From a virus: a stretch of 64,000 nucleotides of DNA. The notes below the pieces were generated by a model. It was not told the origin of the DNA and did no database searches. It was given only the letters and a program-made list of their open reading frames with translations. Shown piece after piece: positions 1 through 64,000 of this stretch (position 1 is the stretch's first letter; each line of letters begins with the position of its first letter). The stretch is from the IMG/VR virus record IMGVR_UViG_3300045988_090087. One strand, given 5' to 3'. The position numbers and the translations under genes are program-made.

Positions 1-2
1 GT

Positions 3-356
3 TCTAGAAAAAGTCCTATATTAAATGCTATAGTAAATGGTAAATCAGTAAATAACAGACTAAATTTCTTAGCTAATAATAATAGAACTGATGAATATGG
101 TTCTATAGCTGGAGGAAGAATAATTATATAGGCGGGTAAAGAAGTTCGTTTAGTTTCCGGAAGTATAGATAATATTAGAGATGAGATAGAAGCTATGAAA
201 TCTAGAAACAATGTTAAAACAGTAGATTTATATACTTTAGATAATGGTACTTATCATTCAGGATTAAGAACTTTTGATAAAATATTTACTAGAGATGACT
301 TACTAAAATATGATGCTCAAAATACGGGCGGAGGAAATTTTTTATATATAAAATAA
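3..356 (+). CDS. 3' end of a gene starting upstream of the window (unknown function); open only if TAG at 129-131 is read through
   Basis: Frame 3 is open from the window edge to TAA 354-356 apart from one TAG. A hairpin terminator follows directly. Confidence 0.45.
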
Positions 357-367
357 TTAAAACCACA

Positions 368-409
368 ATAGCCGAAGTTTCTCAAATGAGAAGCCTCGGC
401 TATTTTTTT
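368..409. terminator. Hairpin terminator between convergent genes
   Basis: ATAGCCGA (368-375) pairs with TCGGCTAT (396-403), followed by T7. It lies between the + gene ending at 356 and the - gene ending at 441. Confidence 0.55.
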
Positions 410-440
410 AAATTAATAAATATCCATCCCCAAATATTTA

Positions 441-599
441 TTAATAAGTAACAGATAATTCATTTAACTTATCACAAAAATCAAGAGTTAATTGATTATC
501 TTGTAAATCATTATCTCCTATAGTATCAATAATCTACTGTACTTCATTAAGTACTTTGTTCATTTTAGACTTTAAGTCTTTTAATTCTTTGTTAGTCAT
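441..599 (-). CDS. Small hypothetical protein (52 codons) with in-frame TAG at 534-536
   Basis: ATG 597-599 overlaps the upstream stop (TAATG). MTNKELKDLKSKMNKVLNEVQ-[TAG]-IIDTIGDNDLQDNQLTLDFCDKLNELSVTY-TAA. Confidence 0.4.
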
Positions 600-880
600 T
601 AATCAATTTTTATATAACCATTAACATCTAGATTATCATATATAGAAGTTATTGTATATCCTGTAATTGGATTTCTATAATGATATTTTTTAATTTCTAT
701 ATCTTCTTCTGAATTAGAATTTATATTTTGGTTGTCTTTAATCCATTGGTCTAAATCAGCTTCTGTTCCATTCTCTAATTGAAATAGAATCTTAGGTTCT
801 GATTTTAATCGTTTTAATTTTTTAGTAAGATTAGTTGTTTTTAAAATCTTACCATTTAATTCATAAATTGCTGCTATCAT
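599..880 (-). CDS. Hypothetical protein
   Basis: ORF track 599..892. The first ATG is at 878-880 (MIAAIYELNG...), 1 nt after the tRNA 3' end. Confidence 0.5.
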   Translation of the reverse strand: MIAAIYELNGKILKTTNLTKKLKRLKSEPKILFQLENGTEADLDQWIKDNQNINSNSEEDIEIKKYHYRNPITGYTITSIYDNLDVNGYIKID

Positions 881-918
881 GTTCTCCCACAAGGATTCGA
901 ACCCTGGCTAAAAGATTT

Positions 919-1921
919 CATTTTAACACCTCTGTAGAGGATTAGACTATCACATCCAGTCCTAGGACCAGTCTCTTTATTTAGTCGTTCACGCTGTATT
1001 TAAACTTGCGCCCTGTCACTTTATACTAAGTATATACGCTTCCAAGTCGATTAAAAGAGATTCTACTTAAAGATTATGGATTATCCTTTAAGCATCCAAT
1101 ATTTCAAAGTAATAGTTTTTCCAAAGAATGCCAACATTTCTATTTAGAGTTGCTCTACAAGTTTTCATTAATTTAGTAGTTACTAAATTATTATCCATTA
1201 ACCATTGACAACATTCTGCTATACACCCAAATCTTCTTATTTCATTATGAGAAGAGTCATATTGTATAACATACTTTTGATTTTGTTTAGTTAATCCAGC
1301 TTCTGATAAAACTTGTTTTACTGCTTTAGGATTTAAATTATATCTATCAGCAACTTTCTTTTGATTTTTTAATTCTATATAAGAACTAATAATTAAATTC
1401 TTTAATTCATCAGAAAGTTCGTATTTAGATTCTACTTTTTGTTTATTTTTAGCACCATAAGTAGTGGTTTGACTATGACAATTAGGACACAAAAATCTTA
1501 GATTTTCTATTCTATTATCATTATTTACACCATTAATATGGTCTAATTCTAGAGATAAAGTCTTACCCTGCCATTCTGTAATTCCACATATTGCACATGT
1601 ATAAGGAAGTAATTTGTTTCTTAATATATAGCTTCTTAATATATTACGTGCGTGTTTTGAATTTTCACATAATAATTTAGAAGCATCTATTTCTTTCTTT
1701 TCATTACAGTCGACTATAGCTGATTTGCCTCTAAAATCTTTACCTGATAAATTTAAATCTTGCATTCTTTGTTTAACTTGTGAATATCCCCAACTGTTTC
1801 CAACAGTAGTATATCCAAGTTTAAATAAAACTTCTGAGATATTCAGACTTGACTTAACTAAGTCTGAAAACTCTTTATCCGTAAGTTTATAAATTTTATT
1901 TTCCATACTTTAAAATTTTTA
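919..1921 (-). mobile_element. Group I-type intron in the tRNA anticodon loop, carrying an HNH ORF
   Basis: The 5' exon ends in U and the intron ends in G (919). The 3' core has an R-like AAAGAGACTGG, an S-like GTGATAGTCTAA (AGACT/AGTCT can pair as P7) and a terminal CCTC-TACA-GAGG hairpin. Confidence 0.55.
1088..1906 (-). CDS. HNH homing endonuclease (intron-encoded), no in-frame TAG
   Basis: CAICG...LELDHINGVNNDNRIENLRFLCPNCH (HNH/zinc motif). It lies entirely inside the tRNA intron. Confidence 0.85.
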   Translation of the reverse strand: MENKIYKLTDKEFSDLVKSSLNISEVLFKLGYTTVGNSWGYSQVKQRMQDLNLSGKDFRGKSAIVDCNEKKEIDASKLLCENSKHARNILRSYILRNKLLPYTCAICGITEWQGKTLSLELDHINGVNNDNRIENLRFLCPNCHSQTTTYGAKNKQKVESKYELSDELKNLIISSYIELKNQKKVADRYNLNPKAVKQVLSEAGLTKQNQKYVIQYDSSHNEIRRFGCIAECCQWLMDNNLVTTKLMKTCRATLNRNVGILWKNYYFEILDA

Positions 1922-1965
1922 AGAGTCTTCTGTGCTAACCATTACACCATAGGAGAGTAATATCT

Positions 1966-2187
1966 TTACATATGACTACTAACACTAAAAGAATTTTCAG
2001 TAGAAGTAGTTTTATTATTATTAGTGTCTATTGAGATAAACCCATTATGTGGTATATCTTTTAAACCTTTTAAAACCATATTATCTATAGTTAATTTAGG
2101 TCCATTAATAATATTTACTAGTTCTATTAATTGAGATACTGTAAGATTAGGAACTATCTTATTAATTTTTTGTAATGTTTCTATCAT
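1966..2187 (-). CDS. Hypothetical protein
   Basis: ORF track; it ends 10 nt upstream of the tRNA 5' end and tiles with its minus-strand neighbours. Confidence 0.5.
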   Translation of the reverse strand: MIETLQKINKIVPNLTVSQLIELVNIINGPKLTIDNMVLKGLKDIPHNGFISIDTNNNKTTSTENSFSVSSHM

Positions 2188-2464
2188 TTAAAAAATCCAC
2201 TATGTGTTTAAATTCTTGTTTATATTTTTTATATTTAGAATTATCTAAATTAGAAGAAAAATCTTCTAAAGATATATCTGAGATAATTCCAAATATTAGA
2301 CAAGCATTGTTAAATGTTTCATCATCTAATTTACTACAATATTCTTCAAATTCATCTACCTTTTTAGTCATGGTTATATGAATTACATTATCAATAACCT
2401 ATAAATTTATATTATACTAATCAGGAAGGTCTTTAATACTTTGTATTAGTTGTTCTTTATTCAT
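2162..2464 (-). CDS. Hypothetical protein; possibly extended N-terminally through two in-frame TAGs (2399-2401, 2417-2419). The standard-code version is 2162..2371
   Basis: The frame stays open from ATG 2462-2464 (MNKEQLIQSIKDLPD-TAG-YNINL-TAG-VIDNVIHIT-MTKKVDEF...) with no TAA or TGA. Confidence 0.4.
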
Positions 2465-2581
2465 TTAATATTTCTTTTTGATTACACGAGTAATATAGTC
2501 GAGGAAGAGAATATTAAAAGTTAATTTTTGTAAAAGTTAATATTTTAAGAAATTAAAATTAAAATTTTAAAAATTCAATTA

Positions 2582-3061
2582 CTAAATAAACTTATACTCA
2601 ATTATATTTTTTATAATTTGAGTTCTATCAGATATTTTACCTTTAAAAAAGTATTCAGGATTTAAATAGTAAACAGCTTTATATCTAGAATCTTTTAATA
2701 ACATCTTTTTCTTTACTAAAGAAGTAATAGTATTACGTATAGTTCCAGCAGCTAAGTTAGTTTTAATTTTAATAGTATCTCTAAGTTCTTCATCTAAAGA
2801 AATCTTATTTCCTGGAAGTGCCCTATCTTTATCTTCATAATAATTAGAAGTATACCATAAAACAGCTAATACATTAGACTCTGCTTTAGATAACTTATAA
2901 AATTCTTCATTATCTCTTAAATATATCTGGCAGAATTGTTCAGCACTAACAGTTTTAATAGTTTTAACTTCAGCTGATAATATCTCTCCACCCACTCCAA
3001 CTTTAATTGACTCTATTTGTTTCATATTAACATTTGTTTTAATTAAAATTAATTTATTCAT
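2582..3061 (-). CDS. Putative winged-helix DNA-binding protein
   Basis: LAAGTIRNTITSLVKKKMLLKDSRYKAVYYLNP resembles a recognition helix plus wing. The stop is TAG (2582-2584), followed at once by in-frame TAA. Confidence 0.5.
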   Translation of the reverse strand: MNKLILIKTNVNMKQIESIKVGVGGEILSAEVKTIKTVSAEQFCQIYLRDNEEFYKLSKAESNVLAVLWYTSNYYEDKDRALPGNKISLDEELRDTIKIKTNLAAGTIRNTITSLVKKKMLLKDSRYKAVYYLNPEYFFKGKISDRTQIIKNIIEYKFI

Positions 3062-3466
3062 TTTTTATATGATTCAAAATAAATTCACAAAAATTATGTC
3101 ACAAAAATTATGAATAGAACAAATGTAGGAATGAATGAAGTGAATCCTCCAATGAATAAAATAAATCTGTGAGTGCATAAAAAATTTGTAAGTGTCTGAT
3201 AATCAAGGAGTTATGAAAATACTCTTCTTATCTTATACGTGAAAAATATTTTACATTTTTAAAATTTTAAAATTTTTAAGTTACTTTATATATTCCCCCC
3301 CCCGTTATTTTTTAGGAACTGTTACATTAATGGCTTTTATTGAAGTAGTTAATTTTTAAATTAAATTTAGTGATTTACACGGGTGTTCACTGCCCCTTAG
3401 AGCCCCCCACATATTTGGAGTAAAAACCAAATAAAAATTATTAACAAATTTAAAAAGTTAAAGATT

Positions 3467-3880
3467 ATGAGAATTACAGTAAAAGGTGGCGGAGCTTTGG
3501 CACTTCGCCAAGTATCAATGGGGGCTGCAGCCATTCAGGCTGCATTGAACGGCAAAGCCACAGGTATCAAATTTACATTCACTGATGACACTTCAGTGTC
3601 AGCTAGTGAACAACCAATGCCAGGTGATGTTATGAGAGGAATTGCTGCCTCAAAGGCAGTAGTTGCCACCATGGCTAACGTCACTATAGAGGGATTAGAT
3701 GGCGTTCGTACTATCAATTGTAACCGAGTGCTAGCTATGTTGGCACCTGGAGCGGCTGATGTTGATGACGCCGTTAAAATCATCAACGAGAAGGGTTTCA
3801 AAGGTTTCACAGCTGATATTGAAACTCTTGAAAACTATGGTGGAGCAAAACGTTTTAATAACGTAATTGGTACTAAGTAA
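3467..3880 (+). CDS. Hypothetical Ala/Gly-rich protein; clear GC-rich compositional outlier
   Basis: ORF track; first + gene after the divergent control region, with a strong terminator downstream. The antisense ORFs are artefacts of its GC content. Confidence 0.7.
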   Translation: MRITVKGGGALALRQVSMGAAAIQAALNGKATGIKFTFTDDTSVSASEQPMPGDVMRGIAASKAVVATMANVTIEGLDGVRTINCNRVLAMLAPGAADVDDAVKIINEKGFKGFTADIETLENYGGAKRFNNVIGTK

Positions 3881-3888
3881 AGAAAAGG

Positions 3889-3922
3889 GGAGAGAGTAAT
3901 CTCTCTCCTTTAAAATTTTTTT
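3889..3922 (+). terminator. Rho-independent terminator
   Basis: GGAGAGAG-TAAT-CTCTCTCC followed by a T-rich run. Confidence 0.6.
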
Positions 3923-4542
3923 ATAAATTTCTTTGTATTTTTTGTATATGTTCAAAACTATTAAGGGAGTTTATGGAAAAAATAAGCTTGTTGACTTAGA
4001 AACTTTGGAATTCTACAATGTTCAACTTCCTACACAAATTGTTGGAATTTTTATGTTACTCATTGAAAATGATAAAGTTATCGTGGTCAAGTATGCTGTT
4101 TGGAGAGATAGTTGGAATTGGTGGGGGATAAGTTGGGAATGGATAAGGAAGGTCAGTTATTTATATGGATTGGTATGAGTTTGTGTGCACACGAACTCCC
4201 ATCCACCAAACAAACCTTTCCCCAATTTCCCAATCTCTCTCACTAAAACCAACTTATATATCACATCCAAATCATCCTATCACATCAAATAAATTTTAAG
4301 GATATTATACAATAATATTTTTATTCTTTGTAAGATGTTTTACTAAAAATAACAAAACAAAACAAAACACAAACAAAAACAAAAGGTTTTTACCCAAAGG
4401 TTGAAATCCCTGTCTAAAGTTTACTTTAGACAAAATCCTATATCATAAAGCATACCTCAACGTGGTTTATAGGTCTTAAAACTAAAGTGCTTAATATTCA
4501 TTTAAAAACCTCGCGATAGTATAAGGTAAATCGTATAAAGTT

Positions 4543-4845
4543 ATGCAGTATTTTTATATTGTAGTATACACAATTGTTGGTGATGATTTGACAATGTGTA
4601 AAATAGGACTCAATCCTCATCAACTAACTAAATGGGGAAGAAGAGAGGCTACAAAATATCCTGAACGTAGTTATAAACTGTACAGACAGTCTATAACACA
4701 TACTGGTAAAATTACATTCTATAAACAACTTAAATCATATGCAACTGAAGTAGAGCATAGTTTAAAAGTTGCAAAAGAAGGTTTTGATTGGGGCGCGTTT
4801 GAAGCAAATCGAGGGGCTGATATGGATATTGATATTTGTAGATAA
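4543..4845 (+). CDS. Hypothetical protein (alternative start MCKIGL... at 4594)
   Basis: ORF track. Confidence 0.45.
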   Translation: MQYFYIVVYTIVGDDLTMCKIGLNPHQLTKWGRREATKYPERSYKLYRQSITHTGKITFYKQLKSYATEVEHSLKVAKEGFDWGAFEANRGADMDIDICR

Positions 4846-4912
4846 CTACAAACACCTGAGCATGTGTATAAACTGCTCTTAACTAGATTATTAACTCTTT
4901 AACATTAAAATT

Positions 4913-5134
4913 ATGGATAGAAATGTATTAAATGATATAGTAAATATCTTATGTGCAAATATTGAGAAAGTACATGGAGTTATTATCACTCATAACGGCG
5001 TTATAACTAATGCTTATGGAATGAATAAATATGAGTATCTTGATAGAATAGTATTTAGTAATGAATACATGAATAATATTATTCTTGAATATAAAGATAT
5101 TAAATCCATAACCATTGTTGGTAATGAACAATAA
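4913..5134 (+). CDS. Hypothetical protein
   Basis: ORF track; tiles with neighbours. Confidence 0.5.
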   Translation: MDRNVLNDIVNILCANIEKVHGVIITHNGVITNAYGMNKYEYLDRIVFSNEYMNNIILEYKDIKSITIVGNEQ

Positions 5135-5145
5135 TAACATTAAAT

Positions 5146-5328
5146 ATGAAAGCAATAATCGAAAAAGGAAAAGCAGATAATAATATTCAAAGCTGCTTTA
5201 TATCAGAATGTGGAATTGAAATAATATTTCATAATAATGACTTGGCAGATAAATTTGCTAAATCATTAGATCCATTTCATATCTCATATGTAAAGAATGG
5301 AAATAAAATAACTATATCACATAATTAA
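5146..5328 (+). CDS. Hypothetical protein
   Basis: ORF track; tiles with neighbours. Confidence 0.5.
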   Translation: MKAIIEKGKADNNIQSCFISECGIEIIFHNNDLADKFAKSLDPFHISYVKNGNKITISHN

Positions 5329-5346
5329 ATTTAACACATTAACAAT

Positions 5347-5856
5347 ATGGAAAAGAATATCGTAAAAAATGGAACTAAAGTAATCCTCTTTGCATTAGAT
5401 ACAGAGGATACAAGTGTGACTGGTGTTATTACTGGTCATTGGTCAACTATGTATGGCAAACTCATGTATAAGTGTCACTATAAAGAGCTTGATGGTATTG
5501 AAGGAGATCTTGATAACCTCATGAGAGAAAACTTTGAGGTTGTTCCTAATAAGTTCATTAACTTAACACCTCACACCATCACTCTCAATAATGGTACAGA
5601 ATACCATGCATCAGGTAAAGTTGCTCGTGTCACTAACAAGTTCAGCAATTTTTGCTGTGGTATTTCCACAGTGTTCTATGGTGAGATTGAGAATCTCCCA
5701 GAGCCTGAAGAAGGTACAATCTATATAGTATCAGCAATGGTACTAGCAGCTGCTAAAAACAAAGGCAGAACGGATGTAGTTGCTCCTGCAACAGGTCATC
5801 CAGATTGTATCCGAAAGGACGGATTTATCGTATCCGTTCCAGGATTCGTAAGATAA
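5347..5856 (+). CDS. Hypothetical protein (conserved-looking C-terminal half)
   Basis: ORF track; an AACACATTAAC motif lies 4 nt upstream; GC is above the local background. Confidence 0.65.
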   Translation: MEKNIVKNGTKVILFALDTEDTSVTGVITGHWSTMYGKLMYKCHYKELDGIEGDLDNLMRENFEVVPNKFINLTPHTITLNNGTEYHASGKVARVTNKFSNFCCGISTVFYGEIENLPEPEEGTIYIVSAMVLAAAKNKGRTDVVAPATGHPDCIRKDGFIVSVPGFVR

Positions 5857-5947
5857 TTATTCATTATAACTCCAGTAAATAAAAGCATTGTATCAGGGTT
5901 GTAACCTGACTGGAGTTCTATTGTTTAACACATTAACACATAAAAAA

Positions 5948-6322
5948 ATGATAAAAGTATTGTTTAAATCAGAGGAATTGCTCATAGCAGCAGACTCTGA
6001 GAGTGCGGTGGTTTACGGAAACACCACAAAAAATACCGTAATAGAGTACCTCAGCAATCTTACTCCAAAGAATGGTGAAGAAGCGATGAGCATTATTATG
6101 CTAATCATGTTACTCGCTACAAGTAAGTATGTGGTAGCTAAACACATTAAAGTTACCACTAAAACAGAAGTGGTTGTAAAAACAGCTAAATCTTCAGTAG
6201 TTAAAACTGCTGAGGATGCTATCCGCATTGCCTCTAAGTTCGGTCTTAAGGCAGAAGTGCAAAGAGAGCTTGATAATGGCGCTACACCACTAGAAGCTCT
6301 TAAAGAGTGGGATATCATTTGA
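5948..6322 (+). CDS. Hypothetical protein
   Basis: ORF track 5888..6322. The first ATG is at 5948 (MIKVLF...), preceded by AACACATTAAC. Confidence 0.6.
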   Translation: MIKVLFKSEELLIAADSESAVVYGNTTKNTVIEYLSNLTPKNGEEAMSIIMLIMLLATSKYVVAKHIKVTTKTEVVVKTAKSSVVKTAEDAIRIASKFGLKAEVQRELDNGATPLEALKEWDII

Positions 6323-6403
6323 TGATTGTTTTAGTCCGTTCGAGTCCTGAGCAAGACTTTAAACTGCTCACTTTTTATTAGTTAAAAATTTAAATAACAA
6401 TAA

Positions 6404-6510
6404 GGGATAGAGTTGTAAAATAAATATGGTTGCAGTATCACCCGATGTGGCAACTAGTAGTATTATGCAATGAAATACTAATTAAGGTAGTGGGTTATCA
6501 ACTCTATCCC
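6404..6510 (+). ncRNA. Candidate structured RNA or 5' leader (three-helix element)
   Basis: A 12-bp closing helix (GGGATAGAGTTG / CAACTCTATCCC) encloses GTTGC..GCAAC and TAGTATT..AATACTA hairpins. Confidence 0.3.
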
Positions 6511-6529
6511 AATTAAACACTTTACAGAA

Positions 6530-6781
6530 ATGAAAAAGAATATCTTTGTAATCTCTACTATTTTTTTAGGGATAGTAGTTGTAGCATTATTATTTACAAT
6601 AGCTACTCTTCAGTCAGAAAATTCTGACTTACGTAATGTAGTACGTAACCAAGCTAATCAAATTAGCGAAGCCGATAGATACTACAACAATGTTGTAGCT
6701 AGAGGTATGTATGCTGATGATTCTGTGTATAAAGCATTGGATAAAAGTAATACAAAAATCCAAGTAAATATGAATAAATAA
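6530..6781 (+). CDS. Small membrane-anchored protein
   Basis: The N-terminal hydrophobic segment IFVISTIFLGIVVVALLFTIATL. Confidence 0.6.
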   Translation: MKKNIFVISTIFLGIVVVALLFTIATLQSENSDLRNVVRNQANQISEADRYYNNVVARGMYADDSVYKALDKSNTKIQVNMNK

Positions 6782-6792
6782 TTCCATATAAT

Positions 6793-7092
6793 ATGTTAAC
6801 AGGTCGATCAAGTCTCTTGCAGGTACATCAATTGTATCTGCGAGAGATAAAAAGTAAAGAACACTTACATTGGCGTAAACAAGTCATTAAAACACATAAT
6901 ATGGCTGTAGCCAATCGTAAATCTCATAATTATGCAGTCCAACTCTTGGTAAAAGCTACTAATATTCCATATTCAGTAGAATTAGCTAAGTTGATGAATC
7001 TTATAATTAATGGGAAATTTACACAACGAAAAATGTATTATGTATCTATTGATACTGCAATATTTAAACTTATAAATAATTTAACTATTTAA
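6793..7092 (+). CDS. Hypothetical protein
   Basis: ORF track. Confidence 0.45.
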   Translation: MLTGRSSLLQVHQLYLREIKSKEHLHWRKQVIKTHNMAVANRKSHNYAVQLLVKATNIPYSVELAKLMNLIINGKFTQRKMYYVSIDTAIFKLINNLTI

Positions 7093-7097
7093 ATAAA

Positions 7098-7562
7098 ATG
7101 AAAAAATACAACATTTGGAATAAAATTTTCCATAAAAGGGAATTAAACAAGAATGTTGCGGATTATAAACTTCAACAAGGTCTTGTTAATAGCTATGAGT
7201 GTTGGCTTACTAAAATTGGTAATGCTAACACTCTAGCTGAGTGTATGATACTCCATAAAAGAATTTGGCGTAAAGGGTTTCGTAATGCTAATCTTGGTCC
7301 AGATAAATATGGAATGTTTAGAACTAAAGATATAAACCTTATGACAATAAATGAGGTTTATATTGGAGGAATCTATGGTCTTAATACTCGAACTATCGCA
7401 CAATGGGAAGATCGTAAAGAAGAACCATATGATTCTACACAGACATGCTATGACATTGTCTTATGTGCGTATAAAAGATTGTTAAAATCTAACATTATAG
7501 CACTTGCAGATAATGCTAAGTTATTAGTAGCAGAGTACCAACAAAATAATTATAAGTTATGA
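7098..7562 (+). CDS. Hypothetical protein
   Basis: ORF track; tiles with neighbours. Confidence 0.6.
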   Translation: MKKYNIWNKIFHKRELNKNVADYKLQQGLVNSYECWLTKIGNANTLAECMILHKRIWRKGFRNANLGPDKYGMFRTKDINLMTINEVYIGGIYGLNTRTIAQWEDRKEEPYDSTQTCYDIVLCAYKRLLKSNIIALADNAKLLVAEYQQNNYKL

Positions 7563-7644
7563 TATTCTTACAAAATATTATTTTAATTACTCTCCTTATA
7601 GGAATGGGTAAAATAGCATACGATGATTTTAAAGAAATGAATTT

Positions 7645-8106
7645 ATGATAAATGTATTTCAAAATGAGAAGGAATATACAATTTCTGTGACTATTCCTAT
7701 TAAAAAAGTAAATTTCTCTGAAACTCCATCAAAAAGAGATTTCAAAAAGTTTGCAGAAGAAGTATTTGAAGCTTATACTAATATTATAGTAGAAGCTTTG
7801 GAAGCTCGAATGAATGCTTGTGTTAATGGTCTTATTAAGCATTCAGATGATGTAAAGTATTGTGATAGTAAATATATTACATACACTAGAAAATCTGGTG
7901 GAGAACATACTTTCTCTTATAATGCTTATGATACTATGCAAAGATTAGTTAAAAAAATTCAGCAATATAAGTTGGGTGAATTAACTAAGTCTGAACTCAA
8001 ACAGATTGCTAAAGCTCTTTATTGGGTTGAAGATAAATCAGATATTGGAAAATATACATTCCAGGACTTAATTGATGTAATCGATGAATACCGAGAGTTT
8101 AAATAA
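7645..8106 (+). CDS. Hypothetical protein
   Basis: ORF track. Confidence 0.6.
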   Translation: MINVFQNEKEYTISVTIPIKKVNFSETPSKRDFKKFAEEVFEAYTNIIVEALEARMNACVNGLIKHSDDVKYCDSKYITYTRKSGGEHTFSYNAYDTMQRLVKKIQQYKLGELTKSELKQIAKALYWVEDKSDIGKYTFQDLIDVIDEYREFK

Positions 8107-8458
8107 AAAAATTGTATCAGGTTGTGAGAGTCTTGCCGGTAAAGCTCTCACAATAGATCATGATGCTAGAACTTATCACATTGGTGATAGAGTAATTCCA
8201 TTTTCTTCTTGTGTTATTAAAGAAGGTAAAATTTATTACTTGACACCAATGTGTAAAGTTCTTGTTGATATGGGTTTTAAAGGCGTAGCAGATTTTACCT
8301 CTAATACAGTTATTTGTACTAGTTTTGATAATTGTAATCGCAATATTAAAACTGTAGGACTTGTAACTATCGACGACAGAGTCTTTATTAAGATTACTCT
8401 TAATTCAGAATTTCCAATGTATGAAGGTTACGAATCTTTAAGAAGTGAAGTTTATTAA
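8084..8458 (+). CDS. Hypothetical protein
   Basis: ORF track; overlaps the upstream gene by 23 nt. Confidence 0.55.
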   Translation: MNTESLNKKIVSGCESLAGKALTIDHDARTYHIGDRVIPFSSCVIKEGKIYYLTPMCKVLVDMGFKGVADFTSNTVICTSFDNCNRNIKTVGLVTIDDRVFIKITLNSEFPMYEGYESLRSEVY

Positions 8459-8603
8459 GTAAAAGAATGAAGCTACACTCTAGTACTATAGAGTATAATG
8501 AATAGTTGACATCTTGGAAAGAAAATTGGTTAATCATAAGACAAGACTTATGTATTTTTAAAATAAAATAGTTATCAACAATATACAGTTTAGATCATTT
8601 TCG

Positions 8604-8632
8604 CTAGTTCGGTCTGTGATAGATAGGGCTAG
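8604..8632 (+). repeat. Conserved-loop hairpin, copy A
   Basis: Stem CTAGTT/GGCTAG (two G-U pairs); loop CGGTCTGTGATAGATAG. Confidence 0.5.
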
Positions 8633-8685
8633 TTACTTTAGTAATCTATTATGTCCATAAGCACAATAGATTACAAAGACAAATA

Positions 8686-8718
8686 TTAGAGTTCAGTCTG
8701 TGGTAGATAGAACTCTAA
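8686..8718 (+). repeat. Conserved-loop hairpin, copy B
   Basis: 9-bp stem TTAGAGTTC/GAACTCTAA; loop AGTCTGTGGTAGATA. Confidence 0.6.
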
Positions 8719-8807
8719 GTGTAAACCTACATCCTGCATATCCAAAGTAGCAGACTCTTAATGAGAAAGGTGATGGCACATTATTAATAATTAAATAGTT
8801 TAAAAAA

Positions 8808-8978
8808 ATGGAGACAAAAGACATTATTAAGATTACAGCATTAGTCTTTTCTAAAAAGAAAACTATTGCACAAGTAAGTAAGGAGTACAAAGCTATTCAT
8901 GGTAAAGAACTTCCAATCAAGAGTGACTTAGAAACATTACAAGCACAATTATCTTTGGGAGGAATTTATCAATGGTGA
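8808..8978 (+). CDS. Small hypothetical protein (56 aa)
   Basis: Hand-translated: METKDIIKITALVFSKKKTIAQVSKEYKAIHGKELPIK...GGIYQW. Its stop overlaps the next ATG. Confidence 0.4.
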   Translation: METKDIIKITALVFSKKKTIAQVSKEYKAIHGKELPIKSDLETLQAQLSLGGIYQW

Positions 8979-9331
8979 CAATGAATCACAATACTCTGGG
9001 AGAATTAGTAATAATGCTCTCAGCACAGATTGATGCAGAGTACAATATTTCTAAGACTACACATGCTAACTATGCTAATGCTTTCAATAAGAAGTATCAA
9101 TATCTTAATAATACATTAAGAATTATTTCTGGAGAAAGTATAAAGGGAGGAACATTTGCAGCATATATTAGAAATCCTTTGTTAGTATTATCAGGACTAA
9201 TTATGGATAAGTACAAGAAAATATTATTTACAGATATAAAAGGTAACACTTTTGTTGTAAATAATGTTAAATGGCTTTACCAATATATAAGTTCTAAAAA
9301 CATTAATACAGAACCAAGAATATATGGATAA
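8972..9331 (+). CDS. Hypothetical protein
   Basis: ORF track. Confidence 0.55.
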   Translation: MVTMNHNTLGELVIMLSAQIDAEYNISKTTHANYANAFNKKYQYLNNTLRIISGESIKGGTFAAYIRNPLLVLSGLIMDKYKKILFTDIKGNTFVVNNVKWLYQYISSKNINTEPRIYG

Positions 9332-9722
9332 AGGTTTGCTAGTAATTGTTATACTTGCTTTTATTCTATGTGTGATTTGGACTATTGCCAGTCATAATAA
9401 AGTAATAAAACAAGTAAAACTTAATCAGTTAAGAGATATAAGAAGCAACATAAACAATGCTTTAAGTCTCTACGATTGTTTGTATATACATATTAATATG
9501 TATAATAAAGGATTTACTAGGAGTAAATCTTTGACATCTGATGGAATAGTATTTCTATCAGATAACTTATCATCTAAAACTGTAATGTTCAAAGAGGGAA
9601 CTTTAGAATATATCGAAGGTCATTATGAAGCTGACTCTGAAACTTATAAAACAGCATTAGCTACATATAAATCTAGATTAATTTCTGAAGTTAATCTTGA
9701 ACTAGATAGATATAACTATTAA
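9324..9722 (+). CDS. Membrane-anchored hypothetical protein
   Basis: N-terminal TM segment LLVIVILAFILCVIWTIA. Confidence 0.6.
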   Translation: MDKGLLVIVILAFILCVIWTIASHNKVIKQVKLNQLRDIRSNINNALSLYDCLYIHINMYNKGFTRSKSLTSDGIVFLSDNLSSKTVMFKEGTLEYIEGHYEADSETYKTALATYKSRLISEVNLELDRYNY

Positions 9723-9733
9723 TTTTAAAAATT

Positions 9734-10129
9734 ATGGAATTATTATTTAATGTTAAACAGAAAAATGTTGTGGCTAAGATTGGTGAAGATTACTTCTTTC
9801 TTAGCAAGAAACCAAAGAAACTAGAGTTTGCTGATTCAGTGCATAAGACTTTAGTCTTAAAGCATTTTAAAGCTCTGAAACCAACTATTGAAGAACATTC
9901 AGTTATTGATGAGTCATTAACTGTAGATGAGTGGAAAGATTTTCCAGTATGGTTAGAGAATGAATCTAATGGCGCTGAAGGAAATCTTGAGATTACTAAA
10001 TTTACTTATGGTAATATTAAACTGTATGTAAATGGTGGATGCCTTTGTGGAAATGTTCCAGAATATGCTTTAAAAGGCATCATTAAATTGTTCAAACAAT
10101 TTAAAACGAAAGAAAATGCAGACAATTAA
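9734..10129 (+). CDS. Hypothetical protein
   Basis: ORF track. Confidence 0.6.
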   Translation: MELLFNVKQKNVVAKIGEDYFFLSKKPKKLEFADSVHKTLVLKHFKALKPTIEEHSVIDESLTVDEWKDFPVWLENESNGAEGNLEITKFTYGNIKLYVNGGCLCGNVPEYALKGIIKLFKQFKTKENADN

Positions 10130-10631
10130 GAAAGTAAAGTACAGCATTGAGAGAGTTGGTAACAGTACGTTTTGTACTATGTCTTGTGATTTAGAGTACA
10201 TAATGGATTACTTAGAAGGAGCTAATATAAAAGTTTCAAGTGCTGATACTTCTGTATTCCTTAAAATTGCGACTTCTAAAGAAAGAAAGATTTTCATTAA
10301 AAACCTTGCTTCTTGGGGACTTACTATTGATAATTCTACTGTAACAGTCGTTTCTAAAATTACTTTAAGTAAAAATGATAAGGACGACCAGGTAGTAGCT
10401 AATCGAATTGTAAGAGATAAAGCTATGCATACTATGTGTAAAGTTATTGCAAATGCTTTAAATCAGGCTTTGGATTCTACTTATAATAGATTAGCTAAAG
10501 TAAACAATATTATTAATAAGTTAGAGCACATTGCTTATCATTCAAAATATAATGAGGATGATACAACATGTGATATTGAAGATTATCCAGATCCAGGAGA
10601 TAATGATGTGGATATTGCAGACATACTATAA
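10116..10631 (+). CDS. Hypothetical protein with acidic C-terminus
   Basis: ORF track. Confidence 0.6.
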   Translation: MQTIKKVKYSIERVGNSTFCTMSCDLEYIMDYLEGANIKVSSADTSVFLKIATSKERKIFIKNLASWGLTIDNSTVTVVSKITLSKNDKDDQVVANRIVRDKAMHTMCKVIANALNQALDSTYNRLAKVNNIINKLEHIAYHSKYNEDDTTCDIEDYPDPGDNDVDIADIL

Positions 10632-10800
10632 AATTGTCTTTGTATTGTATTAAAGTTTAAAATTTGCAAAATATGATGATTTAAACTATAAAATTTGAAA
10701 TTAACAAATTTTTACTTTTACAATGGATATTTGAAACTATAGTAGAGTGTTGTTGAGAAACAATGCTCTATATGCTATTAACTTTATAAAAATTATAATT

Positions 10801-11010
10801 ATGAAAGTTTTAAGAAAGATATATAATGTTATTAACAATAGCATTCAGTCTCGTGTAGTCAATTCTAAAGAAGAGGCTAACAAATACATTATTTCGTTCA
10901 ATAGAACTTTAGAAAATAAAGTATCTCTTGAGACAGTAAACAATAAACAGGTAGAAGCCATTAAAATTAATGGTAAATGGTGTATATCTGAAACTGAAAT
11001 AATAGAGTAA
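10801..11010 (+). CDS. Hypothetical protein
   Basis: ORF track 10747..11010; the first ATG is at 10801. Confidence 0.45.
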   Translation: MKVLRKIYNVINNSIQSRVVNSKEEANKYIISFNRTLENKVSLETVNNKQVEAIKINGKWCISETEIIE

Positions 11011-11027
11011 TTCTGTAAAGTTCATAT

Positions 11028-11059
11028 ATATTGTTGGCAACTAGCAGATAATTAGTTGC
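11028..11059 (+). promoter_or_regulatory. 32-nt leader element (copy 1), 4 nt upstream of a tRNA
   Basis: ATATTGTTGGCAACTAGCAGATAATTAGTTGC is identical to 13643-13674. It contains the hairpin GCAACTA-N9-TAGTTGC. Confidence 0.4.
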
Positions 11060-11063
11060 ACTT

Positions 11064-11148
11064 GGAGGAATAGCACGTAATTGGAAGCGTCACAGTCTTC
11101 TAAACTGTTAGCATTATGCTCTTGAGGGTTCGAGTCCCTCTTCCTTCA
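11064..11148 (+). tRNA. tRNA, anticodon TCT (Arg by anticodon) on a long-variable-arm body
   Basis: Acceptor GGAGGAA/TTCCTTC; anticodon arm ACAGT-CTTCTAA-ACTGT; variable arm AGCA-TTA-TGCT; T arm GAGGG-TTCGAGT-CCCTC; discriminator A. Confidence 0.6.
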
Positions 11149-11155
11149 CGCATAT

Positions 11156-11236
11156 ACGGAGTTAGCTTAATGGCTAAAGCACCTCATTTTCACAATTCAT
11201 AGAGAGGTTATATTGGTTCGAATCCTTTACTCCGTA
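11156..11236 (+). tRNA. tRNA-like gene with about 7 extra nt next to the anticodon loop (TTTTCAC, Glu-type loop)
   Basis: Acceptor ACGGAGT/ACTCCGT; D arm GCTT-AATGGCTA-AAGC. The central region CCTCA-TTTTCAC-AATTCAT-AGAGG is too long, and the T stem has U-U mismatches. Confidence 0.45.
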
Positions 11237-11259
11237 CTAACATTAAAAGATTGAGTAAT

Positions 11260-11610
11260 ATGAAAAAGATTATTTTATTAATGAGTTTTATTGTATTAAC
11301 TACAATAGCTCATGCGTTTAATTATGGTTCTATCACTGTTTATCAAGATGGTGAATGGAGTGATCCATTTTACATTAAAACTTCAGTAGTATATAATGAA
11401 GCTAGAAAAACTATTACTTTTAGCAATAGTAAGTTTGGTAAAATGGTATTAAAAATATACTCTTCTGAAATGAAGGATGGAGTAGAAATCCATAACTGTG
11501 GAGAGGTTAATACAGGAAGACGCTTTGTTGTCTTTATTACAGTAAGAAATAAAATTCCTTACGTAACTCTTAGTACTTCCGCAGATACCATGTTTTCATT
11601 TGGCTTTTAA
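11260..11610 (+). CDS. Secreted small protein (signal peptide)
   Basis: MKKIILLMSFIVLTTIAHA-FNYG...; embedded in the tRNA cluster. Confidence 0.6.
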   Translation: MKKIILLMSFIVLTTIAHAFNYGSITVYQDGEWSDPFYIKTSVVYNEARKTITFSNSKFGKMVLKIYSSEMKDGVEIHNCGEVNTGRRFVVFITVRNKIPYVTLSTSADTMFSFGF

Positions 11611-11665
11611 GTTTCCATAATAATGTGTTAACGTTTTACTAGTTTTCCGATATAAACTAGTACTT

Positions 11666-11748
11666 ACGGTAGTAGCTCAGTGGCTAGAGCATCTCTTTTA
11701 TAATAGGTCATTTCGAGAAGGTCATTGGTTCGAATCCTTTCTACCGTA
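11666..11748 (+). tRNA. tRNA-like gene with about 10 extra nt next to the anticodon loop (TTTATAA, anticodon TAT / Ile-AUA type)
   Basis: Acceptor ACGGTAG/CTACCGT; D arm GCTC-AGTGGCTA-GAGC; then TCTCT-TTTATAA-TAGGTCATTT-CGAGA-AGGTC. Paralog of 11156..11236. A 7-bp leader hairpin sits at 11637-11661. Confidence 0.45.
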
Positions 11749-11856
11749 CAAATTTAATTTGATATATTGTTAGTGTGTTTGGATAAATCCTGACTAATAA
11801 ATTTATTAGTATAGGTAGGTGTTACCACTATTCTCCTTTATAGAAATGTGGGCTAT

Positions 11857-11926
11857 GGAGATATAGCTCAGAAGGTTAGAGCGCGGTGAAAATCCCGAGA
11901 TTGTGGTTCGATTCCACGTATCTCTA
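11857..11926 (+). tRNA. tRNA-like gene, 70 nt, shortened anticodon stem; loop contains GAA (Phe-type)
   Basis: Acceptor GGAGATA/TATCTCT; D arm GCTC-AGAAGGTTA-GAGC; T arm TGTGG-TTCGATT-CCACG. Only CGG/CCG pairs around TGAAAAT. Confidence 0.4.
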
Positions 11927-11971
11927 CTATATACAAGAATAAAATTCTATGCAAAATAAGATTATAAATTA

Positions 11972-12045
11972 GCTCTCTAAGCTTTAAGGTGAAGCACGAA
12001 ACTTTTAATTTCGGGAAGACAGGTCAGTACTGTCAGGGAGCACCA
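11972..12045 (+). tRNA. tRNA-Lys (TTT), CCA encoded, unusual T loop
   Basis: Acceptor GCTCTCT/AGGGAGC; CGAAA-CTTTTAA-TTTCG; T arm GACAG-GTCAGTA-CTGTC; 3' ACCA. Confidence 0.75.
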
Positions 12046-12086
12046 TTAATTTTTAATTTATTAAAAGTATTCATTTGTAATACACG

Positions 12087-12116
12087 AGATTCTCAGTCTG
12101 TGAAGATAGAGAATCT
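12087..12116 (+). repeat. Conserved-loop hairpin, copy C (4 nt upstream of a tRNA)
   Basis: Stem AGATTCTC/GAGAATCT; loop AGTCTGTGAAGATA. Confidence 0.6.
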
Positions 12117-12120
12117 ACTT

Positions 12121-12192
12121 GGCACTATCGTCTAGCTGGTTAGGACGTAACTTTTCAAAGTTAAAAGGCGATTTCGAGCATCGCTAGTGCTA
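12121..12192 (+). tRNA. tRNA-Glu-like (TTC) with irregular anticodon arm
   Basis: Glu-type D arm TCGTCTAGCTGGTTAGGAC. The anticodon arm is TAAC-TTTTCAAA-GTTA (4 bp with an 8-nt loop, or 5 bp with a 6-nt loop). T arm GCGAT-TTCGAGC-ATCGC. Confidence 0.6.
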
Positions 12193-12271
12193 CTCTTCCG
12201 TATTTAAAAAACTAATACGATTAATGTTTAAAATATAAAGTCAGCGGACTTTATAACGTTAAAGAGTTGTT

Positions 12272-12299
12272 AGCTTCTGGTCTGTGAAGATAGGGAGCT
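12272..12299 (+). repeat. Conserved-loop hairpin, copy D (5 nt upstream of a tRNA)
   Basis: Stem AGCTTC/GGAGCT (one G-U pair); loop TGGTCTGTGAAGATAG. Confidence 0.55.
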
Positions 12300-12304
12300 T
12301 TATT

Positions 12305-12392
12305 GGAGAAATGACTGAGTGGTCGAAAGTGGCACCCTGCTAAGGTGTTAGTCATATTACATGGCTCGAAGGTTCGAATCCTTCTTTCTCCG
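12305..12392 (+). tRNA. tRNA-Ser (GCT)
   Basis: Acceptor GGAGAAA/TTTCTCC; loop CTGCTAA; long variable arm; T arm GAAGG-TTCGAAT-CCTTC; discriminator G. Confidence 0.8.
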
Positions 12393-12446
12393 CTTTATTC
12401 ATACTTGTAATTATAAAATATGGTTCGTGAGAATAATATTTTATTC

Positions 12447-12519
12447 GGAGGATTAGTGTAACGGTTTCACACGAGGGACTTTGACTCCCTAATAGGCAGT
12501 TCAACTCTGTCATCCTCTA
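12447..12519 (+). tRNA. tRNA-Gln (TTG)
   Basis: D arm GTGT-AACGGTTTC-ACAC; AGGGA-CTTTGAC-TCCCT; T arm GGCAG-TTCAACT-CTGTC. The leader hairpin GAATAA-TATT-TTATTC abuts the 5' end. Confidence 0.75.
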
Positions 12520-12710
12520 CTAATTAATAAATAGGTACTAAACAACTCTCAGTGACTCTATTAAATAGCGTAATTACCTTAAAATTAATCATTTGGGTTA
12601 AAAAGAGAAAGAACGTTAGATAACTGAGGACAATGGAATAGTTTAAATATAACCAGTGAAAATCGCCTATTATTTAAATAGATTATTAACACATTAATTA
12701 TAGATAAATT

Positions 12711-13100
12711 ATGACAAGACAAGATTATTTTATTAGTAAAACCAATTTAATAGCACAAATAGAAAGTGCTAAGAAATTTGGTTGTAAACATGTACTCAAG
12801 TGTGCAAAGTTAAACTTAGCTGAACTTGAAAAGAAGTACAAAAAAGAACATCTTTCTAATCCCCTGTTCAGTTACATGGTAACTGATGAAGAAATGGACG
12901 AACTTATTAGAAATGATGAAAAACCTACATTTAAAATCAAAGTAACTTTTAAAAGTGGAGAAGCTTATGATTTGATGTTTTATCATGAACTTAAAAGTGG
13001 AGTTAAACATTCTGATGTTGTGAAATGGGCGATGATAGGATTAACTAAAACTATTCATCATCCTGAAAATATTGTAGATGCTCGTTTTATTATGGGTTAA
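12711..13100 (+). CDS. Hypothetical protein
   Basis: ORF track; AACACATTAAT motif upstream. Confidence 0.6.
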   Translation: MTRQDYFISKTNLIAQIESAKKFGCKHVLKCAKLNLAELEKKYKKEHLSNPLFSYMVTDEEMDELIRNDEKPTFKIKVTFKSGEAYDLMFYHELKSGVKHSDVVKWAMIGLTKTIHHPENIVDARFIMG

Positions 13101-13105
13101 AAGAT

Positions 13106-13465
13106 ATGGAAGTAAAAACAATACAGATTGACTCTGATACATTTTTAGTGTTTAAGGGACGAGAGTACAGACAGATAAACATAAATGACATTGTATGTAT
13201 AAAAACATCTGGTAAATATAGTACTATAATAGATGTTCATGGTAATAGTATTATTGTGTGTTGTTCATTAAAAAATATTTCACGTGTTTTATGTATTAAT
13301 TTTATTCTTGCAACACAAGGATTTTTAATAAATCATAAATACATATCTGAGATAACTAGAAAGAATGATGAAAACAATACATATATCTTAAAATTAAATG
13401 ATAATATTCATACAACTGTGGATATTTCATTATATGTAGCTACAAATATATTAAAACAACTGTAA
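13106..13465 (+). CDS. Stand-alone LytTR-type DNA-binding domain protein
   Basis: ININDIVCIKTSGKYSTIIDVHGNSIIVCCSLKNISRVL...FLINHKYISEI follows the LytTR pattern. Confidence 0.55.
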   Translation: MEVKTIQIDSDTFLVFKGREYRQININDIVCIKTSGKYSTIIDVHGNSIIVCCSLKNISRVLCINFILATQGFLINHKYISEITRKNDENNTYILKLNDNIHTTVDISLYVATNILKQL

Positions 13466-13466
13466 T

Positions 13467-13586
13467 ATGAAGAAAATAGTATTAAAAGTAACAGTAGAAG
13501 TTCCGGATGATTATATATTGGATGATCCATCTTGGTTATTAGAAAACATTGGTATTGGATATGATTATGATGTTGAACGTATTTAA
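13467..13586 (+). CDS. Small hypothetical protein (39 aa)
   Basis: Hand-translated; the ATG is 2 nt after the upstream stop, and a terminator hairpin lies at 13607-13637. Confidence 0.35.
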   Translation: MKKIVLKVTVEVPDDYILDDPSWLLENIGIGYDYDVERI

Positions 13587-13642
13587 TTTATTTGAAAAAT
13601 AAGAATACCAACCCCTATAAATTACATGTTGGTTTTTCCCAA

Positions 13643-13674
13643 ATATTGTTGGCAACTAGCAGATAATTAGTTGC
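13643..13674 (+). promoter_or_regulatory. 32-nt leader element (copy 2), 5 nt upstream of tRNA-Leu
   Basis: Identical to 11028-11059. Confidence 0.4.
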
Positions 13675-13679
13675 TTTAT

Positions 13680-14290
13680 CGCTTAGTGGTGAAACTGGGA
13701 TACACGAGGGACTTTTGGAACACCAGTAATGGTGAATTTGAGTGCTCTATTAGAAATAATAGAAGTAGAATCTCCCTAATTAAACAAGTTAATTACTAAT
13801 TGTAAAAAGGTTAGCATCTGTGTAAGAAGCAGAGTAATGATTATAGAAGCAGTATTCAGAAATCTAATTAACTTGCGACAGAAGCCTCACTTATGGTGAC
13901 ATAGGTTTTGGTGGTGACGAGCTAAATTGTGATAGAACGCTAATCTATCTTAAATGTAAATTGGAGTGTTACAGCATAAATGTGTAGAGACTATAGAGGA
14001 GATACCTAAGTTAATTAAAAGGAATGGTTTAGACTTCATCCTTAGTAATAAGGTTATAATAGTAATGCATTATGTAAAAAAGGAGACGCTCATTGAGAGA
14101 GGTAAAACCTAATTCCTTACTTCGAAGTTAATTGATAAGGTAATAAAATAGTCCAGACTACAATAACTTATAGAGGCAGAAATATTGGTGTAATTTAGCA
14201 TTGCTGTAAGTTAGCTTGTATAAAAGCAAGTGTGGTAGGAAAATCCCTTGACCAGGAATGGTCTTACGGGTTCGAATCCCGTCTAAGCGA
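13680..14290 (+). tRNA. tRNA-Leu (TAA) interrupted by a 525-nt intron
   Basis: Exon 1 (13680-13714) ends ...AGGGA-CTT. Exon 2 (14240-14290) is AAAA-TCCCT, a long variable arm, then ACGGG-TTCGAAT-CCCGT-CTAAGCG-A. Spliced length 86 nt with loop CT-TAA-AA. Confidence 0.7.
13715..14239 (+). mobile_element. ORF-less group I-type intron between anticodon positions 34 and 35 of tRNA-Leu(UAA)
   Basis: U precedes the 5' junction and the intron ends in G (14239). An R-like CAGACTACA lies at 14154-14162. The track shows no ORF of 60 aa or more. Confidence 0.55.
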
Positions 14291-14367
14291 CATATTAATG
14301 TATTAATTTGTGAAAATTGATGAATTTCTTGTAATTACCTATATTTAGTCGAGAGTGACTAAAAGCT

Positions 14368-14399
14368 AACTCACATTGCTTGTGAAAGTAGTATGAGTT
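14368..14399 (+). repeat. Conserved-loop hairpin, copy E (variant loop)
   Basis: Loop TTGCTTGTGAAAGTAG, identical to copy F; the stem sequence differs. Confidence 0.5.
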
Positions 14400-14434
14400 T
14401 TAAATAAAATTATATAACATACTAGTATAAATTG

Positions 14435-14506
14435 AAATGTGTAGCTCAATAGCTAGAGCGTCTATCGTAGAGTAGAAGGTTGGCAGTTCAAATCTGTCCG
14501 CATTTC
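14435..14506 (+). tRNA. tRNA-like gene, anticodon undetermined (irregular anticodon arm)
   Basis: Acceptor AAATGTG/CGCATTT; D arm GCTC-AATAGCTA-GAGC; T arm GGCAG-TTCAAAT-CTGTC. The central part folds only as TCTA-TCGTAGAG-TAGA. Confidence 0.5.
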
Positions 14507-14548
14507 CTTTTTCTATCATTATTTTAATTTTTAATTTATTAAAAATAA

Positions 14549-14578
14549 AAGAGCTTTGCTTGTGAAAGTAGAGCTCTT
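14549..14578 (+). repeat. Conserved-loop hairpin, copy F
   Basis: Stem AAGAGCT/AGCTCTT; loop TTGCTTGTGAAAGTAG. Confidence 0.55.
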
Positions 14579-14750
14579 ATCAAAATTATGCGAAAACTTT
14601 AATAAGTTAAGGCTTCTTAAAAAGCCTAAAGTACTTAGTGTCTTAGTGGCAAGTTGCACGTCCGGCTAGCAAGTAGGAAGGAGAGGAAGTAGCGACCCTC
14701 AGACACTTTTATAAATTGCTCAAGTATCCGCTCTGTCTTATACACTAATC

Positions 14751-14822
14751 CTTGAGGTCGGCTAATGGTTAGGCTCGATGTCTTATACACATCCAATCTG
14801 GGTTCAAGTCCCAGCCTCAAGA
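14751..14822 (+). tRNA. tRNA-Ile (TAT)
   Basis: Acceptor CTTGAGG/CCTCAAG; GATGT-CTTATAC-ACATC; T arm CTGGG-TTCAAGT-CCCAG. Confidence 0.7.
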
Positions 14823-14911
14823 CTACTTTTTATCATATTATTATTCTGAAGAGTCTAATTAGTTAATCTAGTTAGGCTCTTTTATTGTTTAATTAAATAA
14901 CACATTAACAT

Positions 14912-15208
14912 ATGAAGGATATAAATAAAATTATTGATTCACTAAGTCCAGTAGAACAAAACTTAATGTATAATGCATTACAAAAGAAGCTTAATAGAGG
15001 TCCAGAATACACTATTAGTTATGACAAAAGTGGATATTACGTTAAGTGCGATAGTCCTCAGTTAACTGCTTTTAGATTTGAAGAAGAGAAATATGCTGAA
15101 TTGGCTTATCATATTTATAATAGTGTTTATGGTACAGGCACTCCTCTTAGTGATATTATTAAATACACCTTTAGACTTCTTAATATTGATTCAGAATGGA
15201 CAAAGTAA
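14912..15208 (+). CDS. Hypothetical protein
   Basis: ORF track; AACACATTAAC motif 3 nt upstream. Confidence 0.6.
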   Translation: MKDINKIIDSLSPVEQNLMYNALQKKLNRGPEYTISYDKSGYYVKCDSPQLTAFRFEEEKYAELAYHIYNSVYGTGTPLSDIIKYTFRLLNIDSEWTK

Positions 15209-15414
15209 TGTTACAGGTAAATGACATCTTTTCCCAAGCGTGGAAAGGATGTCAGAAACCTATGTGGTTTAGAATTCTTAATATAGATAGAATTACTAAC
15301 AGCATAGAAGTGGAGTGTCATTCATTTGATGGTCTTAATGTATTTCCTGAAGTTTGGTCTTTAGATTCTACAGAAGCAGGATTTGAAATTGGTGATTATA
15401 AATTAGTTAAATAA
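15196..15414 (+). CDS. Hypothetical protein
   Basis: ORF track. Confidence 0.55.
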   Translation: MDKVMLQVNDIFSQAWKGCQKPMWFRILNIDRITNSIEVECHSFDGLNVFPEVWSLDSTEAGFEIGDYKLVK

Positions 15415-15416
15415 TT

Positions 15417-15860
15417 ATGTGTTGGATAGAAATTTTAAGAAATGTAAAATATCAAGTTGCAGATAAAGATATTGAAGTTTATAAAATAGTTACATTGGCT
15501 AATAAGCAATCGTGTGTATCTATCATTAAAAACTTTAATTATACTGCAAATATATTATATAAAATACCAACCCTTGAATGTAATGAGATAGCTAGAAGGT
15601 ATGGGACGCTTAAGATAGAAAAAGCTTATCATAGTTATACTGGAGTACAATTTGTATGTAATTCTGCTTTTCACAAAGTCAAGGGGATATATAGATGCAA
15701 ACGTATGATATTCGGAAATAGAAGAATGTTTATACCTTTTGAAAATGATAGTTATATAGCAACTTTTATAATTCCTAAAGGCGCTGTCTATACTATTAAT
15801 AGTTGTGGGGAAATTGTGTCTGATAAAATCATTTATACTGGTAAATATTTAAAATTATAA
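15417..15860 (+). CDS. 'MC' family paralog 1
   Basis: MCWIE...; shared motifs DI.VYK, YHSY, FIIPKG..Y..N..GE.VS..IIYTGKY. Confidence 0.7.
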   Translation: MCWIEILRNVKYQVADKDIEVYKIVTLANKQSCVSIIKNFNYTANILYKIPTLECNEIARRYGTLKIEKAYHSYTGVQFVCNSAFHKVKGIYRCKRMIFGNRRMFIPFENDSYIATFIIPKGAVYTINSCGEIVSDKIIYTGKYLKL

Positions 15861-15863
15861 ATT

Positions 15864-16301
15864 ATGTGTTGGATAGGTACAGGTCCTGCTAGAATAGCAG
15901 AAAGAGATATTATAGTATATAAACTTGGATATATAATTGAAACTACTAAAGAGTTTTTAAGTTTATACCAAAGTTATATGTATTGTCCAAAAGGATTAAA
16001 TAGAGTAACTACGTTAGTTCCTATAGTAGATGGGGTAAAATTACCCCAATTATTACCTTCTAATTTAGGAATAATTTACTCAGGTTATCATTCTTATAAA
16101 AGTATATCTTTACCTTTTAATGAGATAGGGATTGCTTCTAGGACAATTTTATTGGGTAATACTAAAGGATGTATAAATATGCGTAATAGGTATTACGTGG
16201 CAACTTTTATTATACCTAAAGGTTCTACATATTATGAAAATTGTGGTGAAGAATTAGTTTCTTCTAACATTATTTACACAGGTAAATATATAAAATTATG
16301 A
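15864..16301 (+). CDS. 'MC' family paralog 2
   Basis: MCWIG...DIIVYK...GYHSY...FIIPKGSTYYEN.GEELVSSNIIYTGKY. Confidence 0.7.
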   Translation: MCWIGTGPARIAERDIIVYKLGYIIETTKEFLSLYQSYMYCPKGLNRVTTLVPIVDGVKLPQLLPSNLGIIYSGYHSYKSISLPFNEIGIASRTILLGNTKGCINMRNRYYVATFIIPKGSTYYENCGEELVSSNIIYTGKYIKL

Positions 16302-16519
16302 AAAAAGCATTATTAATTATAGGATTATTATTAATTGTTACTTTAGTTAATAGTTATAACTATCCTGACACGTGGACAGGTAAGAGAAGCTGGGCTTATG
16401 AGAATAAAACATTAGAAATAATGTATGATTCTAAAAAAAGACCTCATAAAATAGTTATTTATTCTAAATTTAAAGAAGGAATGACAGCTATTGATTTGGA
16501 TGCCAATACATATAAATAA
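16298..16519 (+). CDS. Secreted small protein (signal peptide)
   Basis: MKKALLIIGLLLIVTLVNS-YNYP... Confidence 0.6.
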   Translation: MKKALLIIGLLLIVTLVNSYNYPDTWTGKRSWAYENKTLEIMYDSKKRPHKIVIYSKFKEGMTAIDLDANTYK

Positions 16520-16521
16520 TT

Positions 16522-16740
16522 ATGCCTTGGTTTATTCAATTAATAATGGCTATATTTATGATAATACTTTATATTGCTATATTTATGGAAATGTATACTA
16601 GTTCCAGTTATTCAGATAAACGAATATTGTATAGTTTTGGAATAGGAACGTATAGTACACTTTTATTGTTATTTTGGATATTACAATATAGTATTCATCA
16701 TACAATCATCTATTGGAGAATTATAGAATTATTTAAATAA
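16522..16740 (+). CDS. Small integral membrane protein
   Basis: Two hydrophobic segments. Confidence 0.55.
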   Translation: MPWFIQLIMAIFMIILYIAIFMEMYTSSSYSDKRILYSFGIGTYSTLLLLFWILQYSIHHTIIYWRIIELFK

Positions 16741-17054
16741 TGATTATACGTATATATGATTATAATGGTAAAGGTAAGTTAGTTAAAATACCAGATAACT
16801 GTGAATATATTGAATTTGATATACTTAATGGTGATATGGTATTGACTTATCCTATACAAGTTGATGCTTGTGATGAACCTCGCAAATGGATAGAGAATGA
16901 GGGTCACTATAAATTAACTAAAGATAAGTTTAATAAGTTATGGCATTTAAAAAGGGATGTTTTAACATTTCAAAGAGTCATCTGTTTAGCTAGAAACAGA
17001 ACTTTTAGAGAAGAAGATTATTCTCCTCTACTTAATTTATTTCTTAAATGGTAG
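16740..17054 (+). CDS. Hypothetical protein
   Basis: ORF track; the TAG stop has an in-frame TAA 3 codons later. Confidence 0.55.
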   Translation: MIIRIYDYNGKGKLVKIPDNCEYIEFDILNGDMVLTYPIQVDACDEPRKWIENEGHYKLTKDKFNKLWHLKRDVLTFQRVICLARNRTFREEDYSPLLNLFLKW

Positions 17055-17076
17055 AAAACAATTTAATAATTAAATT

Positions 17077-17472
17077 ATGTGTTGGTCAAATTATATGGCA
17101 ACTCCAATTGTATTGAAGAAGCCTTTAAGAGTTTATAAAGTAGGTAAATTAACAACTTTAGGTATCTTTATAAGTCAATATCAAAATTTTAGGTACTATA
17201 AATCTCAGATTATGCCTACAGTAAAGATAAGACCTAAATTTGAAAGGTATAGATCTGTTATGGGATGTGTGGGAGAACTTTGGAATTATGATCGTTTTTA
17301 TATACATGAAGGTTATCATTCATACTTAACTGAAGAAATGGCTAAGGGTAGAATGTGTTATGCTGAAATAGGAATATTTGAAATTCCAGTAGGTGCTACT
17401 GTATATATCAACTATGCATATAGAGAAGTAGTTAGTACTGATATTAAATATTTAGGATTATTAGAAGAATAA
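17077..17472 (+). CDS. 'MC' family paralog 3
   Basis: MCWSN...LRVYK...GYHSY...FEIPVGATVYIN...EVVSTDIKYLG. Confidence 0.7.
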   Translation: MCWSNYMATPIVLKKPLRVYKVGKLTTLGIFISQYQNFRYYKSQIMPTVKIRPKFERYRSVMGCVGELWNYDRFYIHEGYHSYLTEEMAKGRMCYAEIGIFEIPVGATVYINYAYREVVSTDIKYLGLLEE

Positions 17473-17479
17473 CCAATTT

Positions 17480-17615
17480 GGGGGATACCTATATAGTCGC
17501 GAATATTATAGGACAGATTGATAAGAAACGGAAACAATAAGCTGGGGTAATTCTAGTAACCCCCAGGAATTTGTAAACGAAAGTTTCAAAGTACGTTAGA
17601 TTCGTAAATCCCCCA
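17480..17615 (+). ncRNA. tRNA-like RNA element 1 (136 nt)
   Basis: A 7-bp terminal helix (GGGGGAT/ATCCCCC) abuts a T-arm-like TACG-TTAGATT-CGTA. Also a 6-bp hairpin CCTATA..TATAGG and the internal motif AGGACAGATTGATAAG..CGGAAAC. Confidence 0.4.
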
Positions 17616-17652
17616 CTGCGAAGTTTCAATCGTTGTACCTAATTAGGGAAAA

Positions 17653-17754
17653 GAGAAGTTACCTACATAATCCGGAGTATGTAGGACAGGTGATAAGGCG
17701 AAACATGATTATTATCTAAGTAGTCGAAGTACGTTCGATTCGTATTACTTCTCC
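17653..17754 (+). ncRNA. tRNA-like RNA element 2 (102 nt), paralog of element 1
   Basis: GAGAAGT/ACTTCTC terminal helix; GTACG-TTCGATT-CGTAT; hairpin CCTACA..TGTAGG; motif AGGACAGGTGATAAGGCGAAAC. Confidence 0.4.
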
Positions 17755-17788
17755 AAAGTCTTTGATGGACTGAAATGCCAGGTTTCAT

Positions 17789-17826
17789 AGGAGTATATTA
17801 GCTAATTAGTTAGTATACTCCTTTTT
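17789..17826 (+). terminator. Rho-independent terminator after the tRNA-like pair
   Basis: AGGAGTATA..TATACTCCT followed by TTTT. Confidence 0.6.
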
Positions 17827-17854
17827 ATGTTTAAGTATTTTAAAGATTAAGTTT

Positions 17855-18310
17855 ATGTGTTTTATTAAGACAAAAGAAAGTAAATTATTAATAGCAAAAA
17901 GAGATATTATAGTTTATAAAGTAGGAATATATGCAGATGTACAAATGTTTACACCATACTTTATGACTGATTATTGTTATAGAAGAAAAGCACTTGCTAA
18001 TCAAACTGTAACATTTAATAAAAACTATATTAACATAGGTTTACATAGTGTATTATCTTTAGAAGGTTGTTATGCATCATTAATTGGCTGTATACGTTTT
18101 TTCTCTAATGGAAGTCGTATTCCTTTTATTGTTGTAAATGTTTTATGTAATCATGTTTATATAGGAAAATTTATTATTCCAAGAGATAGTTTATATATGG
18201 TTAATTCTCATAATGAAGTAGTATCTAATAGGCTTATTTATACAGGTGAATTTAAATACATTAATAAGAATGAAAATTTTAATATTAAAGATTTATGGAA
18301 AGAAAAATAG
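17855..18310 (+). CDS. 'MC' family paralog 4
   Basis: MCFIK...DIIVYK...GLHSV...FIIPRDSLYMVNSHNEVVSNRLIYTGEF. Confidence 0.7.
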   Translation: MCFIKTKESKLLIAKRDIIVYKVGIYADVQMFTPYFMTDYCYRRKALANQTVTFNKNYINIGLHSVLSLEGCYASLIGCIRFFSNGSRIPFIVVNVLCNHVYIGKFIIPRDSLYMVNSHNEVVSNRLIYTGEFKYINKNENFNIKDLWKEK

Positions 18311-18906
18311 GTGAAATATTTACTTATAATGGTAAAATTTATCAGGTAGTAAAATCTGATATATGTGCGAATTGTGCATTTAGAGAGAACGATTGTAGTA
18401 TTCTTAGATCACGTATAGGTCTATGCGTCTCTAGTATAAGATTTGATAAAACTAATGTAGTATTTAAAGAAATAAAAATGGAAATAAAGAATAATCAATT
18501 AACTATTGATATTCCTGAAGGAATGGAGATAGATACAGAGAATAGTAGTTTAGCTGAAGGAATAATTAAGTTTAAATCTAAGTATATCACTTATAGTAAG
18601 ATAATTAATTCCTTTAATTCCATGACTAATACTAATGTTTATATACATAGTAGTGATACAAAGGCACTTAAAGCTATAGCACGATTAATGAATATTGCTA
18701 AATATTACAATGGAGATTGGAATCCAGACTGGAGTGATCCAAGTGAATATAAATATTTTATTGTGTATAACAGTAATATCTATAAAGTAGATTATAATTG
18801 GACATCTATTTATGATAGAATCTATTTTAAAAATAAAAAAGATGCTCAAGCAGTAATAGATAATCCTAATTTTAGAGATATTCTTGATGCCATTTATAAA
18901 AATTGA
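18295..18906 (+). CDS. Hypothetical protein
   Basis: ORF track. Confidence 0.6.
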   Translation: MERKIGEIFTYNGKIYQVVKSDICANCAFRENDCSILRSRIGLCVSSIRFDKTNVVFKEIKMEIKNNQLTIDIPEGMEIDTENSSLAEGIIKFKSKYITYSKIINSFNSMTNTNVYIHSSDTKALKAIARLMNIAKYYNGDWNPDWSDPSEYKYFIVYNSNIYKVDYNWTSIYDRIYFKNKKDAQAVIDNPNFRDILDAIYKN

Positions 18907-18908
18907 TT

Positions 18909-19301
18909 ATGGAAACATTAGAAGAACTAAAAAATACATATAAGAAATTACAAGAAGAAAGTAATAATCTTTATAGTAAAATTAAAGCACTAGAAAAGAG
19001 AAATGCAATTTCTAAGTTTACTGTTGGTGATTGTTACTTAAATACAAAATGGGATGATTTAATAAAAATTGTTTCGATAAAAGATAATTACATATATTAT
19101 ATATGTTTAGATAAGGATTGTATCACTAGAGACTATTCTTATATATATGATATTGAAGATTGGGAAAAGATTACTCCTCACCAATTTAAAGATGCTTATC
19201 TTGCTGTAATGAAGGATTTTCAAGATCCAGATTTTGAAGAAAGACCAGAATCTAATTGGAATACAGTTTATAACTCTATTGTAACTAGTGTTAATAGCTA
19301 A
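18909..19301 (+). CDS. Hypothetical protein
   Basis: ORF track 18903..19301; the first ATG is at 18909. Confidence 0.6.
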   Translation: METLEELKNTYKKLQEESNNLYSKIKALEKRNAISKFTVGDCYLNTKWDDLIKIVSIKDNYIYYICLDKDCITRDYSYIYDIEDWEKITPHQFKDAYLAVMKDFQDPDFEERPESNWNTVYNSIVTSVNS

Positions 19302-19303
19302 TT

Positions 19304-19447
19304 ATGAATACTAGATTATCAGATTTAGAGCAACTAGTTTCTGAGATAAAAAAATTTAGACCTGATTGTAAAGTGGCTATCGATTACTTGAATAAAGTAA
19401 TAGATAAACTTAAATATGAAGATATAATATACAATATGTTTTATTAA
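19304..19447 (+). CDS. Small hypothetical protein (47 aa)
   Basis: Hand-translated; the ATG is 2 nt after the upstream stop. Confidence 0.35.
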   Translation: MNTRLSDLEQLVSEIKKFRPDCKVAIDYLNKVIDKLKYEDIIYNMFY

Positions 19448-19460
19448 AATTAAGTAGATT

Positions 19461-20447
19461 ATGGAACAGAAACTTAATATAGCAGAAATCTTGAAGAATA
19501 AACCAAGGGGTACTAAATTGTATTCTATGATTCATGGTAAATGTAGTTCTGAAGCAGTAACAGATGAAATTTTTAAAATAAACTTCTGTACTTCAAAATT
19601 TGGTTTAACACAATCTGGAGAATGTACCTTAATTAAATTTGGTAATATGTATGATGGCGGAGAATGTATTATCTTCCCATCTAAGGAAATGCGTGATTGG
19701 TCTAAGTTCCAATGGGAAAAAGGTGATGTACTGATAAGTAATGATGGTGGCACAGAGGTTATCTTTGACGAATGGTACGATGATACTTATACAAGTTTTT
19801 ATTGTAAGCATTACCTTAACAGTGAAGATAAGAATAAAATCGTATATTACGAAGAATTCTTATGCACAACTGAAAGATATTCCCTTGAAGATAAGGATAT
19901 TGCTCAGACCTACATTAACACCATAGAGAAGCGTTTGGATGGCAAGCTCAATCTTGAAACTTTGGAGATTGAAAAGCAACCAAAGTTCAAGGATGGAGAT
20001 ATACTTAGTTGTGATGAAAACTCATTTACAAAACATACAACTTTAATACTTCATAAGGATGAAAATATAACAGAATCAATAGTTTCTTTGATTAGACATA
20101 AGAAACTTGTTGAAACTAATGTACCTATAGATAATTTTCTTCTTTCAAGACTTTATCCTGCTAGAGAAGATGAAAAGAAAGAACTTTTTGATGCCCTTGC
20201 AAAGGAAGGAAAAGCTTGGGATGCTGAGAAGAAAATAATTGTTAACTTGAAGCATAAGTGCGAGTTTAAGCCATTCGATAAAGTATTGGGACGAAATGAG
20301 AAAGATGATGTATGGGAAGCTGACCTCTTTTCTCATTATAGAGAAGAATCACAATATCCTTTTCGGTGTATCGGATGTAGTCGTAAGTATTGTATTCCTT
20401 ACGAAGGTAATGAACATCTTCTAGGCATAAGAAATAATCCTGAATAG
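19461..20447 (+). CDS. Hypothetical protein (328 aa)
   Basis: ORF track; TAG stop. Confidence 0.65.
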   Translation: MEQKLNIAEILKNKPRGTKLYSMIHGKCSSEAVTDEIFKINFCTSKFGLTQSGECTLIKFGNMYDGGECIIFPSKEMRDWSKFQWEKGDVLISNDGGTEVIFDEWYDDTYTSFYCKHYLNSEDKNKIVYYEEFLCTTERYSLEDKDIAQTYINTIEKRLDGKLNLETLEIEKQPKFKDGDILSCDENSFTKHTTLILHKDENITESIVSLIRHKKLVETNVPIDNFLLSRLYPAREDEKKELFDALAKEGKAWDAEKKIIVNLKHKCEFKPFDKVLGRNEKDDVWEADLFSHYREESQYPFRCIGCSRKYCIPYEGNEHLLGIRNNPE

Positions 20448-20451
20448 TACA

Positions 20452-20539
20452 ACCTCCACGACACAGAATGAGCGAAAGTAAGTTAAGGCTTTATGCCCAT
20501 ATACCTTCTTAGCTCCCGCACAATACTGGTCGTGGAGGT
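20452..20539 (+). ncRNA. Candidate structured intergenic element
   Basis: An 11-bp perfect closing helix (ACCTCCACGAC / GTCGTGGAGGT) encloses a 66-nt GC-richer core. Confidence 0.3.
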
Positions 20540-20559
20540 CATTATAAAACTTAAAAAAT

Positions 20560-20922
20560 ATGATAGATAAGAAAATAGAAGAAGCTGCACGACGCAATGC
20601 TGATAAATACAGAAATTATCCAACTCTGTCCGATGAAGATAGAGATAAAGTTAGCATAGGCTCTTTTATGGATTGCGCTAAGTGGATGCGAGAAGAGTTC
20701 TTGAAGGACTTGTGGCATCATGCTAGCGAAAAGCCAAACATTAAGCAAGGAGAATGTTGTGTTACATGTTTGGTTAAGTTTAAAAATGAAAGTACGGAAT
20801 TATGTGTATATTTCCGTAATCCAGAAGGATGGGTATGTGATGATATGAGTCCTAAAGATTTTAAAAGAAATTTTAAGGGATGGCTTTATATTGATGATTT
20901 ACTTCCAAAGAAAGGAGATTAA
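20560..20922 (+). CDS. Hypothetical protein
   Basis: ORF track. Confidence 0.6.
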   Translation: MIDKKIEEAARRNADKYRNYPTLSDEDRDKVSIGSFMDCAKWMREEFLKDLWHHASEKPNIKQGECCVTCLVKFKNESTELCVYFRNPEGWVCDDMSPKDFKRNFKGWLYIDDLLPKKGD

Positions 20923-20923
20923 T

Positions 20924-21154
20924 ATGAGTGGATTATTATCAATGATTGGCATGCAAACTGAATTGAACTATCTGATAGGCGATTTCCCTGCATGCTTTGG
21001 AAGTACACCATTAGCTATTCCGAAAGGCAACATTCCCTCTGACAATCAGAAGTGTCAGTCAAAGGCACAGCATGAGTTCACCATCAAGGGGATAAAAGTT
21101 ATGGCTGCTTCTAAGAAGAATGCTATAAAGAAGTATAATCATCATAAAAAGTAA
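20924..21154 (+). CDS. Hypothetical protein
   Basis: ORF track 20891..21154; ATG at 20924 right after the upstream stop. Confidence 0.5.
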   Translation: MSGLLSMIGMQTELNYLIGDFPACFGSTPLAIPKGNIPSDNQKCQSKAQHEFTIKGIKVMAASKKNAIKKYNHHKK

Positions 21155-21159
21155 AGCAT

Positions 21160-21348
21160 ATGAAACATAAATTGAGAATGATATGGCGAATCCTCCGTGA
21201 CAGACAGGTTGTAGTAATAACTGAAAGTTACGGAAAGATGTACTATGCTTGGGACACAAGAAGTCTTGAAGATGTTTGTCAAATGTGCCACAAAGTACAC
21301 GATCTGGCTTATATGATGTATAAAAAAAGTATAATGTACATATGCTAA
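21160..21348 (+). CDS. Hypothetical protein
   Basis: ORF track. Confidence 0.5.
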   Translation: MKHKLRMIWRILRDRQVVVITESYGKMYYAWDTRSLEDVCQMCHKVHDLAYMMYKKSIMYIC

Positions 21349-21515
21349 GAGAAGATGTTAGAGGAATCTGTCACAGACCATGTATCTATAATGATAAAGG
21401 TAGGTGTGATATGTGGGATGAATTATCTGTTCCTGATGAATCAGAAAAGTGTGATAATCAAATAGATGTTTAACTCCTTCGGTCTAGGAATTAATCACTA
21501 AATGAAGATGTAGAT

Positions 21516-21848
21516 ATGAATATAATTACATTTGGCAAATATAAAGGTATGCCAGTTACAAGAGTTCTTAGAATTGACCCAAGTTACTTTGGATGGTGCA
21601 AGAACAATGTACGTTGGTTCAAATTTTCTAAAAGAGACTACGAAATATACTTGGAATGGTTATCTTTACAACAAAATCATTTGCAATTCACAGGATATTC
21701 TGATGATATGGGTAATATTAGATTCCTTTTTAGAAAAGTGGAAGAAGGCAAGTTTAATGCTTACTCTGATATGGAATATCTTACTAAAGAGACGTGTGGT
21801 GAATATCTAAAAAGTACAAAAGAACATTATTTTAGCAAACATGTTTAA
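21516..21848 (+). CDS. DUF3820-like small protein
   Basis: FGKYKGMPVTRVLRIDPSYFGWC matches the FGKYKG...DP.Y..W signature as I recall it. Confidence 0.5.
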   Translation: MNIITFGKYKGMPVTRVLRIDPSYFGWCKNNVRWFKFSKRDYEIYLEWLSLQQNHLQFTGYSDDMGNIRFLFRKVEEGKFNAYSDMEYLTKETCGEYLKSTKEHYFSKHV

Positions 21849-21875
21849 CCGTTATTTGGCATAAATAGAAGTAAT

Positions 21876-22121
21876 ATGAATAAAAAAGTAATTGAGATTG
21901 TACGTAAGTATGTTGAGGAGTACTTAGATAAGAGTGATCCCAAACAAGAGTATGATGTGTATGTAGTATGGCAGTGCTACATTCTTGGTAATGCAAAGTG
22001 GTTGCTCTCAACAACACTACCTGATGGTATGTACTACGAGGTGACATACAATAAGATTAAGGATGAGTTCTACCTAGATGCTTACAAGAAGTTTGAGAAT
22101 CGTTGTATTCCAAACAAGTAA
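21876..22121 (+). CDS. Hypothetical protein
   Basis: ORF track. Confidence 0.55.
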   Translation: MNKKVIEIVRKYVEEYLDKSDPKQEYDVYVVWQCYILGNAKWLLSTTLPDGMYYEVTYNKIKDEFYLDAYKKFENRCIPNK

Positions 22122-22143
22122 TTAATAATAATTTAATAATAGT

Positions 22144-22440
22144 GTGATTAAGAAATTTAGAAAAAAGCCAGTTACTATTGAAGCTATTAGATTATTAAAT
22201 AACGATGATTCAATAGAAGAATGTATCGAGTGGGTTTTTAAAATAGGAATGGAAACATCTTTAATTGGAAAATCAGCAACCATTGATGATGTTAAAGATA
22301 AAGGTGGGTTTTATATTCCAACATTAGAAGGTAATATGAAAGCTAATATTGGTGATTACATCATCAAAGGTATAAACGGAGAGTTCTATCCTTGTAAGCC
22401 TGATATTTTTGATAAGACTTATGAGAAAGTAACAGAGTAA
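22144..22440 (+). CDS. Hypothetical protein (GTG start)
   Basis: ORF track. Confidence 0.55.
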   Translation: MIKKFRKKPVTIEAIRLLNNDDSIEECIEWVFKIGMETSLIGKSATIDDVKDKGGFYIPTLEGNMKANIGDYIIKGINGEFYPCKPDIFDKTYEKVTE

Positions 22441-22452
22441 TATATAAATAAT

Positions 22453-22716
22453 ATGAAAATACAAGAAATGATTGAAGCCATTAAAAATGGCAAAAAAGTA
22501 AGACGTGAATGTTGGAGTGGAGATAAATTTCTTTATTATGTTCCATCGGCAAGCTATCCAGCTAGGACAGGTATAGAAACCTCTATTGCTGATAAAGATG
22601 GAAAAGTTCTGTATAAGGAATACATTGCTATTCGCTGCAAAGATGGTGATGTTGGATTCTATACTCCAACTCAGTGTGATATCTTAGCAGAAGATTGGAA
22701 AGTTATAGTTGAGTAA
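22453..22716 (+). CDS. DUF2829 / Tad2-like protein (candidate anti-Thoeris sponge)
   Basis: MIEAIKNGKKVRRECW...YIAIRCKDGDVGFYTPTQCDILAEDWKVI matches the DUF2829 N- and C-terminal signatures. Confidence 0.6.
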   Translation: MKIQEMIEAIKNGKKVRRECWSGDKFLYYVPSASYPARTGIETSIADKDGKVLYKEYIAIRCKDGDVGFYTPTQCDILAEDWKVIVE

Positions 22717-22761
22717 TTAACTACTCTTTCCTATAAAAGGAAAAAGATAAAATAAAAGAAT

Positions 22762-23016
22762 ATGGTAATTTGGTTAATATTAGGAATTCTTCTTGTGATT
22801 CTTGCTATCTGTTTAGAAATAGCAATCATACATGAATCTGATGAAAAAATAGGTATTATAATATCTTATGTCGGATTTATAACTGGTTTATTACTTATTA
22901 TTGGATACATAAATAGTAGACCACGAGCAATCGATGTATATAAAGGTAAAACTGAATTACGTATCACATATGAAGGGAATATACCAGTAGATTCTGCGGT
23001 AGTTTTTAAAAAATAA
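22762..23016 (+). CDS. Small membrane protein
   Basis: Two hydrophobic segments. Confidence 0.55.
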   Translation: MVIWLILGILLVILAICLEIAIIHESDEKIGIIISYVGFITGLLLIIGYINSRPRAIDVYKGKTELRITYEGNIPVDSAVVFKK

Positions 23017-23022
23017 AATAAT

Positions 23023-23181
23023 ATGGCACAAGAAGGATGGATATGTCCTAGGTGTGGTAAGGTAAATGCACCTTGGGTAATGCAATGTTCCTGTAATAGG
23101 AACACTCAGATATTACCTAAAGTCGGTGCTCCTTACTATGAAGGAGACCAAGCAACATGTAATACAAAGGAGAGAAAGTAA
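23023..23181 (+). CDS. Small zinc-ribbon-like protein (52 aa)
   Basis: Hand-translated: WICPRCGKVNAPWVMQCSC. Its stop overlaps the next ATG (TAATG). Confidence 0.45.
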   Translation: MAQEGWICPRCGKVNAPWVMQCSCNRNTQILPKVGAPYYEGDQATCNTKERK

Positions 23182-23321
23182 TGAGCAAAATTAAGGAATT
23201 ATTAAGTCAAGCATTCAGTCAGCTTGGTGAATACAATAAAGGCGGTGCTACTCAGCATAATCTCCTTTGGAAGGCTATGGGCAATATTGAGGATGCACTT
23301 AAAGAGTTGGAGGATGAATAA
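23181..23321 (+). CDS. Small hypothetical protein (46 aa)
   Basis: Hand-translated; TAATG overlaps at both ends. Confidence 0.4.
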   Translation: MSKIKELLSQAFSQLGEYNKGGATQHNLLWKAMGNIEDALKELEDE

Positions 23322-23659
23322 TGGGTAAAATAAATGTTAAAAAGTCAATTCTAGAAATTGTCGAAAAGAATAATCTAGAAATACTCAAAATAGACCTATA
23401 TAATGATGAAGAATCTTTTGCTAGGTCTTATAACAGAGAAAGAGACGAGTATTGTAAAACTTATACTACTCTAAAGGACTTAGATTTTGAGGTAGAATTT
23501 ATCTTTGTGTATGATGTGGTTCGTGGTATGGTTTATTGTCAAGATAAAGATACTAAAGAACCTGTATGGATAGTGTCTTGTGGTGATGAAGGAGGTTCTT
23601 GGTGGGAAGTAAATAGAGTTCCAGAGTTTTACAAAAATCAATCTAAAACTAAAGAATGA
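23321..23659 (+). CDS. Hypothetical protein
   Basis: ORF track. Confidence 0.6.
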   Translation: MGKINVKKSILEIVEKNNLEILKIDLYNDEESFARSYNRERDEYCKTYTTLKDLDFEVEFIFVYDVVRGMVYCQDKDTKEPVWIVSCGDEGGSWWEVNRVPEFYKNQSKTKE

Positions 23660-23769
23660 AGCACTCCTACGAAATTAAAACTGTCTATGTTGGTCATAGA
23701 GTGTATAAAATAGGTAATGGATTCTCAATCCGTGTTAATATTACTATAAAAGAAATAAATAGAATATGA
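23656..23769 (+). CDS. Small hypothetical protein (37 aa)
   Basis: Hand-translated; ATGA overlaps at both ends. Confidence 0.35.
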   Translation: MKHSYEIKTVYVGHRVYKIGNGFSIRVNITIKEINRI

Positions 23770-24110
23770 CTAAAGAAGAAGTAGAAAGGAATGCAGAAAG
23801 ATGGCTAGAAATTATTAGATCTTTTATAGATAAAAGGGACAAATTAAATGTAAGACGCGATGAGCTACTTCAAGAAATGAAACAATTTCAAGAAGACTAT
23901 ATTAAAGCCTTGCCTGTTAAAATTGGAGATAAGATTATGGATGAGGATGGACGTGTAGGTCAGCTTTCCAGAATAGTTCCATATCGTTCACCATCGGAAA
24001 GGTTTATGTGTGCGACATTGAGTTTGACCCTTTTCTTCCATATGGAGAAAAAAGATGGTACTTATGACAATCGTGAAGTTTATGTTCATGGTTTTCCAAT
24101 CAAATTATAA
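23766..24110 (+). CDS. Hypothetical protein
   Basis: ORF track. Confidence 0.6.
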   Translation: MTKEEVERNAERWLEIIRSFIDKRDKLNVRRDELLQEMKQFQEDYIKALPVKIGDKIMDEDGRVGQLSRIVPYRSPSERFMCATLSLTLFFHMEKKDGTYDNREVYVHGFPIKL

Positions 24111-24115
24111 TTAAT

Positions 24116-24496
24116 ATGAACAGAAATCAAGCTAAAAAATTTTATCCTATTCTGCAAGCTTTTGCAGAAGGAGAGGCAATTGAGTGTAGAACCAAACCAA
24201 GTGCATTAAGCAAAAGTTGGCAAGATATGAATGATTGGACGGAAATGAAAGAGATTGAGTTTTGGAATAATACAGAATATCGCATCAAGCCAGAACCAAA
24301 GTATCGTCCATTCAAGAATGCAGAAGAGTGTTGGGCAGAAATGCAAAAGCATCAACCATTTGGATGGACTAAACTAATAGGAGAAATCGAGTATAGTCTT
24401 ATAACAGATGTTGATGATACTATTAATTATTCAGATGCTATTAAAGAATATACATTTGCAGATGGAACTCCATTTGGTGTAAAAGAAGAGGAATAG
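24116..24496 (+). CDS. Hypothetical protein
   Basis: ORF track; TAG stop. Confidence 0.6.
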   Translation: MNRNQAKKFYPILQAFAEGEAIECRTKPSALSKSWQDMNDWTEMKEIEFWNNTEYRIKPEPKYRPFKNAEECWAEMQKHQPFGWTKLIGEIEYSLITDVDDTINYSDAIKEYTFADGTPFGVKEEE

Positions 24497-24498
24497 CT

Positions 24499-24765
24499 AT
24501 GGCAACATATAGAATAGTAGATATGTATCGTAAAAGCAAGGCTGTTAAAGGCATACATTACGATTCTTGGGATGAACCTATTCTTGCTTATCGGGTAGAT
24601 AAAAGACATTCATTACTCTTTGGACTTATTCATTATTGGGAATATGGTGCAAATAATCTTTTCCCAGTGTGCTCGTTTTATTCGGTTAATGAAGCTGAGG
24701 AAGCTATCTTAAAAGCAGAGAATTTTCCAATAAAGAGTAAAAAAGTAACAATTTTATATAAATAA
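24499..24765 (+). CDS. Hypothetical protein
   Basis: ORF track. Confidence 0.55.
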   Translation: MATYRIVDMYRKSKAVKGIHYDSWDEPILAYRVDKRHSLLFGLIHYWEYGANNLFPVCSFYSVNEAEEAILKAENFPIKSKKVTILYK

Positions 24766-24768
24766 TTC

Positions 24769-25119
24769 ATGAATAAAACAGATTTACATTCATCATTGCT
24801 TTTTCTAATGATTAAATTGGAAGAGGCTAAAAACAATTCAATGTCTGATAAAAACTTTGTCGCTGCATTGACCGATGTTCTCAGATATTTTCGTGATAAT
24901 GGAGAATTAAAGAAAGCTTATGAAATCCAAAAGGATTCATTAACAAATATGGCTAATAGTCCTTGGGCGAAATTAGTAATTGGTATGTTCACTTCAAAAG
25001 TACAAGAAGATAAAGTTGATGTAGAGTTGCCTGACATTGATGCTCTAATAAAAGAAAATACTTCTGATGAGTTCATTGAAAAGAAAATCAACGATATTCT
25101 AGGTATTAAAGAAAAATGA
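24769..25119 (+). CDS. Hypothetical protein
   Basis: ORF track. Confidence 0.6.
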   Translation: MNKTDLHSSLLFLMIKLEEAKNNSMSDKNFVAALTDVLRYFRDNGELKKAYEIQKDSLTNMANSPWAKLVIGMFTSKVQEDKVDVELPDIDALIKENTSDEFIEKKINDILGIKEK

Positions 25120-25250
25120 ACATGAATAATAACGATAATAACTTAGAAATCTTAGAAGAATTTACATACTCCATTCTCAAAGACCTAAAAAGTTTAGAAC
25201 CAGATATATCTCAACTAGTAGATGGATATTTTTGGCATTTAGTAGTATAG
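25116..25250 (+). CDS. Small hypothetical protein (44 aa), TAG stop
   Basis: Hand-translated; ATGA overlap with the upstream gene. Confidence 0.3.
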   Translation: MNMNNNDNNLEILEEFTYSILKDLKSLEPDISQLVDGYFWHLVV

Positions 25251-25265
25251 AACTTAAAAAAATAA

Positions 25266-25565
25266 ATGATATTCTATAGATTTGGTGAAATTCCAGAAGA
25301 TGAATATTCATCCATATGGAACAATAATAATGAAGTAATAGGTAAAGAAAAGGGTGTGTCTGTTTATGAAGCTCATAAAAATATAAATGGAACATACTCT
25401 CCCGTTCTTCCATTTCCAACAAATGAGATGACATTTAATGATTTTATATATAATGTAAAATACTTTACTGGCAATAAATATTTAGTAACCGGTGATTTGT
25501 TAGATGAAACTGGTACTGATGGCGAACCATTAATTAAGAATGTAAAAATATTAAAGAAATTATAG
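25266..25565 (+). CDS. Hypothetical protein
   Basis: ORF track; TAG stop. Confidence 0.55.
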   Translation: MIFYRFGEIPEDEYSSIWNNNNEVIGKEKGVSVYEAHKNINGTYSPVLPFPTNEMTFNDFIYNVKYFTGNKYLVTGDLLDETGTDGEPLIKNVKILKKL

Positions 25566-25567
25566 TT

Positions 25568-25972
25568 ATGGAAACAGAAAATATAAATAACTATTCGGAA
25601 ATGTCTATTGAGGACTTGGAAAAACTTAAAATAAAGTTTCTAAGTCAAAGAGATAATATAGAGAATATTATAGGAGAAATAATAAATAATATAAGAGCTA
25701 AAAAACTGCAAGTTAGTAATCACGCTCTTAGAGAACATCCTTACTATAAAGATAACACATCTTATCTAAAAGTAGTTATCAATGATGGTACTGGATATAC
25801 TGTAACTAAAATCACTCCTGGTGGTAAATGTATAGGTATATACCAATTTAATGCAGATAATACTAACTTTTTAAAATATTATAAAATCTGCTCTCAATCT
25901 GAATGGGAAAGTGCCATAGATAGACTTAATATATGGTTTAAAGATGCTAGTTTAAAAATTAAAAAGTTATGA
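25568..25972 (+). CDS. Hypothetical protein
   Basis: ORF track. Confidence 0.6.
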   Translation: METENINNYSEMSIEDLEKLKIKFLSQRDNIENIIGEIINNIRAKKLQVSNHALREHPYYKDNTSYLKVVINDGTGYTVTKITPGGKCIGIYQFNADNTNFLKYYKICSQSEWESAIDRLNIWFKDASLKIKKL

Positions 25973-26208
25973 TTAAAGCAACAGAAGCAAAGACTATATC
26001 TAGATCTGCTGTATTAGACCCGCATATATTAGATCAAATAAACTTTGCTATAATTAAAGAAGCTAGTAAAGGTAATTATGCAGCTTGGATTGGTTCTATA
26101 CTTCCGCCAACTAATGTTGACAAATATTATAATTACCTTAAAGAGTTAGGATTTGAGATTAGTCTTCGTTATAAGGGTGAACATGGAGTTTATGTAATTT
26201 GGGGTTAA
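25969..26208 (+). CDS. Hypothetical protein
   Basis: ORF track; ATGA overlap. Confidence 0.6.
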   Translation: MIKATEAKTISRSAVLDPHILDQINFAIIKEASKGNYAAWIGSILPPTNVDKYYNYLKELGFEISLRYKGEHGVYVIWG

Positions 26209-26230
26209 AAATAAAAAAAAATAAAAAAAT

Positions 26231-26440
26231 ATGAATAAACTTTGGATATTACCAACAATTTGTTTTATAATTGTTTTAGCTTGGTCAGTTCCTAGCTACT
26301 ATTATCAGAAAGCAAAAATTCTGGAATTGCAAATAATTGTAGATAGACAGTCAAATGCTATTCAGCAACTTGAAAAAGAGAAGAATAATACTGAAGTAAC
26401 TATTCCACAGTATTTAGATAGCCTGCCTGGAGGTGATTAA
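26231..26440 (+). CDS. Membrane-anchored small protein
   Basis: N-terminal TM segment LWILPTICFIIVLAWSV. Confidence 0.55.
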   Translation: MNKLWILPTICFIIVLAWSVPSYYYQKAKILELQIIVDRQSNAIQQLEKEKNNTEVTIPQYLDSLPGGD

Positions 26441-26451
26441 GTATTTATAAT

Positions 26452-26544
26452 ATGAATACAGATATTCAATTTGTAATTCTATTCTTTATTATGATAGGAA
26501 TATTAATTGTTTCTATGACTTTTTTATTGTATTATATAAGTTAA
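26452..26544 (+). CDS. Tiny hydrophobic peptide (30 aa)
   Basis: Hand-translated: MNTDIQFVILFFIMIGILIVSMTFLLYYIS. Confidence 0.3.
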   Translation: MNTDIQFVILFFIMIGILIVSMTFLLYYIS

Positions 26545-26549
26545 TTGCT

Positions 26550-27176
26550 ATGTATTTAGAAGGAGATAAATGGAAAAATTGGCACACTAGATGTTCTGAT
26601 ACTGCCATTAAAGAGAACAAAAGTGAAGAAGATACTAAACTAAGTACTATATCAGTGTCTAAATTACTTGAGTATGCACATACTGCATTGCATCATTGTG
26701 AGATTAATAATTTAGACCCTTATAAAGTTCCAGTATTTCTTACATTAGAGCGTGATAATAATTTGTATTCTAATATTGGTTTAGGTATATGTTGTAGTAG
26801 TCAGTTAGGTACTTATGTAACTTTAGGGTCTTCAGACTATTATAAAATGTCCTATGTTGCTCCGGATTCTAAACCTGAAGTTGGTGAATATTGGAGAAGT
26901 AGAGGTGTAGGTTATGATTTATCTGGTTTTGTAGTATCTAAACTAGCTGGAGAACGTTTAACTAGGCTAGTTAAATATGTACTAAATACAGATGAACCTC
27001 GGTCTCATCTAGATTACAGAGAATTTGAACCTAATTGGATTCAATTCAAGTTTCAAAAAGAAGAATTTAATCTAGAATTACTAGATAAACTCTCAAGAGC
27101 AAATGATAATATAGTTAATGAAGCTATATTAAGACAATGTATGATTAATGATTCCGAAAAAGAAACAGATTTATAA
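26550..27176 (+). CDS. Hypothetical protein
   Basis: ORF track. Confidence 0.65.
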   Translation: MYLEGDKWKNWHTRCSDTAIKENKSEEDTKLSTISVSKLLEYAHTALHHCEINNLDPYKVPVFLTLERDNNLYSNIGLGICCSSQLGTYVTLGSSDYYKMSYVAPDSKPEVGEYWRSRGVGYDLSGFVVSKLAGERLTRLVKYVLNTDEPRSHLDYREFEPNWIQFKFQKEEFNLELLDKLSRANDNIVNEAILRQCMINDSEKETDL

Positions 27177-27477
27177 TTTCTTTGATGACGGTAAATGTTC
27201 ACCAGGTAGATTATATAAAGCTTATGTAAAAAAAGTAATTCCTTTTAATAAGGCTGATATACATCTAAAGATACATTTAGTTAATAGTGCTCTTGATTGT
27301 AGTTGGATATGGAATGGAAATACTGACTATTTTATAGGCTGTTACATTCCTAAGTACGACAATCATCTTGTTTGGTTTGCTAGAACTAAATATGGTACAT
27401 GGTTTAGTATGGATATTCAATCTAATTGGCAAGGAGGATTGTTAGATGTAAATAGAGATATTCAATTTAGTTTTTAA
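27148..27477 (+). CDS. Hypothetical protein
   Basis: ORF track. Confidence 0.55.
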   Translation: MIPKKKQIYNFFDDGKCSPGRLYKAYVKKVIPFNKADIHLKIHLVNSALDCSWIWNGNTDYFIGCYIPKYDNHLVWFARTKYGTWFSMDIQSNWQGGLLDVNRDIQFSF

Positions 27478-27497
27478 CATTAATTAAGTTTTAAATT

Positions 27498-27578
27498 ATG
27501 GGTAATGAAGATAGAATAGATCCAGATGATTGGTACGATATGGGTTTTCCATATAGCCGAAGAATCAGAAGATATTAA
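27498..27578 (+). CDS. Tiny ORF (26 aa)
   Basis: Hand-translated; followed by the terminator hairpin at 27579-27602. Confidence 0.25.
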   Translation: MGNEDRIDPDDWYDMGFPYSRRIRRY

Positions 27579-27602
27579 AGAGTTCTAAATTAGAACTCTT
27601 TT
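27579..27602 (+). terminator. Hairpin terminator
   Basis: AGAGTTCTA-AAT-TAGAACTCT followed by TTT. Confidence 0.5.
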
Positions 27603-27608
27603 AAGTAT

Positions 27609-27940
27609 GGGGCTAAACTAGTATTTGATTGTCTAGGAGATAAAAAACACAGCAAGACAGTTGGAGAGACAACAAAACAATAATCGCTAGAGTTATCAAT
27701 ATGACTTCTGTTTCTTACGCTATTGCAGCCTAAGAAACCGAGCAGCACTTGCTTAGGAACAGAAAGGTGCACTATTTTCCATTTCTTATAAGTTCTCTGT
27801 ATACTTTAGGAACAGAGTGGTGGAAGTTGGCAATGTTAATCTTGTCAACCCTAACAGACAAGGATAGTCTTTAAAACCTATGCTGTAAGAACGTTTTGAT
27901 GCAAATAGGCAAGACGACGGGGCAGTACCGTCTAGCTCCA
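27609..27940 (+). ncRNA. ssrA: tmRNA-like gene (ssrA-type), tag reading frame ...SVSYAIAA-TAA
   Basis: 5' GGGGCTA pairs with 3' TAGCTCC, giving G3-U70 and discriminator A. A T arm GACGG-GGCAGTA-CCGTC is directly adjacent. An internal start-less frame GCT..GCAGCC-TAA (27686-27733) begins about 78 nt from the 5' end, and its stop lies in the CCTAAG..CTTAGG helix. Confidence 0.6.
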
Positions 27941-27977
27941 CTAGTTCATAGAACTGTTTTTATTATTATTTGTTTTT

Positions 27978-28013
27978 AATCCCTGGGCTATTATTATAGT
28001 TCAGGGATTTTTG
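27978..28013 (+). terminator. Rho-independent terminator after the tmRNA-like gene
   Basis: AATCCCTG..CAGGGATT followed by TTTT. Confidence 0.6.
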
Positions 28014-28033
28014 TTTAATTTTAACTGTTAATT

Positions 28034-28117
28034 ATGGAAGAATATATTAATAACTCTATTAAAATAATTGATGATATGTTATACAACATAGACATTCTTA
28101 TAAATTTATTAAAGTAA
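28034..28117 (+). CDS. Tiny ORF (27 aa)
   Basis: Hand-translated. Confidence 0.25.
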   Translation: MEEYINNSIKIIDDMLYNIDILINLLK

Positions 28118-28136
28118 TTATTAAACATTTATCAAA

Positions 28137-28403
28137 ATGGGTAAACAAATTTGGTTGCAAGATGGCAACGTTTTTAGCCAGGGTAGTGCGACAACAGTAT
28201 CTCATCCTGAAGGATTACCGAAAGGTATTTATGAAGTAAAAGTCTCAATGACTGGATTTTACTTAAGTAAAATCGCTGAGTCTTTTACGTTTGATTACAA
28301 ACTGTATGGTCTAAACCAAAAATTTATTGATTATGTCTTAAAGACATATGAGAACACTACAGGAAATTTAGGTGTTCTGCTAGATGGAATCAAAGGAACT
28401 GGT
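28137..28403 (+). CDS. AAA+ ATPase, exon 1 (ends inside Walker A: ...GIKGTG)
   Basis: The ORF stops 3 codons after GTGK. The Walker A continuation (KTVTAKEL...), Walker B and sensor motifs are in-frame at 29715. Confidence 0.7.
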
Positions 28404-29714
28404 AAAATTTAAGCAAATTCAGTAAGCTTAAATTTTTAAAAATTTTATATTTATTTGGATTTAATAAAATTTCATATATATTATAGTAATATTAATTTTA
28501 ACTATATGAATATGAAATTTGTAATTAATGAAGAATTAGGAGAAAAAATTAAGACTTTGTACTTAATAGATGGATTAAGTTGTACTAAGATTGGTAAAGA
28601 GGTTGGAATTTCTACTTCTACTATAAGTTCATTTCTAAAAAGAAATGGAATTGAAGTAGTTAATAAACAAAACAAATTATTATTTGATCTAGATAAAGAT
28701 ATTATTCCTAAATATAAGCAAGGGATAAGTTTATCTAAATTAGCTAAAGAGTATCATACTTCTATCCAAACTTTGTCTAGAAAATTAAAAGCTAAAGGGA
28801 TTGAAATAATCAATCATCAAAATGAAACTAAATTTAATGAGCATATCTTCGATGTTATAGATACTGAAGAAAAAGCTTATTGGTTAGGGTTTATATTTGC
28901 TGATGGTTATATTTCATCAAGAGATAACGGTTTTGAACTATCTTTAAAAGGCTCTGATATTGAACACTTACATAAATTTAATAAGTTTATGGAGCATAAT
29001 AAAGATAATGTCAAATTAGGGGAAGTTAAAAATAAAGATAAAACTTTTTTAAGGTGTCGCTGGGGAATAGTCAATAAGCACTTATGGAATACTCTAAATA
29101 ATTTAGGATGTACTCCAAGAAAAAGTTTAACTCTTCAATTTCCTAATATTTCTGAAGAATTAGAAATTCCTTTTATTAGAGGATACTTTGACGGTGATGG
29201 TTGTTTAAGTTACTATTAGAAGACAAAAATTTTACCAAAAGCTTCATTTTTAGGAACTAGACAATTTTTAGTAAAGATACAAGCAATATTAAATAATTTT
29301 AATATAAAAAGTTCTTTAGTAAAAGATACACGAATGGAAAATACTCTAGTATTAAATGTATCTTCAACAAATTCTTCAGATTTTTTAGACTTAGTATATA
29401 ATAATAGTTCCATTTATTTAGACAGAAAATATAAAAGATATAAAATTTTTAAAACTTGCCGTTCTAAACAGGAATGTTTAGAATTATTAGCGGGTGAAAA
29501 CGGGGAAGGCTGTGATGCTAATCCCGTGGTAAATGAAGATAGTAACGAATCTTCATCACTGTAACGCGTAGAAGTTGAAACTCTTATAAGAGAATATAAT
29601 ACTTCCAAGAGCGCCCGCTCTCCCAATCATTTGAATGGAGAAAAAGGTACGCTGAGCTATAACAAATAAGAAGTTATAGAAATATAGATAAAAAGCTATA
29701 TGATAACAATACTG
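28404..29714 (+). mobile_element. Group I-type intron (1311 nt) with a LAGLIDADG ORF, inserted in the Walker A codons
   Basis: The exon ends GGT (U) and the intron ends CTG (G). Joining restores GGT-AAA-ACA-GTT (G-K-T-V). The 3' ~120 nt is homologous to the helicase intron. Confidence 0.65.
28506..29564 (+). CDS. LAGLIDADG homing endonuclease with two N-terminal HTH modules; one in-frame TAG (29217-29219)
   Basis: YWLGFIFADGYI and IRGYFDGDGCL motifs. ORFs 28455..29219 and 29334..29564 share a frame that is open across the TAG, and the C-terminal part continues the LAGLIDADG fold pattern. Confidence 0.7.
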
Positions 29715-30602
29715 AAAACAGTTACCGCAAAGGAACTTTGTAATCGTTTACAGCTTCCTGTAATCTTAGTGCAATCAATGGGTGTTGATACTAATAGTAA
29801 ATTAATAAAATATTTATCTACATCTATTGATTTTGACTGTATCTTCTTCTTTGATGAATATGAGAAAGAATTTAAAAATTCTTCTGATGTTCTTTCTTTC
29901 ATGGATGGTACTTATAACTCTATTTATCGTAAGGTATTTTTACTTACTACTAATGAGTTAAATGTAGACCCAAATCTTCTTGGTAGACCTTCTAGAATAA
30001 GATATAAAAAGTCTTTCAGTAATCTTTCTGAGGAAGTTACTAGAGAGATTCTTAACGATATCTTGGAAGATAAAACTGCTATAGAAAAGGTTATAGAGTT
30101 AACTCATTCTATGAATATTATTACTATAGACTTAATTAAAGCTATAGCAACTGAAATTAATATTCATGGAGTAGAAGCTCTTCCTAATATTAAAGAAACC
30201 TTTAATATTGAATTCTCTAGATTTACTTATTTGTATAGAGAAGTACAAATCAGACATTGTGACTTGAAATTTACTCCTGAAAATATAAAGAATATATTAA
30301 AAGCTTTTTATAAGTTTAAAGAAATTAAAAAGAAAGATTGGGAGAAATATACTCAGGAAGAAATAAAATTCTATAACGAATGGTCTACTAAGTTCAATGA
30401 GGATTATGGTTCCACTACTGAGGATAAAGAGTTAAAATATCTGGAACCTGGAGATTATTTTGAGGATGATCGTATATTGATGGTAAGTATTAAAGAAAAA
30501 TATGTAGTAACTATGACTGATTATGGGAATATTAGAATATATATAATTAATAGTTGCTATTCTACAAGTAAAGCTACAGGTCTTGTAAATTACGAATTAT
30601 AA
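29715..30602 (+). CDS. AAA+ ATPase, exon 2
   Basis: KTVTAKELCNRL...; Walker B CIFFFDEYE; LLTTN; GRPSRI arginine. Confidence 0.7.
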   Translation, partial: KTVTAKELCNRLQLPVILVQSMGVDTNSKLIKYLSTSIDFDCIFFFDEYEKEFKNSSDVLSFMDGTYNSIYRKVFLLTTNELNVDPNLLGRPSRIRYKKSFSNLSEEVTREILNDILEDKTAIEKVIELTHSMNIITIDLIKAIATEINIHGVEALPNIKETFNIEFSRFTYLYREVQIRHCDLKFTPENIKNILKAFYKFKEIKKKDWEKYTQEEIKFYNEWSTKFNEDYGSTTEDKELKYLEPGDYFEDDRILMVSIKEKYVVTMTDYGNIRIYIINSCYSTSKATGLVNYEL

Positions 30603-30680
30603 AAAATAAATGCCCCCTTGGAATTAACATCAGTTAGTTCTTAGATATTTAATTTTTATTATTTAAACATTTACAAATTT

Positions 30681-32234
30681 ATGGAACATTTAGTTCTTAT
30701 TGGTGTTATCGCAGTCGTTATTATTGTACTGCTTGTTATTATTGCTACAATGTATGTTAAAGCTCCTCCTTCGATGGCGTACATTCTTTCAGGTTTTCGT
30801 AAGGAGCCACGAGTACTTATCGGTGGTGGTGGAGTAAAAATTCCTGTACTTGAACGATTAGATAAAGTATATCTTGGTCAAGTAACAGTTGATGTTAAGA
30901 CTTCACAACCAGTTCCTACTCATGATTTCTTGGATGTAATGGTAGATGCCGTATGTAAAGTTAGGGTAAAACCTGATACAGAAGGCACTAGACTTGCAGC
31001 TAAGAACTTCTTGAATATGAATTCTGTGCAGATTGCTGCTCAGGTGAAAGATTCTTTGGAGGGTAATATGCGTGAAGTAGTAGGTTCTCTTGACTTAATT
31101 AAGATTAACACTGATAGAGATGCATTCTCTGATGAAATTCAGAAGAAAGCAGCTCCTGATATGGCTAAGTTAGGTCTTGAGATTTTGTCTTGCAATATTC
31201 AGAATATTACTGATGAGAAAGGCTTGATCCGTGATTTGGGAGCTGATAATACAGCAGCTATTCAGAAAAATGCTAAGATTACTCGTGCTAATGCTGATAG
31301 AGACGTAGCTAAGGCTCAAGCTGAGGCTGACAATGAAGCTAATGAAGCACGAGTAAAGGCTGACACCATTATTGCTGAACGTAATAATGAATTAGCTATT
31401 AAGAAAGCTGAACTGAAGAGATTATCTGATATTAAGAAGGCTGAATCTGATGCTGCGTATAAGATTCAGCAGCAGGAGCAGCAGAAAACTATTAATATCA
31501 AGACTGTAGATGCTGATATTGAGAAGACTCGTAAAGAACAGACCTTGTCTGAGGAGAAGATTAAAATTAAGCAGAATGAGTATCTTGCAGATGTAAATGC
31601 TAAGGCTGATGCTGATAAGTATCAGACAGAGATTGATGCTCAGGCTGCTCTGGAGAAGCAGAAGCGTGAGGCTGAGGCTGAAGCTTATAAGGCAGAGCAA
31701 ACTGCTAAGGCTATAAAAGCTAAGGCTGAAGCTAGTCGTTATTCTCAAGAGCAGGAAGCAGCAGGTATTCGTGCTAAGGGTGAAGCTGAAGCATATGCTA
31801 CTCAGCAGACTTTGACTGCTGAAGCTGAAGGTACTAAGGCTAAACTTTTGGCAGAAGCTGAAGGTGTGAAGGCTAAGGGTCTTGCAGAAGCTGAGGCTAT
31901 GCAGAAGAAGGCTGAAGCATACAGTAAATATGGCTCTATTGCTGTAATTGACATGCTTTCTAAACTTAATGAGAAAGTTCTTCCTGATATGGCTAAGTAT
32001 ATTGCTGAGCCTATGAGTAAGATTGGCAATATGACAGTTTATGGAACTAATGGTTCTGAGGCTTCTGGTATTTCTGGTAATGTGCCTGCTATTATTAAGC
32101 AAACCCGTGACATTGTAAAAGATGCCACAGGTGTAGATATGGCAGACATTATGAAGGCTAACACCATTGATGCTAAGGTTAACAAGAATGTTAACGTTAA
32201 TGGCGACGTAGAAAACACCAATGTAAATGTATAA
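30681..32234 (+). CDS. SPFH/flotillin-like membrane protein
   Basis: An N-terminal TM segment, an SPFH core (GGGVKIPVLERLDKVYLGQVTVDV...), then a long A/E/K-rich coiled coil. Confidence 0.75.
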   Translation: MEHLVLIGVIAVVIIVLLVIIATMYVKAPPSMAYILSGFRKEPRVLIGGGGVKIPVLERLDKVYLGQVTVDVKTSQPVPTHDFLDVMVDAVCKVRVKPDTEGTRLAAKNFLNMNSVQIAAQVKDSLEGNMREVVGSLDLIKINTDRDAFSDEIQKKAAPDMAKLGLEILSCNIQNITDEKGLIRDLGADNTAAIQKNAKITRANADRDVAKAQAEADNEANEARVKADTIIAERNNELAIKKAELKRLSDIKKAESDAAYKIQQQEQQKTINIKTVDADIEKTRKEQTLSEEKIKIKQNEYLADVNAKADADKYQTEIDAQAALEKQKREAEAEAYKAEQTAKAIKAKAEASRYSQEQEAAGIRAKGEAEAYATQQTLTAEAEGTKAKLLAEAEGVKAKGLAEAEAMQKKAEAYSKYGSIAVIDMLSKLNEKVLPDMAKYIAEPMSKIGNMTVYGTNGSEASGISGNVPAIIKQTRDIVKDATGVDMADIMKANTIDAKVNKNVNVNGDVENTNVNV

Positions 32235-32248
32235 ACATTAAGTATCAC

Positions 32249-32278
32249 AGAGGAAGAGTTATTCTCTTCCTCTTTTTC
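32249..32278 (+). terminator. Rho-independent terminator
   Basis: AGAGGAAGAG-TTATT-CTCTTCCTCT followed by TTTTT. Confidence 0.65.
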
Positions 32279-32295
32279 TAACTTTTAAAAATTTT

Positions 32296-34329
32296 ATGGA
32301 ATACTTAGATTTTAGAAATCTTGTTACAAAAGCATGTAATAAGATGATTAAAGAGAATAAACATCTCTTTATTCTTGACACTCAAAAAGAGTTTTTATGG
32401 ATGGCTTATATGGAATCTTTCCCTGAAGGAGCCGTACGTCAAGAATTTAACTGTGTAAATTGTAAACATTTCATTACTCGCTATGGAGCATTAGTCTCTG
32501 TAGATGAGAATTATAAAATACATTCTTACTGGGAGGATGTTCACGCTGAAGGAATGTTTGCTAAAGTTGTAGACAATATGTTACAAGTGCTTAAAAATAC
32601 TAAAATTAGAAATGCATTTGTTACAGAAGAGACTACAATGGGTTGTAAATGTAATCAGCAGATACTACCTTCTAAAGAAATAATTACTTGGAACCATTTT
32701 TATGCTACTCCTACAAGTAATTTAATTATGGATAAGTCTCAGACTCCAACATTCCGTGCAGGTGCTAAATCTTCACATGATGTATGGATAAGAACTTTAT
32801 CTGAAATTAACTATAATTCTGTACAAACAGTATTAGACTTAATTGCAGATGATAACCTCTATAGAGGTGACACTTATCTACGTCAAGTGAATGCTTTAAA
32901 GACTGCTCTTGATACAATAGAGAATAAGCACTTGGAAGGTTTTGAGTTAGATAATTATGCTTGGATATCTTCTTGTGTACTTCCTGATGCTGTAACACAT
33001 ATACTTAATAGTGCTATAGGTCAGCTTCTTAAAGACATAACTGATACTAACAATGTTGAAAGTTCAGTTAAGAAGTTTGAAGCTATGGTTGCTCCTTATA
33101 ATTATAAGAGACCTAAAGGTATTATCACTAAAACTCAGGTAGAAAATGCTTATAAAACTGTAGTAGAACTTGGCTATGAAGATTCTTTAGAGCGTCGTCA
33201 TGCTAAAGTAGAAGATATATCTATTGAAGATGTTATCTTTGTAAATAGAGAAACTCGTAAGAGAATGTTAGGAGGATTTGATTCTCTTATGAATGAAACT
33301 TCTAATACTAGCAAAACTGCTACAGACTTTGAGAAGACTGCGATTCCAACAACTATGGAAGAGTTCCTTAATAATATTGTTTCTAAGGCTAGTAAGCTTG
33401 AATTATTCTTTGACAATAAGTTAAATAATAATTTAGTAACTCTTACTGCCCCAGTTAATAAAGAAGCTCCTTCTATGTTTAAATGGAATAATGGGTTTGC
33501 TTGGGCATATAATGGTAATATCTCTGATGCTATTAAACAACGTGTTAAAGAAGTAGGAGGTAAGGTAGATGGCTATATGAGAATCTCTCTTCATTGGTAT
33601 AATTACGATGATTTGGATTTACATATGAATAGTCCTTATGGACACATTTATTATGGTAATAAAGTAGACCTTCTCGATGTAGATATGAATGCCTGTGGAG
33701 GTAGTGCTTTTGAAGAACGTAATAATCCTAAGAAATTCTCTCGCAATGCTGTAGAAAATATCATTTTCTCAGGAATTCCTAAAGCAGGTACTTATAAAGT
33801 ATTTGTTAACAACTTTGCTAAAGTTGAAAATATTGATTTAGGATTTGAAGTAGAAGTAGAACTTAATGGAGTTGTTCATACTTATGTGTATGATAAAGAC
33901 GTCCCTCATGAGAGCGATGTTCCAGTATTAGACTTTACTTCTAATGGATGTGAAGTTATCTTTACTAAAGAACATTTAAGTAGTACTACAGCATCTAAAG
34001 AAATTTGGGGAGTAAAGACTCAGAACTTCATTGAAGTATCTGCTATATGCTTATCTCCAAATTACTGGGGAAATAATAAGGTAGGTGCTAAGCACTATTT
34101 CTTTATGCTGAAGGATTGTAAGAATCCAGATGCTGTTCGTGGATATTTTAATGAGTATCTTAAAGACGAACTCACTAAAAATCATAAGAGAGTATTTGAA
34201 GTATTAGCATCTAAAGCTTTGACTCCTTATGATGATAATCAGATGAGTGGTTTAGGATTTATAGCTACTTCTCGTAATTCACTTATGGTTAGAGTAGATT
34301 CAGGTAAAATTTATAAAGTAAACATTTAA
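32296..34329 (+). CDS. Large hypothetical protein (677 aa)
   Basis: ORF track; N-terminal CxxC (NCVNCKHF). I do not recognise any domain with confidence. Confidence 0.7.
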   Translation: MEYLDFRNLVTKACNKMIKENKHLFILDTQKEFLWMAYMESFPEGAVRQEFNCVNCKHFITRYGALVSVDENYKIHSYWEDVHAEGMFAKVVDNMLQVLKNTKIRNAFVTEETTMGCKCNQQILPSKEIITWNHFYATPTSNLIMDKSQTPTFRAGAKSSHDVWIRTLSEINYNSVQTVLDLIADDNLYRGDTYLRQVNALKTALDTIENKHLEGFELDNYAWISSCVLPDAVTHILNSAIGQLLKDITDTNNVESSVKKFEAMVAPYNYKRPKGIITKTQVENAYKTVVELGYEDSLERRHAKVEDISIEDVIFVNRETRKRMLGGFDSLMNETSNTSKTATDFEKTAIPTTMEEFLNNIVSKASKLELFFDNKLNNNLVTLTAPVNKEAPSMFKWNNGFAWAYNGNISDAIKQRVKEVGGKVDGYMRISLHWYNYDDLDLHMNSPYGHIYYGNKVDLLDVDMNACGGSAFEERNNPKKFSRNAVENIIFSGIPKAGTYKVFVNNFAKVENIDLGFEVEVELNGVVHTYVYDKDVPHESDVPVLDFTSNGCEVIFTKEHLSSTTASKEIWGVKTQNFIEVSAICLSPNYWGNNKVGAKHYFFMLKDCKNPDAVRGYFNEYLKDELTKNHKRVFEVLASKALTPYDDNQMSGLGFIATSRNSLMVRVDSGKIYKVNI

Positions 34330-34341
34330 TAATTAACAACA

Positions 34342-34710
34342 ATGTACAAAGAAGCATTACAAAAGAAATTACGTTTTAAGACAAACAAGGGTATGATTAC
34401 TACAGAAGATTTGTTCGACTTATCTCTGCAGAATCTTAACACTTTAGCTATTATGCTGGATAAGAAAATTAGTGAGGCTCCTAAGAAGTCTTTCATTGAA
34501 GAGCTTCCAGCTGAAGAAAATGATGATGAACTTCGTTTCAGCATCGTAAAAGATGTAATTAATATTAAATTAAAGGCTCGTAAAGACAATATTAATAGAG
34601 CACAGATTGATGCTCGTAACAAACGTATTGCTGAGCTTATCGCAAAGAAAGAGGACGAAGCTCTTGAGAATAAATCTATTGAAGAGCTTCGTGCTATGAT
34701 TCAGAATTAA
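34342..34710 (+). CDS. Hypothetical charged/helical protein
   Basis: ORF track; directly follows the 677-aa gene. Confidence 0.6.
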   Translation: MYKEALQKKLRFKTNKGMITTEDLFDLSLQNLNTLAIMLDKKISEAPKKSFIEELPAEENDDELRFSIVKDVINIKLKARKDNINRAQIDARNKRIAELIAKKEDEALENKSIEELRAMIQN

Positions 34711-34875
34711 AATTTTTAAGATTTTATTTTTAGAAAAAAAATTCACAACTATAATAGCATCAGTAATAAGGAATACTTATTGAACGTTGTGAAACGTGAA
34801 TTATAGTCGTGATAATTAAAAGGAAACTCAATCTTTTGAGGGGACTCTATTTAGAGTTCCCTCTTTTGGTTTATT

Positions 34876-35097
34876 ATGACTAGCAAATTTAAATTGTATG
34901 AAAGTATTGTTTTAGACAATATCAAATTTACAGTTATTAATATTAGTGTAATTCCACAATGTGCTCAATATATAGATAATAAATTTGTCTATTTATTTGA
35001 TTTTAATTATTCTTTAAGTTATGGGGATTACAAGATAGAACTCACAGAGACAGAAATAAATAATTTAATTAAAAATAATAAAGTAAACAAAAATTAA
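34876..35097 (+). CDS. Hypothetical protein
   Basis: ORF track. Confidence 0.45.
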   Translation: MTSKFKLYESIVLDNIKFTVINISVIPQCAQYIDNKFVYLFDFNYSLSYGDYKIELTETEINNLIKNNKVNKN

Positions 35098-35268
35098 CTT
35101 TTATAATTTTTATAGTTAAATTATATTTATATCACAAACGGGTTAGGACTGTTATAGTTACGAATTTCACGATTAACCTGATTCCCAGATGTATATATCT
35201 ATAAATATACTGACTTTTTTGAAGATTTCAACATGAAATTGGAAGGGTCGTACTTACCTTAGTACACA

Positions 35269-35302
35269 GAACCGAGAATTGGGAAGTTCTCGGTTCATTT
35301 TT
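35269..35302 (+). terminator. Rho-independent terminator
   Basis: GAACCGAGAA..TTCTCGGTTC followed by ATTTTT. Confidence 0.55.
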
Positions 35303-35377
35303 AAATTTTATTAAAATTATATTTTGAATAATAAAATTTAGATTTATAATAGTCAATACGATAAAAAAGAATAAAAA

Positions 35378-35533
35378 ATGAAGAAATTACTTGTATTTAG
35401 TGTGTTATTTACACTCTTGAGTTGTTCTACTGGTTCAAATAATTCAGTAAATTCAACTTCAAATGATTCTATTAATGTTGATACTACAGTAGTTGATACT
35501 ACTGCTATTGATTCAACTGTATGTCCTGATTAA
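35378..35533 (+). CDS. Small lipoprotein (51 aa)
   Basis: MKKLLVFSVLFTLLS-C (lipobox), then a Ser/Asn/Thr-rich tail; hairpin GTCCTGA-TTAA-TCAGGAC at its end. Confidence 0.5.
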   Translation: MKKLLVFSVLFTLLSCSTGSNNSVNSTSNDSINVDTTVVDTTAIDSTVCPD

Positions 35534-35544
35534 TCAGGACTTTC

Positions 35545-35625
35545 GTCTAGATAGCCAAGTGGTCAACGGCAGCAAGCTGTTAACTTGCCCCGAAAGGTTC
35601 CTAGGTTCGAATCCTAGTCTAGGCG
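35545..35625 (+). tRNA. tRNA, anticodon GTT (Asn by anticodon) on an extended-variable-arm body
   Basis: Acceptor GTCTAGA/TCTAGGC; D GCC-AAGTGGTCAAC-GGC; GCAAG-CTGTTAA-CTTGC; 12-nt variable region; T arm CTAGG-TTCGAAT-CCTAG; discriminator G. Confidence 0.6.
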
Positions 35626-35636
35626 CAAAGACACAT

Positions 35637-35713
35637 GGAGTATTAAGCCCTGTTGGTAAGGGAACTAGACTGTCACTCTAGTAAAACTAAGGGTTCGAGT
35701 CCCTTATATTCCG
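35637..35713 (+). tRNA. tRNA-Asp (GTC)
   Basis: Acceptor GGAGTAT/ATATTCC; CTAGA-CTGTCAC-TCTAG; T arm AAGGG-TTCGAGT-CCCTT. Confidence 0.7.
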
Positions 35714-35858
35714 CAAATAATGGAGAGGACCTAGCATTTAACTAGGCGGTTGTTAGAGGTAGCGGTGGCGATCCACGAGTATGCCTGATAGCTCAATGTA
35801 TTATTAGAATATGGTCACGATAGTTCGCCCGTCTAATGCCATATTCGCCTTTATTTAA

Positions 35859-35931
35859 GCTTCAATAGCACAATTGATAGTGCAGCACTCTTGTAAAGTG
35901 CAGGTTATTGGTTTGAGTCCAATTAGAAGCT
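35859..35931 (+). tRNA. tRNA-Thr (TGT)
   Basis: D GCAC-AATTGATA-GTGC; GCACT-CTTGTAA-AGTGC; T arm ATTGG-TTTGAGT-CCAAT. Confidence 0.75.
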
Positions 35932-35943
35932 CTTTATTTATAT

Positions 35944-36016
35944 TTGAGGTGAGTGAAACGGCTTACACGTCTGTCTCATAAGCAGAAAACAGTGGGTTCA
36001 ACTCCCACACCTCGAA
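35944..36016 (+). tRNA. tRNA with CAT anticodon (Met or Ile2)
   Basis: TCTGT-CTCATAA-GCAGA; T arm GTGGG-TTCAACT-CCCAC; acceptor TTGAGGT/ACCTCGA. Confidence 0.65.
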
Positions 36017-36020
36017 CTAA

Positions 36021-36053
36021 ACGGTTATTGGTCTGAGTCCAATACCTACAACT
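36021..36053 (+). pseudogene. tRNA 3'-half fragment (duplicate of the tRNA-Thr T arm)
   Basis: ACGGTTATTGGTCTGAGTCCAATACC resembles AGGTTATTGGTTTGAGTCCAATTAG of 35859..35931. There is no 5' half. Confidence 0.45.
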
Positions 36054-36072
36054 AATTAATAAAATAAATAAT

Positions 36073-36549
36073 ATGAAAAAAACTTTTAATTATCAATCTG
36101 ACGCAAACTTTTATGATAAAAAGGATTTTATTATAGCTGTTTTAAAAAGCAAAATAAATAGGTTTAAAGAGTATGATGCTGAAAGAAAAAAGCATTATGC
36201 TGGATTAGAACAAAAAATCGGAGAATTAGAATCCTATATAGATGAATTAGAAAATGGACTTGGTATAGAATCTTTAAATAATAAGATTCAGTCTTTAGAA
36301 AATGAGATTGAGAAACAGAATCTTAAAATTAGAGAGTTAAGAGCTAAAGTTAATATATCTTTATTTGATAATACTAAGTCTTTTAGAGAATTAGAATCTA
36401 TGGCAAATAATTTGAAAGACTTTAATAGCATGAAATTAGCTATTAAAGGTCTCAAAAAACAGCTTAGAGATAATAAAAAAACTATATCTGATTTAGTATA
36501 TGAATTAACACAAGCTAAACTTAAAATAAAACAATTAACTGGAGAGTAA
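36073..36549 (+). CDS. Coiled-coil protein
   Basis: Heptad-like E/L/K-rich sequence throughout. Confidence 0.6.
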   Translation: MKKTFNYQSDANFYDKKDFIIAVLKSKINRFKEYDAERKKHYAGLEQKIGELESYIDELENGLGIESLNNKIQSLENEIEKQNLKIRELRAKVNISLFDNTKSFRELESMANNLKDFNSMKLAIKGLKKQLRDNKKTISDLVYELTQAKLKIKQLTGE

Positions 36550-36559
36550 TCTCCAATTT

Positions 36560-36633
36560 GGGGCGTCGGCTCAAGTGGTCAGCACCTGCTTTGCACGCAG
36601 ACATTCTTAGGAGTTCGAATCTCCTACGCTCCA
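36560..36633 (+). tRNA. tRNA-Ala (TGC)
   Basis: GGGGCGT/ACGCTCC with G3-U70; loop TTTGCAC; T arm AGGAG-TTCGAAT-CTCCT. Confidence 0.75.
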
Positions 36634-36648
36634 CTAAAAAATATAAGT

Positions 36649-37392
36649 ATGAACATTAAAGAACTTACAAATAAAGAATTAATAAAATTATATAAGGAGC
36701 ATAAATGTTCTTTATAGGCTATAGAAAAAGATTTAGGATTAACTAAAAATTAGGCAGGAAGATTATTCAGAGCAAGAAATATTGATTATAAAAGTTTGAA
36801 AAATCAATATTTAATAGATTTAGAAATGGATTATTATAACCATCCAAATGTTTGTAAATATTGTGGAAATCCTTTACCTTACAAATATAAGGGAAGTTTT
36901 TGTAATCAATCTTGTGCGGCTTCCTATAATAACATTTAGAGAAGGACTTCAGAACATAAAAATAAAGGACCCCAAAAAAATTATCATTGTTTAAACTGTG
37001 GTAAAGAACTCAAATATGTTTCTGGAAATTATATGAAATATTGTTCTGCAAAATGTCAGACTGAATATCAACATAAAGAGTATATTAAACGATGGAAAAA
37101 TGGTGAAGAGACAGGTGTTACTGGTAAAACTGATATATCTACCCATATACGTAAATATTTAAAAGAAAAATTTAATAATTCTTGCCAAAAATGTGGGTGG
37201 AATTAGATAAATTATTTCACAGGTTTAGTACCATTACAAATCCATCATATTGATGGAGATTGTTTAAATAATAAAGAAAAAAATCTTTAGTTACTATGTC
37301 CTAATTGTCACGCTTTAACCGAGAATTATGGCAGTAGAAACAAAAATTCAAAGAGAACTTCTAGAAGAATACATTATGAAAATAACTATTGA
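36649..37392 (+). CDS. Free-standing HNH homing endonuclease with five in-frame TAG codons
   Basis: A 247-codon frame whose only interruptions are TAGs at 36715, 36751, 36937, 37204 and 37288. Paralog of 1088..1906: CQKCGW..LQIHHIDGDCLNNKEKNL-TAG-LLCPNCHA. Confidence 0.65.
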
Positions 37393-37714
37393 TACAGACA
37401 ATTTAGAAACATTAAAGTATAAAACTGAAGATGTTCCTATTTTAATGAAGACTTTCCAACAATTAATAAATAAATTAATGTATGAAGTAATAGGGAATTA
37501 TTATTCTGTAGACAATGTTCCTGAAGATACTCCAAAATGGGTAAAAGAAGAACTACTTAATGTAGGAAAAATCTGTTATATGGATGGGCATATGAATAAA
37601 GAATATGTCTTTAAAGGTATTCAAGAAACATTTGAGGATTATTATTATATATTAGAAGATAATAATAAAAAAATTTCTTATTCTTCATGCGTTGGAAAGA
37701 TATCTTATAAATAA
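37376..37714 (+). CDS. Hypothetical protein
   Basis: ORF track 37328..37714. The internal ATG at 37376 avoids a long overlap with the HNH gene. Confidence 0.55.
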   Translation: MKITIDTDNLETLKYKTEDVPILMKTFQQLINKLMYEVIGNYYSVDNVPEDTPKWVKEELLNVGKICYMDGHMNKEYVFKGIQETFEDYYYILEDNNKKISYSSCVGKISYK

Positions 37715-37716
37715 AT

Positions 37717-37794
37717 GCAAGATTAGTGTAGCTGAAGGCGCATATCTGGCTTCCAACCAGAAGGCTTGCGTGGGTTTGATTCCCACATCTTGCA
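37717..37794 (+). tRNA. tRNA-Gly (TCC)
   Basis: Acceptor GCAAGAT/ATCTTGC; TCTGG-CTTCCAA-CCAGA; T arm GTGGG-TTTGATT-CCCAC. Confidence 0.7.
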
Positions 37795-38049
37795 CTATGA
37801 TAAAGCTCTAGAATACTAGTTACAGGAGCAACGTAACTTATAGGGTGCCTCTCAACGATGCATACTCGCCTATTAGGTGTCGTAGAACCTACGAACTGGA
37901 ATGATTCGATGGTTTTTTGCATTCCTATAGAATCCTAAATAATAAAAATAGAGACCATGTCTCTAACAGGGGTGATTTACCTGGGATTCTTAATTTTTTA
38001 AACTCTCCTCCTAGATATTTTATAAGTTAAACTTTAAATTTGATTTATT

Positions 38050-38148
38050 ATGATGAAAATTTTAAAAAGAACTTTAAAAGCATTTAAGAAGGGTTGGACT
38101 TGGTATGCTAATCAGTATTGTAGATTATACATGCCTCCAATTATTTAA
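38050..38148 (+). CDS. Tiny basic ORF (32 aa)
   Basis: Hand-translated; terminator hairpins follow (38196-38222). Confidence 0.25.
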   Translation: MMKILKRTLKAFKKGWTWYANQYCRLYMPPII

Positions 38149-38253
38149 TCTTATTATTTAATTTGTAAGTACCAAAGGGGTACTTACTGATGTTGAGTCG
38201 GGCAATAAGCTCGACTTTTTTTGTTTGTATACATTTTAAAAATTTTATATATT

Positions 38254-38622
38254 ATGGGAATAATTAACACAATTAAAACAACATTAAATGGTATTAATGG
38301 TGCTACTTGGATTAACAATGTTAAAATAGAAGGAGCACAATCTATTAGTATTAATAATGGCAAAGTTTATGTAAATGGAAATTTAAGAGAAGATCTTAAA
38401 AGTCCATCTATAGAAGTGAAAATAGAGGGTAATGTAACTAGTGTACGTACTGATAGTGGGAATGTCTCAATTACAGGGGATGTTTCAACTGTTAATACAG
38501 CTAGTGGTGATGTATCCTGTAAAGACGTTAAAGGTGGGGTATTAACAATGAGTGGCGATGTTACTTGTGGTAATGTTGGCGGAAATGTTAGTACTATGAG
38601 TGGTGATATATGCCATAACTAA
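38254..38622 (+). CDS. Beta-helix-like repeat protein (SGDV/GNV repeats)
   Basis: Repeats: SGNVSITGDVSTVNTASGDVSCKDVKGGVLTMSGDVTCGNVGGNVSTMSGDI. Confidence 0.55.
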   Translation: MGIINTIKTTLNGINGATWINNVKIEGAQSISINNGKVYVNGNLREDLKSPSIEVKIEGNVTSVRTDSGNVSITGDVSTVNTASGDVSCKDVKGGVLTMSGDVTCGNVGGNVSTMSGDICHN

Positions 38623-38636
38623 AAAGATTATTTATA

Positions 38637-39020
38637 ATGAGAAGATTTAAATTTATATTAATATTATTATGTTTCTTATGCGCTAAAAGTGTTGCTCAAA
38701 CTGTAACTCATGTAACTCTTACTTGTTATCAACCAGTAAAGAGTCAGTGTGATAATAAACCATTAGTTACAGCTGATGGTTCTAAAATTAATTTACATCA
38801 TTTAAAACATAATAAAATCAAGTGGTGTGCTATATCTCGTGATTTACTTTATTTATTTCCAAAGAATAAACCTAAAAAAGTGTTTATAGAAGGATTTGGA
38901 ATATATGAAGTTAGGGATGTCATGAATAAAAGACATAAACATCGTATTGATATATTAATACACCCCAAAAATTCTAAACGAATCAGTATCAAACATGTAA
39001 AAGTTAAAATTCTTAAATAA
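38637..39020 (+). CDS. Secreted 3D-domain (RlpA/MltA-like) protein
   Basis: A signal peptide, then LTCYQPVKSQCDNKPLVTADGSKI...WCAISRDL...GFGIYEVRDVM...RIDILI. Confidence 0.55.
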   Translation: MRRFKFILILLCFLCAKSVAQTVTHVTLTCYQPVKSQCDNKPLVTADGSKINLHHLKHNKIKWCAISRDLLYLFPKNKPKKVFIEGFGIYEVRDVMNKRHKHRIDILIHPKNSKRISIKHVKVKILK

Positions 39021-39448
39021 TGTGTTTATATTTGCGATATAAAGAAGAATGTGTAGCTACTTCTAACATATATGTATGGAAAGCTCTAATAAATTATGGT
39101 AGGTTAGGTTATTATTCACCAATATTTAATTATAGATATAATATAGGAGAAACTTATACATCATACTTAGACAGAAATAAGAATAGTGTATCTGTAGATA
39201 TAGGACTACATTCTTTTGGATATAATATAAAGATAGTAAGTCCTTATGCTGGAAGATATGAATGTCGTGGAGATACACATAATAGTTTTGATATTGATGA
39301 ATCTATTGATACTATAGGTTTATTTATAATTCCTGAAGGAAGTCACTATTATACTGATGGATATTTCTACGCAAGTGATACTTTAAAATTATTAAGAACT
39401 CTTCCAAAAAATAAATTTTTTAATTATATGATGAACAGACGACATTAA
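39020..39448 (+). CDS. 'MC' family paralog 5 (distant locus)
   Basis: MCLYL...IYVWK...GLHSF...FIIPEGSHYY. Confidence 0.6.
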   Translation: MCLYLRYKEECVATSNIYVWKALINYGRLGYYSPIFNYRYNIGETYTSYLDRNKNSVSVDIGLHSFGYNIKIVSPYAGRYECRGDTHNSFDIDESIDTIGLFIIPEGSHYYTDGYFYASDTLKLLRTLPKNKFFNYMMNRRH

Positions 39449-39550
39449 AAGAAATTGTAGAAGCCTTTGATGGCAAAAAGAAAGGGACTAGTAAGTTTAT
39501 CTTATTAGTCCCTATTTTTGTATTAGCATTACTAATATTTATTAATTTAA

Positions 39551-39751
39551 ATGGTTAAGTATAAAAAGTGTGGGGCATTACGAATTAGAATAGATGGTAA
39601 TAAATGTATTGTAGTAAATCTTAGATTACCTTCTATTACTAGTCGTAGTACTTCATATTTAGGGTTTTTAAGAGAAACTATTTTAGATAGTAATAAGCAA
39701 GAGTTTAATAATGCTGTAGAAACGATCTGTACTAGGATTAAATCTTTATAG
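39551..39751 (+). CDS. Hypothetical protein
   Basis: ORF track; TAG stop. Confidence 0.5.
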   Translation: MVKYKKCGALRIRIDGNKCIVVNLRLPSITSRSTSYLGFLRETILDSNKQEFNNAVETICTRIKSL

Positions 39752-39817
39752 TATTATATTATTTTACTTATCATAACGCAGATGATTATTAGTAGAAAAT
39801 TATTAATATGATTAAAT

Positions 39818-40000
39818 GTGTTTATTGATTTAACATTAGACAGCAATAGTATTAATAGAAGATATTTAATAGCCGTAGATGATATTTCCGTAGTAGAAGA
39901 AGCTGGAGAAAGCTCTTATGTAATGTTAAAGAGTGGTGACTATCTTTCTGTGAAGGAATCTATTGATTATATAAAGTCTTTATTAAATGTTGTCAAATGA
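39818..40000 (+). CDS. Hypothetical protein (GTG start)
   Basis: ORF track. Confidence 0.45.
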   Translation: MFIDLTLDSNSINRRYLIAVDDISVVEEAGESSYVMLKSGDYLSVKESIDYIKSLLNVVK

Positions 40001-40214
40001 AAAAGTAAATGTAAATTTAGGATGTGGAGGATGGGTTATTCCAGTAACTTTTATTATTTTATTAGTTGCTAAAGTTATTCTACATTCAGATATTTCATGG
40101 TTAGTTGTTTTTAGCCCATTCTTAATAGGAATAGGACTCATAATTATACTCTGTATCATATTGCTAATTTTATATTGTATACCTGATGGAAGATCTAACA
40201 GACATTATAGATGA
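39987..40214 (+). CDS. Small membrane protein
   Basis: Two TM segments. Confidence 0.55.
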   Translation: MLSNEKVNVNLGCGGWVIPVTFIILLVAKVILHSDISWLVVFSPFLIGIGLIIILCIILLILYCIPDGRSNRHYR

Positions 40215-40281
40215 CCTAGATGATTATTGGAATGATCTAGAAGCAGACTATTGGAATTCCTTAGAAAAAGAAGGATTATGA
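40186..40281 (+). CDS. Tiny acidic ORF (31 aa)
   Basis: Hand-translated: MEDLTDIIDDLDDYWNDLEADYWNSLEKEGL. Its stop overlaps the next ATG (ATGA). Confidence 0.3.
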   Translation: MEDLTDIIDDLDDYWNDLEADYWNSLEKEGL

Positions 40282-40436
40282 ATTCAGATACTCTTGTAAT
40301 AAAAGTAAATAAAGCTTGGAAAACATTAATTGCAGAGTCTCCTATATATCTATTAATGTTTAATAGAGAGTTAGGAAAGTGTAAAGACTTTTTTATTCTA
40401 GGATATTATACAGCAATTAGGGATTCTCACTTATGA
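40278..40436 (+). CDS. Hypothetical protein
   Basis: ORF track 40251..40436; the first ATG is at 40278. Confidence 0.45.
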   Translation: MNSDTLVIKVNKAWKTLIAESPIYLLMFNRELGKCKDFFILGYYTAIRDSHL

Positions 40437-40660
40437 ATTATCAAAAAGCTAGTCAAGTATCTCTATTAGTAGAATTAATTAAATCTTCTGAAATAATGTC
40501 TAAAGAATATTCTGAAGCACATATACCAGAAGATTTAATTTCTAATATAAAGATATTGTGTATGAAAGATAATAGTTTTAGAAGAAGTTTCTATAGTATA
40601 ATGCAGAAACTTGGAAAGAAATATTCAGATATTTATATAAATAAATTATCAGCATTATGA
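40433..40660 (+). CDS. Hypothetical protein
   Basis: ORF track; ATGA overlap. Confidence 0.55.
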   Translation: MNYQKASQVSLLVELIKSSEIMSKEYSEAHIPEDLISNIKILCMKDNSFRRSFYSIMQKLGKKYSDIYINKLSAL

Positions 40661-41160
40661 ACTTAGTTTGGTTAAAGTTAATAAAACGAATTTTAACTCA
40701 TAAGTATTATGTTGCTAAATATTGCTTTCAAATAGGATTATATTGGCAAGGTATTACTCATGATTTATCTAAATTTAGTTTTATAGAATTTTCAAGAGCT
40801 ATTAAGTATTGGGATGATAAAATGAGCTCTTTAGCGAATGAGTGCAGAATATTAGGATATAGTCAAACATTCCTTCACCATAGAGGAAGAAATCCTCATC
40901 ATTATGAATATTGGATACATTCCTTAGATAATGGAGGAATTCCTGCTAAAATGCCTAAAAAATATGTTCTAGAACTTATATGTGATTATTTAGCAGCAGC
41001 TAAAACATATGGAGCTGACCCTAGAAGAGAATATACATGGTGGCTTAAACAACAACCTCATATGAAAATCCACAAAAAAACTAAGAGTTATATAACTGAA
41101 GTGTTTTATAAATATAGTATAGGTTTAACATTAAAAGAATCAATTAATGGAAATTATTAA
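40657..41160 (+). CDS. Hypothetical His-rich protein (HHRGRNPHHYEYW motif)
   Basis: ORF track; immediately upstream of the NAD cluster. Confidence 0.6.
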   Translation: MNLVWLKLIKRILTHKYYVAKYCFQIGLYWQGITHDLSKFSFIEFSRAIKYWDDKMSSLANECRILGYSQTFLHHRGRNPHHYEYWIHSLDNGGIPAKMPKKYVLELICDYLAAAKTYGADPRREYTWWLKQQPHMKIHKKTKSYITEVFYKYSIGLTLKESINGNY

Positions 41161-42700
41161 TGCAACTGATGGCTATAAGCTTGGTCATCATCGTATGTAC
41201 CCAGAGGGTACACAAATGGTCTATAGTAACTGGACTCCTAGAAGTAATCGTTACTTCCCAGAAGCTACAGAAGGTTCTGTAGTATTTGGTATTCAGTACT
41301 TTGTAAAGAAGTATTTGATAGAGGAATTTAACAAATGGTTTGCTCTTCCTAAGGAAGAAGCTATTAAGCAATTTGCTTATCGTGTAGGTAACTTTGTAGA
41401 CCTTAATCAGGTTGGGACAAAGCATATTGAAGAACTTTATGATTTAGGATATCTTCCTATTGAAATTAAAGCTCTTCCTGAAGGTTCTATCTGTCCTATA
41501 AGAGTACCTATGATGACTATTAAGAACACTCTTCCTGATTTCTTCTGGTTGACTAATTACTTGGAAACTTTAATTAGTTGTACTCTATGGCTTCCTTGTA
41601 CTTCTGCAACAAGTGCTCGTCTCTATAAAAAGAGACTTATGGAACATGCTAGAAAGACTGGATTCCCAGAAGATGTAAATCTAGGTTTCTCTTGTCACGA
41701 TTTCTCAATGAGAGGTATGGCAGGACTTGATGCTGCTATTATTTCAGGTATGGCTCATATGACTTCATTCTGTGGTAGTGAAACAATTCCTGCTATTGAA
41801 GCAGTAGAGCATTATTACGATGCAGATGTTACTGAAGAACTTGTAGCTGCAACTGTCCCGGCTTCGGAACATTCAGTAATGTGCGCAGGAGGTGAGGATG
41901 GTGAGATTGAAACATACCGCCGTCTTATTAATGACTTATATCCAACAGGTATTATCTCAATAGTATCTGATACTTGGGATTTTTGGCAGGTAGTTGAGAA
42001 ATTCTTGCCTAAGCTTAAGGCAGATATTATGAAACGTGTTGGTCGAGTAGTAATTCGTCCTGATAGTGGTGACCCAGTGGATATTATTTGTGGTCTTCGT
42101 ACAAATCCTCACTATCATACTGCTATGAAAGAGGGTAAGTACTACTGTGATTTCAATCCATTTATGGATGATGATGAGAGTCATTATGTAGAAGTATCTG
42201 AAGGTCAGTATTATGGAGCATATTATATGCTAGGTAAAATCTTTGGATGGAATACTACTGTAAATGATTATCGTTATCCAAGTACTAAAGTAGGTTTGCT
42301 CTATGGAGATTCTATCACTCTGGAGCGTCAGCGTGATATCTATGCTAGATTGGAAAACGCTCATATGGCAGCTTGTAATCTTGTTCTAGGTATTGGATCT
42401 TATACTTATCAGTTTAAGAGTAGAGATTCTTTGGGTTTCGCAGTTAAAGCGACCGCATGCACCATTAATGGTAAACTTATAGAAATCTATAAGCACCCAA
42501 AGACTGATGATGGAACAAAGAACTCTCTTAAAGGTCTTATAAGAGTTGAAAAAGAGGATGGTAAGTATGTTGCTTATGACCAGCAGACTAAGGATGCAGA
42601 ACTACAAGGTTGTCTTAAAACAGTCTTTGTAGATGGAGAATTAGTAAGAGAATATTCTCTTTCTGAAATTCGTGAACGTGTAAATTCAACATTAGTATGA
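41147..42700 (+). CDS. Nicotinamide phosphoribosyltransferase-family enzyme (NAMPT/NadV, or Namat of NARP1)
   Basis: N-terminal NATDGYKLGHHRMYP...VVFGIQYFVKKYL is the NAMPT signature; length is about 517 aa. Confidence 0.8.
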   Translation: MEIINATDGYKLGHHRMYPEGTQMVYSNWTPRSNRYFPEATEGSVVFGIQYFVKKYLIEEFNKWFALPKEEAIKQFAYRVGNFVDLNQVGTKHIEELYDLGYLPIEIKALPEGSICPIRVPMMTIKNTLPDFFWLTNYLETLISCTLWLPCTSATSARLYKKRLMEHARKTGFPEDVNLGFSCHDFSMRGMAGLDAAIISGMAHMTSFCGSETIPAIEAVEHYYDADVTEELVAATVPASEHSVMCAGGEDGEIETYRRLINDLYPTGIISIVSDTWDFWQVVEKFLPKLKADIMKRVGRVVIRPDSGDPVDIICGLRTNPHYHTAMKEGKYYCDFNPFMDDDESHYVEVSEGQYYGAYYMLGKIFGWNTTVNDYRYPSTKVGLLYGDSITLERQRDIYARLENAHMAACNLVLGIGSYTYQFKSRDSLGFAVKATACTINGKLIEIYKHPKTDDGTKNSLKGLIRVEKEDGKYVAYDQQTKDAELQGCLKTVFVDGELVREYSLSEIRERVNSTLV

Positions 42701-43191
42701 TAAAAATTGTTAGTGGAGATTTACTCCAATCAAATTTACCTCTTATAGCCCATCAAACTAATTGTTTAGGAGTAATGGGGGCTGGTATAGCTAAAGCTAT
42801 TAAAAATAAATGGAATAGCGTATATACACAATATGCTAATTATTGTAAAAATTTTGAATACTCTAAAAATTTATTAGGGAAATGTCAAATATGTGTAACT
42901 GGAGAATTTCCTATTAAATTTGTAGCTAATTTATTTGGAGAATATTCTTTTACTGAATCAGTAGCTCCTTTTGAAAATAGACATACTGATTATAATGCTC
43001 TTAAAAAAGCTTTGTTAAATTTAAAAGCTTTTTGTGAAGACGAAGAAGTAACAGAAGTAGGTATTCCTTATAAATTAGGATGTGGATTAGCAGGAGGAGA
43101 TTGGGATGGAGTAGTTTATCCTATGCTTCAAGAACTTTTTGCTAATGATTCAACAATAACTCTTTATATTTATAAATTATGCAACAATTAA
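42697..43191 (+). CDS. Macro-domain protein (ADP-ribose binding or hydrolase)
   Basis: SGDLL...IAHQTNCLGVMGAGIAKAI...GIPYKLGCGLAGGDW. Confidence 0.7.
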   Translation: MIKIVSGDLLQSNLPLIAHQTNCLGVMGAGIAKAIKNKWNSVYTQYANYCKNFEYSKNLLGKCQICVTGEFPIKFVANLFGEYSFTESVAPFENRHTDYNALKKALLNLKAFCEDEEVTEVGIPYKLGCGLAGGDWDGVVYPMLQELFANDSTITLYIYKLCNN

Positions 43192-43988
43192 ATTTAGTAT
43201 ATCTAGAAGATAGTGATATTAAATATTCTATCTCTAGATTTCCTGATGGGGAAGTCCAAATTTCATTAGAAGAATTTAGTCATAAGGAACAAGTATTAGT
43301 AAAATGTAGAATTACTAATGCTGAAGACTTATTTATACTTATGCAAGTTTTAGATATCCTTGATAGACATGAAGTTCTATATAAAATAAATATCTATTAC
43401 TTAATGAGTATGAGAATGGATCGAGTAATGGTTTTCAATAGACCATTTACTTTAAAAATAGTCTTAAATGTATTAAAAAATTGTAATGCAGAGACTATTG
43501 AAATTTTAGAACCTCATTCTGATGTTTATTATGATCCTAGATTCGGAGTTAAATTCATGCCTCTTTACGCTGAAAAGAATCCATCTAATAATACTTGGAA
43601 AGAATTTCAATTAGTTTTCCCAGATGCTGGAGCTGAGAAGAGAAATGAATTCAGATATAATCGTAAAGCAATTACTTGTAGTAAAGTTCGAGATTTAACT
43701 ACTGGAAGAATCTTAGAGATTAAAATAGACAATCCTGAAATAATTAGTGATAAACCATTATTAATTCTTGATGATTTATGTGATGGTGGAGGCACTTTTT
43801 GTGGTATTGCTAAAGCATTTAATATTTTAGGTGTTCCTAAGGAACGTTTGAATATCGCAGTTACTCATATGGTAAATCCTAAGGGTATAAAGAATCTATC
43901 AGAAAACTTTAATCACGTATGGTTTACTAATTCTTATAAAGACTGGGACAATCTTCCTGAGAATGTTACAATGTTTAAGGTTATCTAA
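43179..43988 (+). CDS. Ribose-phosphate pyrophosphokinase-like enzyme (Prs, or Adps of NARP1)
   Basis: FPDGEVQISLEE...DLFILMQVLDIL...LILDDLCDGGGT (PRTase loop). Confidence 0.7.
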   Translation: MQQLNLVYLEDSDIKYSISRFPDGEVQISLEEFSHKEQVLVKCRITNAEDLFILMQVLDILDRHEVLYKINIYYLMSMRMDRVMVFNRPFTLKIVLNVLKNCNAETIEILEPHSDVYYDPRFGVKFMPLYAEKNPSNNTWKEFQLVFPDAGAEKRNEFRYNRKAITCSKVRDLTTGRILEIKIDNPEIISDKPLLILDDLCDGGGTFCGIAKAFNILGVPKERLNIAVTHMVNPKGIKNLSENFNHVWFTNSYKDWDNLPENVTMFKVI

Positions 43989-44146
43989 TGTATATTTTGG
44001 GACTTATTATAACTATTATTTTGGTAATAATTATAATTGATCCAAGATTAGATATTACAGATAACCAATGTATATTGTGGTATTCAAATTTAGAAGGAGA
44101 ACGTTGTTATTTAATACTTTGGAATAAAAATGATCATTATAAATAA
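43988..44146 (+). CDS. Small membrane protein (52 aa)
   Basis: Hand-translated; TAATG overlap; N-terminal TM segment. Confidence 0.35.
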   Translation: MYILGLIITIILVIIIIDPRLDITDNQCILWYSNLEGERCYLILWNKNDHYK

Positions 44147-44456
44147 AAATGAATTAGACCCTGACTTAATTCATGACATTAATTTAGAGTTAGAAGCATT
44201 ATTTACAAATAATAGAACTTGGGAAATTAGTTCTAGTACTGGAGATTTAGATGATGCTTCAGATATACGAATTGTTATTAAAGGTGAGGGACATTGCTAT
44301 ATTTCCACAATAAGTGATACTGAAGAATACGTCAGAGATTTATTAAATGGTTATAGAAAAGCTCATAGTTTTGATACTTTTTGTATGTCTACAACGTATT
44401 TTGATCCTGAAAAGAACGGAATAGTATTTGAATATGCAGATTACATATCTTTATAA
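44130..44456 (+). CDS. Hypothetical protein
   Basis: ORF track. Confidence 0.55.
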   Translation: MIIINKNELDPDLIHDINLELEALFTNNRTWEISSSTGDLDDASDIRIVIKGEGHCYISTISDTEEYVRDLLNGYRKAHSFDTFCMSTTYFDPEKNGIVFEYADYISL

Positions 44457-44458
44457 CT

Positions 44459-44872
44459 ATGTTACAGATTTATACTGATGGTGCTTATAAATCTTCTATT
44501 GACCAGGGAGGTATTGGAATAGTATGGATGAAGGATGATGAAGTATTTAAAAAATACTCTAAAGGCTTTAAACATACTACTAATAATAAAATGGAATTAA
44601 TTGCTATGCTATGTGCTTTTAAGTCCATTAAAACTCCAATAGATGAAGTAGAATTTATAAGTGACAGTCAATATGTATTAGGATGTCTTACTAAAGGATG
44701 GAAGAAAAAAAAGAATGTAGAGCTCTGGAATATTTTAGATAAAGAATATGAAAGAGTTAAATCTTTAATAAAAAATATTAAATTTACCCATGTTAGGGGA
44801 CATCAAGATTGTTTTGGTAATAATCTAGCGGATGAATTAGCTAGTAATGCTAGTTTAGAATTATTAGAATAA
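44459..44872 (+). CDS. rnhA: Ribonuclease HI
   Basis: YTDGA...NNKMELIA...DSQYV...HVRGHQD..GNNLADELA. Confidence 0.8.
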   Translation: MLQIYTDGAYKSSIDQGGIGIVWMKDDEVFKKYSKGFKHTTNNKMELIAMLCAFKSIKTPIDEVEFISDSQYVLGCLTKGWKKKKNVELWNILDKEYERVKSLIKNIKFTHVRGHQDCFGNNLADELASNASLELLE

Positions 44873-45087
44873 TGTATTTAGTTATATTAATAATAATTGT
44901 TGCAGGTATAACTATTTATATTGGATCTGCATTTGCTGTTATAGACAGATGGACTGAAATTAATGTTCCTACTAATATAATAACAATATTAATATTAGTA
45001 TGTCCAATTATAAATACGTTATTAGCACTGTATTACCTGTATCCTGAATTAACAGAAACTTTAAGTAAAATTTTTAAAAATAATTAA
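44872..45087 (+). CDS. Small membrane protein
   Basis: Two TM segments. Confidence 0.55.
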   Translation: MYLVILIIIVAGITIYIGSAFAVIDRWTEINVPTNIITILILVCPIINTLLALYYLYPELTETLSKIFKNN

Positions 45088-45089
45088 TT

Positions 45090-45269
45090 ATGGCTAAAGA
45101 AATTGTAAAAGCAACAGTGGACACTATTACTATTTATCGTACTACTGGTGGTAAAATTGCGGTAAAACGTAGTGACCGATTAAAACCAAGTAGATATTTC
45201 GATGATATCAAAGATGCTCGTAAGTATGCTGATGAGCACTTTGAAGGTAATGTCTCAGAGTCTCTCTAA
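45090..45269 (+). CDS. Small hypothetical protein (59 aa)
   Basis: Hand-translated; the ATG is 2 nt after the upstream stop. Confidence 0.45.
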   Translation: MAKEIVKATVDTITIYRTTGGKIAVKRSDRLKPSRYFDDIKDARKYADEHFEGNVSESL

Positions 45270-45429
45270 GACATTTTCATTTCTAGAGTGATAAATTGTT
45301 CATGATTCTAAATTTAGAAGTTTGTAGGCTATTCTAGATGTGTCTATGACTAAATTATGGTATTTTACCTAGATAATTTTAATATTACACAGATGATTAA
45401 TTTTCTTTTAATTTTCAATTCTAGTTAAA

Positions 45430-45543
45430 ATGAAGTATAAGGCAAAGCTTGAAAGACTTCGTCAGAAGCAGGTATGGTGGGATAAGCTCCCTCAAACAGT
45501 AAAGAATGCAACAACAAGACCTGGTGGTATTGGATCAAAATAA
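45430..45543 (+). CDS. Small basic protein (37 aa)
   Basis: Hand-translated. Confidence 0.35.
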   Translation: MKYKAKLERLRQKQVWWDKLPQTVKNATTRPGGIGSK

Positions 45544-45546
45544 TCT

Positions 45547-45864
45547 ATGATAATTAAAGAGTCTGATTTTGAATTAAGATCTTCAACAAATGATGAAAGT
45601 TGTCCTCATTGGGATTTATATATTATGAAGACCATTAATGCCAAATCTAAAACTAGAGAGGCTAGAGAGGAACTTACTTTAGCAGGATATGGATTAACCT
45701 TATCTGGAGCTATGGCATCAATTGCTAGATATAGAGTAGCTAAAGCTAATTCTGAAAAGGCTTTTACTATGCAACAATATTTAGATTCCTATACAAAAGA
45801 ACTTCATAGATTATATGATATTGTGGGAGAAACTCCTAACAATACTACTTTGATGGAGGAATGA
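45547..45864 (+). CDS. Hypothetical protein
   Basis: ORF track. Confidence 0.6.
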   Translation: MIIKESDFELRSSTNDESCPHWDLYIMKTINAKSKTREAREELTLAGYGLTLSGAMASIARYRVAKANSEKAFTMQQYLDSYTKELHRLYDIVGETPNNTTLMEE

Positions 45865-46130
45865 TTAAGTCCATTCCTATAACTACTTGGAGAGACGAAC
45901 ATCATAGAGACATTACAGTTTCTAAGATGTTCGTCTATGAACTTACAGCATATGCTCATTATAAAGATAGAGAGGAATTGCTAGGTAGCAAGTTTATATC
46001 TTCAAGTAAACCTCTTAAAGAGAGGGTACAAGTTACTAAAAAAATTGGATACAGAATTATAAAATCCATTGACTTAGTATCAGCTCCTCTAGATTATATT
46101 ATTAATAATTCCAAATTTAAAAAATTATGA
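45861..46130 (+). CDS. Hypothetical protein
   Basis: ORF track; ATGA overlap. Confidence 0.6.
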   Translation: MIKSIPITTWRDEHHRDITVSKMFVYELTAYAHYKDREELLGSKFISSSKPLKERVQVTKKIGYRIIKSIDLVSAPLDYIINNSKFKKL

Positions 46131-46561
46131 CAAACACTAAGCAGAAACTCGTAGATTACAGAGAAGGTAGTTTTGTAGACTTCGAAGGTAAAGATCATTA
46201 TTTTGTAGTATGTGCTGTTCTTAGAGAAAGTACTATATCTGAAAATCCTACTAGAATTCTTAGTTTTGGAGTATCTTTCTGTAATCCGGTAGATAAACAC
46301 AACAATGAACTTGGTAAGAAAATTGCTTATGGTAAAAGTATTAGTGATAGAAATATCAACGTACTATTAGGTAGAGCAGGACTTCTTAATATTGAGACTG
46401 TAAAATATATACTTGATAATGAAGTTAATCACGTAAAACAATATCCTGAGCAGTATAGTGTGGCATATGCTAAAGCTAAAGATAAATATGAAAAAGCTAA
46501 AGAAAAAACTAAAGCTTTAGCTCAAAAAGCAGCTTTATATAATAAGGCAGTAGCAGATTAA
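46127..46561 (+). CDS. Hypothetical protein
   Basis: ORF track. Confidence 0.6.
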   Translation: MTNTKQKLVDYREGSFVDFEGKDHYFVVCAVLRESTISENPTRILSFGVSFCNPVDKHNNELGKKIAYGKSISDRNINVLLGRAGLLNIETVKYILDNEVNHVKQYPEQYSVAYAKAKDKYEKAKEKTKALAQKAALYNKAVAD

Positions 46562-46893
46562 TGAAACTTTTAGATAGATTAATTTTAATATTAATTTTTA
46601 TTACTATTATAGGAGCTACTATCTTTTTATATAAAGGGTTTAAATCTACTACTGTAATGCCTACAGATACCTTAGAAAGAAAAATAGACTCATTAAATAG
46701 TAAGAAAAATTCTATTAAAGTTGATATCAATAAGTGTGATACTGCTATCTACTATAATAAAACTATCTATGTTAAAGAGAAGGACAATATTATTAAGCAG
46801 TCTCCTGATAGCGACATGCAGTTTTTCACAAACTACATTCAAGAAGTCGGGAGAAAACTTCTTATTGACACCGTATCAATTAAAAATAACTAA
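46561..46893 (+). CDS. N-terminally membrane-anchored protein (i-spanin-like topology)
   Basis: TM segment LILILIFITIIGATIFL followed by a soluble domain. Confidence 0.55.
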   Translation: MKLLDRLILILIFITIIGATIFLYKGFKSTTVMPTDTLERKIDSLNSKKNSIKVDINKCDTAIYYNKTIYVKEKDNIIKQSPDSDMQFFTNYIQEVGRKLLIDTVSIKNN

Positions 46894-47134
46894 TCTTATT
46901 TTTAATGAGCATAAATATTTACTAGTAAATGATAGTCTACAAAAAATTCAAATAAATAACTACAAATCTTTAGTAAATACGCTGGATAGTACGCTAACAT
47001 ATAAAAATTATCAAATAAAGATTCAATCTGATAAAAATAATGAATTGTATATACAAAATAAAAAATTATCAAAATTGAATTATTTATTTGGAGGTATAAG
47101 TATATTATCTATAATATGTGCTCTAATACATTAG
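46769..47134 (+). CDS. Lipoprotein encoded in an overlapping frame (o-spanin-like arrangement)
   Basis: MLKRRTILLSSLLIAT-C lipobox; it starts inside 46561..46893 in another frame; C-terminal hydrophobic segment; TAG stop. Confidence 0.45.
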   Translation: MLKRRTILLSSLLIATCSFSQTTFKKSGENFLLTPYQLKITNLIFNEHKYLLVNDSLQKIQINNYKSLVNTLDSTLTYKNYQIKIQSDKNNELYIQNKKLSKLNYLFGGISILSIICALIH

Positions 47135-47283
47135 ATACTTACATAAAGGATACTGACGGTAAGAAATTTAAATTTCCAGATAGAGATTGTAAGAATTGTA
47201 AAAGATATAAATGCTTAGTAAATATGGACATGCTTAAATGTAATTTTGCTAAGTATGGATGCAGAAATTATAATCCTAGATAA
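47116..47283 (+). CDS. Small Cys-rich protein (55 aa)
   Basis: Hand-translated: CKNCKRYKC...CNFAKYGC. Confidence 0.35.
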   Translation: MCSNTLDTYIKDTDGKKFKFPDRDCKNCKRYKCLVNMDMLKCNFAKYGCRNYNPR

Positions 47284-47342
47284 CTAAAATTACTAAAAAT
47301 TGATAAATAATATTTACGCCTTGAAAAAGGATTACCATATTA

Positions 47343-47681
47343 TTGCGGAAATTTATTTATCAATTAATGGTTGTTTATAGTAAATTACTTGAGAAATTTA
47401 ATGATAGCTTAGGCTATGTGATATATGTATTCGAATTGTTAGATAATGAGGATAAGCTTAGAGAAAAGACTAAATACCTTATGTGTACCCAACCTCCTAA
47501 TTGGAGTGCTGCTACTATAAATTATGGTGATATTGGTTATCTCGAAGTGAAGCCTGTAATAGCAGGGATAGATGAATGGTACGATGGAGACACACAACAG
47601 AAATACAGATATAATAATGTCTGGTTTATTAAGTTTGTCCCTCAGAGACCTAAAAACGTAGATGATATAATAATACAATAA
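47343..47681 (+). CDS. Hypothetical protein (non-ATG start; first ATG at 47367)
   Basis: ORF track. Confidence 0.5.
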   Translation: MRKFIYQLMVVYSKLLEKFNDSLGYVIYVFELLDNEDKLREKTKYLMCTQPPNWSAATINYGDIGYLEVKPVIAGIDEWYDGDTQQKYRYNNVWFIKFVPQRPKNVDDIIIQ

Positions 47682-47697
47682 ATAATCTTTAAGATTT

Positions 47698-48684
47698 ATG
47701 ACAACAGTTTTAGGTGATAAACTCAATCAAGCTTTTGAAGCTAAGAATAATGATGTAGAAACATTTCTCTGGAAAGGTTCCAGAAAAATTGTAGATGGTG
47801 AACGCATTCAGTCTTCCATGAAAATGGTAGATATGACTGAAGAAGAATTACGTAAAGCATATAAACATTGTGAATCAATGCTTTATAGTGACAACTATGA
47901 AAATCCTGGACGACGAGTTTTGTTGGAACAGATTGAAGATCAAAGAACTCGCTGTAATGCTGAGTTGTTCTTAATTTGGCTATTGTACCCAGGTGAAGGT
48001 AGTACTAGACAAGGTATTGTAAGAACTAGTTTCTTTAATATGCTCAATCAGCAGATTACTGCTCAGGCAGAACAGTTTGCTAAAGAGAATGCAGAAAGTG
48101 GTGAGGGCGAGACAAATGTTAGTGCTATTGCAGAGACTCTCTTTAAAGAGTGGACTCTTAATGATATTATGAATAGTGATGAAGATTCATTTACCATGTT
48201 TGCTTCATTACCATTGTATATCGTTAGAGAAGCTTGTTTATCTGCTTTAGGTAAATGTGTCCGTAAACACATTACTCTTACATTTATTACTGAGCTTGGA
48301 TTGTGGTTTACACGTTCTGAGTTATTAGAATTAAATAAAAAAGACGAGAATGGTCGTTTAGTAGATAGAATTAAGCAAGTTGCTGAACTTCTAAATATTA
48401 AATTGAGAGACCCTAAGAATCCTGAAGACAGAAAAGGTCTTGTTTTAAAAATTGATGATAGAAAAGGCTTAACTCTAAAAGAGTTTAGCGCAATGCTTAC
48501 CTTCCGTAAGGATAAATATGATAAGCGTTATAATGATCTGACTAAAGTACAATTGGAAACCTTAAGAGATAAAGTTTTACTGCATCTCGAAAATAAGGTT
48601 AGATGGCAAGCTTCAGAGTGGGAGAAGCGTATTAAACAAATCAAAGCAGTAGCTGATTATAATGGCTACAAACTCTCTGATTGA
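47698..48684 (+). CDS. Hypothetical protein (328 aa), upstream of the helicase
   Basis: ORF track. Confidence 0.65.
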   Translation: MTTVLGDKLNQAFEAKNNDVETFLWKGSRKIVDGERIQSSMKMVDMTEEELRKAYKHCESMLYSDNYENPGRRVLLEQIEDQRTRCNAELFLIWLLYPGEGSTRQGIVRTSFFNMLNQQITAQAEQFAKENAESGEGETNVSAIAETLFKEWTLNDIMNSDEDSFTMFASLPLYIVREACLSALGKCVRKHITLTFITELGLWFTRSELLELNKKDENGRLVDRIKQVAELLNIKLRDPKNPEDRKGLVLKIDDRKGLTLKEFSAMLTFRKDKYDKRYNDLTKVQLETLRDKVLLHLENKVRWQASEWEKRIKQIKAVADYNGYKLSD

Positions 48685-48793
48685 AGGAGAACTATTTCAT
48701 AAAATCACTAGAGATGAACGACAAGAAGAGTGTCGTAAAAAATGGATAAAAAATCGTTGTGTGGGGACAATAGTTGCGTCTACTGGCTTTGGT
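48662..48793 (+). CDS. SF2 (DEAH) helicase, exon 1 (ends ...ASTGFG, inside motif I)
   Basis: Motif I is broken after GFG. The rest of the ORF (to 48967) does not resemble a helicase. Confidence 0.6.
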
Positions 48794-49142
48794 ACTGTAA
48801 AAGCGGGTCATATACCTGTTAATTACGATGCCGTTCCGATAGAGGAATCTTCGGAATTATCATCGAGCAAAATCGGTAGAAGCCCTATAGAGGGTAATAC
48901 CGAGGTAATAGAAGAAATTAAAGAATCTTCTACACCGTACAGCATAGAGAATGAAACTAATAAATAGTCTAGTTAATAGCTAGACTATTTTTATTAGAAT
49001 ATAATTTCTCCACGAGTGTTCGATACCCCAACTGAAATAAGTGGGTAAAAATTTATGCGGGACTTACTAGTAATAGTAAGAAGTATAGATAAAAAACTAT
49101 ACGATAACAAAATCGAAATCCAGAATAGGACTAAACTGTATT
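48794..49142 (+). mobile_element. ORF-less intron-like insertion (~349 nt) in the Walker A codons of the helicase; boundaries approximate
   Basis: Removing it restores GGT-AAA-ACA-GTG (GFGKTVLKHF...LIIVPT). Blocks 48996-49005 and 49084-49110 match the AAA+ intron. No G precedes the inferred 3' junction. Confidence 0.5.
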
Positions 49143-50273
49143 AAAACAGTGTTAAAACACTTTCCACAATATCGAGTACTAATAATTGTGCCAACAGAAA
49201 CTTTACAAAAACAATGGTGTGGTCATATAGATTCTAATGGGCTAGGATTAAGTTGTGATGTACAAATAATAAACACTGTAATAAAACATCCTGCCAAATA
49301 TGATCTTTTAGTACTGGATGAAGCGCATAGATATGCAGCTGAGACTTTTGTAAGATTATTTGAAGTAGTAAAATACCAATTTATCTTAGGTCTTACAGCT
49401 ACTTTCGAGCGTCTTGATGGTAGGGATAAAATATTAGCAAAATACTGCCCAGTAATTGATACTATTGATATTAATACTTGTCTTGCAAATGGTTGGGTTA
49501 GTCCATATAAAGAATATCTAGTCTTAGTAAATGTTGATGATTTAGAAGAATATGAAAAAATAAATAAAGAATTCATTTCTCATTTTGAATTCTTCGGATT
49601 CTCTTGGGAGTTAGTTAATAAATTAGCTGGTCCTATGGGTTGGCGAAATAAGCTACTCCTAAGAGATTCTATGTGTAGTGATCCTAATAAAAAGTCTGAA
49701 GTATTACAAAGTATAAATTATCATGCTATCAGATTTTGGTCTACTATGCATGAGAAAAAAGCTTTCATAAATAATCATCCAAAGAAAATTGAAATAGTAA
49801 AGAAAATTATAGAAGCTAGAAAGGATAAAAAAATAATAACTTTTGCTAATAATATTAAAATGGCAGAAAAAATTCCTAATGCTACTGTATATTCTAGTAG
49901 AACTTCTAAGAAAAGAAGTGCTACAGCTATTGAAGATTTTAACTCTGGAAAGGTAACTCTATTATCTACAGTAAAAAAAGCTGATGAAGGACTTGATGTA
50001 AAAGGTCTTTCTGTAGCTATTATATTTGGATTAGATAGTTCAACTACTAGAGCTTGTCAACGGAGAGGAAGATCAATCCGCTTTGAAAAAGGTAAGACAG
50101 CAGAAATATTCAATATAGTATTAAATAGAACTCAAGAAACTAAGTGGTTTTATGATTCTCATAAGGGAGATTCTTTTATAACTATAGACGAATCAGAATT
50201 GGATAAAGTATTACAAGGTAAAGACTTTACCCCAGGTGAAAAGATAGTTCCTAAATTTGATTTTAGATTCTGA
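49143..50273 (+). CDS. SF2 (DEAH) helicase, exon 2
   Basis: LIIVPT (Ia), LVLDEAHRY (II), GLTATFER (III), QRRGRSIR (VI). Confidence 0.75.
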   Translation, partial: KTVLKHFPQYRVLIIVPTETLQKQWCGHIDSNGLGLSCDVQIINTVIKHPAKYDLLVLDEAHRYAAETFVRLFEVVKYQFILGLTATFERLDGRDKILAKYCPVIDTIDINTCLANGWVSPYKEYLVLVNVDDLEEYEKINKEFISHFEFFGFSWELVNKLAGPMGWRNKLLLRDSMCSDPNKKSEVLQSINYHAIRFWSTMHEKKAFINNHPKKIEIVKKIIEARKDKKIITFANNIKMAEKIPNATVYSSRTSKKRSATAIEDFNSGKVTLLSTVKKADEGLDVKGLSVAIIFGLDSSTTRACQRRGRSIRFEKGKTAEIFNIVLNRTQETKWFYDSHKGDSFITIDESELDKVLQGKDFTPGEKIVPKFDFRF

Positions 50274-50351
50274 ATCTATGTATTAATATCGCTCTGAGAA
50301 GAGATTAACTTAATTACAGTATGGAAGACTTTTAATTATCCGAATTACTGT

Positions 50352-50963
50352 ATGTTTGATTTAAACATTGATGAAGAAATAACAATTTTAGAAAAATATA
50401 ATATTACTCCTACTGAATTATTTGTTATTAAAGCTATTAATGCTTATATAGAAGATTATTCAGAAGATTATCTTCGTAGGTATTTGGCTATTGATAAAAA
50501 GTATGTAGGAAGTTTTATAGATATACTTAAATCTTTACAAGATAAAAGTCTTATCCTTAAAAGTTATAAAATTATTCCAGGAATGAAATTAGTTCCTGAA
50601 GAGATACCATTTAATAAAAACTTCCTAAAATGTTTAGCTAAGAGTTCCTTTGAAATGGGAAAAGAACTTAGAGAACATTATCCTAGATTTAGAAATATTA
50701 ATGGATGCTTAACTAGTATGCTAGGTGTTTCTAAAAAGTTTAATAGTCTTGAAGATGCTTATAGAACTTATGGAAAGAAAATCCATTGGAATGAAGAACT
50801 TCATAAAAAGATTATTGATTTACTAGATTGGGAAGCTAATACTGATAATGGTATTATTAATTATAGCTTAGCTACATTTATTGTAGATGAAAAATGGGAA
50901 GACCTTGAAGCTTTAAAGAATGGAGATTCAGGTATGAATTATAATTCAATCACCACTCTGTGA
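50352..50963 (+). CDS. Hypothetical protein (replication module)
   Basis: ORF track. Confidence 0.6.
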   Translation: MFDLNIDEEITILEKYNITPTELFVIKAINAYIEDYSEDYLRRYLAIDKKYVGSFIDILKSLQDKSLILKSYKIIPGMKLVPEEIPFNKNFLKCLAKSSFEMGKELREHYPRFRNINGCLTSMLGVSKKFNSLEDAYRTYGKKIHWNEELHKKIIDLLDWEANTDNGIINYSLATFIVDEKWEDLEALKNGDSGMNYNSITTL

Positions 50964-52042
50964 GTTTAGAAAGTTTTAAACGTTCGATAGAGCTTGGTAG
51001 ACAAGGATTTAATCAAGGATTTAGTATGGGTCTTCCTAAATTGGAAGAATTAATAGGAGGTATTACTAAAAGTACCATGACTCTTTTATTTGCGAGTTCA
51101 GGACAAGGTAAAAGTTCATGTGTATTATATTCTTACATATATGCTCCTTTAAAAGAACATTTAGAAGATAATAAATTAAAAATTATTTTCTTTGCTCTTG
51201 AAATGAAAGAAGACTTTATTATAGCTAAATTATTAAGTACCTATTTATATGATACCTATCATATTGTTGTAACTGCTAAACAAATATTATCTATAGGTAA
51301 AGATTATATTTTACCTGATGATTTATATGAGTATGTACAACTAGGATATGATTGGCTAGAAAAAGTATATAAAGTACTAACTATATACGAAGGCTCTTTT
51401 AATTCTGATAAGCTCATAAAAGTTACAATGGAAGAGCTTAAAAAAGAAGGAGAATTTACAGAGAATAAATATATTCCGAAAGACCCTGAAAAAGTAATAC
51501 TTTCAGTAACTGACCATGTTGGATTGATCCAACCATCCAATGGAAGGAACAGAAAAGGAGAAATTGATGATTATACTAATAAATTAGTTATCATTAGAAA
51601 TAAAACAGGATTATCTCCAATTATTGTTATGCAATCCAATAGAGCAGTGGCTAACATGGAAAGAAAAAAGAATGAAGCTTTCATGGAGCCAATGGTGGAG
51701 GATATTAAGGAAACATCCACTGTTTCAGAGAATTCTGAAATTATTTTAGCTGTATATAATCCTCAAGTTGATAAAAGAACAACTTATAGAGGTTACCAAG
51801 TTAAAGAAATGGGTTATAGATTTCGAAGTATTCTTGTACTAAAGTCAAGATATGGAGAAAACCAAGTAGCTGATTGCTGTTTCTTTGACGGAGCAGTAAA
51901 TAAGTGGATGGAAATGCCTAAGCCAGAAGAAATCTTTGATTATTCTAGATATCGAGCTACAAATAACAGTTCAACAGATAATACAATAAAGAATGAAGAT
52001 AAAGATGAAAAAGTGAAAAGTAAATTAGACTATAGTTTATGA
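50960..52042 (+). CDS. DnaB-like replicative helicase (RecA-fold domain)
   Basis: Walker A LLFASSGQGKSS; Walker B-like ILSVTDHVGLI; typical length. Confidence 0.65.
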   Translation: MSLESFKRSIELGRQGFNQGFSMGLPKLEELIGGITKSTMTLLFASSGQGKSSCVLYSYIYAPLKEHLEDNKLKIIFFALEMKEDFIIAKLLSTYLYDTYHIVVTAKQILSIGKDYILPDDLYEYVQLGYDWLEKVYKVLTIYEGSFNSDKLIKVTMEELKKEGEFTENKYIPKDPEKVILSVTDHVGLIQPSNGRNRKGEIDDYTNKLVIIRNKTGLSPIIVMQSNRAVANMERKKNEAFMEPMVEDIKETSTVSENSEIILAVYNPQVDKRTTYRGYQVKEMGYRFRSILVLKSRYGENQVADCCFFDGAVNKWMEMPKPEEIFDYSRYRATNNSSTDNTIKNEDKDEKVKSKLDYSL

Positions 52043-52794
52043 TTATTGGTTTAGCAGGTTTGAGTGGTACCGGAAAAAGCACTTCTTTGCGTTATTTAGA
52101 TTATAAATCAACATTTATCATTAGTTGTACTAACAAGCAACTTCAAATTCCTGGATTTAGACGTAAGTACAAGAAAGCTGAAGTTGTAAATAAGAAGCCA
52201 GTTGGAAATTGGCTTGTGTCTAATGATTATACTACTATTGGTAAGTGGTTAAAGATTATTGATAAATTACGTTCTGATATTAAGACAGTAGTCGTAGATG
52301 ATGCTAACTATTGTCTTTCAAATAATATAATGGATTCTGCCCTTGAAAAAGGTTGGGATAAGCACGTTGTGTTTGCTAAAAATTACTATGATTTAATCAT
52401 GGAAGCTAGTGAACTGCGTGAAGATCTTAATGTAGTATTCATTAGTCATATTATTAATGCTGGTACTGACCTCGATGAACATTGGCAGTTATATTCTAGT
52501 GGTAAAATGTTGGATAGAACTGTAAATATTGATGGTTTATTTTCTTATATTTTATATACTGAACGTCAGGTTGATGATGAGGGCAATATTAGTTATTTCT
52601 TTAGAACCAAAACCAATGGTAACGATACTTGTCGTAGTGTTGATGGATGTTTTAAAGATAAACTGATTGAACCTAATATGCAGAAGGTTTTAGATACTAT
52701 CCATAATTTTGAATATGGTGAGGAAGAAGAAGAAATCGCAGATGACCATAATGAAACCAATAATGATGACAATATTTTAAATGAAGCTAATTAA
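52039..52794 (+). CDS. P-loop NTPase (RecA/Sak4-like)
   Basis: MIIGLAGLSGTGKST...VVVDDANY...VFISH. Confidence 0.55.
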   Translation: MIIGLAGLSGTGKSTSLRYLDYKSTFIISCTNKQLQIPGFRRKYKKAEVVNKKPVGNWLVSNDYTTIGKWLKIIDKLRSDIKTVVVDDANYCLSNNIMDSALEKGWDKHVVFAKNYYDLIMEASELREDLNVVFISHIINAGTDLDEHWQLYSSGKMLDRTVNIDGLFSYILYTERQVDDEGNISYFFRTKTNGNDTCRSVDGCFKDKLIEPNMQKVLDTIHNFEYGEEEEEIADDHNETNNDDNILNEAN

Positions 52795-53386
52795 AATGAC
52801 AATTAAGTCCGAGTGGCTTAATGAAGAAACTGGAGAAATTTTTACTGATACACGTGAATTGAAGGATGATTCTGTAAAGAAGCCATCTACTCGTAAGTCT
52901 TCTTCTAAAAAGAAAGATTCAGAAGTAGATGATACAAATCCTAATCCACTATTAATTCTTGAGGAGAATAAGTATATTCTTAATAAGGCTGCTGTTGAGG
53001 CTCTTGGTGTAGAACCAGGAGATAAGGTAGATATTAAACAGCAGAAACTTAATAAGAAGGAGTGCTTAGTTATCGGAGCTGCTGAAACATTTGGTACGCA
53101 GTCAGGTAATAAATTAACTCAGAAGAATGCAGTCTCATATAGAGGAAAGAATAACCAGAACCTTGCTGAGCATGGTAATGAGTTTACTTTCACTCCACAT
53201 CCTAAAATTGATGGATTGTTTATATTAACAGGTAATCGAGAGCCTGAGATTAAAGAAGATGTAGTTCCTGAAGCAGAGGATATTGCATCAGAAGATGAAT
53301 TAGATGACGAAATGGCTAGTCTTATTGACGGCAACGCAGATGATACAGAAATCTCAGATAATGATTTTAATTTCGATAATCTTTAA
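52781..53386 (+). CDS. Hypothetical acidic protein (alternative ATG at 52796)
   Basis: ORF track. Confidence 0.55.
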   Translation: MKLIKMTIKSEWLNEETGEIFTDTRELKDDSVKKPSTRKSSSKKKDSEVDDTNPNPLLILEENKYILNKAAVEALGVEPGDKVDIKQQKLNKKECLVIGAAETFGTQSGNKLTQKNAVSYRGKNNQNLAEHGNEFTFTPHPKIDGLFILTGNREPEIKEDVVPEAEDIASEDELDDEMASLIDGNADDTEISDNDFNFDNL

Positions 53387-53398
53387 TAATATAGCAAT

Positions 53399-54169
53399 AT
53401 GAATTTAAATTTTGGTGGTCTTGGTGATATTAATCCTACAAGTAAGAAAGGTCTTCGTCCTTATGGAATTTATCTCGTTCAGTTAAAAAGTGTAGAAACT
53501 AAGGAAGGTCAAGGTAAACAAGACCCTAGTACAACTTGGAAATCTCTGGTACTTCATTTTGAAGGAGAACAAGGAACTTATCAAGAATCATTGTTTTATC
53601 CTAATGAAAGTTCTGCTAAAAGATATGAGGGTAAGAGAAAGGATTCTAAGGGTGTAGAATTCCCATATGTACTTCCTTCAGCATTTGAACAGCTTAAAGG
53701 TTTTATGCTGCATATTATAACAGTAGTAGGTGGTGATAAAGCTAAAGAATTGTTTGTAACTAAAGCTCCTACTTGTAAGAGTACTGACCAATTCATGCAG
53801 CTTTTCCAGGCAGTATTGACTAAGTATTGTATGAATAAAAACTTTTATTTAAAGCTTAGCGGTCGTAAGGAAAAGAAAAAGGATGAAAAGGGAATCTCAA
53901 AGGAAACTGGCAATGTATTTGCTAAGATTCCTGATATTGGAGCTATTAATAGTGATGGACAGTTCTATATCCGTGATAATTTTGCTAGCTTAGAGGAAGA
54001 TAAATTGTCATTCTCTAGTTATGAGATTAAGCAGAAAGAGGATATGGAGAAGCGTAAGCCTACTGCTCCCATGCCAGCAGCTGATTCAGAAGAGGCTAAA
54101 TCTATCGACTCTACTGAAGGCAAGGAGGCTCAAGATGAAGACTTCGATGCTATGCTGGCAGATATGTAG
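53399..54169 (+). CDS. Putative single-stranded DNA-binding protein
   Basis: Position in the replication module and an acidic C-terminal tail (EAQDEDFDAMLADM). Stop is TAG-TAA in tandem. Confidence 0.45.
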   Translation: MNLNFGGLGDINPTSKKGLRPYGIYLVQLKSVETKEGQGKQDPSTTWKSLVLHFEGEQGTYQESLFYPNESSAKRYEGKRKDSKGVEFPYVLPSAFEQLKGFMLHIITVVGGDKAKELFVTKAPTCKSTDQFMQLFQAVLTKYCMNKNFYLKLSGRKEKKKDEKGISKETGNVFAKIPDIGAINSDGQFYIRDNFASLEEDKLSFSSYEIKQKEDMEKRKPTAPMPAADSEEAKSIDSTEGKEAQDEDFDAMLADM

Positions 54170-54192
54170 TAATTATAAAGTAAGTAGTTTTT

Positions 54193-55203
54193 ATGGAATT
54201 AGATTTTTCTTATAAACCAGATATTACTAAGGACTGCTTACTTAAATATAACACAGAGGAAGCCTATATGGAGTATTATCTTGGCGTAAAAGTTTCAAAA
54301 AAATTAATTTGTAATCCTTTACGTAAAGATAAAAATCCTACGGCTTCCTTTTTTCGTAACTCTAAAGGAGAACTTATATTCCATGATTTTAATGGGAGCT
54401 TTTATGGAAACTTTATATCAGTAGTTATGACTAAATATGCTTGTAAATACCATCAAGCATTAGACATTATAGCTAAAGATTTTGGCTTATTAAAAGGACA
54501 AAATAATTATCATTCTGTAATACAATCAAGCACTTCTTTTGTTAAAACAAATGAGCCAGCAGATATACGAGTAGAAATAAAAGATTTCTCAGAAGATGAA
54601 TTAAAATGGTGGGGTAAACAAGGAGTTTCTTTAGAATTACTAAATAAATATAAAGTATATTCTTGTCGTACTGTATTTTTAAATGGTAATATTCAAACTA
54701 TAAAGACCAAAGATAACTTTATCTTCGGATATTATGGAGGAACAATGCAAGGTAAAGAATTGTGGAGAATTTATTATCCTAAACGTAAGGAATATAGATT
54801 TCTAACAAATTGGCCCTCTAAAAAGGTTCAAGGTTATAGTCAGTTACCTAAAAAAGGTACTTTATTAGTTATAACTAAAAGTATGAAGGATACTATGTGT
54901 TTAAGAGGTTTAGGTGTAACAGCCTGTGCTCCAAATAGTGAAACACAATGGTTATCTGAAAATATGTTAAATGATCTAAAAGAAAGATTTACTTATATAG
55001 TAACTTTTTATGATAATGATAGACCTGGAATGTTTAATATGGCTAAGATAAGAAGGAATCATCCAGAATTACTTTATTTCTTTATACCTCATAAATTCAA
55101 AGTAAAAGATATAAGTGATTTTTATAAAAAATATGGTCGACAGAATACTTTAAAATTTATAAAGTATTATATAAAAAAAATAAGTAACTATGTCAAAAAG
55201 TAA
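54193..55203 (+). CDS. DNA primase (Toprim type)
   Basis: LLVITKSMKDTMCL...TFYDNDRPG (Toprim DxD motif). Confidence 0.6.
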   Translation: MELDFSYKPDITKDCLLKYNTEEAYMEYYLGVKVSKKLICNPLRKDKNPTASFFRNSKGELIFHDFNGSFYGNFISVVMTKYACKYHQALDIIAKDFGLLKGQNNYHSVIQSSTSFVKTNEPADIRVEIKDFSEDELKWWGKQGVSLELLNKYKVYSCRTVFLNGNIQTIKTKDNFIFGYYGGTMQGKELWRIYYPKRKEYRFLTNWPSKKVQGYSQLPKKGTLLVITKSMKDTMCLRGLGVTACAPNSETQWLSENMLNDLKERFTYIVTFYDNDRPGMFNMAKIRRNHPELLYFFIPHKFKVKDISDFYKKYGRQNTLKFIKYYIKKISNYVKK

Positions 55204-55759
55204 TTAGAATCTGAATACTGCTATTAGAATAACATATAAAAACGGCGATGTGCACGATTATACATCTATAGAGGAATGCTCTGAGAAAACTAAAATAAGT
55301 CAAGCAGCTCTTAAAATTAGATGTAATAAATCTGGAAAAATGGCTGATGGCACTTTATATGAATGGATAGATAGCCATACTAAGAAGAGTTATCAAGCTA
55401 AAAAATCTAGAAATAAAGGAAGTGCATGGGAAGCAGATATAATTCATCATCTTAGAGATATGGGGTATACTGAGTGTGTAAGTGCTAGAGGAGAGAGTAA
55501 GTTTACAGATAATAATAAAGTTGATATAATTGATAGGTCTGGAAAATTACCTATAAATATTCAAGCAAAACATACTGCTAATACTCCAGCATATTTTAAG
55601 ATAGAAAATTCTTGCCCTTATAAGGACAAGTCATTCGTACTATGCTGGAAGAAGGCTCCAACAGAAGGTAGTGTTAGTCCAGGAGCAATAGCAATGATTC
55701 CTATGGATTTCTTTTATACTTTATTAGAATGTTATTCTAAAAGTAATAATTTAATATGA
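55190..55759 (+). CDS. PD-(D/E)XK-type nuclease with N-terminal HTH-like module; in-frame TAG at 55205-55207
   Basis: ATG 55190 (MSKSN-TAG-NLNTAIRITYKNGDVHDY...) is in frame with ORF 55250..55759, which otherwise starts at GTG. VDIIDRSGKLPINIQAKH is a nuclease-core-like motif. Confidence 0.5.
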
Positions 55760-55944
55760 GAGAACTATTAGCCTTAGGAGTAATAGATTTTATAATAAGT
55801 ACAATATTAATTTTACTTAAGATTTTTGGAATATTGTTATGGAGTTGGATAACATTAGCAGTGGTAATATTTTTATCACTCCCAATTACCATAATGATAT
55901 TATTTATTTTTATAATGATAATTATATATAACAATACCAAATGA
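55756..55944 (+). CDS. Small membrane protein
   Basis: Strongly hydrophobic; ATGA overlap. Confidence 0.5.
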   Translation: MRELLALGVIDFIISTILILLKIFGILLWSWITLAVVIFLSLPITIMILFIFIMIIIYNNTK

Positions 55945-56186
55945 ATAATTATATTTTTGCAATTTGTCAGAGTAATAAAAATAAACTTCATAAGTTAACA
56001 GCATCTTCATATGAGGAAGCTGTTGAAAAGGCTAAAGAAGAAGTTGATAAGTACTTAAATTTAGACGATGATACATATGCTATTCTTGATAACAATGATA
56101 GCTGGATAAATATCAGAGCTGAATTGGCTAAGAAAGGTATTGGGGTAACATATATAAGAGATATTGAGGAATTATTTAATCTATGA
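55941..56186 (+). CDS. Hypothetical protein
   Basis: ORF track. Confidence 0.55.
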   Translation: MNNYIFAICQSNKNKLHKLTASSYEEAVEKAKEEVDKYLNLDDDTYAILDNNDSWINIRAELAKKGIGVTYIRDIEELFNL

Positions 56187-56719
56187 AATTAAGAATTGGT
56201 TTAGATTTAGATGATACATTAAATGAGTTTATGAATCCATATTTAAAAAGATTTGGATATCCTAAGTCTGATGGAGAAATAACAAAAAATGTACAACAAG
56301 TTTTAATAAAAGACAGAGAATGGTGGATAAATCTTCCAATAAAAAATAAAATAAACTTTATACCTGAATTATATTGTACTAAAAGAGTATGCAATAAAGA
56401 CTATAGTAAAACATGGCTAAAGAATAATGGTTATCCTAGTAAACCTGTTTATCAAGTCTTGTGCCAGCGTGCTAATAAAGCTCGGTATATAAAAGGTAGA
56501 GTTGATATTTTCATTGATGATTCTATTAGTAATTTTATTCAGATGAATCTAGCAGGATTGCCTTGCTTATTAATAGCTTCTGAATCTAATGAAAAATGGG
56601 GTCCTTATGGTAAGATTTATAGTTTAGATAAAGAAGAGATAGAATATGGGTATGAATGTATAAAAGAGTCGGAAGACTTTAACAATTACTTACGTGAAAT
56701 TAAGTCAAATTTCTATTAA
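56183..56719 (+). CDS. HAD-family 5'(3')-deoxyribonucleotidase-like protein
   Basis: GLDLDDTLNEF (DxDxT motif I)...FIDDS. Confidence 0.6.
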   Translation: MKLRIGLDLDDTLNEFMNPYLKRFGYPKSDGEITKNVQQVLIKDREWWINLPIKNKINFIPELYCTKRVCNKDYSKTWLKNNGYPSKPVYQVLCQRANKARYIKGRVDIFIDDSISNFIQMNLAGLPCLLIASESNEKWGPYGKIYSLDKEEIEYGYECIKESEDFNNYLREIKSNFY

Positions 56720-57740
56720 ACCTCTGATAGAGACTTTAAGAGTTGAAGATATTGATGATAATACTTATTTCTCAGAAAAGTATAATAATTATATCTCAAA
56801 CTCTAGATTATCTAAGATAAATCCAGATCAAGATGGTTCTCCAACAGAGTTCTTTGATAATTGGGGTAAGACTAAGTTAAATACAACTAGCTTGGAATTT
56901 GGTAGTTGGTTGCATACTTTAGTTTTACAACCTGATGACTTCTTTCTAACAGATGTTAACAGACCTACTGCTAAAATGGGAGCAATGGCAGATTATATTT
57001 ATAAGAAAACACAAGGTATCAATGTTACTAATGATATTATATTAGAAGCATCTGATAAGTGTGATTATTATAAAGATAAAATGTCAGATAAAAAAATAGA
57101 AAAAGTGTTAACAGACTGTGCTCAATACTGGTGTGATAGAAAAGCTTTTGAAAAAGAAAATAATGATGCTAGAACACCAATATTTACAGACCCTAAAAAT
57201 CATGCTAAACTGAAAGTCTGTCTAGAGTCTCTAGATAGTGATACACAAATTCAATCTTTACTAAACCCTGAAGGATTACTAGAACAACCAATTATTGGTA
57301 ATGAGATAGCTTTCCTTATAGATGTTTTAGTAGAGGCTCCAGAGCATAAACCTTTTATACTAAAAATTAAGTCTAAACTTGATAATTATAGTATAGATAA
57401 AGAAGAAGGAATAATCACTGTAAATGATTTAAAAACCACAGGAGATTTAATAAATAACTTTGCTAAAGGAGCTCTTATTAAATATCACTATTATAGAGAG
57501 ATGGCTTTATATAGTTGGTTATTAACTATGACTGCTAAGAAGAATTATAACATTGAGAATCCTAAAATTAGAAGTAATTTCTTAGTAGTAGAAACTATTC
57601 CAAATTTTAATACTAAAGTAGTTCCTATGACTAGAGAACTTTTTAATAAAGGATTTAAAGAGTTTACTCACCTTCTTAAATTAGTAGCATTCTATTGTAT
57701 GCATGGTTATGAGGGATTCGGAATTACTCAAGAGACCTGA
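56694..57740 (+). CDS. PD-(D/E)XK exonuclease (RecB/YqaJ-like)
   Basis: VNDLKTTGD...YHYYREMALYSW. Confidence 0.55.
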   Translation: MKLSQISIKPLIETLRVEDIDDNTYFSEKYNNYISNSRLSKINPDQDGSPTEFFDNWGKTKLNTTSLEFGSWLHTLVLQPDDFFLTDVNRPTAKMGAMADYIYKKTQGINVTNDIILEASDKCDYYKDKMSDKKIEKVLTDCAQYWCDRKAFEKENNDARTPIFTDPKNHAKLKVCLESLDSDTQIQSLLNPEGLLEQPIIGNEIAFLIDVLVEAPEHKPFILKIKSKLDNYSIDKEEGIITVNDLKTTGDLINNFAKGALIKYHYYREMALYSWLLTMTAKKNYNIENPKIRSNFLVVETIPNFNTKVVPMTRELFNKGFKEFTHLLKLVAFYCMHGYEGFGITQET

Positions 57741-58062
57741 TTATACTAAACTTTCCGATTTATATCGTAAATACTTTAGTTTAGGGTCTTTAGGGGAAAG
57801 TATAAATTTAAAATTTGCACTTATATCGTTACTTGGATATATGGTAAATTCTATGAAGAAGAAAAAACCTGGAGTTACTTATTATGAAGTAACTGCTAAA
57901 TTAGCAGAAAAAACAGGTCTTGATGAAGATACAATACAAGCTATTGCTATCATCACTGAGGATTTTTCATATGGATGTACCGATTTTCCAACATTTGGCG
58001 TGCAACCAAAAGATATGCCAACAAAAATAAGAGAATTAATGGGAAAATTTCTTCCATTCTAA
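57703..58062 (+). CDS. Hypothetical protein
   Basis: ORF track. Confidence 0.5.
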   Translation: MVMRDSELLKRPDYTKLSDLYRKYFSLGSLGESINLKFALISLLGYMVNSMKKKKPGVTYYEVTAKLAEKTGLDEDTIQAIAIITEDFSYGCTDFPTFGVQPKDMPTKIRELMGKFLPF

Positions 58063-58190
58063 AAAAATTAATTTTTTTATAATTTTCTTTTTGGAGGCAA
58101 AAAATATAGATTATATTAGCATTACAAAGATAAAGAAAAAACATCGCAGATGATTTGATAATAAGAATTAATGTTAATATATTTTTGAAA

Positions 58191-58835
58191 ATGAGTGAAA
58201 TTTTTAATTTTAAGAGTTTTGAAGTAAGTGCAGAAACAAAGGAAGCAGCAGTAGCACAGGTAGAGAAAGAGAATTTTCATATTAATGGTGATGCAACACA
58301 GGCATGGAAGAAGTTCCATGAGAAGAATGCTAAAGTAACTTCTAATGATGAGAAGGAATTTAAGCTGGAGTATTTGAAGAAAAAGACTAAGAATGCTCCT
58401 GGTAGTGGTTTCATTGTAACTCTTTCTAGTGCTGTTGTAAGTACACGTGAGCGTCCTTGGAAGGTTGTTGATATTAAGACTGAGGGTAAGCGTGATACTC
58501 AGAAGAAGTTTGATTTGGTAGACCACGATACAAAGGAAGTGCTGAAGACTTTGAAGTCTGAGCGTGTAAAGAACGAGAAGGCTGGCGAGCCAATTCTTGA
58601 TAAGGATGGTAACGATACTGGTCGTGTTGAACCAGATACAAAGGTTATTCGTCCTACTAAGACCGCAGCTAAGGAAATGGCTAAGGAACTTATTAAGAAG
58701 GGCTTTAAGGGTCAGATCGATATCGTTCAGGGTAAGGAGTCTATTGGCTCTGACCCAGTAGTAGCTACTGTAACTTATACTCCATCTAAGAGTACTAAGA
58801 ATGGTCGCTATATGTTCTTTGGTTTGGAATTTTAA
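58191..58835 (+). CDS. Hypothetical Lys/Glu-rich protein with a GC-richer codon profile
   Basis: ORF track 58155..58835; ATG at 58191; a strong terminator follows. Confidence 0.65.
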   Translation: MSEIFNFKSFEVSAETKEAAVAQVEKENFHINGDATQAWKKFHEKNAKVTSNDEKEFKLEYLKKKTKNAPGSGFIVTLSSAVVSTRERPWKVVDIKTEGKRDTQKKFDLVDHDTKEVLKTLKSERVKNEKAGEPILDKDGNDTGRVEPDTKVIRPTKTAAKEMAKELIKKGFKGQIDIVQGKESIGSDPVVATVTYTPSKSTKNGRYMFFGLEF

Positions 58836-58857
58836 TTTTATTCATAATTTTTAAAGT

Positions 58858-58891
58858 AAGGCAGGTGCTCGCGAGAGTATCTGCCTTTTTT
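58858..58891 (+). terminator. Rho-independent terminator
   Basis: AAGGCAG..CTGCCTT followed by TTTT. Confidence 0.65.
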
Positions 58892-58965
58892 AATTTAGAT
58901 ACCTTTTATTTTACTAGATACTTTTATTTATAAAGGCGTAACAGCTATCTAATTTTTAAAAAAGT

Positions 58966-60492
58966 ATGAAACAAGCAACAAAATCTTCTTATATTAAGTT
59001 CTTTAATGATGCAATTAATAATAATCGTTCTTTAAAAGCTCAGTGTACTATATCAGGAAAAAATATAAATACTGTATATATTACAATGAGAAATCTTAGA
59101 AAGAAAGAAAATAAAGATGAAGATGATAAGAAGATATTGGAATTATATGATAGACTAAAGAATACTAAGAAAAAAGAAGTAAAGAAAGATACGGATGATG
59201 CTTCTAATACTTGGGAAATAAGAGACGAGGAGACTGGTAAAATTACTGGATATAAGTTTGAGATTTTCAGAAGAAATAAGCCCGCAATCACAGGAGTCTT
59301 TACTAGAAACGAAATGAATAGTGTATATAGAATGTATACTTATTACGGTTCTGGTTTAACCCAGCAGATTGTCAGCAGATATTTCCCAGATTATTCTCTT
59401 ATTGACTTTAAAAGAATTTTACGAGCTTTTAATATTACTAAAGCATCCTCTCCATTTGCCCCTCATATGTATGAAGAATATACTGAGGATGAATTAAAAG
59501 AAATGCATCTTAGGGAAAAAGAGAATGATTTCTTAAAAAGAATAGAGAAAGATGAGGTAAAGGATTTAAGAGCTTTAGTTACTAAGTTAACTAAGGAAAC
59601 CTCTAAGTCTTTAAATAGGGAACTTATAGAAGATACTATTAAAAATACAGTAAAGGATTATAAAGAACTTCCAGTAAATATTAATAATAAAGAAGCAAAA
59701 TATCCTGATTTAATTATATGGTTATCTGATTTACATATCGGAGCTTATAATGCTAAATATAGTAGTTTTGTACAGTTACCTTCTTATGATGTTCCAGAAA
59801 TTAAATCTAGATTATCTAGAATTGTGGAATCTTTTGTGGGACAAGAATATCATTCTGTATATGTAGTTAATCTTGGAGATTCTATTGATGGGTTCAATAA
59901 AGAAACTACTAGAGGGGGTCATGAGCTTCCTGAGATTCTTGATAATAAAGAAATTAGTGAAGCATTTATAGAGTGTATGATGGAGTTCTTTGCTACTCTT
60001 ACAGTAAAAGTAAAAAGTAAAGATTTTAATTATCTCTCTATAGGAGAATCTAATCATGGTGGTGATTTTGAATGGTTAAATCAGAAACTTTTAGCTGCAT
60101 ATTTAACTAAATATAATATTAAGAGTTATATTAGTAACTATCCTATTGATAACTTTATCATTGGAGATCATCAGTTCCTATATGCTCATGGTAAAGATAA
60201 TAATTCTCAGACTAGACAATTTCCTCTTACTTTAAATCCTCAGACTGAATTATTCTTTGCTAATTATATAGCAGAAAAAGGTATATGTAGTCCTCATATT
60301 TATGTAGTAAAAGGTGATTTACATAATTATGCTTATACTACTGGTAAACGATTTGATTATATATCAGTAGGTAGTATGTATGGTAGTAGTAATTATATTA
60401 CAGCTAATTTTGGACATACTAAATGGAGTATTAATTATACTATTGTAAAAGATAAAGATATTTTGATGGGAACTATTAAAGGAAATAATTAA
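58966..60492 (+). CDS. Calcineurin-like metallophosphoesterase (Mre11/SbcD-like nuclease)
   Basis: LSDLHIG, NLGDSIDG, GESNHGG, YAHGKD motifs in the canonical order. Confidence 0.65.
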   Translation: MKQATKSSYIKFFNDAINNNRSLKAQCTISGKNINTVYITMRNLRKKENKDEDDKKILELYDRLKNTKKKEVKKDTDDASNTWEIRDEETGKITGYKFEIFRRNKPAITGVFTRNEMNSVYRMYTYYGSGLTQQIVSRYFPDYSLIDFKRILRAFNITKASSPFAPHMYEEYTEDELKEMHLREKENDFLKRIEKDEVKDLRALVTKLTKETSKSLNRELIEDTIKNTVKDYKELPVNINNKEAKYPDLIIWLSDLHIGAYNAKYSSFVQLPSYDVPEIKSRLSRIVESFVGQEYHSVYVVNLGDSIDGFNKETTRGGHELPEILDNKEISEAFIECMMEFFATLTVKVKSKDFNYLSIGESNHGGDFEWLNQKLLAAYLTKYNIKSYISNYPIDNFIIGDHQFLYAHGKDNNSQTRQFPLTLNPQTELFFANYIAEKGICSPHIYVVKGDLHNYAYTTGKRFDYISVGSMYGSSNYITANFGHTKWSINYTIVKDKDILMGTIKGNN

Positions 60493-60758
60493 TGAAGGAC
60501 ATAAGACTTCCAGAAATATCCGATAAATTTATAGATATTTCTGATATAAATGAGAATACTTCGGGTATTATTTTAGCATACAAATGTAATAAACCAGTTG
60601 GATTCATTGGCTATAACAATGAAGATATTACATGGGAATATTTCGATGATATTACTATAGATTGTAGTTTTAAACGTAATGAAAATTTGCTAGCATTACT
60701 AAAAGCTATAATGTCAAATAATTACGCCGATAGTTTTAAATTAATTGATTTTAAATAA
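60492..60758 (+). CDS. Small protein, paralog family member 1
   Basis: GIILAYKCNKPVGFIGY...SFKLIDF resembles 60758..61042. Confidence 0.55.
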   Translation: MKDIRLPEISDKFIDISDINENTSGIILAYKCNKPVGFIGYNNEDITWEYFDDITIDCSFKRNENLLALLKAIMSNNYADSFKLIDFK

Positions 60759-61042
60759 TGAAATATATTACTATTCCTAAAAGTAGTGATACTACTATAG
60801 ATTTAGCAGCTATTACTAATAATTATAAAGGTATAATTATCGCTTATAAAGAAGGTATGGCTGTAGGAAGCATTTCATATTGTTCAGATACCGATCTGTG
60901 GTATTTTTGTGACAATATAGATAATGGTCAATTTGATACATGTAAAGGTACATTATTAGAATTAGTCAATGACTTAATAGATACTAAACATATAGCAGAT
61001 AATTTTAGATTATTAGAATTTTATACTAACAACGATGATTAG
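60758..61042 (+). CDS. Small protein, paralog family member 2
   Basis: GIIIAYKEGMAVGSISY...NFRLLEF. Confidence 0.55.
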   Translation: MKYITIPKSSDTTIDLAAITNNYKGIIIAYKEGMAVGSISYCSDTDLWYFCDNIDNGQFDTCKGTLLELVNDLIDTKHIADNFRLLEFYTNNDD

Positions 61043-61655
61043 CAGAGAAGACATTTTACAGGAAGCTTTACATAAGTGTTTTGTAGAAATGTATAGATGG
61101 GCTCAGCCTTCTATAGATTTGGATGAGCTTATTAAGAATGGATTTAAAGATAGTGAAAAAGATCCTTTATATGCTAGACATTATTTATCTCAAGATAATT
61201 TTAATTATATAAGAGATACTTATATGTATGCATATGGTATTAAGGATACTTGGGATGATACTTTTGAAATATTAATTAAACAACTCTTAGAAGGAGGTAT
61301 AGAAGATGATTATAAAGAAGCTACTCCTGATAAACCTGCTTATAGAGATTATAAAAAAGTTCTCCCACTAAAAGAAGTTATTACTTGCCCAGAAGAAGTT
61401 AATACTATTATTGACTATATAAAGAAATGTCAAAACTTTTATAAAGGACATTGCTATGAAACTAATAAATTTTCTTGTAGTATTGCATTAGGTCCTAGTC
61501 CCAATTGTAATGCAAAACATGTTACAGAATATTGGCATAGTCATGGCAAACCAGAGTTTAAAATAGTAGAATATAATATCTCAGATGTTATTTACGGAGA
61601 TGGAGATTTTGAAGAAGTATCTGATGAAGAATTCCTCGCTACATTAAAATGGTAA
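61035..61655 (+). CDS. Hypothetical protein
   Basis: ORF track. Confidence 0.6.
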   Translation: MISREDILQEALHKCFVEMYRWAQPSIDLDELIKNGFKDSEKDPLYARHYLSQDNFNYIRDTYMYAYGIKDTWDDTFEILIKQLLEGGIEDDYKEATPDKPAYRDYKKVLPLKEVITCPEEVNTIIDYIKKCQNFYKGHCYETNKFSCSIALGPSPNCNAKHVTEYWHSHGKPEFKIVEYNISDVIYGDGDFEEVSDEEFLATLKW

Positions 61656-61885
61656 CTAATGAAATTACTAAAGATAACAAGACACTACTTATCTGCTATA
61701 AAAATTCATATCCCTATGGGCAAATATTATACAACGGGAGTAAGTGGATATATATTACTAGTGTAGATATAAATAAAGTTAATTATGCGGAAGATACTCC
61801 TCATAATTTAGTACAAAAATTATTAGATAAAGAAATTATTGATAACATAATGTTTTTCACATATAATGGAGAGAATGCCAACTGA
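61649..61885 (+). CDS. Small protein, probable third paralog
   Basis: LLICYKNSYPYGQILY... Confidence 0.5.
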   Translation: MVTNEITKDNKTLLICYKNSYPYGQILYNGSKWIYITSVDINKVNYAEDTPHNLVQKLLDKEIIDNIMFFTYNGENAN

Positions 61886-62660
61886 ATTTACTTTAGAAGA
61901 AGTATTAAAAGGAAAAGCTACTAGTATTAAGGGTAAAGATTATCTTCCTACTAGAGGATATATTGAGCCTTTTCTGGAAAGAGTTCAAAAATTAACTTCT
62001 GATATTAGAGTACATGTAAAATTACCTGATCAAATCACTTATAATAAAAATGGTGATATAGATACTGCTGATTTAACTTTTAATAGAGTATGGTTAGAAG
62101 CAGTATTACCAAATGAATATCAATATGCTAATCATCAGCAGGTAATTGGTATGGTATATGGTCTAGACACTAGAAAAGCTGTTGTAAAAATGTATTCAGG
62201 TGCTCTGAATTCTGCATGTACGAATCTTTGTGTATTTAATCCAGATAGTTTAGTAGTTAATGAAATAGAACCAGAGACTCCAATTAATTTTAAACCAATT
62301 ACAAGACTTGTAGAGCAAACTACAGAGATAGGAGTTACTCTCAGACGTTTTGCAGATACAGATTTTGACTATACTAATAAAAGTTTTGTAAATGAACATT
62401 TGGGTAGATGGATTCGTAACTGTATGTCTGAATCTGTTGATAATGGTTTTGGTAAAGTAAAATTAGCTACATCAACTCCTATTGATGCTTATAAATTATT
62501 ATTTGATAAAAAAGATAGTCCATATCTTATATCAGATGATAACGCAAATATGTTTACTGTATATAATGCATTCACTCAAATTATAACTGATTCTATGAAA
62601 AAGGATATTATGAATCAGGTTGAGAAAACTTTACTAGTAAACAGCATTTTAACTTTGTAA
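61866..62660 (+). CDS. Hypothetical protein (possibly DUF932-like)
   Basis: ORF track; the SGALNSACTNLCVFN motif is only weakly reminiscent of that family. Confidence 0.55.
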   Translation: MERMPTEFTLEEVLKGKATSIKGKDYLPTRGYIEPFLERVQKLTSDIRVHVKLPDQITYNKNGDIDTADLTFNRVWLEAVLPNEYQYANHQQVIGMVYGLDTRKAVVKMYSGALNSACTNLCVFNPDSLVVNEIEPETPINFKPITRLVEQTTEIGVTLRRFADTDFDYTNKSFVNEHLGRWIRNCMSESVDNGFGKVKLATSTPIDAYKLLFDKKDSPYLISDDNANMFTVYNAFTQIITDSMKKDIMNQVEKTLLVNSILTL

Positions 62661-62681
62661 ATAATATTTTGAAATAACTAT

Positions 62682-62728
62682 ATAAGCACTATATTATTAG
62701 TTCAGTACTAGTATTATAGTGCTTATTT
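62682..62728 (+). terminator. Rho-independent terminator
   Basis: A 12-bp stem (ATAAGCACTATA / TATAGTGCTTAT) followed by TT. Confidence 0.6.
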
Positions 62729-62766
62729 CGTAGATGATTTAAAATGTTAATTTATAAATGTTATTT

Positions 62767-64000
62767 ATGGTAATAAAGAGAGACGGAATTAAAGAAGAGT
62801 TTAACAGAAACAAAATTAGAGATGCTGTACTAAAGGCTTTTGGAATTACCCAAAATTCTAGTAAGACAATGGACGAAGATATTTACAGAGCAGTTACTGA
62901 GATAACTAATTCTGTAGTAGAAACTGAAGATCAATCCATTGAGGATATTCAAGACCAAATTGAAGAACTCTTAATGGATTTAGGATATTACAACGTAGCT
63001 AAAAAATATATTCTATATCGTAAAGAACGTGAAGATATTAGAAATCATGCTACTAGGGATATTAAATTTATTCATAATTTTGTAAAGTCTGATAATACTG
63101 CTAATGCTACTATTGATGATAATAGTAATGTTGGAACTAAAGGTATTGGAGTATTAAACGCTGAAATACATAAAGTCGATAATAAACTTACTAATACAGA
63201 ATGGTGGGAAAGTTTTGTAAAGAAGAGAGACCCTAACTTTAATATAAAAGTTATGAGGAATGACTTTAAAACTATTTTGTATCCTCATGACTCATCTTCT
63301 CAAGTAGGAGAACCATATTGTATGGCAGCTTCTATGTATCCTTTCTTGTTGTTTGGATTAGAGAAATTAGGAGGTAAATCAGCTGTTCCAAAGAACCTTG
63401 ATTCATTCTGTGGTATTTATGTAAATTTAAACTTTGCATTAGCCTCTGAAATTAAAGGAGCAGTAGCTACTCCTGAGTTTCTGATGTATATGGATTATTT
63501 CTGTAGAAAAGAATGGGGAAATAATTATTATCTCAAACCAAGTGTAAAAATAACTACAGATTATTGTATAAAACAGAAAACTATTGGCAGTCAAATTGAT
63601 CAATATTTCCAACAGGTAACTTATTCCATTAATCAAATAGCAGGAGCTAGAGGAATGCAGTCCCCATTTACAAATTTTTCATTCTTCGATAAATATTTCT
63701 TTGAAGGTATGTTTGGAGAATTTGTATTTCCAGATGGAACAAAGCCAGAATGGAATTCTACTAATTGGTTACAAAGACGTTATTTACATTGGTTAAATCA
63801 AGAAAGATTAAAATGTATCTTAACATTTCCTGTGTGTAGTTATGCTTGCTTAACAGATAAGGAAGGTAATTTTAAAGATTTAGATACTTTCCATTTTATA
63901 TGCAATGAATATGCTCAAGGAAATTCTTTCTTTACTTATTTGTCTCGTAGTGTAGATAGTTTAAGTTCATGTTGCTTTTCTAAAGATACTAAGTTTTTAT
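62767..64000 (+). CDS. nrdD: Anaerobic ribonucleoside-triphosphate reductase (NrdD), 5' part, runs off the window
   Basis: Hand-translated open frame from ATG 62767 to the window end. ATP-cone start MVIKRDGIKEEFNRNKIRDAV; ...GARGMQSPFTNFSFFD...SLSSCC. It is absent from the ORF track, presumably because it has no stop in the window. Confidence 0.75.
   Translation, partial: MVIKRDGIKEEFNRNKIRDAVLKAFGITQNSSKTMDEDIYRAVTEITNSVVETEDQSIEDIQDQIEELLMDLGYYNVAKKYILYRKEREDIRNHATRDIKFIHNFVKSDNTANATIDDNSNVGTKGIGVLNAEIHKVDNKLTNTEWWESFVKKRDPNFNIKVMRNDFKTILYPHDSSSQVGEPYCMAASMYPFLLFGLEKLGGKSAVPKNLDSFCGIYVNLNFALASEIKGAVATPEFLMYMDYFCRKEWGNNYYLKPSVKITTDYCIKQKTIGSQIDQYFQQVTYSINQIAGARGMQSPFTNFSFFDKYFFEGMFGEFVFPDGTKPEWNSTNWLQRRYLHWLNQERLKCILTFPVCSYACLTDKEGNFKDLDTFHFICNEYAQGNSFFTYLSRSVDSLSSCCFSKDTKFL

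Follow-up and report, generated by a model that had tools for sequence, protein, structure and literature searches.

Group I introns in the anticodon loop of tRNA genes have been described in bacteria and plastids, and a 2014 review lists cyanobacterial and plastid tRNA-Leu(UAA), cyanobacterial tRNA-fMet, Azoarcus tRNA-Ile and Agrobacterium tRNA-Arg as carriers (PMC3984707). The same review reports that one tRNA-fMet intron encodes the endonuclease I-Ssp6803I and, referring to Zaug et al. 1993, that exon pairing in the anticodon stem aids splicing (PMC3984707). Phage group I introns with HNH or other homing endonucleases were known from the T4 td, nrdB and nrdD genes, from the DNA polymerase genes of SPO1 and Bastille, and from others; although phage tRNA genes are numerous, every phage intron found until then lay in a protein-coding gene (PMC3984707). 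Crass-like and Lak phages, on the other side, recode their genomes by means of suppressor tRNAs (PMC7886860, bioRxiv 10.1101/2021.08.26.457843, PMC12386605), and recoded genomes "without detectable suppressor tRNA" have been reported and left unexplained (PMC7886860, PMC12386605). The accessible portion of a study on Lak megaphages describes "enigmatic" short introns in Tyr, Thr and other tRNAs, which were found by running tRNAscan in eukaryote mode on oversized tRNAs; no suppressor case is mentioned in that portion (PMC6784885).

Here we analyzed a 64,000-nucleotide stretch of viral DNA (IMG/VR record IMGVR_UViG_3300045988_090087, hereafter the window), which is colinear with MT835539.1 and MT835492.1 (~176 kb together), a relative 95-98% identical to it. 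We consider it very likely that the window holds a phage amber-suppressor tRNA(CUA) gene with a mobile group I-type intron between U35 and A36, the splicing itself being inferred; the underlying observation is real and not due to chance. The original prediction, made from the letters alone, held that two half-tRNAs (1956->1922 and 918->882) were separated by 1003 nt containing an intact HNH gene, and both the coordinates and the sequence were confirmed (Table 1), with the spacing of the halves being exactly 1003 nt on the minus strand (1921->919). Neither ARAGORN nor Rfam detected a tRNA at this place in the unspliced window, where the junctions (slashes) read CTCT/TAAAAATT on the 5' side and AAAATG/AAATC on the 3' side. 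After in silico splicing the junction became GAAGACTCT/AAATCTTTTAG, i.e. GAAGACUCU-AAAUCUUUU, which reads CUCU/AAA, and ARAGORN called the resulting 72-mer as a clean tRNA(cta), just as had been predicted.

Table 1. Positions of the split tRNA(CUA) gene, its intron and the gene fragment at the window edge
Feature	Position	Strand	Description
C-terminal part of TAG-containing gene	3..356	+	Edge of a TAG-recoded block reaching past the window
tRNA(CUA) 3' exon	882..918	-	37 nt, 918->882, AAATCTTT...GGGAGAA; A36 A37 A38, anticodon stem 3' strand, variable loop, T arm (TTCGAAT loop), acceptor 3' strand, then discriminator A882; CCA unencoded
Omega-G	919	-	Terminal G of the intron
Intron, group I type	919..1921	-	1003 nt; first base U1921, last base G919; bounds from intronless alleles
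P9 hairpin	929..940	-	CCUC-UACA-GAGG; identified by reading
P7 3' strand	945..949	-	UAGUC within GGAUGUGAUAGUCU (J8/7-P7 "S" element)
P8 hairpin	956..971	-	CUGGUC-CUAG-GACUGG; 99.4% of cells paired, 2 compensatory pairs
P3 3' strand	972..978	-	AAAGAGA
P7 5' strand	982..986	-	GACUA within GUGAACGACUAAAU (J6/7-P7 "R" element); partner 949-945
P4-P5-P6 domain	991..1046	-	P4 1046-1043/1015-1012; P5 1039-1037/1020-1018; P6 1011-1008/994-991; P6a 1005-1004/997-996
P3 5' strand	1054..1060	-	UCUCUUU; partner 978-972
P2 hairpin	1066..1092	-	CUUAAAG (1092-1086), loop GAUAAUCCAUAAU, CUUUAAG (1072-1066)
Intron-encoded HNH endonuclease ORF	1088..1906	-	272 aa + TAA stop, intact
Candidate internal guide sequence	1095..1099	-	5'-UUGGA-3' (inference)
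Leader, 5' splice site to HNH start codon	1907..1921	-	15 nt, UAAAAAUUUUAAAGU
tRNA(CUA) 5' exon	1922..1956	-	35 nt, 1956->1922, ...GAAGACTCT; acceptor 5' strand, D arm, anticodon stem 5' strand, loop C32 U33 C34 U35; terminal base U1922

An exact-pattern scan found the same tRNA without interruption in ~25 related IMG/VR contigs; in L008, L010, L015 and L044 it was 100% identical to the spliced product, and in L044 and L030 the flanks of the window were present too. The intron begins with T but the 3' exon with A, and the intron ends with G but the 5' exon with T, so that the insertion boundaries cannot be slid. The predicted junction, with a 5' exon ending in U and an intron ending in G919 to yield CUA, was thereby fixed by the intronless alleles, independently of the reasoning that had proposed it. 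A different junction would produce a sense tRNA, either CUCUU+AA with anticodon CUU (Lys) or CU+UGAAA with anticodon UGA (Ser), and ARAGORN accepts both joins as tRNAs too. The unslidable boundaries exclude the Lys junction, however; such introns would end in A or U, the intronless alleles read CUCUAAA in all cases and CTCTTAA in none within the same tRNA backbone, and 26 of 26 reconstructed tRNAs of the intron family described below give CUA. A sense tRNA is almost certainly not the product.

Near-identical phages were found to be polymorphic at this site, with ~25 contigs lacking an intron, 3 carrying the intron of the window and 1 (L046) carrying a different one, while the flanks were identical between intronless and intron-bearing alleles. 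The identical 1003-nt insert occurred in L047, L048 and L049. The L046 intron has no ORF, measures 223 nt and occupies exactly the same site; it has a canonical P1 (CUCU/GGAG with U.G) and gave a full-length but sub-threshold alignment with the Rfam group I model (16.9 bits, E=0.094), and a scan for further copies of this type found L046 alone. At least 35 distinct introns with an HNH gene and the same type of core were detected, all at CUCU/AA(A/C) of diverged tRNA(CUA) genes with different stems. Among their tRNAs, all 26 distinct ones have the anticodon loop CUCUAA(A/C), and ARAGORN calls cta for those that it recognises. The 5' exon ended in CUCU in all family members checked. The terminal base of the intron was G in 30 of the 35 members and A in 5 (L081, L113, L146, L148 and L174), and A likewise in Bohxovirus PV686213.1; the textbook second step would be impossible for some members, because their introns end in A at the expected 3' splice site. 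PV686213.1, a complete annotated Crassvirales genome classified as crAss-like, carries the same split tRNA gene without annotation. Across the 26 distinct variants, the acceptor and anticodon stems, which have one strand in each exon, were 97.1% paired, and 11 of 12 pairs were compensatory. This covariation between exons could partly come from recent homing into already diverged tRNA genes, not from long residence. Pairwise comparison of the suppressor with the other tRNAs of the window revealed no clear parent. As a separate observation, several odd tRNAs with irregular anticodon loops are present in the window, and those at 11156 and 11666 are maybe of the same kind as the Lak short introns.

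The RNA following the ORF was found to adopt the group I layout from P2 to P9, with P4-P6 nested within P3 and with the 3' strand of P3 crossing P7, which makes the group I pseudoknot. In a 30-sequence alignment, 98.9% of the cells of the core were paired and 21 of 38 pairs had changed on both sides; when partners were slid, 35-46% remained paired, and the covariation score was reached in 0 of 500 shuffles. Compensatory changes affected all seven pairs of P2 (99.5% of cells paired) and six of the seven of P3 (99%). Two compensatory pairs each were found in P4 (100% paired) and in P5 (90% paired, with an extension specific to the window), P6 was invariant and P6a covaried. P9 covaried in the clade of the window (CCAUU/AAUGG, CCAC/GUGG, CCUUU/AAAGG, CCG/CGG) and was missing from a second clade. 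P7 was paired in 100% of cells, with A-U replaced by G-C in 8 sequences, and its invariant G986-C945 pair is presumed to be the guanosine-binding pair. GUGAACGACUAAAU and GGAUGUGAUAGUCU resemble what we take to be the textbook R and S consensus and T4 td. The original prediction had recognised R-like and S-like elements but had assigned AGAGACT to P7; in this segment the 3' strand of P3 in fact continues into P8, and the true 5' strand of P7 is GACUA at 986-982. The P7 so proposed (AGACU/AGUCU) showed zero compensatory change and clashes with both P3 and P8. Also discarded was a helix bridging UUAAAG before and CUUUAA after the ORF, which was superseded by the local P2 hairpin covarying in all members. 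Protein-spliced archaeal and eukaryal tRNA introns are short, usually follow position 37 and are flanked by a bulge-helix-bulge motif; this 1003-nt insert at 35/36, with a ribozyme core and an ORF, is not of that type. Taken together, the family at the same site, the covarying core and the exon-spanning helices bear out the claim that a group I-type intron with an HNH gene sits in the anticodon loop of an amber suppressor.

The Rfam group I model RF00028 matched neither the intron nor the core, at the gathering score or at E<=10, an outcome that the original prediction had named as counting against it. The model, however, also misses 20 + 3 loci at which phage protein genes hold clear introns of this class (canonical P1, U.G), which renders the negative result uninformative and the model insensitive to this class; the Rfam group I scans, controls included, returned nothing but the weak L046 match. 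The motif GCGTGANNGACTRAA was found in >120 IMG/VR contigs and in a single copy in the window. The core motif GGCGCAAG...GCGUGANNGACURAA...GAUAGUC is common to >120 metagenomic phage contigs, and in the motif-sharing relatives examined the intron breaks an apparent protein-coding frame and P2 is immediately preceded by a P1 with U.G; the P2 loop motif AUAAUNCAUAAU is common to introns of phage protein genes. A large class of phage introns escapes Rfam's group I model. BLASTN searches of GenBank phages with the core, and with two introns belonging to this class, returned almost nothing besides MT835539.1, and no link between the class and an experimentally spliced intron could thus be made.

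The missing Rfam match could also be taken to mean that the gene is dead, i.e. that an unspliced homing-endonuclease cassette inactivated the tRNA and that UAG is read by the host or by a divergent phage suppressor missed by the tools; a weak P1 (see below), the lack of the terminal G in some family members and the odd tRNAs of the window would fit this as well. A non-functional spacer, however, would not be expected to yield RNA after the ORF that is strongly compensatory in a group I layout. Moreover, the tRNA halves are mutually complementary in 26 distinct variants, the boundaries are exactly U/...G/, and no other CUA anticodon loop was found in ~176 kb. Inactivation of the gene is therefore very unlikely, and a spliced suppressor remains the preferred reading.

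Relatives without a 5' ORF have their guide, GGGGAU, 4 nt 5' of P2, and its pairing with exon AUCCCU includes a U.G wobble. The equivalent spot in the tRNA(CUA) intron family is an invariant GGAUG, which doubles as coding sequence. The candidate P1 inferred from it consists of a G1097·U1922 wobble, G1096-C1923 and A1095-U1924, and U1098-A918 and U1099-A917 would form P10. The wobble G falls on the third position of a Leu codon; 34 of 35 members have TTG there, even though TTG accounts for only 12.6% of the Leu codons in these ORFs. P1 comprises 3 bp (plus 2 bp of P10) without supporting pairs on the intron side, and covariation in P1 is impossible, as the anticodon loop does not allow the exon bases to change. 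The leader varies in length and sequence across the family, and no segment able to pair with exon CUCU was found in it. Two other guide candidates were rejected: a 9-bp complementarity between exon GAAGACUCU and AGAGUUUUC ~50 nt into the ORF would set an A against the splice-site U, lacks conservation among relatives and reflects chance or coding, and the GGA at the HNH start codon (AUGGAR) is not general, since many family members begin ATGACAAA. The very short P1, together with a small and AT-rich core and ~800 nt looped out between splice site and guide, leaves room for a required protein helper, either the HNH protein as maturase or a host factor, in place of full autocatalysis. Phage-intron HNH proteins are not known to have a maturase role, and we regard dependence on a helper as unlikely.

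The HNH ORF matched Pfam HNH PF01844 (E=1.1e-5) and phrog_10822, a PHROG HNH endonuclease (E=2.7e-42), whereas a PDB sequence search with the protein gave no match. It was intact in 35 of 35 family members, and no in-frame TAG occurred in their 10,258 codons, so that the protein can be produced without the suppressor. The last codons of the ORF coincide with the proposed guide sequence and with the 5' strand of P2, within which the stop codon lies, and in the second clade the ORF extends to a UGA in J6/7 and covers P2 to P6. As originally predicted, this TAG-free ORF stands against a second HNH gene (36649-37392) with five in-frame TAGs, across which the HNH motif is continuous.

TAG is read as an amino acid in about half of this gut phage genome. 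In the ~176-kb relative, ORF coverage was 0-0.3 over ~100 kb under the standard code versus ~1.0 with TAG as sense, and the corresponding values were 0.335 versus 0.834 for L196, 0.351 versus 0.96 for L198 and 0.302 versus 0.917 for L199; one ORF of 2071 codons holds 64 TAGs. The statement that several genes in the window itself depend on TAG decoding was right in kind but overstated in extent, because such genes exist but are few, namely two other homing-endonuclease genes, both TAG-containing, and the fragment at 3-356, whose whole gene in MT835539.1 has 8 in-frame TAGs. Heavy recoding is located just beyond the left edge of the window and in the distant part of the genome. Neither a further CUA tRNA nor a further CUA anticodon stem-loop was found in the window or in the ~176-kb relative, although a host-encoded suppressor cannot be excluded. 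A conserved 677-aa protein of the phage gave no informative taxonomic placement, and agreement with a "Zeta crAss-like" phage is limited to genome size, GC content and features of lifestyle. Because the only recognisable TAG-reading tRNA gene is split by an intron, the late genes of the phage can apparently be read only once RNA splicing has taken place.

Splicing might further serve as a timer, with slow or conditional splicing delaying the suppressor and so setting the time at which TAG genes are translated; part of this proposal is that translation of the HNH ORF competes with splicing, as the ORF covers the guide and P2, or P2 to P6 in the second clade. The proposal draws on the suppressor being the only CUA tRNA found, on the TAG-rich late genes, on the overlap of the ORF 3' end with the ribozyme and on the absence of TAG from the ORF, and recoding has been proposed to delay late-gene translation (bioRxiv 10.1101/2021.08.26.457843). 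Against it, ~25 close relatives are intronless, indicating that the intron is dispensable for the life cycle, its patchy presence and absence is the pattern produced by a selfish homing element, and no expression or kinetic data underlie the idea. A timing role is thus no more than a tentative possibility beside the preferred reading of a mobile intron that has to be spliced out.

For this preferred reading, splicing and its autocatalysis, the P1/P10 pairing, HNH cleavage and homing, aminoacylation, suppression activity and the amino acid are all inferred, and the following course is proposed. The intron would be laid out as a 15-nt leader, an 816-nt HNH ORF that loops out and separates the 5' splice site from the guide, a compact P2-P9 core and a terminal G. 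The guide UUGGA (1099-1095) would pair with exon UCU, placing U1922 opposite G1097 as a wobble, and an external guanosine bound at the P7 pair G986-C945 would attack after U1922. G919 would then take the place of the guanosine in the binding site, and the 3'-OH of U1922 would attack after G919, joining the exons as CUCUAAA and thereby creating the anticodon CUA. The 5' and 3' ends would then be processed as usual and CCA added, and the mature tRNA would decode thousands of in-frame UAGs in structural and late genes. By cutting intronless tRNA genes of co-infecting relatives, the HNH enzyme presumably spreads the intron. The U1-A72 pair of the tRNA is compatible with what we take to be the glutamine tRNA identity rules. 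The amino acid carried by tRNA(CUA) is inferred, by analogy, to be Gln, the usual reassignment in such phages (PMC7886860).

Among the systems described so far, the bacterial tRNA introns share with this locus the site in the anticodon loop, an anticodon that exists only after splicing, a 5' exon ending in U and an intron ending in G, and tRNA-fMet shows that an intron of this sort may bring along a homing endonuclease directed against the tRNA gene. The insertion point is 35/36 here, compared with what we take to be 34/35 in tRNA-Leu. The phage case differs in its phage host and in that the interrupted gene is a nonsense suppressor needed by a recoded genome; since that gene encodes the code-changing tRNA, about half of the genome could be read only if the ribozyme is active. 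It differs also in its endonuclease, an HNH enzyme whose ORF occupies the interval from the 5' splice site to the guide. The nearest relatives of its core are phage introns in apparent protein-coding frames, not cellular tRNA introns, although no sequence comparison with the latter was made. With the introns of phage protein genes it shares a ribozyme core with a looped-out endonuclease ORF and a patchy distribution among close relatives, but its target is a tRNA gene. The present case would place a group I intron inside a phage tRNA gene, something not seen as of 2014 (PMC3984707), and no report of one after the 2014 review was found in the searchable literature. The Lak introns are likewise phage tRNA introns in alternatively coded gut phages, with junctions known from alleles with and without the insert, whereas no ribozyme core or endonuclease ORF is described for them in the portion of the study available (PMC6784885).

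At least 35 variants make up the family, and an unrelated second intron occupies the same site, so that there is a natural setting for asking whether splicing and translation of the homing endonuclease hinder one another. In its widest form the idea would be that across gut phages, crAss-like ones and large relatives alike, a ribozyme gates the switch from the standard code to TAG as sense, with its folding competing with translation of a TAG-free nuclease and its splicing setting the timing and strength of late-gene reading, and that the same hidden architecture explains at least some recoded genomes without a reported suppressor; we put this forward as a rather doubtful conjecture. With the recoding of crAss-like and Lak phages, the present genome has in common that TAG is sense mainly in late and structural genes, that the phage supplies a tRNA(CUA), and that the genome is a large AT-rich gut phage genome rich in introns and inteins. 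The suppressors of those phages were found by ordinary tRNA finders, whereas the one described here is hidden by its intron from both ARAGORN and Rfam, which would offer a concrete and checkable explanation for crAss-like genomes with stop reassignment but no detectable suppressor.

On the minus strand, the two half-tRNAs and the 1003 nt between them were read from the sequence where the original prediction had placed them. Neither ARAGORN nor the Rfam tRNA model, which reported twelve to thirteen tRNAs on the plus strand, reported any tRNA at this site in the unspliced window. When the halves were joined in silico, ARAGORN recognised tRNA(cta), a clean 72-nt cloverleaf as predicted. Alternative joins likewise folded as tRNAs by ARAGORN (Lys CUU, Ser UGA/CGA), and so the anticodon was not fixed by the fold alone. 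An exact-pattern scan of IMG/VR with GAAGACTCTWAATCTTT returned 45 loci, about 25 of which carried the same tRNA without interruption, reading CTCTAAA in every case. In four of these (L008, L010, L015, and L044) the tRNA was identical to the spliced product, and the window flanks TAATAC... and ...CATGATA were also present in L044 and another intronless locus, L030. Furthermore, the first intron base differs from the first base of the 3′ exon, and the last intron base from the last base of the 5′ exon, so that the insertion point is unable to slide. The Lys and Ser joins were ruled out by the intronless alleles together with these boundaries. Judged from this sequence comparison, the intron is exactly 1921->919, with a 5′ exon ending in U, an intron ending in G, and a product with the anticodon CUA, as had been proposed; both the insertion and the identity of the product are thereby demonstrated. 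The same 1003-nt insert was found in three further contigs by a 3′-junction scan. The split gene is packed tightly between ORFs (878-881 and 1957-1968, minus strand), with the stop codon of the upstream ORF 9 nt ahead of the first tRNA base and an ATG (880-878, minus strand) one nucleotide past the discriminator base; because of this packing, the tRNA is probably excised from a longer polycistronic RNA.

Table. Coordinates of the split tRNA, TAG-related genes, and unusual tRNAs in the window
Feature	Coordinates	Strand	Remark
tRNA(CUA) 5′ half	1956->1922	-	TCTCCTATGGTGTAATGGTTAGCACAGAAGACTCT; read from sequence
tRNA(CUA) 3′ half	918->882	-	AAATCTTTTAGCCAGGGTTCGAATCCTTGTGGGAGAA; read from sequence
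Insert between halves	1921->919	-	1003 nt; read from sequence
Intron HNH ORF	1906->1088	-	intact
HNH gene	36649-37392	+	five in-frame TAGs; HNH motif continues across
LAGLIDADG gene	28506-29564	+	one in-frame TAG
Gene fragment	3-356		in-frame TAG
TAG-ended ORFs with back-up stop	16737-17054, 17810-18310, 19458-20447, 46697-47134, 48653-48967, 53390-54169	+	second in-frame stop 0-13 codons on
tRNA-Stop(tta)	11156-11236	+	11-nt intron (ARAGORN intron mode)
tRNA-Ile(tat)	11666-11749	+	10-nt intron (ARAGORN intron mode)
tRNAs with 6-nt anticodon loops	12121-12193, 14435-14507	+	ambiguous anticodons 'tc', 'ta' (ARAGORN)

The ribozyme core was examined in an alignment of 30 sequences, with the window first, in which P2, P3, P4, P5, P6/P6a, P7 (crossing P3), and P8 were named. 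Standard pairs filled 98.9% of 1140 cells, compared with 35-46% when the 3′ partners were slid by 1-3 columns; 21 of the 38 core pairs had changed on both sides, and the observed covariation score was reached by none of 500 shuffles. Compensatory change was seen in 7 of 7 pairs of P2, 6 of 7 of P3, and at least one pair each of P4, P5, P6a, P7, and P8, while P9 (940-929, minus strand) covaried by eye within the window's clade. These data establish a covarying structure, and its strand order (P3 5′, P4-P6, P7 5′, P3 3′, P8, P7 3′) is that of the group I pseudoknot; autocatalytic splicing is inferred. The AGAGACU originally taken for an R element in fact belongs to the 3′ strand of P3 and its continuation into P8, and the P7 proposed from R-like and S-like elements failed, having no compensatory support and clashing with P3 and P8. 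The core motif occurred only once in the window.

RF00028, the Rfam group I intron model, matched neither the whole intron nor the isolated core, even at E<=10, an outcome that the original prediction had said would count against a group I intron. The model likewise missed 20 loci that carry the core motif and, at E<=1, three loci whose introns of this class are complete and canonical, and therefore the negative result tells more of the model than of the sequence. The motif GGCGCAAG...GCGUGANNGACURAA (loci L076-L195) marks a large phage group I intron class, with >120 contigs among the matches listed, which went undetected by RF00028 at the gathering score.

The 3′-junction scan also revealed a different intron at the same tRNA(CUA) site in L046 (IMGVR_UViG_3300045988_105372), a sibling phage whose flanks match those of the window. 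This ORF-less intron of 223 nt (700-922) has a textbook P1 (CUCU/GGAG, U opposite G) and gave a full-length, sub-threshold alignment with RF00028 (16.9 bits, E=0.094); no further copies of its type were found in IMG/VR. Since it differs from the window intron, one insertion point is used by two unrelated introns.

The claimed endonuclease gene inside the insert was borne out, the ORF being intact and HNH by profile matches. An IMG/VR search with this ORF returned 26 loci, and in every full-length locus the ORF was preceded by a tRNA 5′ half with CTCT at its end and followed by a conserved RNA of ~170 nt and then a tRNA 3′ half starting with AA. The motif of this post-ORF RNA (GGCGCAAG...GCGTGANNGACTRAA) occurred in >120 viral contigs among the matches listed, and the HNH search and motif scan pooled gave an HNH-plus-core family with at least 35 distinct members. 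The host gene was a tRNA with a CUCUAA(A/C) anticodon loop in all reconstructable members. The window intron is one member of this widespread family, which also has a member in Bohxovirus sp. (PV686213.1), a Crassvirales genome that is both complete and classified and in which the intron ORF is annotated as 'hypothetical protein' and the tRNA is unannotated. In five members (L081, L113, L146, L148, and L174) and PV686213.1 (L201 2440-2460), A and not G precedes the 3′ exon (...UUUAACA followed by AACCC) and the P7 G-C pair is unchanged; these copies either no longer splice or use an unusual second step. The 3′ exons of L064-L071, L137, and L085 have an odd T arm (GUGGG-GGCAGCA-CCUAC) without the TTCGA loop, and such suppressor tRNAs, L137 excepted, were mostly unrecognised by ARAGORN even when spliced in silico.

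The intron ORF was intact in all 35 members examined (270-304 codons), and not one in-frame TAG occurred in their 10,258 codons, in contrast to other homing-endonuclease genes of the window, which do contain TAG; counting confirmed the predicted difference between the window's ORF and its paralog at 36649. Thus, the nuclease can be produced in the absence of the very suppressor that its gene interrupts. In a second clade of the family (L057-L071 and relatives, e.g., L057 2310-2400), the ORF continues across P2-P6 as far as the UGA in the conserved J6/7 (GCGUGA), with ~90 nt serving as coding sequence and ribozyme core at once; the ORF of the window overlaps the guide sequence and the P2 5′ strand. 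Given these overlaps, we infer that translation and ribozyme folding should be mutually exclusive on a single transcript.

Many other contigs with the core motif carry introns interrupting apparent protein-coding frames, most clearly L185, L194, L116, and L079, which have the P2 loop (AUAAUNCAUAAU) in common with the window. Their order is exon ...AUCCCU, AAAAUGAGU, GGGGAU, four bases, and P2, a predicted canonical P1 with a U.G wobble just 5′ of P2. At the homologous place, the tRNA family has an invariant UUGGAUG that doubles as the last HNH ORF codons, and the guide 5′-UUGGA-3′ (1099-1095, minus strand) was therefore proposed. It would form P1 by G1097-U1922 (wobble), G1096-C1923, and A1095-U1924, and P10 by U1098-A918 and U1099-A917, placing the HNH ORF within the P1 loop. 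In 34 of 35 members, the Leu codon whose third base is the wobble G is TTG, a codon that accounts for only 12.6% of Leu codons in the family ORFs; this bias hints at an RNA-level constraint. This inferred pairing is the weakest link of the argument: the helix is short, fixed exon bases leave P1 no room to covary, and the guide is conserved among related sequences, which do not count as independent. Two alternative candidates for P1 were discarded.

The acceptor and anticodon stems, which take one strand from each exon, were extracted from 26 distinct family tRNAs. They were 97.1% paired (slid controls, 37-59%), with compensatory change in 11 of 12 pairs. Part of this covariation could come from recent homing, itself inferred, into already diverged tRNA genes. 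Taken with the conserved ribozyme core, the exon pairing argues that selection acts on the joined tRNA.

The original prediction that several window genes need TAG decoding held in part. Clear in-frame TAGs occurred in three places, but the bulk of the window, a replication, nucleotide-metabolism, and tRNA block, avoids them; the TAG-bearing HNH and LAGLIDADG genes sit in this block among ordinary genes that avoid TAG. Eight long ORFs end in TAG, and six of them have back-up stops within 13 codons, which look like a safeguard should the phage's own suppressor read through the TAG. Two GenBank scaffolds of human faecal origin, MT835539.1 (54.9 kb) and MT835492.1 (121.6 kb; ~176 kb together), are colinear with the window at 92-98% identity. 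Leftward of the window and in the distant portion of MT835492.1, standard-code ORF coverage collapsed and was restored by reading TAG as sense (L196, 0.335 to 0.834; L198, 0.351 to 0.96; L199, 0.302 to 0.917), with many 5-kb bins rising from 0.0-0.3 to 1.0. The recoded part extends over roughly 100 kb, includes 64 TAGs in a single ORF of 2071 codons, and has products that look, by reading, like structural proteins. Inside this heavily recoded block, a 647-codon ORF with a LAGLIDADG-like segment (L196 19809-21752; MT835539.1 24808-26751) contains zero TAG and is probably an intein-containing protein. ARAGORN, to which the split gene is invisible, found no CUA tRNA in the window, MT835539.1, or MT835492.1, and a search of the same sequences for CUA anticodon stem-loops found none in a tRNA-like context. 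Dependence on TAG decoding is demonstrated, and on the best reading the phage's late genes are unreadable without the split tRNA(CUA). That splicing serves as a timing or dosage control is speculative and seems unlikely.

Other tRNAs of the window are also unusual. The Stop(tta) and Ile(tat) genes scored 49-52 bits with Rfam and had ~10-11 extra anticodon-loop bases. ARAGORN called a tRNA-Stop(tta) in MT835539.1 even without intron mode, presumably the same gene as that of the window. The two may represent Lak-like short introns or a UAA suppressor.

Papers on crAss-like phages report that TAG and TGA are reassigned and document suppressor tRNAs and dense group I introns in protein genes (PMC7886860, bioRxiv 10.1101/2021.08.26.457843, PMC12386605), as well as some recoded genomes without a detectable suppressor tRNA (PMC7886860, PMC12386605). 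An intron in a suppressor tRNA is unmentioned in them; as our literature coverage is incomplete, an earlier report is possible. The Lak megaphage paper describes short 'enigmatic' tRNA introns and calls phage tRNA introns previously unreported (PMC6784885), and a 2014 review located every phage group I intron then known in protein-coding genes (PMC3984707). Group I introns in cellular tRNA genes are well established, and one in tRNA-fMet carries an endonuclease, according to references listed in PMC3984707. The insert is best interpreted as a mobile group I-type intron that carries an HNH gene and interrupts the anticodon loop of this phage's amber-suppressor tRNA, an unexpected combination that is testable and useful for annotation. 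It brings together known kinds, namely group I introns of tRNA genes, homing introns of phages, and phage recoding, and adds no new category.

Follow-up and report, generated by a model that had tools for sequence, protein, structure and literature searches.

Tuerk et al. reportedly described, in 1988, C(UUCG)G hairpins in the intercistronic regions of phage T4. GNRA tetraloops are intrinsically stable. The yeast RNase III Rnt1p acts on AGNN-capped hairpins, which it cuts at a fixed distance, and phage T7 makes a comparable use of RNase III hairpins located between genes. The stem-loop at the 3' end of histone mRNA, with its partner SLBP, defines and protects the 3' end of the RNA. In E. coli, RNase P is slowed about 10-fold by a stem-loop located 2 nt upstream of the cleavage site, which sets the order of processing (PMC10731613).

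We have analyzed a 64-kb stretch of viral DNA (the window), for which an earlier note had listed six hairpins with similar loops. These six hairpins are true members of a large family of RNA stem-loops found in phages of gut Bacteroidales, a family which is absent from Rfam and from the literature searched. In these phages, their placement at gene ends and before tRNA genes probably marks RNA boundaries.

Hairpins in the window

We have scanned the window with a covariance model, which was built from independent copies and used with filters off on both strands. Eight copies are found on the + strand and none on the - strand, an enrichment above chance, with E values from 2e-8 to 6e-4 (Table 1). 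The next-best match, at 3322-3357, is borderline (E = 0.018) and has no GNRA cap, it has not been counted as a copy. The six hairpins first listed are confirmed in position and sequence, and copies G and H are new.

Table 1. Hairpins of the family detected in the window and the tRNA genes which follow some of them
Feature	Position	Strand	Structure	Context	E value
Copy A	8603..8633	+	8-bp lower stem with two G·U pairs, G•A mismatch, GUCU/AGAU helix, GUGAU pentaloop		
Copy A, model match	8601-8635	+			1.5e-4 (27.1 bits)
Copy B	8686..8718	+	9-bp lower stem, A•A mismatch, GUCU/AGAU helix, GUGGU pentaloop		5.8e-4
Copy C	12087..12116	+	8-bp stem, GUCU[GUGA]AGAU apex	4 nt 5' of tRNA 12121-12193	1.3e-6
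Copy D	12272..12299	+	7-bp stem with G·U pairs, GUCU[GUGA]AGAU apex	5 nt 5' of tRNA-Ser 12305-12393	2.1e-8
Copy G (new)	12413..12444	+	9-bp A/U stem, G•A mismatch, GUUC[GUGA]GAAU apex	ends 2 nt 5' of tRNA-Gln 12447-12520	9.8e-7
Copy E	14368..14399	+	GCUU[GUGA]AAGU apex, lower stem with one C•A mismatch	UUUU directly after; 35 nt 5' of tRNA 14435-14507	5.1e-6
Copy F	14549..14578	+	13-bp helix, all paired, GCUU[GUGA]AAGU apex; dG -17.8, z -6.8	41 nt 3' of tRNA 14435-14507	8.3e-8
Copy H (new)	58858..58887	+	8-bp stem, GCUC[GCGA]GAGU apex	22 nt 3' of the stop codon of ORF 58155-58835; T6 run at 58886-58891	9e-5
tRNA 3' of copy C	12121..12193	+		Glu in orthologues	
tRNA-Ser 3' of copy D	12305..12393	+			
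tRNA-Gln 3' of copy G	12447..12520	+			

The six first-listed copies fold on the + strand only, with dG values of -12.2 to -17.8 kcal/mol and z from -3.3 to -6.8. Copies A and D were said to need G-U pairs, which is correct. On the - strand, their folding energy is near -3 kcal/mol, for z values close to -0.5 to -0.8. All ORFs near the copies which are long enough to resemble genes are also on the + strand. Copies C and D do precede tRNAs at the short distances originally reported.

The window has as close relatives MT835539 and L064, a 177-kb IMG/VR contig. In orthologues the structure is kept despite stem changes, and the loop alternates between 4 and 5 nt. For example, the L064 orthologue of copy C has a GUGAU loop, and copy D has a different stem in L001 and L064, with the pairing of the helix kept. 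In a 95%-identical relative the loops of copies A and B are different (AUGAC and GUGAC), which means that some copies tolerate changes in the loop.

The apical module

The earlier note had described an open, conserved loop of 14-16 nt. In fact, this region is a 4-bp helix with a GUGA cap, replaced by a pentaloop (GUGAU or GUGGU) in copies A and B. The consensus of the module is 5'-Y N G n1n2n3 GUGA n3'n2'n1' U A G-3', on a lower stem of 7-9 bp which is free in sequence. Going up from the lower stem, a Y·G pair is followed by an N•A mismatch, an invariant G·U pair and three co-varying pairs, and the whole is capped by a GUGA (GNRA) tetraloop. The triplets UCU/AGA, CUU/AAG, UUC/GAA and CUC/GAG are all found, and the difference between copies A-D and copies E and F is a compensatory swap, GUCU/AGAU versus GCUU/AAGU.

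The lower stem offers a non-circular test for the exact 14-mer. An in-register stem of at least 5 bp accompanies 91 of 130 viral matches and 15 of 27 matches labelled as Bacteroidota genomes, versus 4 of 94 matches in other taxa. Matches in other phyla, read as chance, almost never have a stem. The inner triplets also co-vary: in sites of the form G-NNN-GTGA-NNN-TA which have a lower stem (the searched form, TCT/AGA, left out) the triplets are fully complementary in 38 of 40 cases, with 10 paired combinations, versus 21 of 174 sites without such a stem.

The features of the apex have been counted in 785 hairpins, none of which contains any of the k-mers searched. GTGA is the commonest loop (n=80; the runner-up has n=19). 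When GTGA-loop hairpins are compared with those having other loops, the outer pair is G·U in 65/80 versus 129/705, the 3' unpaired base is A in 50/80 versus 220/705, and a Y-G pair tops the lower stem in 64/80 versus 195/705.

Pair counts in 105 sequences, a set chosen for pairing, give 98.8% paired positions, with both sides varying at 10 of the 11 pairs. The six lower-stem pairs under the Y-G top pair present all four Watson-Crick types with similar frequencies. Structure and covariation are established, and the variable, co-varying stems below a conserved apex which had been proposed for the six hairpins are borne out. A CRISPR repeat or solitary repeat unit (RNA anti-CRISPR) has been rejected, as it needs a conserved stem.

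Genomic context

Among the first 124 distinct copies, 118 are intergenic, and the upstream gene lies on the strand of the hairpin in 82 cases and on the opposite strand in 24. The nearest tRNA is co-oriented with the hairpin in 116 of 118 copies. Together with the conserved wobble pairs, these values agree with the proposal of an element acting as + strand RNA, and they establish its strand specificity and intergenic position.

Two contexts are established. A T-rich tail follows 143 of 302 distinct copies (about 47%), and 52 are found 0-10 nt 5' of a tRNA on the same strand; for 18% of the 302, the gap to such a tRNA is 2-9 nt. None of the 302 lies 0-10 nt 5' of a tRNA on the opposite strand, or within 10 nt 3' of any tRNA. 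The earlier view that no U tract follows the hairpins holds for copies A-D, F and G, not for copies E and H. The accompanying view, that the element is not a terminator, fails for the family as a whole, and copy H, to judge from its sequence, looks like an intrinsic terminator. A generic terminator scan of positions 8000-15500 reported none of the copies.

An element acting at the DNA level (attC- or REP-like), which would form a cruciform or a hairpin in single-stranded DNA and serve in recombination, replication or the exchange of cassettes, would fit two observations: copy G, which is found in L064 and missing from L001, varies as a unit between close relatives, and gene ends are also the position of attC and REP. 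Nevertheless, we consider it extremely improbable. The complement of the conserved G·U and U·G pairs is an A•C mismatch, and the - strand is unfolded; orientation tracks transcription nearly always; the T tract of half the copies is on the sense strand only. Moreover, attC and REP conserve the sequence of the stem (base) and have a variable apex, the opposite of what is found here.

The lower stem has a narrow range of lengths (7-9 bp in 229 of 302 distinct copies), and 37 of 53 distances between the conserved A and position +1 of the tRNA fall within 10-12 nt. With a conserved apex on a free stem, this is what would be expected from a tetraloop-guided processing site, in which an endoribonuclease would read the GUGA cap and the hinge and cut at a fixed distance, at the base of the stem, yielding mRNA 3' ends and aiding tRNA release. 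On the other hand, a helix of only about 13 bp is short for a bacterial RNase III, the U tract in half of the copies already accounts for 3'-end formation, and the constant distance may merely reflect a constant stem length and a short gap. Such a site appears improbable to us. A ruler enzyme deduced from the fixed distance between cap and tRNA has been discarded for a similar reason: the distance is inseparable from the constant stem length, and it is blurred by chance stem extension in counting.

Leader hairpins of unrelated sequence precede 168 of 407 tRNAs in these phages, versus 313 of 2000 random positions. The link with tRNAs is thus a general property of hairpins, not specific to the GUGA apex. 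This is one argument for a purely structural cap, a favoured, fast-folding nucleation module reused for terminators and tRNA leaders with no trans-acting partner, which would parallel the recurrent C(UUCG)G hairpins of T4. Two further observations agree with it: the two contexts have no other common sequence, and other GNRA loops (GCGA, GAGA, GGGA) fill the same frame. However, the conserved G·U pair, the N•A mismatch and the Y·G top pair (U·G in 185 of 302 copies) reduce stability, and the pair closing the loop is mostly U-A rather than C-G. Selection for stability only should have produced C-G closing pairs and Watson-Crick replacements, and these features argue against such a cap, which we regard as rather unlikely.

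We have also looked for other signals. The sequence of the stem is not tied to the identity of the downstream tRNA: the stems are unrelated, and no link is found among at least 13 tRNA identities. A promoter role has been rejected, as inspection by eye gives no consistent Bacteroidetes -7 motif (TAnnTTTG) 5' of the window copies; sigma-70-like matches around these copies are not above chance.

Distribution in phages and bacteria

The identical module is found, on unrelated stems of 7-9 bp, in hundreds of IMG/VR phage contigs and in Bacteroides phage crAss001, which has one strong copy about 6 nt 5' of an annotated tRNA-Glu. It is also present in some Bacteroidales chromosomes or prophages. In Prevotella and Bacteroidaceae chromosomes, copies end ordinary genes, for example 3' of sugar-kinase-like and Maf-like ORFs (translations read by eye). 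The phages carrying it are diverse, with contigs of 4-370 kb and 26-50% GC, besides the crAss-like phage. This taxonomic range is established.

Some phages have a much higher density of copies than the host genome loci sampled: in 210 kb of Bacteroidota genome loci only two copies were detected besides the searched 14-mer. Such scarcity would be odd if a general host factor reads the signal.

Two 40-kb regions, from Lak-C1 and Lak-B1, contain no copy, though the Lak-C1 region has 19 tRNAs. A host factor, if any, is therefore not used by every Prevotella phage. We have also discarded the placement of the window among the Lak megaphages; besides this absence of copies, the matches shared are short and tRNA-sized only.

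The density in some phages could suggest the binding site of a phage-encoded regulator, of the boxB/N antitermination or coat-protein operator kind, which would control read-through or translation. Its architecture would be appropriate, a GNRA-like tetra- or pentaloop with an unpaired A being akin to boxB and to the MS2 and PP7 operators. We find it very unlikely, given how different the carriers are and that copies also lie at the ends of ordinary chromosomal genes of Prevotella and Bacteroidaceae. The flanks of the copies contain no conserved motif, including no boxA-like partner. A boxB or nut site in the strict sense has been rejected: in addition to these flanks, there are 8 copies in 64 kb, while such sites number one or two per phage and lie 3' of early promoters, and many copies themselves look like terminators.

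Possible function

The reading we prefer, to which we assign a probability of about 0.45, is that of a portable boundary hairpin acting in sense-strand RNA, either as a terminator or as a 3'-end cap and tRNA-leader element, whose apex probably docks a trans-acting factor. When followed by a U tract, the hairpin would terminate transcription intrinsically. When it has no U tract and lies 2-5 nt 5' of a tRNA, it would form the final structure in the spacer or mRNA which precedes the tRNA, and the RNase P cut at the 5' end of the tRNA would leave this RNA with a stem-loop as its 3' cap. This stem-loop would insulate the folding of the tRNA and may time cleavage by RNase P. The conserved, sub-optimal hinge and the tetraloop would provide a surface on which a trans-acting factor docks, a host protein being the likeliest candidate; this is the simplest reading of an apex which is conserved yet thermodynamically sub-optimal. 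Termination, 3'-end protection, any influence on RNase P and the binding factor itself are inferred. The recognised processing or stability element first proposed is a reasonable interpretation.

A bolder suggestion, possible if doubtful, is that a Bacteroidales RNA-binding or RNA-cleaving factor recognises the apex (the Y·G / N•A / G·U hinge with its GUGA loop) and sets 3' ends independently of U tracts. The logic would be that of the histone stem-loop/SLBP or of Rnt1p, transposed to bacteria or phages, and many unrelated gut phages would have adopted it to punctuate their transcripts and tRNA arrays.

Bacteroidales are the dominant Gram-negative gut bacteria, and their RNA biology is poorly mapped. 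They are not known to have Hfq or ProQ, and few of their RNA-binding proteins are known. The motif is short, sharply defined and easily searched, with hundreds of occurrences in Bacteroidales phages, including the cultured crAss001. It offers a ready bait for a new RNA-binding or processing factor and a marker with which gut phage genomes could be annotated for transcript ends and tRNA units. It is also a candidate part, as a compact terminator or insulator, for the engineering of Bacteroides. If it has no partner, it would still be a clean new family of RNA motifs, with phages sharing one "brand" of boundary hairpin.

Comparison with known systems

In the window, only tRNAs reach the gathering threshold of Rfam 15. 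Permissive Rfam searches (E up to 5-10), including sub-searches of 250-460 nt of the window and of L062, give no match over the hairpins. The motif is not described in the literature found on its sequence, on Bacteroides terminators and tetraloops, on crAss terminators or on hairpins 5' of tRNAs, nor in the papers on the B. thetaiotaomicron transcriptome map, RbpB CLIP and the UpxY pause hairpin. Likenesses to anticodon loops, Y RNA (Ro-binding helix), the Cas12a handle and the anti-Shine-Dalgarno sequence are only partial matches of 4-5 nt and have been discarded.

Intrinsic terminators are similar in being sense-strand hairpins 3' of genes, with a T/U tract, as found after about half of the family and after copy H. 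The family differs in three respects: a 14-nt apical module is conserved over unrelated loci and phages; an adequate U tract is missing after over half of the copies, and after 7 of the 8 in the window (copy E has only UUUU); and many copies abut tRNA 5' ends, where stopping transcription would be senseless.

The C(UUCG)G hairpins of T4 also present one tetraloop cap which recurs throughout the phage on unrelated stems, at gene boundaries and in terminators. In our case conservation extends 5 bp under the loop, and the wobble pairs and the mismatch which it covers are not explained by tetraloop stability. The stem-loops which slow E. coli RNase P (PMC10731613) are likewise stable and lie about 2 nt upstream of the cleavage site, but they have no common sequence, whereas here a single apex precedes tRNAs of many identities.

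The sites of Rnt1p and of T7 RNase III share with this family a conserved cap, a free stem and a location between genes or RNAs which need to be separated. The family described here has a shorter helix, is bacterial or phage-borne and has a GNRA rather than an AGNN cap. Finally, boxB/N, the MS2 and PP7 operators and the histone stem-loop with SLBP are also short hairpins with a mostly free stem, their recognition depending on loop bases and an unpaired purine. By comparison, the present family occurs in many copies per genome, in very different phages and in host chromosomes.

Hairpins in the phage window

The window is phage DNA with 30% G+C, and its right half contains genes for helicase-, primase- and exonuclease-like proteins and for a nicotinamide phosphoribosyltransferase. 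We have verified the coordinates and sequences of the six hairpins (copies A to F) previously noticed in it, as well as the distances of 4 and 5 nt between copies C and D and the tRNAs which follow them. Copies G and H have been added by a shape search. All are shown in the Table, together with other features.

Table. Family hairpins and other RNA features in the window and in loci from IMG/VR or genome searches (L072, L185, L201)
Feature	Location	Strand	Description	Method
Copy A	window 8604-8632	+		fold
Copy B	window 8686-8718	+		fold
Copy C	window 12087-12116	+	ends 4 nt 5' of tRNA at 12121	fold, tRNA calls
Copy D	window 12272-12299	+	ends 5 nt 5' of tRNA-Ser at 12305	fold, tRNA calls
Copy E	window 14368-14399	+		fold
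Copy F	window 14549-14578	+		fold
Copy G	window 12413-12444	+	GUUC[GUGA]GAAU; 2 nt short of tRNA-Gln	shape search
Copy H	window 58858-58887	+	GCUC[GCGA]GAGU; 22 nt past the stop of ORF 58155-58835, then six T	shape search
Split tRNA gene	window 13680-14291	+	525-nt insert in anticodon loop	ARAGORN, introns allowed
UUA-anticodon tRNA	window 11156-11237	+	11-nt intron
tRNA	window 11666-11749	+	homologue in MT835539 called tRNA-Stop(tta)
Hairpin GCAACTAGCAGATAATTAGTTGC	window 11037-11059	+	within repeated 29-mer; 4-5 nt upstream of tRNA-Arg at 11064
Hairpin GCAACTAGCAGATAATTAGTTGC	window 13652-13674	+	within repeated 29-mer; 4-5 nt upstream of split tRNA at 13680
Intergenic stretch	window 8459-8807	+	350 nt; copy A, 13-bp hairpin at 8641-8674, copy B; z = -3.8
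tRNA-like sequence	window ~11975-12050	+	encoded CCA end, unusual T loop; no call by ARAGORN or Rfam	by eye
Repeated unit	L072 9860-9910	-	family hairpin, then GAAAGA-ATT-GGAC[GAAA]GUCC-UAUCAAGAUAUUU
Repeated unit	L072 10700-10770	-	same unit
Second family hairpin	L201 419-452		near the searched one; Bacteroidaceae / Segatella genome locus
Second family hairpin	L185 6637-6670		near the searched one; Bacteroidaceae / Segatella genome locus

The six original copies fold as RNA on the + strand only, with energies of -12.2 to -17.8 kcal/mol; relative to dinucleotide-shuffled sequences, z values are -3.3 to -6.8. Copies A and D require G·U pairs, and their reverse complements reach only about -3 kcal/mol, which bears out the claim that the structure forms only in + strand RNA. 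An element acting at the level of DNA, which has to be set beside these one-stranded folds, is very improbable. Gene-sized ORFs next to the hairpins are on the + strand without exception. With filters off, a scan of the window by a covariance model of the family gives eight copies, all on the + strand (E from 2e-8 to 6e-4); the next-best match has E = 0.018.

Structure of the conserved apex

The conserved 14-16 nt had been described as an open loop. In fact, RNAfold places in them a 4-bp upper helix under GUGA, a GNRA tetraloop (copies A and B have pentaloop caps, GUGAU and GUGGU), parted from the variable lower stem by a 1x1 mismatch. The upper helix has the form GUCU/AGAU in copies A to D and GCUU/AAGU in E and F, a compensatory swap. 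The family consensus is [5-11 bp, any sequence]-Y-N-G-n1n2n3-GUGA-n3'n2'n1'-U-A-G-[stem].

Among 105 distinct copies, 98.8% of cells are paired and both sides change in 10 of 11 pairs; these figures describe the family only, because the set was selected for pairing. Two tests are not circular: One considers lower-stemmed sites other than the searched TCT/AGA form, the other hairpins without any of the three searched k-mers. For G-NNN-GTGA-NNN-TA sites with a lower stem, the TCT/AGA form being left out, NNN is fully complementary in 38 of 40 cases, with ten paired combinations, compared with only 21 of 174 sites lacking such a stem. Among 785 hairpins of the same shape free of all three k-mers, the commonest loop is GTGA (80 cases, the runner-up having 19). 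The outer upper-helix pair is G·U in 65/80 of the GTGA loops and 129/705 of the others, the 3' unpaired base is A in 50/80 and 220/705, and the top lower-stem pair is Y-G in 64/80 and 195/705. In close relatives, stem changes preserve the structure, and the loop has 4 nt in some cases and 5 nt in others. One entire copy is either present or absent, and drift is seen in the loops of A and B. The earlier proposal of an RNA element whose stems co-vary is right.

Two wobble pairs flanking an N•A mismatch make up the conserved hinge; 185 of 302 copies have U·G rather than C-G. We favour an apex read by a putative trans-acting partner over a purely thermodynamic cap, because the wobble pairs and the mismatch cost stability. 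The same features weigh against a structural cap only, as in the T4 C(UUCG)G hairpins, which we consider unlikely. Recognition, also part of the earlier proposal, is likely.

Distribution of the family

The exact 14-mer GTCTGTGAAGATAG is found in at least 120 IMG/VR loci, mostly on stems of unrelated sequence among the matches listed. The same search over 185,579 species genomes served as control, and hits were scored for an exactly in-register stem of 5 bp or more. Such a stem accompanies 91 of 130 viral loci (among the matches listed), 15 of 27 Bacteroidota-labelled genome loci and 4 of 94 genome loci of other taxa. The genome copies with a stem belong to Prevotella, Segatella, Bacteroides and Bacteroidaceae or to AT-rich contigs resembling misbinned phage. 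The upper-helix variants GGTTCGTGAGAATAG and TGCTTGTGAAAGTAG occur in at least 120 loci each, with in-register stems in 121/138 and 88/126 of the matches listed. The second hairpins found in L201 and L185 suggest that copies also cluster locally in the DNA of hosts or prophages.

The window phage is closely related to MT835539 (95% identity) and to a 177-kb IMG/VR contig. In Bacteroides phage crAss001, a single strong copy at 1879-1908 (38.4 bits) precedes the annotated tRNA-Glu by about 6 nt. No family copy is found in two 40-kb regions, one each of Lak-C1 and Lak-B1, so the window phage is not a Lak phage proper.

Placement at gene ends and before tRNAs

Among the first 124 distinct copies, 118 lie between genes; the gene upstream shares the strand of the hairpin in 82 cases and has the opposite one in 24. 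A set of 302 distinct copies was obtained from 3.2 Mb of phage loci, among the matches listed. A T-rich tail is present in 143, and a tRNA 5' end lies within 10 nt in 53, mostly 2-5 nt away; only four combine both. The earlier view that these hairpins are not terminators is wrong for the family, which overlaps with terminators in its T-rich tails and in the six T after copy H.

Orientation matches that of the nearest tRNA in 116 of 118 copies. A tRNA on the same strand begins 0-10 nt 3' of 52 copies; no opposite-strand copy lies 0-10 nt 5' of a tRNA, and no copy lies within 10 nt 3' of one. The tRNAs behind family hairpins have at least 13 identities. In tRNA arrays, tRNAs abutting the previous one have no hairpin before them, therefore the unit is spacer-hairpin-tRNA(-tRNA). 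Several copies with neither T-rich tail nor adjacent tRNA precede a sequence like a tRNA 5' end, or intron-bearing tRNA-like genes overlooked by the default ARAGORN search. As a caveat, hairpins unrelated in sequence precede many tRNAs as well: In 346 phage loci (the window, L001-L121 and L246 onward), 168 of 407 tRNAs have a hairpin of 7 bp or more that ends in the 10 nt before them, compared with 313 of 2000 random positions. A leader hairpin thus seems to be a general habit of phage tRNAs, and the GUGA-capped family its commonest form.

Other RNA features are found nearby. The 525-nt insert of the split tRNA matches no Rfam intron family at E up to 5; comparable split tRNA-like genes are present in two other loci (L072 and L086). 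The hairpin GCAACTAGCAGATAATTAGTTGC is a second leader hairpin, unrelated to the family. The UUA-anticodon tRNA is a possible ochre suppressor; together with the tRNA-Stop(tta) homologue and a CUA-anticodon tRNA in a relative (L064), it hints at stop-codon recoding. The intergenic stretch with copies A and B, nearly identical in MT835539 save the A and B loops and the B lower stem, may be a small RNA. The two repeated units in L072 occur in a 1.3-kb stretch, in which a scan found no ORFs of 70 aa or more.

Possible role and comparison with known systems

Members of the family are stem-loops of the sense-strand RNA that share a conserved apex and lie at transcript boundaries, either with a U tract or directly before a tRNA. 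They may act as portable RNA boundary modules. With a U tract, the hairpin would terminate transcription. Before a tRNA, it would be the final structure of the upstream RNA, which RNase P cleavage would leave with a 3' stem-loop cap. Such a stem-loop is a classical barrier to 3' exonucleases. The hairpin might also let the downstream tRNA fold undisturbed, and RNase P might be held back: The E. coli enzyme is about tenfold slower when a stem-loop lies 2 nt upstream, and this imposes an order of processing (PMC10731613).

Rfam 15 contains no family matching these hairpins, and the literature searched has neither the sequence nor any description of such a motif. The architecture is similar to that of cap-guided RNase III substrates, and a site for a tetraloop-guided endonuclease is somewhat less probable than a simple cap. 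It also resembles protein-recognised hairpins such as boxB, the MS2/PP7 operators and the histone stem-loop; the binding site of a phage regulator is improbable. On the features tested, the family does not belong with boxB, and its likeness to the others is one of architecture. About half of the copies are like intrinsic terminators, but the family cannot simply be assigned to them. We regard it as a probable boundary or terminator hairpin of a known sort, set apart by its distinctive conserved apex.

Follow-up and report, generated by a model that had tools for sequence, protein, structure and literature searches.

A 525-nt insert in a phage tRNA-Leu(UAA) gene is predicted to be an ORF-less group I intron of the classical IC3 tRNA lineage

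Group I introns of the IC3 type in the tRNA genes of Anabaena and Azoarcus self-splice. The structure of the 205-nt intron in the Azoarcus tRNA-Ile(CAU) is known, with a J6/7-P7 segment reading GGUGUAGAGACUA, an S element reading AUAGUCCAG and a GAAA tetraloop in L2, which in IC3 introns docks into an 11-nt receptor in P8 (CCUAAG...UAUGG). Phage genomes likewise contain self-splicing group I introns in protein genes, among them T4 td, nrdB and sunY as well as genes of crAss-like phages. In the latter, introns were recognized via their intron-encoded endonuclease ORFs (Yutin et al. 2021, PMC7886860). The classical intron of cyanobacterial and plastid tRNA-Leu(UAA) (IC3; 'Leu.3Ug') is inserted as CUU↓...G↓AAAA, where arrows mark splice sites (Williams 2020, bioRxiv 10.1101/2020.01.27.920355). 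For the Lak megaphages, parts of the main text of Devoto et al. (2019, PMC6784885) describe tRNA introns as 'enigmatic' and, despite Rfam, without a class; the intron-bearing tRNAs named there are tRNA-Tyr(GTA) and tRNA-Thr(TGT), detected with the eukaryote mode of tRNAscan, and these main-text passages make no mention of a 340–348-nt intron in the Lak tRNA-Leu.

We analyzed an interrupted tRNA gene within a 64,000-nt stretch of viral DNA (IMG/VR record IMGVR_UViG_3300045988_090087), hereafter the window, whose phage origin is indicated by PHROG matches to helicase, DnaB, primase and exonuclease as well as by phage relatives in IMG/VR and GenBank. The gene is a class II tRNA-Leu(UAA) in two halves, separated by 525 nt:

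13680–13714, plus strand: 5' exon of tRNA-Leu(UAA)
13715–14239, plus strand: predicted group I (IC3-like) intron, 525 nt, ORF-less
14240–14290, plus strand: 3' exon of tRNA-Leu(UAA)

The 5' exon comprises the acceptor strand CGCTTAG, the D arm (GTG/CAC) and the anticodon stem strand AGGGA followed by CTT (C32 U33 U34), whereas the 3' exon continues with AAAA (A35 A36 A37 A38), TCCCT, the long variable arm TGACCAGGAATGGTCT, the T arm ACGGG-TTCGAAT-CCCGT, the acceptor strand CTAAGCG and A73. Joining both exons in silico yielded an 86-mer that ARAGORN identifies as tRNA-Leu(taa), confirming the phage class II tRNA-Leu(UAA) halves recognized in the initial annotation of this DNA. The unspliced gene was missed by ARAGORN in default mode as well as by the Rfam tRNA model. 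In line with the same annotation, the 525-nt insert is preceded by a U and has G as its final base, and no ORF of at least 60 aa overlaps it, the longest one within it reaching 48 aa (13966–14112).

The window copy itself carries a 1-base ambiguity of the splice register, as CU↓U...UAG↓G likewise yields U-1 and a terminal G. This alternative register, called as Phe(gaa) by the intron mode of ARAGORN, was excluded because the sister copies end in ...GTAAG↓AAAAT and because the tRNA body is of class II. The insertion thus occupies the classic U34/A35 site, as had been proposed, and shares it with the classical cyanobacterial loci, which read GGACTT↓AAA...ATG↓AAAATCC. With the exon sequences of this phage, the spliced junction would read GGGACUU↓AAAAUCCC. 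That the split tRNA is not a chance arrangement is shown by at least 114 phage tRNA-Leu(UAA) genes without an intron, in which the junction of ACACGAGGGACTT with AAAATCCCTTG is uninterrupted, and by the 94% identical phage MT835539, whose tRNA-Leu(UAA) in the syntenic place is likewise intron-less.

To compare the insert with known introns, we relied on covariance models. The Rfam model RF00028 (Intron_gpI) gave no match on the window copy at the gathering score, nor at E<=10 (801 nt searched), and no Rfam family of any kind was found in the insert. The same model yielded no Intron_gpI match on 5 + 15 + 1 homologous loci of the family, on the Lak, crAss and commonest compact type copies, or on the chromosomal tRNA-Leu introns of Bacteroidales (5/5 missed). 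It did score compact relatives, namely L092 with 56 bits and L067 with 50.5 bits, both passing, and L097 with 45.3 bits, and assigned 74–95 bits to the classical cyanobacterial tRNA-Leu introns. These three compact tRNA introns contain the core blocks of the window copy, GACGAGCUAAAU, UAAAUGUGUAGAGACUAU and AAAUAGUCCAGACYACAA, and P7, J6/7 and J8/7 of the window copy are identical to those of the RF00028-positive relatives. Because the Bacteroidales introns are also missed while compact relatives score, we attribute the missing match to the sensitivity of the model and not to a missing fold; according to Williams (2020), the RF00028 seed contained no bacterial sequences. An Infernal group I scan had been suggested as a check on the initial annotation; with the Rfam model it was negative on the window, a result that is overridden by the evidence at the family level.

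A covariance model built from 14 compact introns, with zero long-type copies in its training set (R1), matched the insert at 14092–14239 with 37.3 bits (E=1e-9), stopping exactly at the terminal G, and at 13879–14052 with 24.4 bits (E=2e-6), corresponding to E-values of 1.6e-4 and 1.1e-3 over the whole 64-kb window. The match is split in two pieces due to the large insertions. R1 scored compact phage introns with 112–117 bits, Bacteroidales chromosomal introns with 88–92 bits and Lak copies with 44–45 bits. A similarity to cyanobacterial tRNA-Leu introns, homology to which had also been named as a check, was recovered, as R1 matched these introns with 45–73 bits over its full length (model positions 1–178). 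By comparison, the canonical group I intron at 6002–6270 of L002 (crAss-like phage cr116_1), which does not belong to a tRNA, reached only 19.4 bits with R1 versus 80.8 bits with RF00028. A further R1 match at 48858–49000 of the window looks spurious, its 'S' being a terminator-like hairpin. As judged from sequence and models, the 525-nt insert is thus a group I intron, for which we propose the following elements:

13721–13734, plus strand: distal hairpin in the P1 loop (CACC-AGUAAU-GGUG)
13737–13743, plus strand: internal guide sequence UUUGAGU
13747–13762, plus strand: P2 hairpin with GAAA tetraloop at 13753–13756
13770–13775, plus strand: P3 5' strand AUCUCC, partner GGAGAU at 13998–14003
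13786–13874, plus strand: peripheral stem-loop between J3/4 and P4, 10-bp stem 13786–13795/13865–13874
13876–13919, plus strand: P4-P5 domain
13921–13983, plus strand: P6, distal part expanded
13984–13994, plus strand: R element GUAGAGACUAU, J6/7 and P7 5' strand
14004–14141, plus strand: P8 long arm
14148–14154, plus strand: S element, P7 3' strand AUAGUCC
14155–14236, plus strand: P9 domain
14239, plus strand: terminal G (omega G), at which the intron ends

The guide sequence connects the intron with both exons. Its GAGU (13740–13743) pairs with exon ACUU (13711–13714) to form P1, including the wobble U13714-G13740, and its UUU (13737–13739) pairs with AAA of the 3' exon (14240–14242) to form P10. 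On the intron side, P1 of the window copy lacks a Watson-Crick extension (UUG opposite UUU). In tRNA-Lys copies (L008, L030) the guide is changed to UAAGAGUG facing CACUU↓UUA, as opposed to UUUGAGU facing ACUU↓AAA in tRNA-Leu, and in P10 the exon UUA pairs with UAA in a compensatory manner. By eye, guide-exon pairing was also evident as GAGUG/CACUU in tRNA-Lys, GGAC/GUCU in L067/L092 and GCC/GGU in the Lak D-loop intron. P1 and P10 hence co-vary with the exons across the homologues. The hairpin in the P1 loop recurs with CCUU/AAGG in L009 and UACC/GGUG in L006, and is found in the minimum-free-energy fold too.

Helix positions were derived from L067 as aligned to RF00028. In P2, long copies show covariation at the outer pairs (CG/UA and UA/CG) and the third pair (GC/AU), and CUAUGA/UCAUAG, UUAUAA/UUAUAA and UCAGAG/CUCUGA were identified by eye. 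P3 does not change among the long copies but co-varies in the wider family (GUUGG/CCAAC, UGUGC/GCACA, UUCCCC/GGGGA), with 5/5 pairs changed on both sides. P4 is formed by CGACA (13876–13880) with UGACG (13915–13919) and includes an A-A mismatch, which is also obtained by eye for L067, aligned as UCGACG/CGACGA. The innermost P4 pair varies across the family (AU 34, GC 25, CG 5), and covariation likewise backs the P4-P5 domain, which continues with J4/5 (GAA), P5 (GCC/GGU) and the P5a hairpin (13890–13905, loop GUGA). An alternative P4 of GAAGCC/GGCUUAC was rejected, as it fails in copies with GAAACC. P6 has the proximal pairs G13921-U13983 and C13922-G13982 and an internal hairpin (13931–13949), its closing pairs 13928–13930/13971–13973 being less certain; it co-varies in compact copies, and GAAC/GUUC, GAAACU/AGUUUC and GAAUGAUA/UAUCAUUC were found by eye.

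The guanosine-binding P7 consists of GUAG-A-GACUAU/AUAGUCC, in which G13987 and G13989–U13994 pair with 14148–14154 and A13988 is bulged. The R element is invariant in 75/75 family members and S is 100% paired with it, both matching the Rfam consensus (...AGACUA and AUAGUC, respectively). The R-like element CAGACTACA of the initial annotation is present at 14155–14163, but 3' of S; we rejected it as R because it comes immediately after the P7 3' strand, and assign it to J7/9 and the P9 5' strand. P8 co-varies in the long set as well as in the compact set (3/4 pairs), and its base ACC/GGU bears a tetraloop-receptor-like motif, CCUAAG (14005–14010) with UAAGG (14136–14140), which contains one substitution in the window copy compared to the canonical CCUAAG...UAUGG of the sister copies. 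The P9 domain comprises J7/9 (AG), P9 with ACUAC (14157–14161) and GUGGU (14232–14236), P9a (14165–14212) and the P9b hairpin (14214–14231); it co-varies in the long set, shows UA in 34, CG in 33 and UG in 8 family members at the middle P9 pair, and lies within the R1 alignment ending at 14239. There, GUAaG of the model is aligned to GGUAGG, and the intron ends in G in 24/24 long copies.

In plain MAFFT alignments, P2, P4 and P6 were out of register between subtypes, and we therefore used a register-consistent subset (A2) together with the model search. In the compact set 90.7% of the cells are paired, compared with 73.6% when shuffled and 34–39% when slid, and 31 pairs changed on both sides. 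The long set including the window copy yielded 93.6% paired cells versus 30–41% when slid, with 21 pairs changed on both sides. Covariation thus supports P2–P9 including the P3/P7 pseudoknot, and the conserved core of P3–P8 with this pseudoknot and the P4-P6 domain was found to be complete. The minimum-free-energy z-score of the intron was only −1.39, which we rated uninformative. The group I type proposed in the initial annotation is corroborated by the compact relatives passing RF00028, the R1 match to the insert and the co-varying P1/P10 and P2–P9.

Homologues interrupt many phage tRNA-Leu(UAA) genes with differing stems at the same site, and were also found in tRNA-Lys(UUU) and, in cr116_1 and IAS virus, both crAss-like phages, within the gene for DNA primase. 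We identified ~24 distinct long copies from different phage lineages, which keep their helices, inserted stems included, by compensatory changes. In the stem-loop between J3/4 and P4, the five outermost pairs are paired in 25/25 copies with the third swapping between GC, UA and CG, and 97% of the long-set cells are paired; this 89-nt element is missing in the Lak and compact copies and resides at a junction where, to our knowledge, insertions into group I introns are unusual. The primase copy, inserted at ACUCUUAAAAUUUACC, is removed at CTCTT↓...GTAGG↓AAAAT to give ...KEGKVTLKIYQPF..., as in cr128_1 and crAss001, whose primases have no intron; in cr116_1 this in silico excision restored the reading frame and the conserved motif TLKIYQPF. 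A 5' splice site after AAACTT (L002, 2997) was discarded, as the 2-aa gap of the intron-less primases puts it after CTCTT (2991).

Compact introns of ~200–250 nt are common in the chromosomal tRNA-Leu(UAA) genes of Bacteroidales and present in many phage tRNAs. Those of Bacteroidales chromosomes and MAGs (L171–L277, e.g. the 3.3-Mb chromosome OZ007033.1) occupy the same site as the window intron and share with it P3, J4/5-P5-GUGA hairpin, R, CCUAAA/CAUGG of P8, S, P9 and the end GURGUAxG. In contrast to the window intron, they lack the peripheral insertions, some have a P1 loop that contains an HNH ORF, and their P4 is a degenerate CAAACX/Y'GGCUU instead of the canonical CGACA/UGACG. Because this compact form is common in Bacteroidales, likely the hosts of crAss-like and Lak phages, we consider the phage copies as its expanded derivatives. 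Of the loci retrieved with a GTAGAATCTCCCTAA scan, many were not shared with other scans, and only shared loci were used. The S block gave 112 matches in bacterial genomes, ~30 of them without an R block (Formosa, Pedobacter, Nocardia, a cyanobacterium and others), and those inspected look like chance.

Compared with the cyanobacterial intron, the window intron displays an identical insertion site and the same helix order of P2 with its GAAA loop, P3, P4-P6, P7, P8 and P9 with its two hairpins, and also the 5' start and guide are alike (AAAAAAUUGAGCG in cyanobacteria, AAAAAAUUUGAGUGC in Lak). It differs by its size of 525 nt versus 218–247 nt, by extra stem-loops in the P1 loop, J3/4-P4, P6, P8 and P9, and by its carrier, a gut phage rather than a cyanobacterium or plastid. 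The shared site and the model similarity would place it in the lineage of the classical tRNA-Leu(UAA) IC3 intron. It appears to resemble the Azoarcus intron, which resides in another tRNA at another site, in its J6/7-P7, S, L2 and P8 motifs, and is set apart from the phage protein-gene introns by lacking an ORF and by its location in a tRNA. The Lak-B and Lak-C tRNA-Leu(UAA) genes contain homologues of 340–348 nt.

Very probably, therefore, 13680–14290 represents a phage tRNA-Leu(UAA) split at U34/A35 by an ORF-less group I intron that measures 525 nt and belongs to the classical IC3 lineage, and for which we infer splicing, and splicing unaided. In the folded pre-tRNA, the guide UUUGAGU would bind exon ACUU with the U34-G13740 wobble in P1, and the P3–P8 core with the P7 pocket formed by R and S would bind free GTP, which may then attack after U34. 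Subsequently, G14239 would take the place of GTP while AAA of the 3' exon pairs with the guide UUU in P10, and exon ligation would release the 86-nt tRNA-Leu(UAA). The window copy would accordingly represent a compact intron enlarged by insertions in the P1 loop, J3/4-P4, P6, P8 and P9.

The intron might instead depend on a maturase of phage or host or on an RNA chaperone, perhaps so that tRNA-Leu is set free at a given time of infection. Its size of over twice that of the compact ancestors, its unusual insertions, a degenerate P4 in the commonest compact type and HNH proteins encoded in the P1 loop of some relatives would fit such a dependence. We regard it as unlikely, since the window copy has no ORF of at least 60 aa and contains motifs that would stabilize the fold in a protein-free RNA (GAAA in L2, CCUAAG/UAAGG in P8, GUGA in L5a), and the IC3 tRNA introns of Anabaena and Azoarcus act without help. 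A decayed intron, inactivated by its insertions and leaving a tRNA pseudogene and a phage relying on the host tRNA-Leu(UAA), appears more improbable still. All core helices are intact and both exons undamaged, P7, J6/7 and J8/7 equal those of RF00028-positive relatives, the long copies across phage lineages preserve their helices by compensation, and primase copies would, unless spliced, break a replication gene that is conserved among crAss-like phages; these observations outweigh the negative RF00028 search, the weak intron-side P1, the substituted P8 receptor, the modest z-score of −1.39 and the different, intron-less tRNA-Leu(UAA) used by MT835539. That the insert is no group I intron at all is scarcely credible, even though it has no Rfam family and parts of Devoto et al. 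(2019) leave the Lak introns unclassified, as the R/S core, the P3/P7 pseudoknot, the U-1/terminal-G ends and the exon-covarying guide are all present, while a group II intron is disfavored by an insert start without the 5' GUGYG consensus and no domain V-like helix by eye, a bulge-helix-bulge intron by the site at 34/35 instead of 37/38 and no such motif seen by eye at the junctions, and a DNA transposon or miniature inverted-repeat element by junctions that show, by eye, neither terminal inverted repeats nor target duplications.

Beyond the favored reading of a self-sufficient IC3 intron, a wider one can be put forward tentatively and stands, in our view, as possible but rather doubtful: a branch of IC3 tRNA introns invisible to Rfam may move between Bacteroidales chromosomes and phages (crAss-like, Lak and others), with spread to several tRNA types, a jump into the primase and expansions controlling maturation. 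The branch would have entered several phage tRNA types, apparently including CUA/UUA suppressor tRNAs, and in one tRNA even the D loop. The primase site CUU↓AAAAU mimics the anticodon loop of tRNA-Leu, the signature expected of transposition through guide-directed reverse splicing. If true, the large ORF-less expansions of phage copies could time the maturation of the phages' own tRNAs.

ARAGORN and the Rfam models for tRNA and Intron_gpI all overlook phage tRNA genes that carry long introns, so that the tRNA repertoires of gut phages, stop-codon recoders included, are under-counted, and the insert otherwise passes for unexplained intergenic DNA. The family connects host chromosomes with phages, and as one intron that occupies a tRNA site and also, within a protein gene, a site resembling it, it provides a natural case bearing on the spread of ORF-less group I introns. 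Of the Lak tRNA introns left unclassified in the 2019 passages (PMC6784885), at least the tRNA-Leu one can now be assigned to group I and to the classical tRNA-Leu lineage.

As a separate observation, the Lak-B tRNA-Leu contains two introns, one in the D loop and one in the anticodon loop.

Read directly in the sequence, a class II tRNA-Leu(UAA) falls into two halves, as the initial annotation had proposed, set apart by a 525-nt insert (13715–14239) that is preceded by U and has G as its last base.

13680–13714: tRNA-Leu 5′ half, with acceptor CGCTTAG, D arm GTG/CAC and anticodon stem AGGGA, then CTT
14240–14290: tRNA-Leu 3′ half, with AAAA, TCCCT, a long variable arm, T arm ACGGG-TTCGAAT-CCCGT, acceptor CTAAGCG and A73

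The split gene received no call from ARAGORN or the Rfam tRNA model, and the 86-mer ligated in silico was read by ARAGORN as tRNA-Leu(taa). The longest ORF in the insert comprises 48 aa, in agreement with the absence of any ORF of at least 60 aa claimed earlier. The window copy itself permits a one-base slide of the splice register, which the ARAGORN intron mode reads as Phe(gaa); sister copies ending in ...GTAAG|AAAAT allow only the U34|A35 register, placing the insert at the classic site. The junction is fixed by the uninterrupted sequence ACACGAGGGACTT|AAAATCCCTTG in at least 114 phage tRNA-Leu(UAA) genes, together with MT835539, a 94% relative holding a different, intron-less tRNA-Leu(UAA) at the syntenic place. 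Immediately 5′ of the gene lies an inverted repeat, GCAACTAGCAGA(T/C)AATTAGTTGC, conserved between the window (13647–13679) and the relative with the intron-less gene (L283, 1330–1362), a possible promoter or processing signal. Two tRNA-like genes whose 'anticodons' have two bases (tc, ta) were also reported by ARAGORN, at 12121–12193 and 14435–14507; Rfam called the former a tRNA (43.7 bits) and gave no tRNA call for the latter.

The window is phage DNA. It has PHROG matches to a helicase, a DnaB-like helicase, a primase and exonucleases and is 94% identical to a record of a faecal 'Bacteriophage sp.'; near-identical split-gene copies lie on IMG/VR viral contigs of 98–159 kb.

The Infernal group I scan suggested in the initial annotation was run with the Rfam model RF00028 (Intron_gpI) and was negative, without a match in the window at the gathering score or in 13600–14400 at E ≤ 10. 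The intron is invisible to this standard model, a result that does not decide its class. The S-block AAATAGTCCAGACNACAA (S, the 3′ strand of P7) is also present in compact introns (~200–250 nt) of many phage tRNAs, among which the loci L092 (56 bits), L067 (50.5 bits) and L097 (45.3 bits) are RF00028-positive. The Rfam alignment of L067 assigns P3, P4, P5, P6, the R and S strands and P8, its P4 strands containing an A-A mismatch when paired by eye. Common to the window and L067 are the 12-mer GACGAGCUAAAU (P4 3′ strand plus P6), UAAAUGUGUAGAGACUAU (J6/7 plus P7), CCUAAG (P8), the S/P9 block and a GURGUAxG end.

An alignment (A2) was made from 14 compact introns whose P4 is canonical, with no long-type copies; we wrote its P3–P9 structure and counted pairs. 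Pairing was found in 90.7% of cells, versus 73.6% in shuffled and 34–39% in slid alignments, and both sides change in 31 of 48 pairs, P7 being invariant. The covariance model R1 derived from this alignment matched the whole 64-kb window at 14092–14194 (E = 1.6e-4) and 13911–14052 (E = 1.1e-3), and with filters off at 14092–14239 (37.3 bits), ending on the terminal G, and 13879–14052 (24.4 bits). R1 scored 112–117 bits on the most frequent compact type in phages, undetected by RF00028, 88–92 bits on Bacteroidales chromosomal tRNA-Leu introns, 44–45 bits on Lak phage copies and 19.4 bits on the ordinary group I intron of the crAss-like phage cr116_1. Authentic cyanobacterial tRNA-Leu(UAA) introns, retrieved by the Taberlet 'g' primer motif plus GCAGAGACTC, were matched over the full length of the model with 45–73 bits. 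Insofar as one model fits both, this answers the question of homology to these introns raised in the initial annotation. These introns score 74–95 bits with RF00028, whereas the window gives no match; R1 matches both.

When the window helices were mapped onto 24 distinct long copies in alignment A3, the following structure emerged.

P1: ACUU/GAGU, plus a distal hairpin
P2: with a GAAA loop
13770–13775/13998–14003: P3
J3/4, then an inserted stem-loop: 89 nt
13876–13880/13915–13919: P4
P5: plus a GUGA hairpin
P6: expanded
13984–13994: R (P7 5′ strand plus J6/7)
P8 arm: 138 nt, its base carrying a tetraloop-receptor-like CCUAAG/UAAGG motif
14148–14154: S
P9: enclosing two hairpins
14239: terminal G

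The element CAGACTACA, initially taken as R-like, corresponds instead to J7/9 plus the P9 5′ strand. Pairing in A3 reached 93.6% of cells, compared with 30–41% when slid, with both sides changing in 21 pairs. Across 75 family members, P3 exchanges UA/CG/GC, the inner P4 pair is AU (34), GC (25) or CG (5), and the middle P9 pair UA (34), CG (33) or UG (8). The five outermost pairs of the inserted stem (13786–13795/13865–13874) are fully paired (24–25/25), the third exchanging GC/UA/CG. Together, the R1 matches, the covariation in A2 and A3 and the blocks common with L067 uphold the proposed group I type. The insert belongs, as a group I intron, to the classical tRNA-Leu(UAA) lineage, here carried by a gut phage; peripheral insertions bring it to over twice the usual size. 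It would be expected to splice, the weak points being a P1 that pairs poorly on the intron side, a single substitution in the receptor and the insertion at J3/4–P4, an unusual one. In sister copies L010–L014, L021, L025 and L028, P9 carries a ~90-nt insertion, absent from the window copy, with a tRNA-like T arm (GAGGGTTCGAATCCCTT), reminiscent of the Lak-phage 'intron that may encode a tRNA' of Devoto et al. 2019 (PMC6784885).

Conserved insert blocks were found by blastn in Lak megaphages and, among crAss-like phages, in cr116_1 and IAS virus, and IMG/VR pattern scans returned 28 loci for the R-block and 95 for the S-block. The long form (340–640 nt) occupies three settings, namely tRNA-Leu(UAA) with differing acceptor and anticodon stems, tRNA-Lys(UUU) and a primase gene. 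The guide sequence is UUUGAGU opposite exons ACUU|AAA in Leu and UAAGAGUG opposite CACUU|UUA in Lys; P1 and P10 thus show covariation with the exon sequences. Family members also split phage tRNAs Lys(UUU) and Arg(UCU) (IMG/VR: L083, L041, L049, L061, L063, L067, L092, others). In some of the phage tRNAs the spliced loop is apparently CUA or UUA, as in stop-codon suppressors (e.g. L083, CGGTCTCT|...AAG|AAAACCGT), the ARAGORN registers being uncertain by one base. Some compact relatives (L036, L037, L076, L080, L083, L089, L215, L244) carry in the P1 loop, between 5′ splice site and guide sequence, an ORF with an HNH-like CPNCH motif, likely a homing endonuclease; the window copy has no HNH ORF.

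The Lak tRNA-Leu(UAA) holds two group I introns (L001, Lak-B1, MK250020.1, 1153–1900; likewise L004, Lak-C1). In Lak-B1, a 309-nt D-loop intron (1173–1481, GGT|AAAGTGTTTGCC...TTTTTG|AGACAC) and a 348-nt anticodon-loop intron (1497–1844) are separated by a 15-nt exon. The D-loop intron scores 33.8–35.4 bits with R1, its guide sequence UUUGCC matching GGU|AGA, and in silico removal of both introns gives tRNA-Leu(taa) in ARAGORN. To our knowledge, no other tRNA D loop holds a group I intron.

An S-block scan of GTDB representative genomes turned up 112 matches, 82 of them real family members. About 75 of the 82 occupy the U34/A35 position of tRNA-Leu(UAA) in Bacteroidales genomes and MAGs, carriers including a 3.3-Mb chromosome and contigs of 260–660 kb; the compact intron is therefore widespread in the hosts' own tRNA-Leu(UAA), and the phage copies appear to be its enlarged derivatives. 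RF00028 detected none of five Bacteroidales chromosomal loci at E ≤ 0.01. The compact introns at U34/A35 (L170–L277, e.g. L244, OZ007033.1, 5029–5239; L203; L187) occur in Prevotellaceae, Cryptobacteroides, Rikenellaceae, Paludibacteraceae and others.

In cr116_1 and IAS virus the insert blocks sit between two annotated DNA primase halves. Intron-less homologues read ...KEGK(V/I)T-LKIYQPF..., which places splicing at CTCTT|AAACTT...GTAGG|AAAATTTACC; removal there in silico gives back the conserved protein. This target, CUU|AAAAU, matches the tRNA-Leu anticodon-loop site exactly. A DnaG-type primase is split by the same ORF-less intron at CUCUU|AAAAUUUACC in L002 (cr116_1, 2992–3560), L003 (IAS virus), L018, L020, L029 and L033, and GenBank enters the halves as separate CDSs.

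Our literature search found no paper on group I introns in phage tRNA genes. Passages of Devoto et al. 2019 (PMC6784885) describe 'enigmatic' Lak tRNA introns and give no class, though Rfam was tried. Williams 2020 (bioRxiv 10.1101/2020.01.27.920355) counts Leu.3Ug among four classical IC3 types of bacteria and describes the Rfam seed as devoid of bacterial sequences, and Yutin et al. 2021 (PMC7886860) detected crAss-like introns via endonuclease ORFs. The interest of the finding lies mainly in the annotation blind spot, in host–phage sharing and in the primase insertion site, a look-alike of the tRNA one.

A ResIII/DEAD-type helicase gene in the window (48690–49160) is apparently interrupted, its Walker A ...ASTGFG stopping near 48798 and KTLSTI... 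picking up at ~49154. A weak R1 match there (48858–49000, 19.3 bits) appears spurious, its 'S' being a terminator-like hairpin and no terminal G fitting. Phage contigs of the family also carry other ribozymes and structured RNAs, namely Hatchet (103.5 bits), RAGATH-1 hammerhead (73.3 bits), skipping-rope and cow-rumen-4 (loci L045 11311–11434; L061 1110–1213; L041 4440–4520; L099 786–851).
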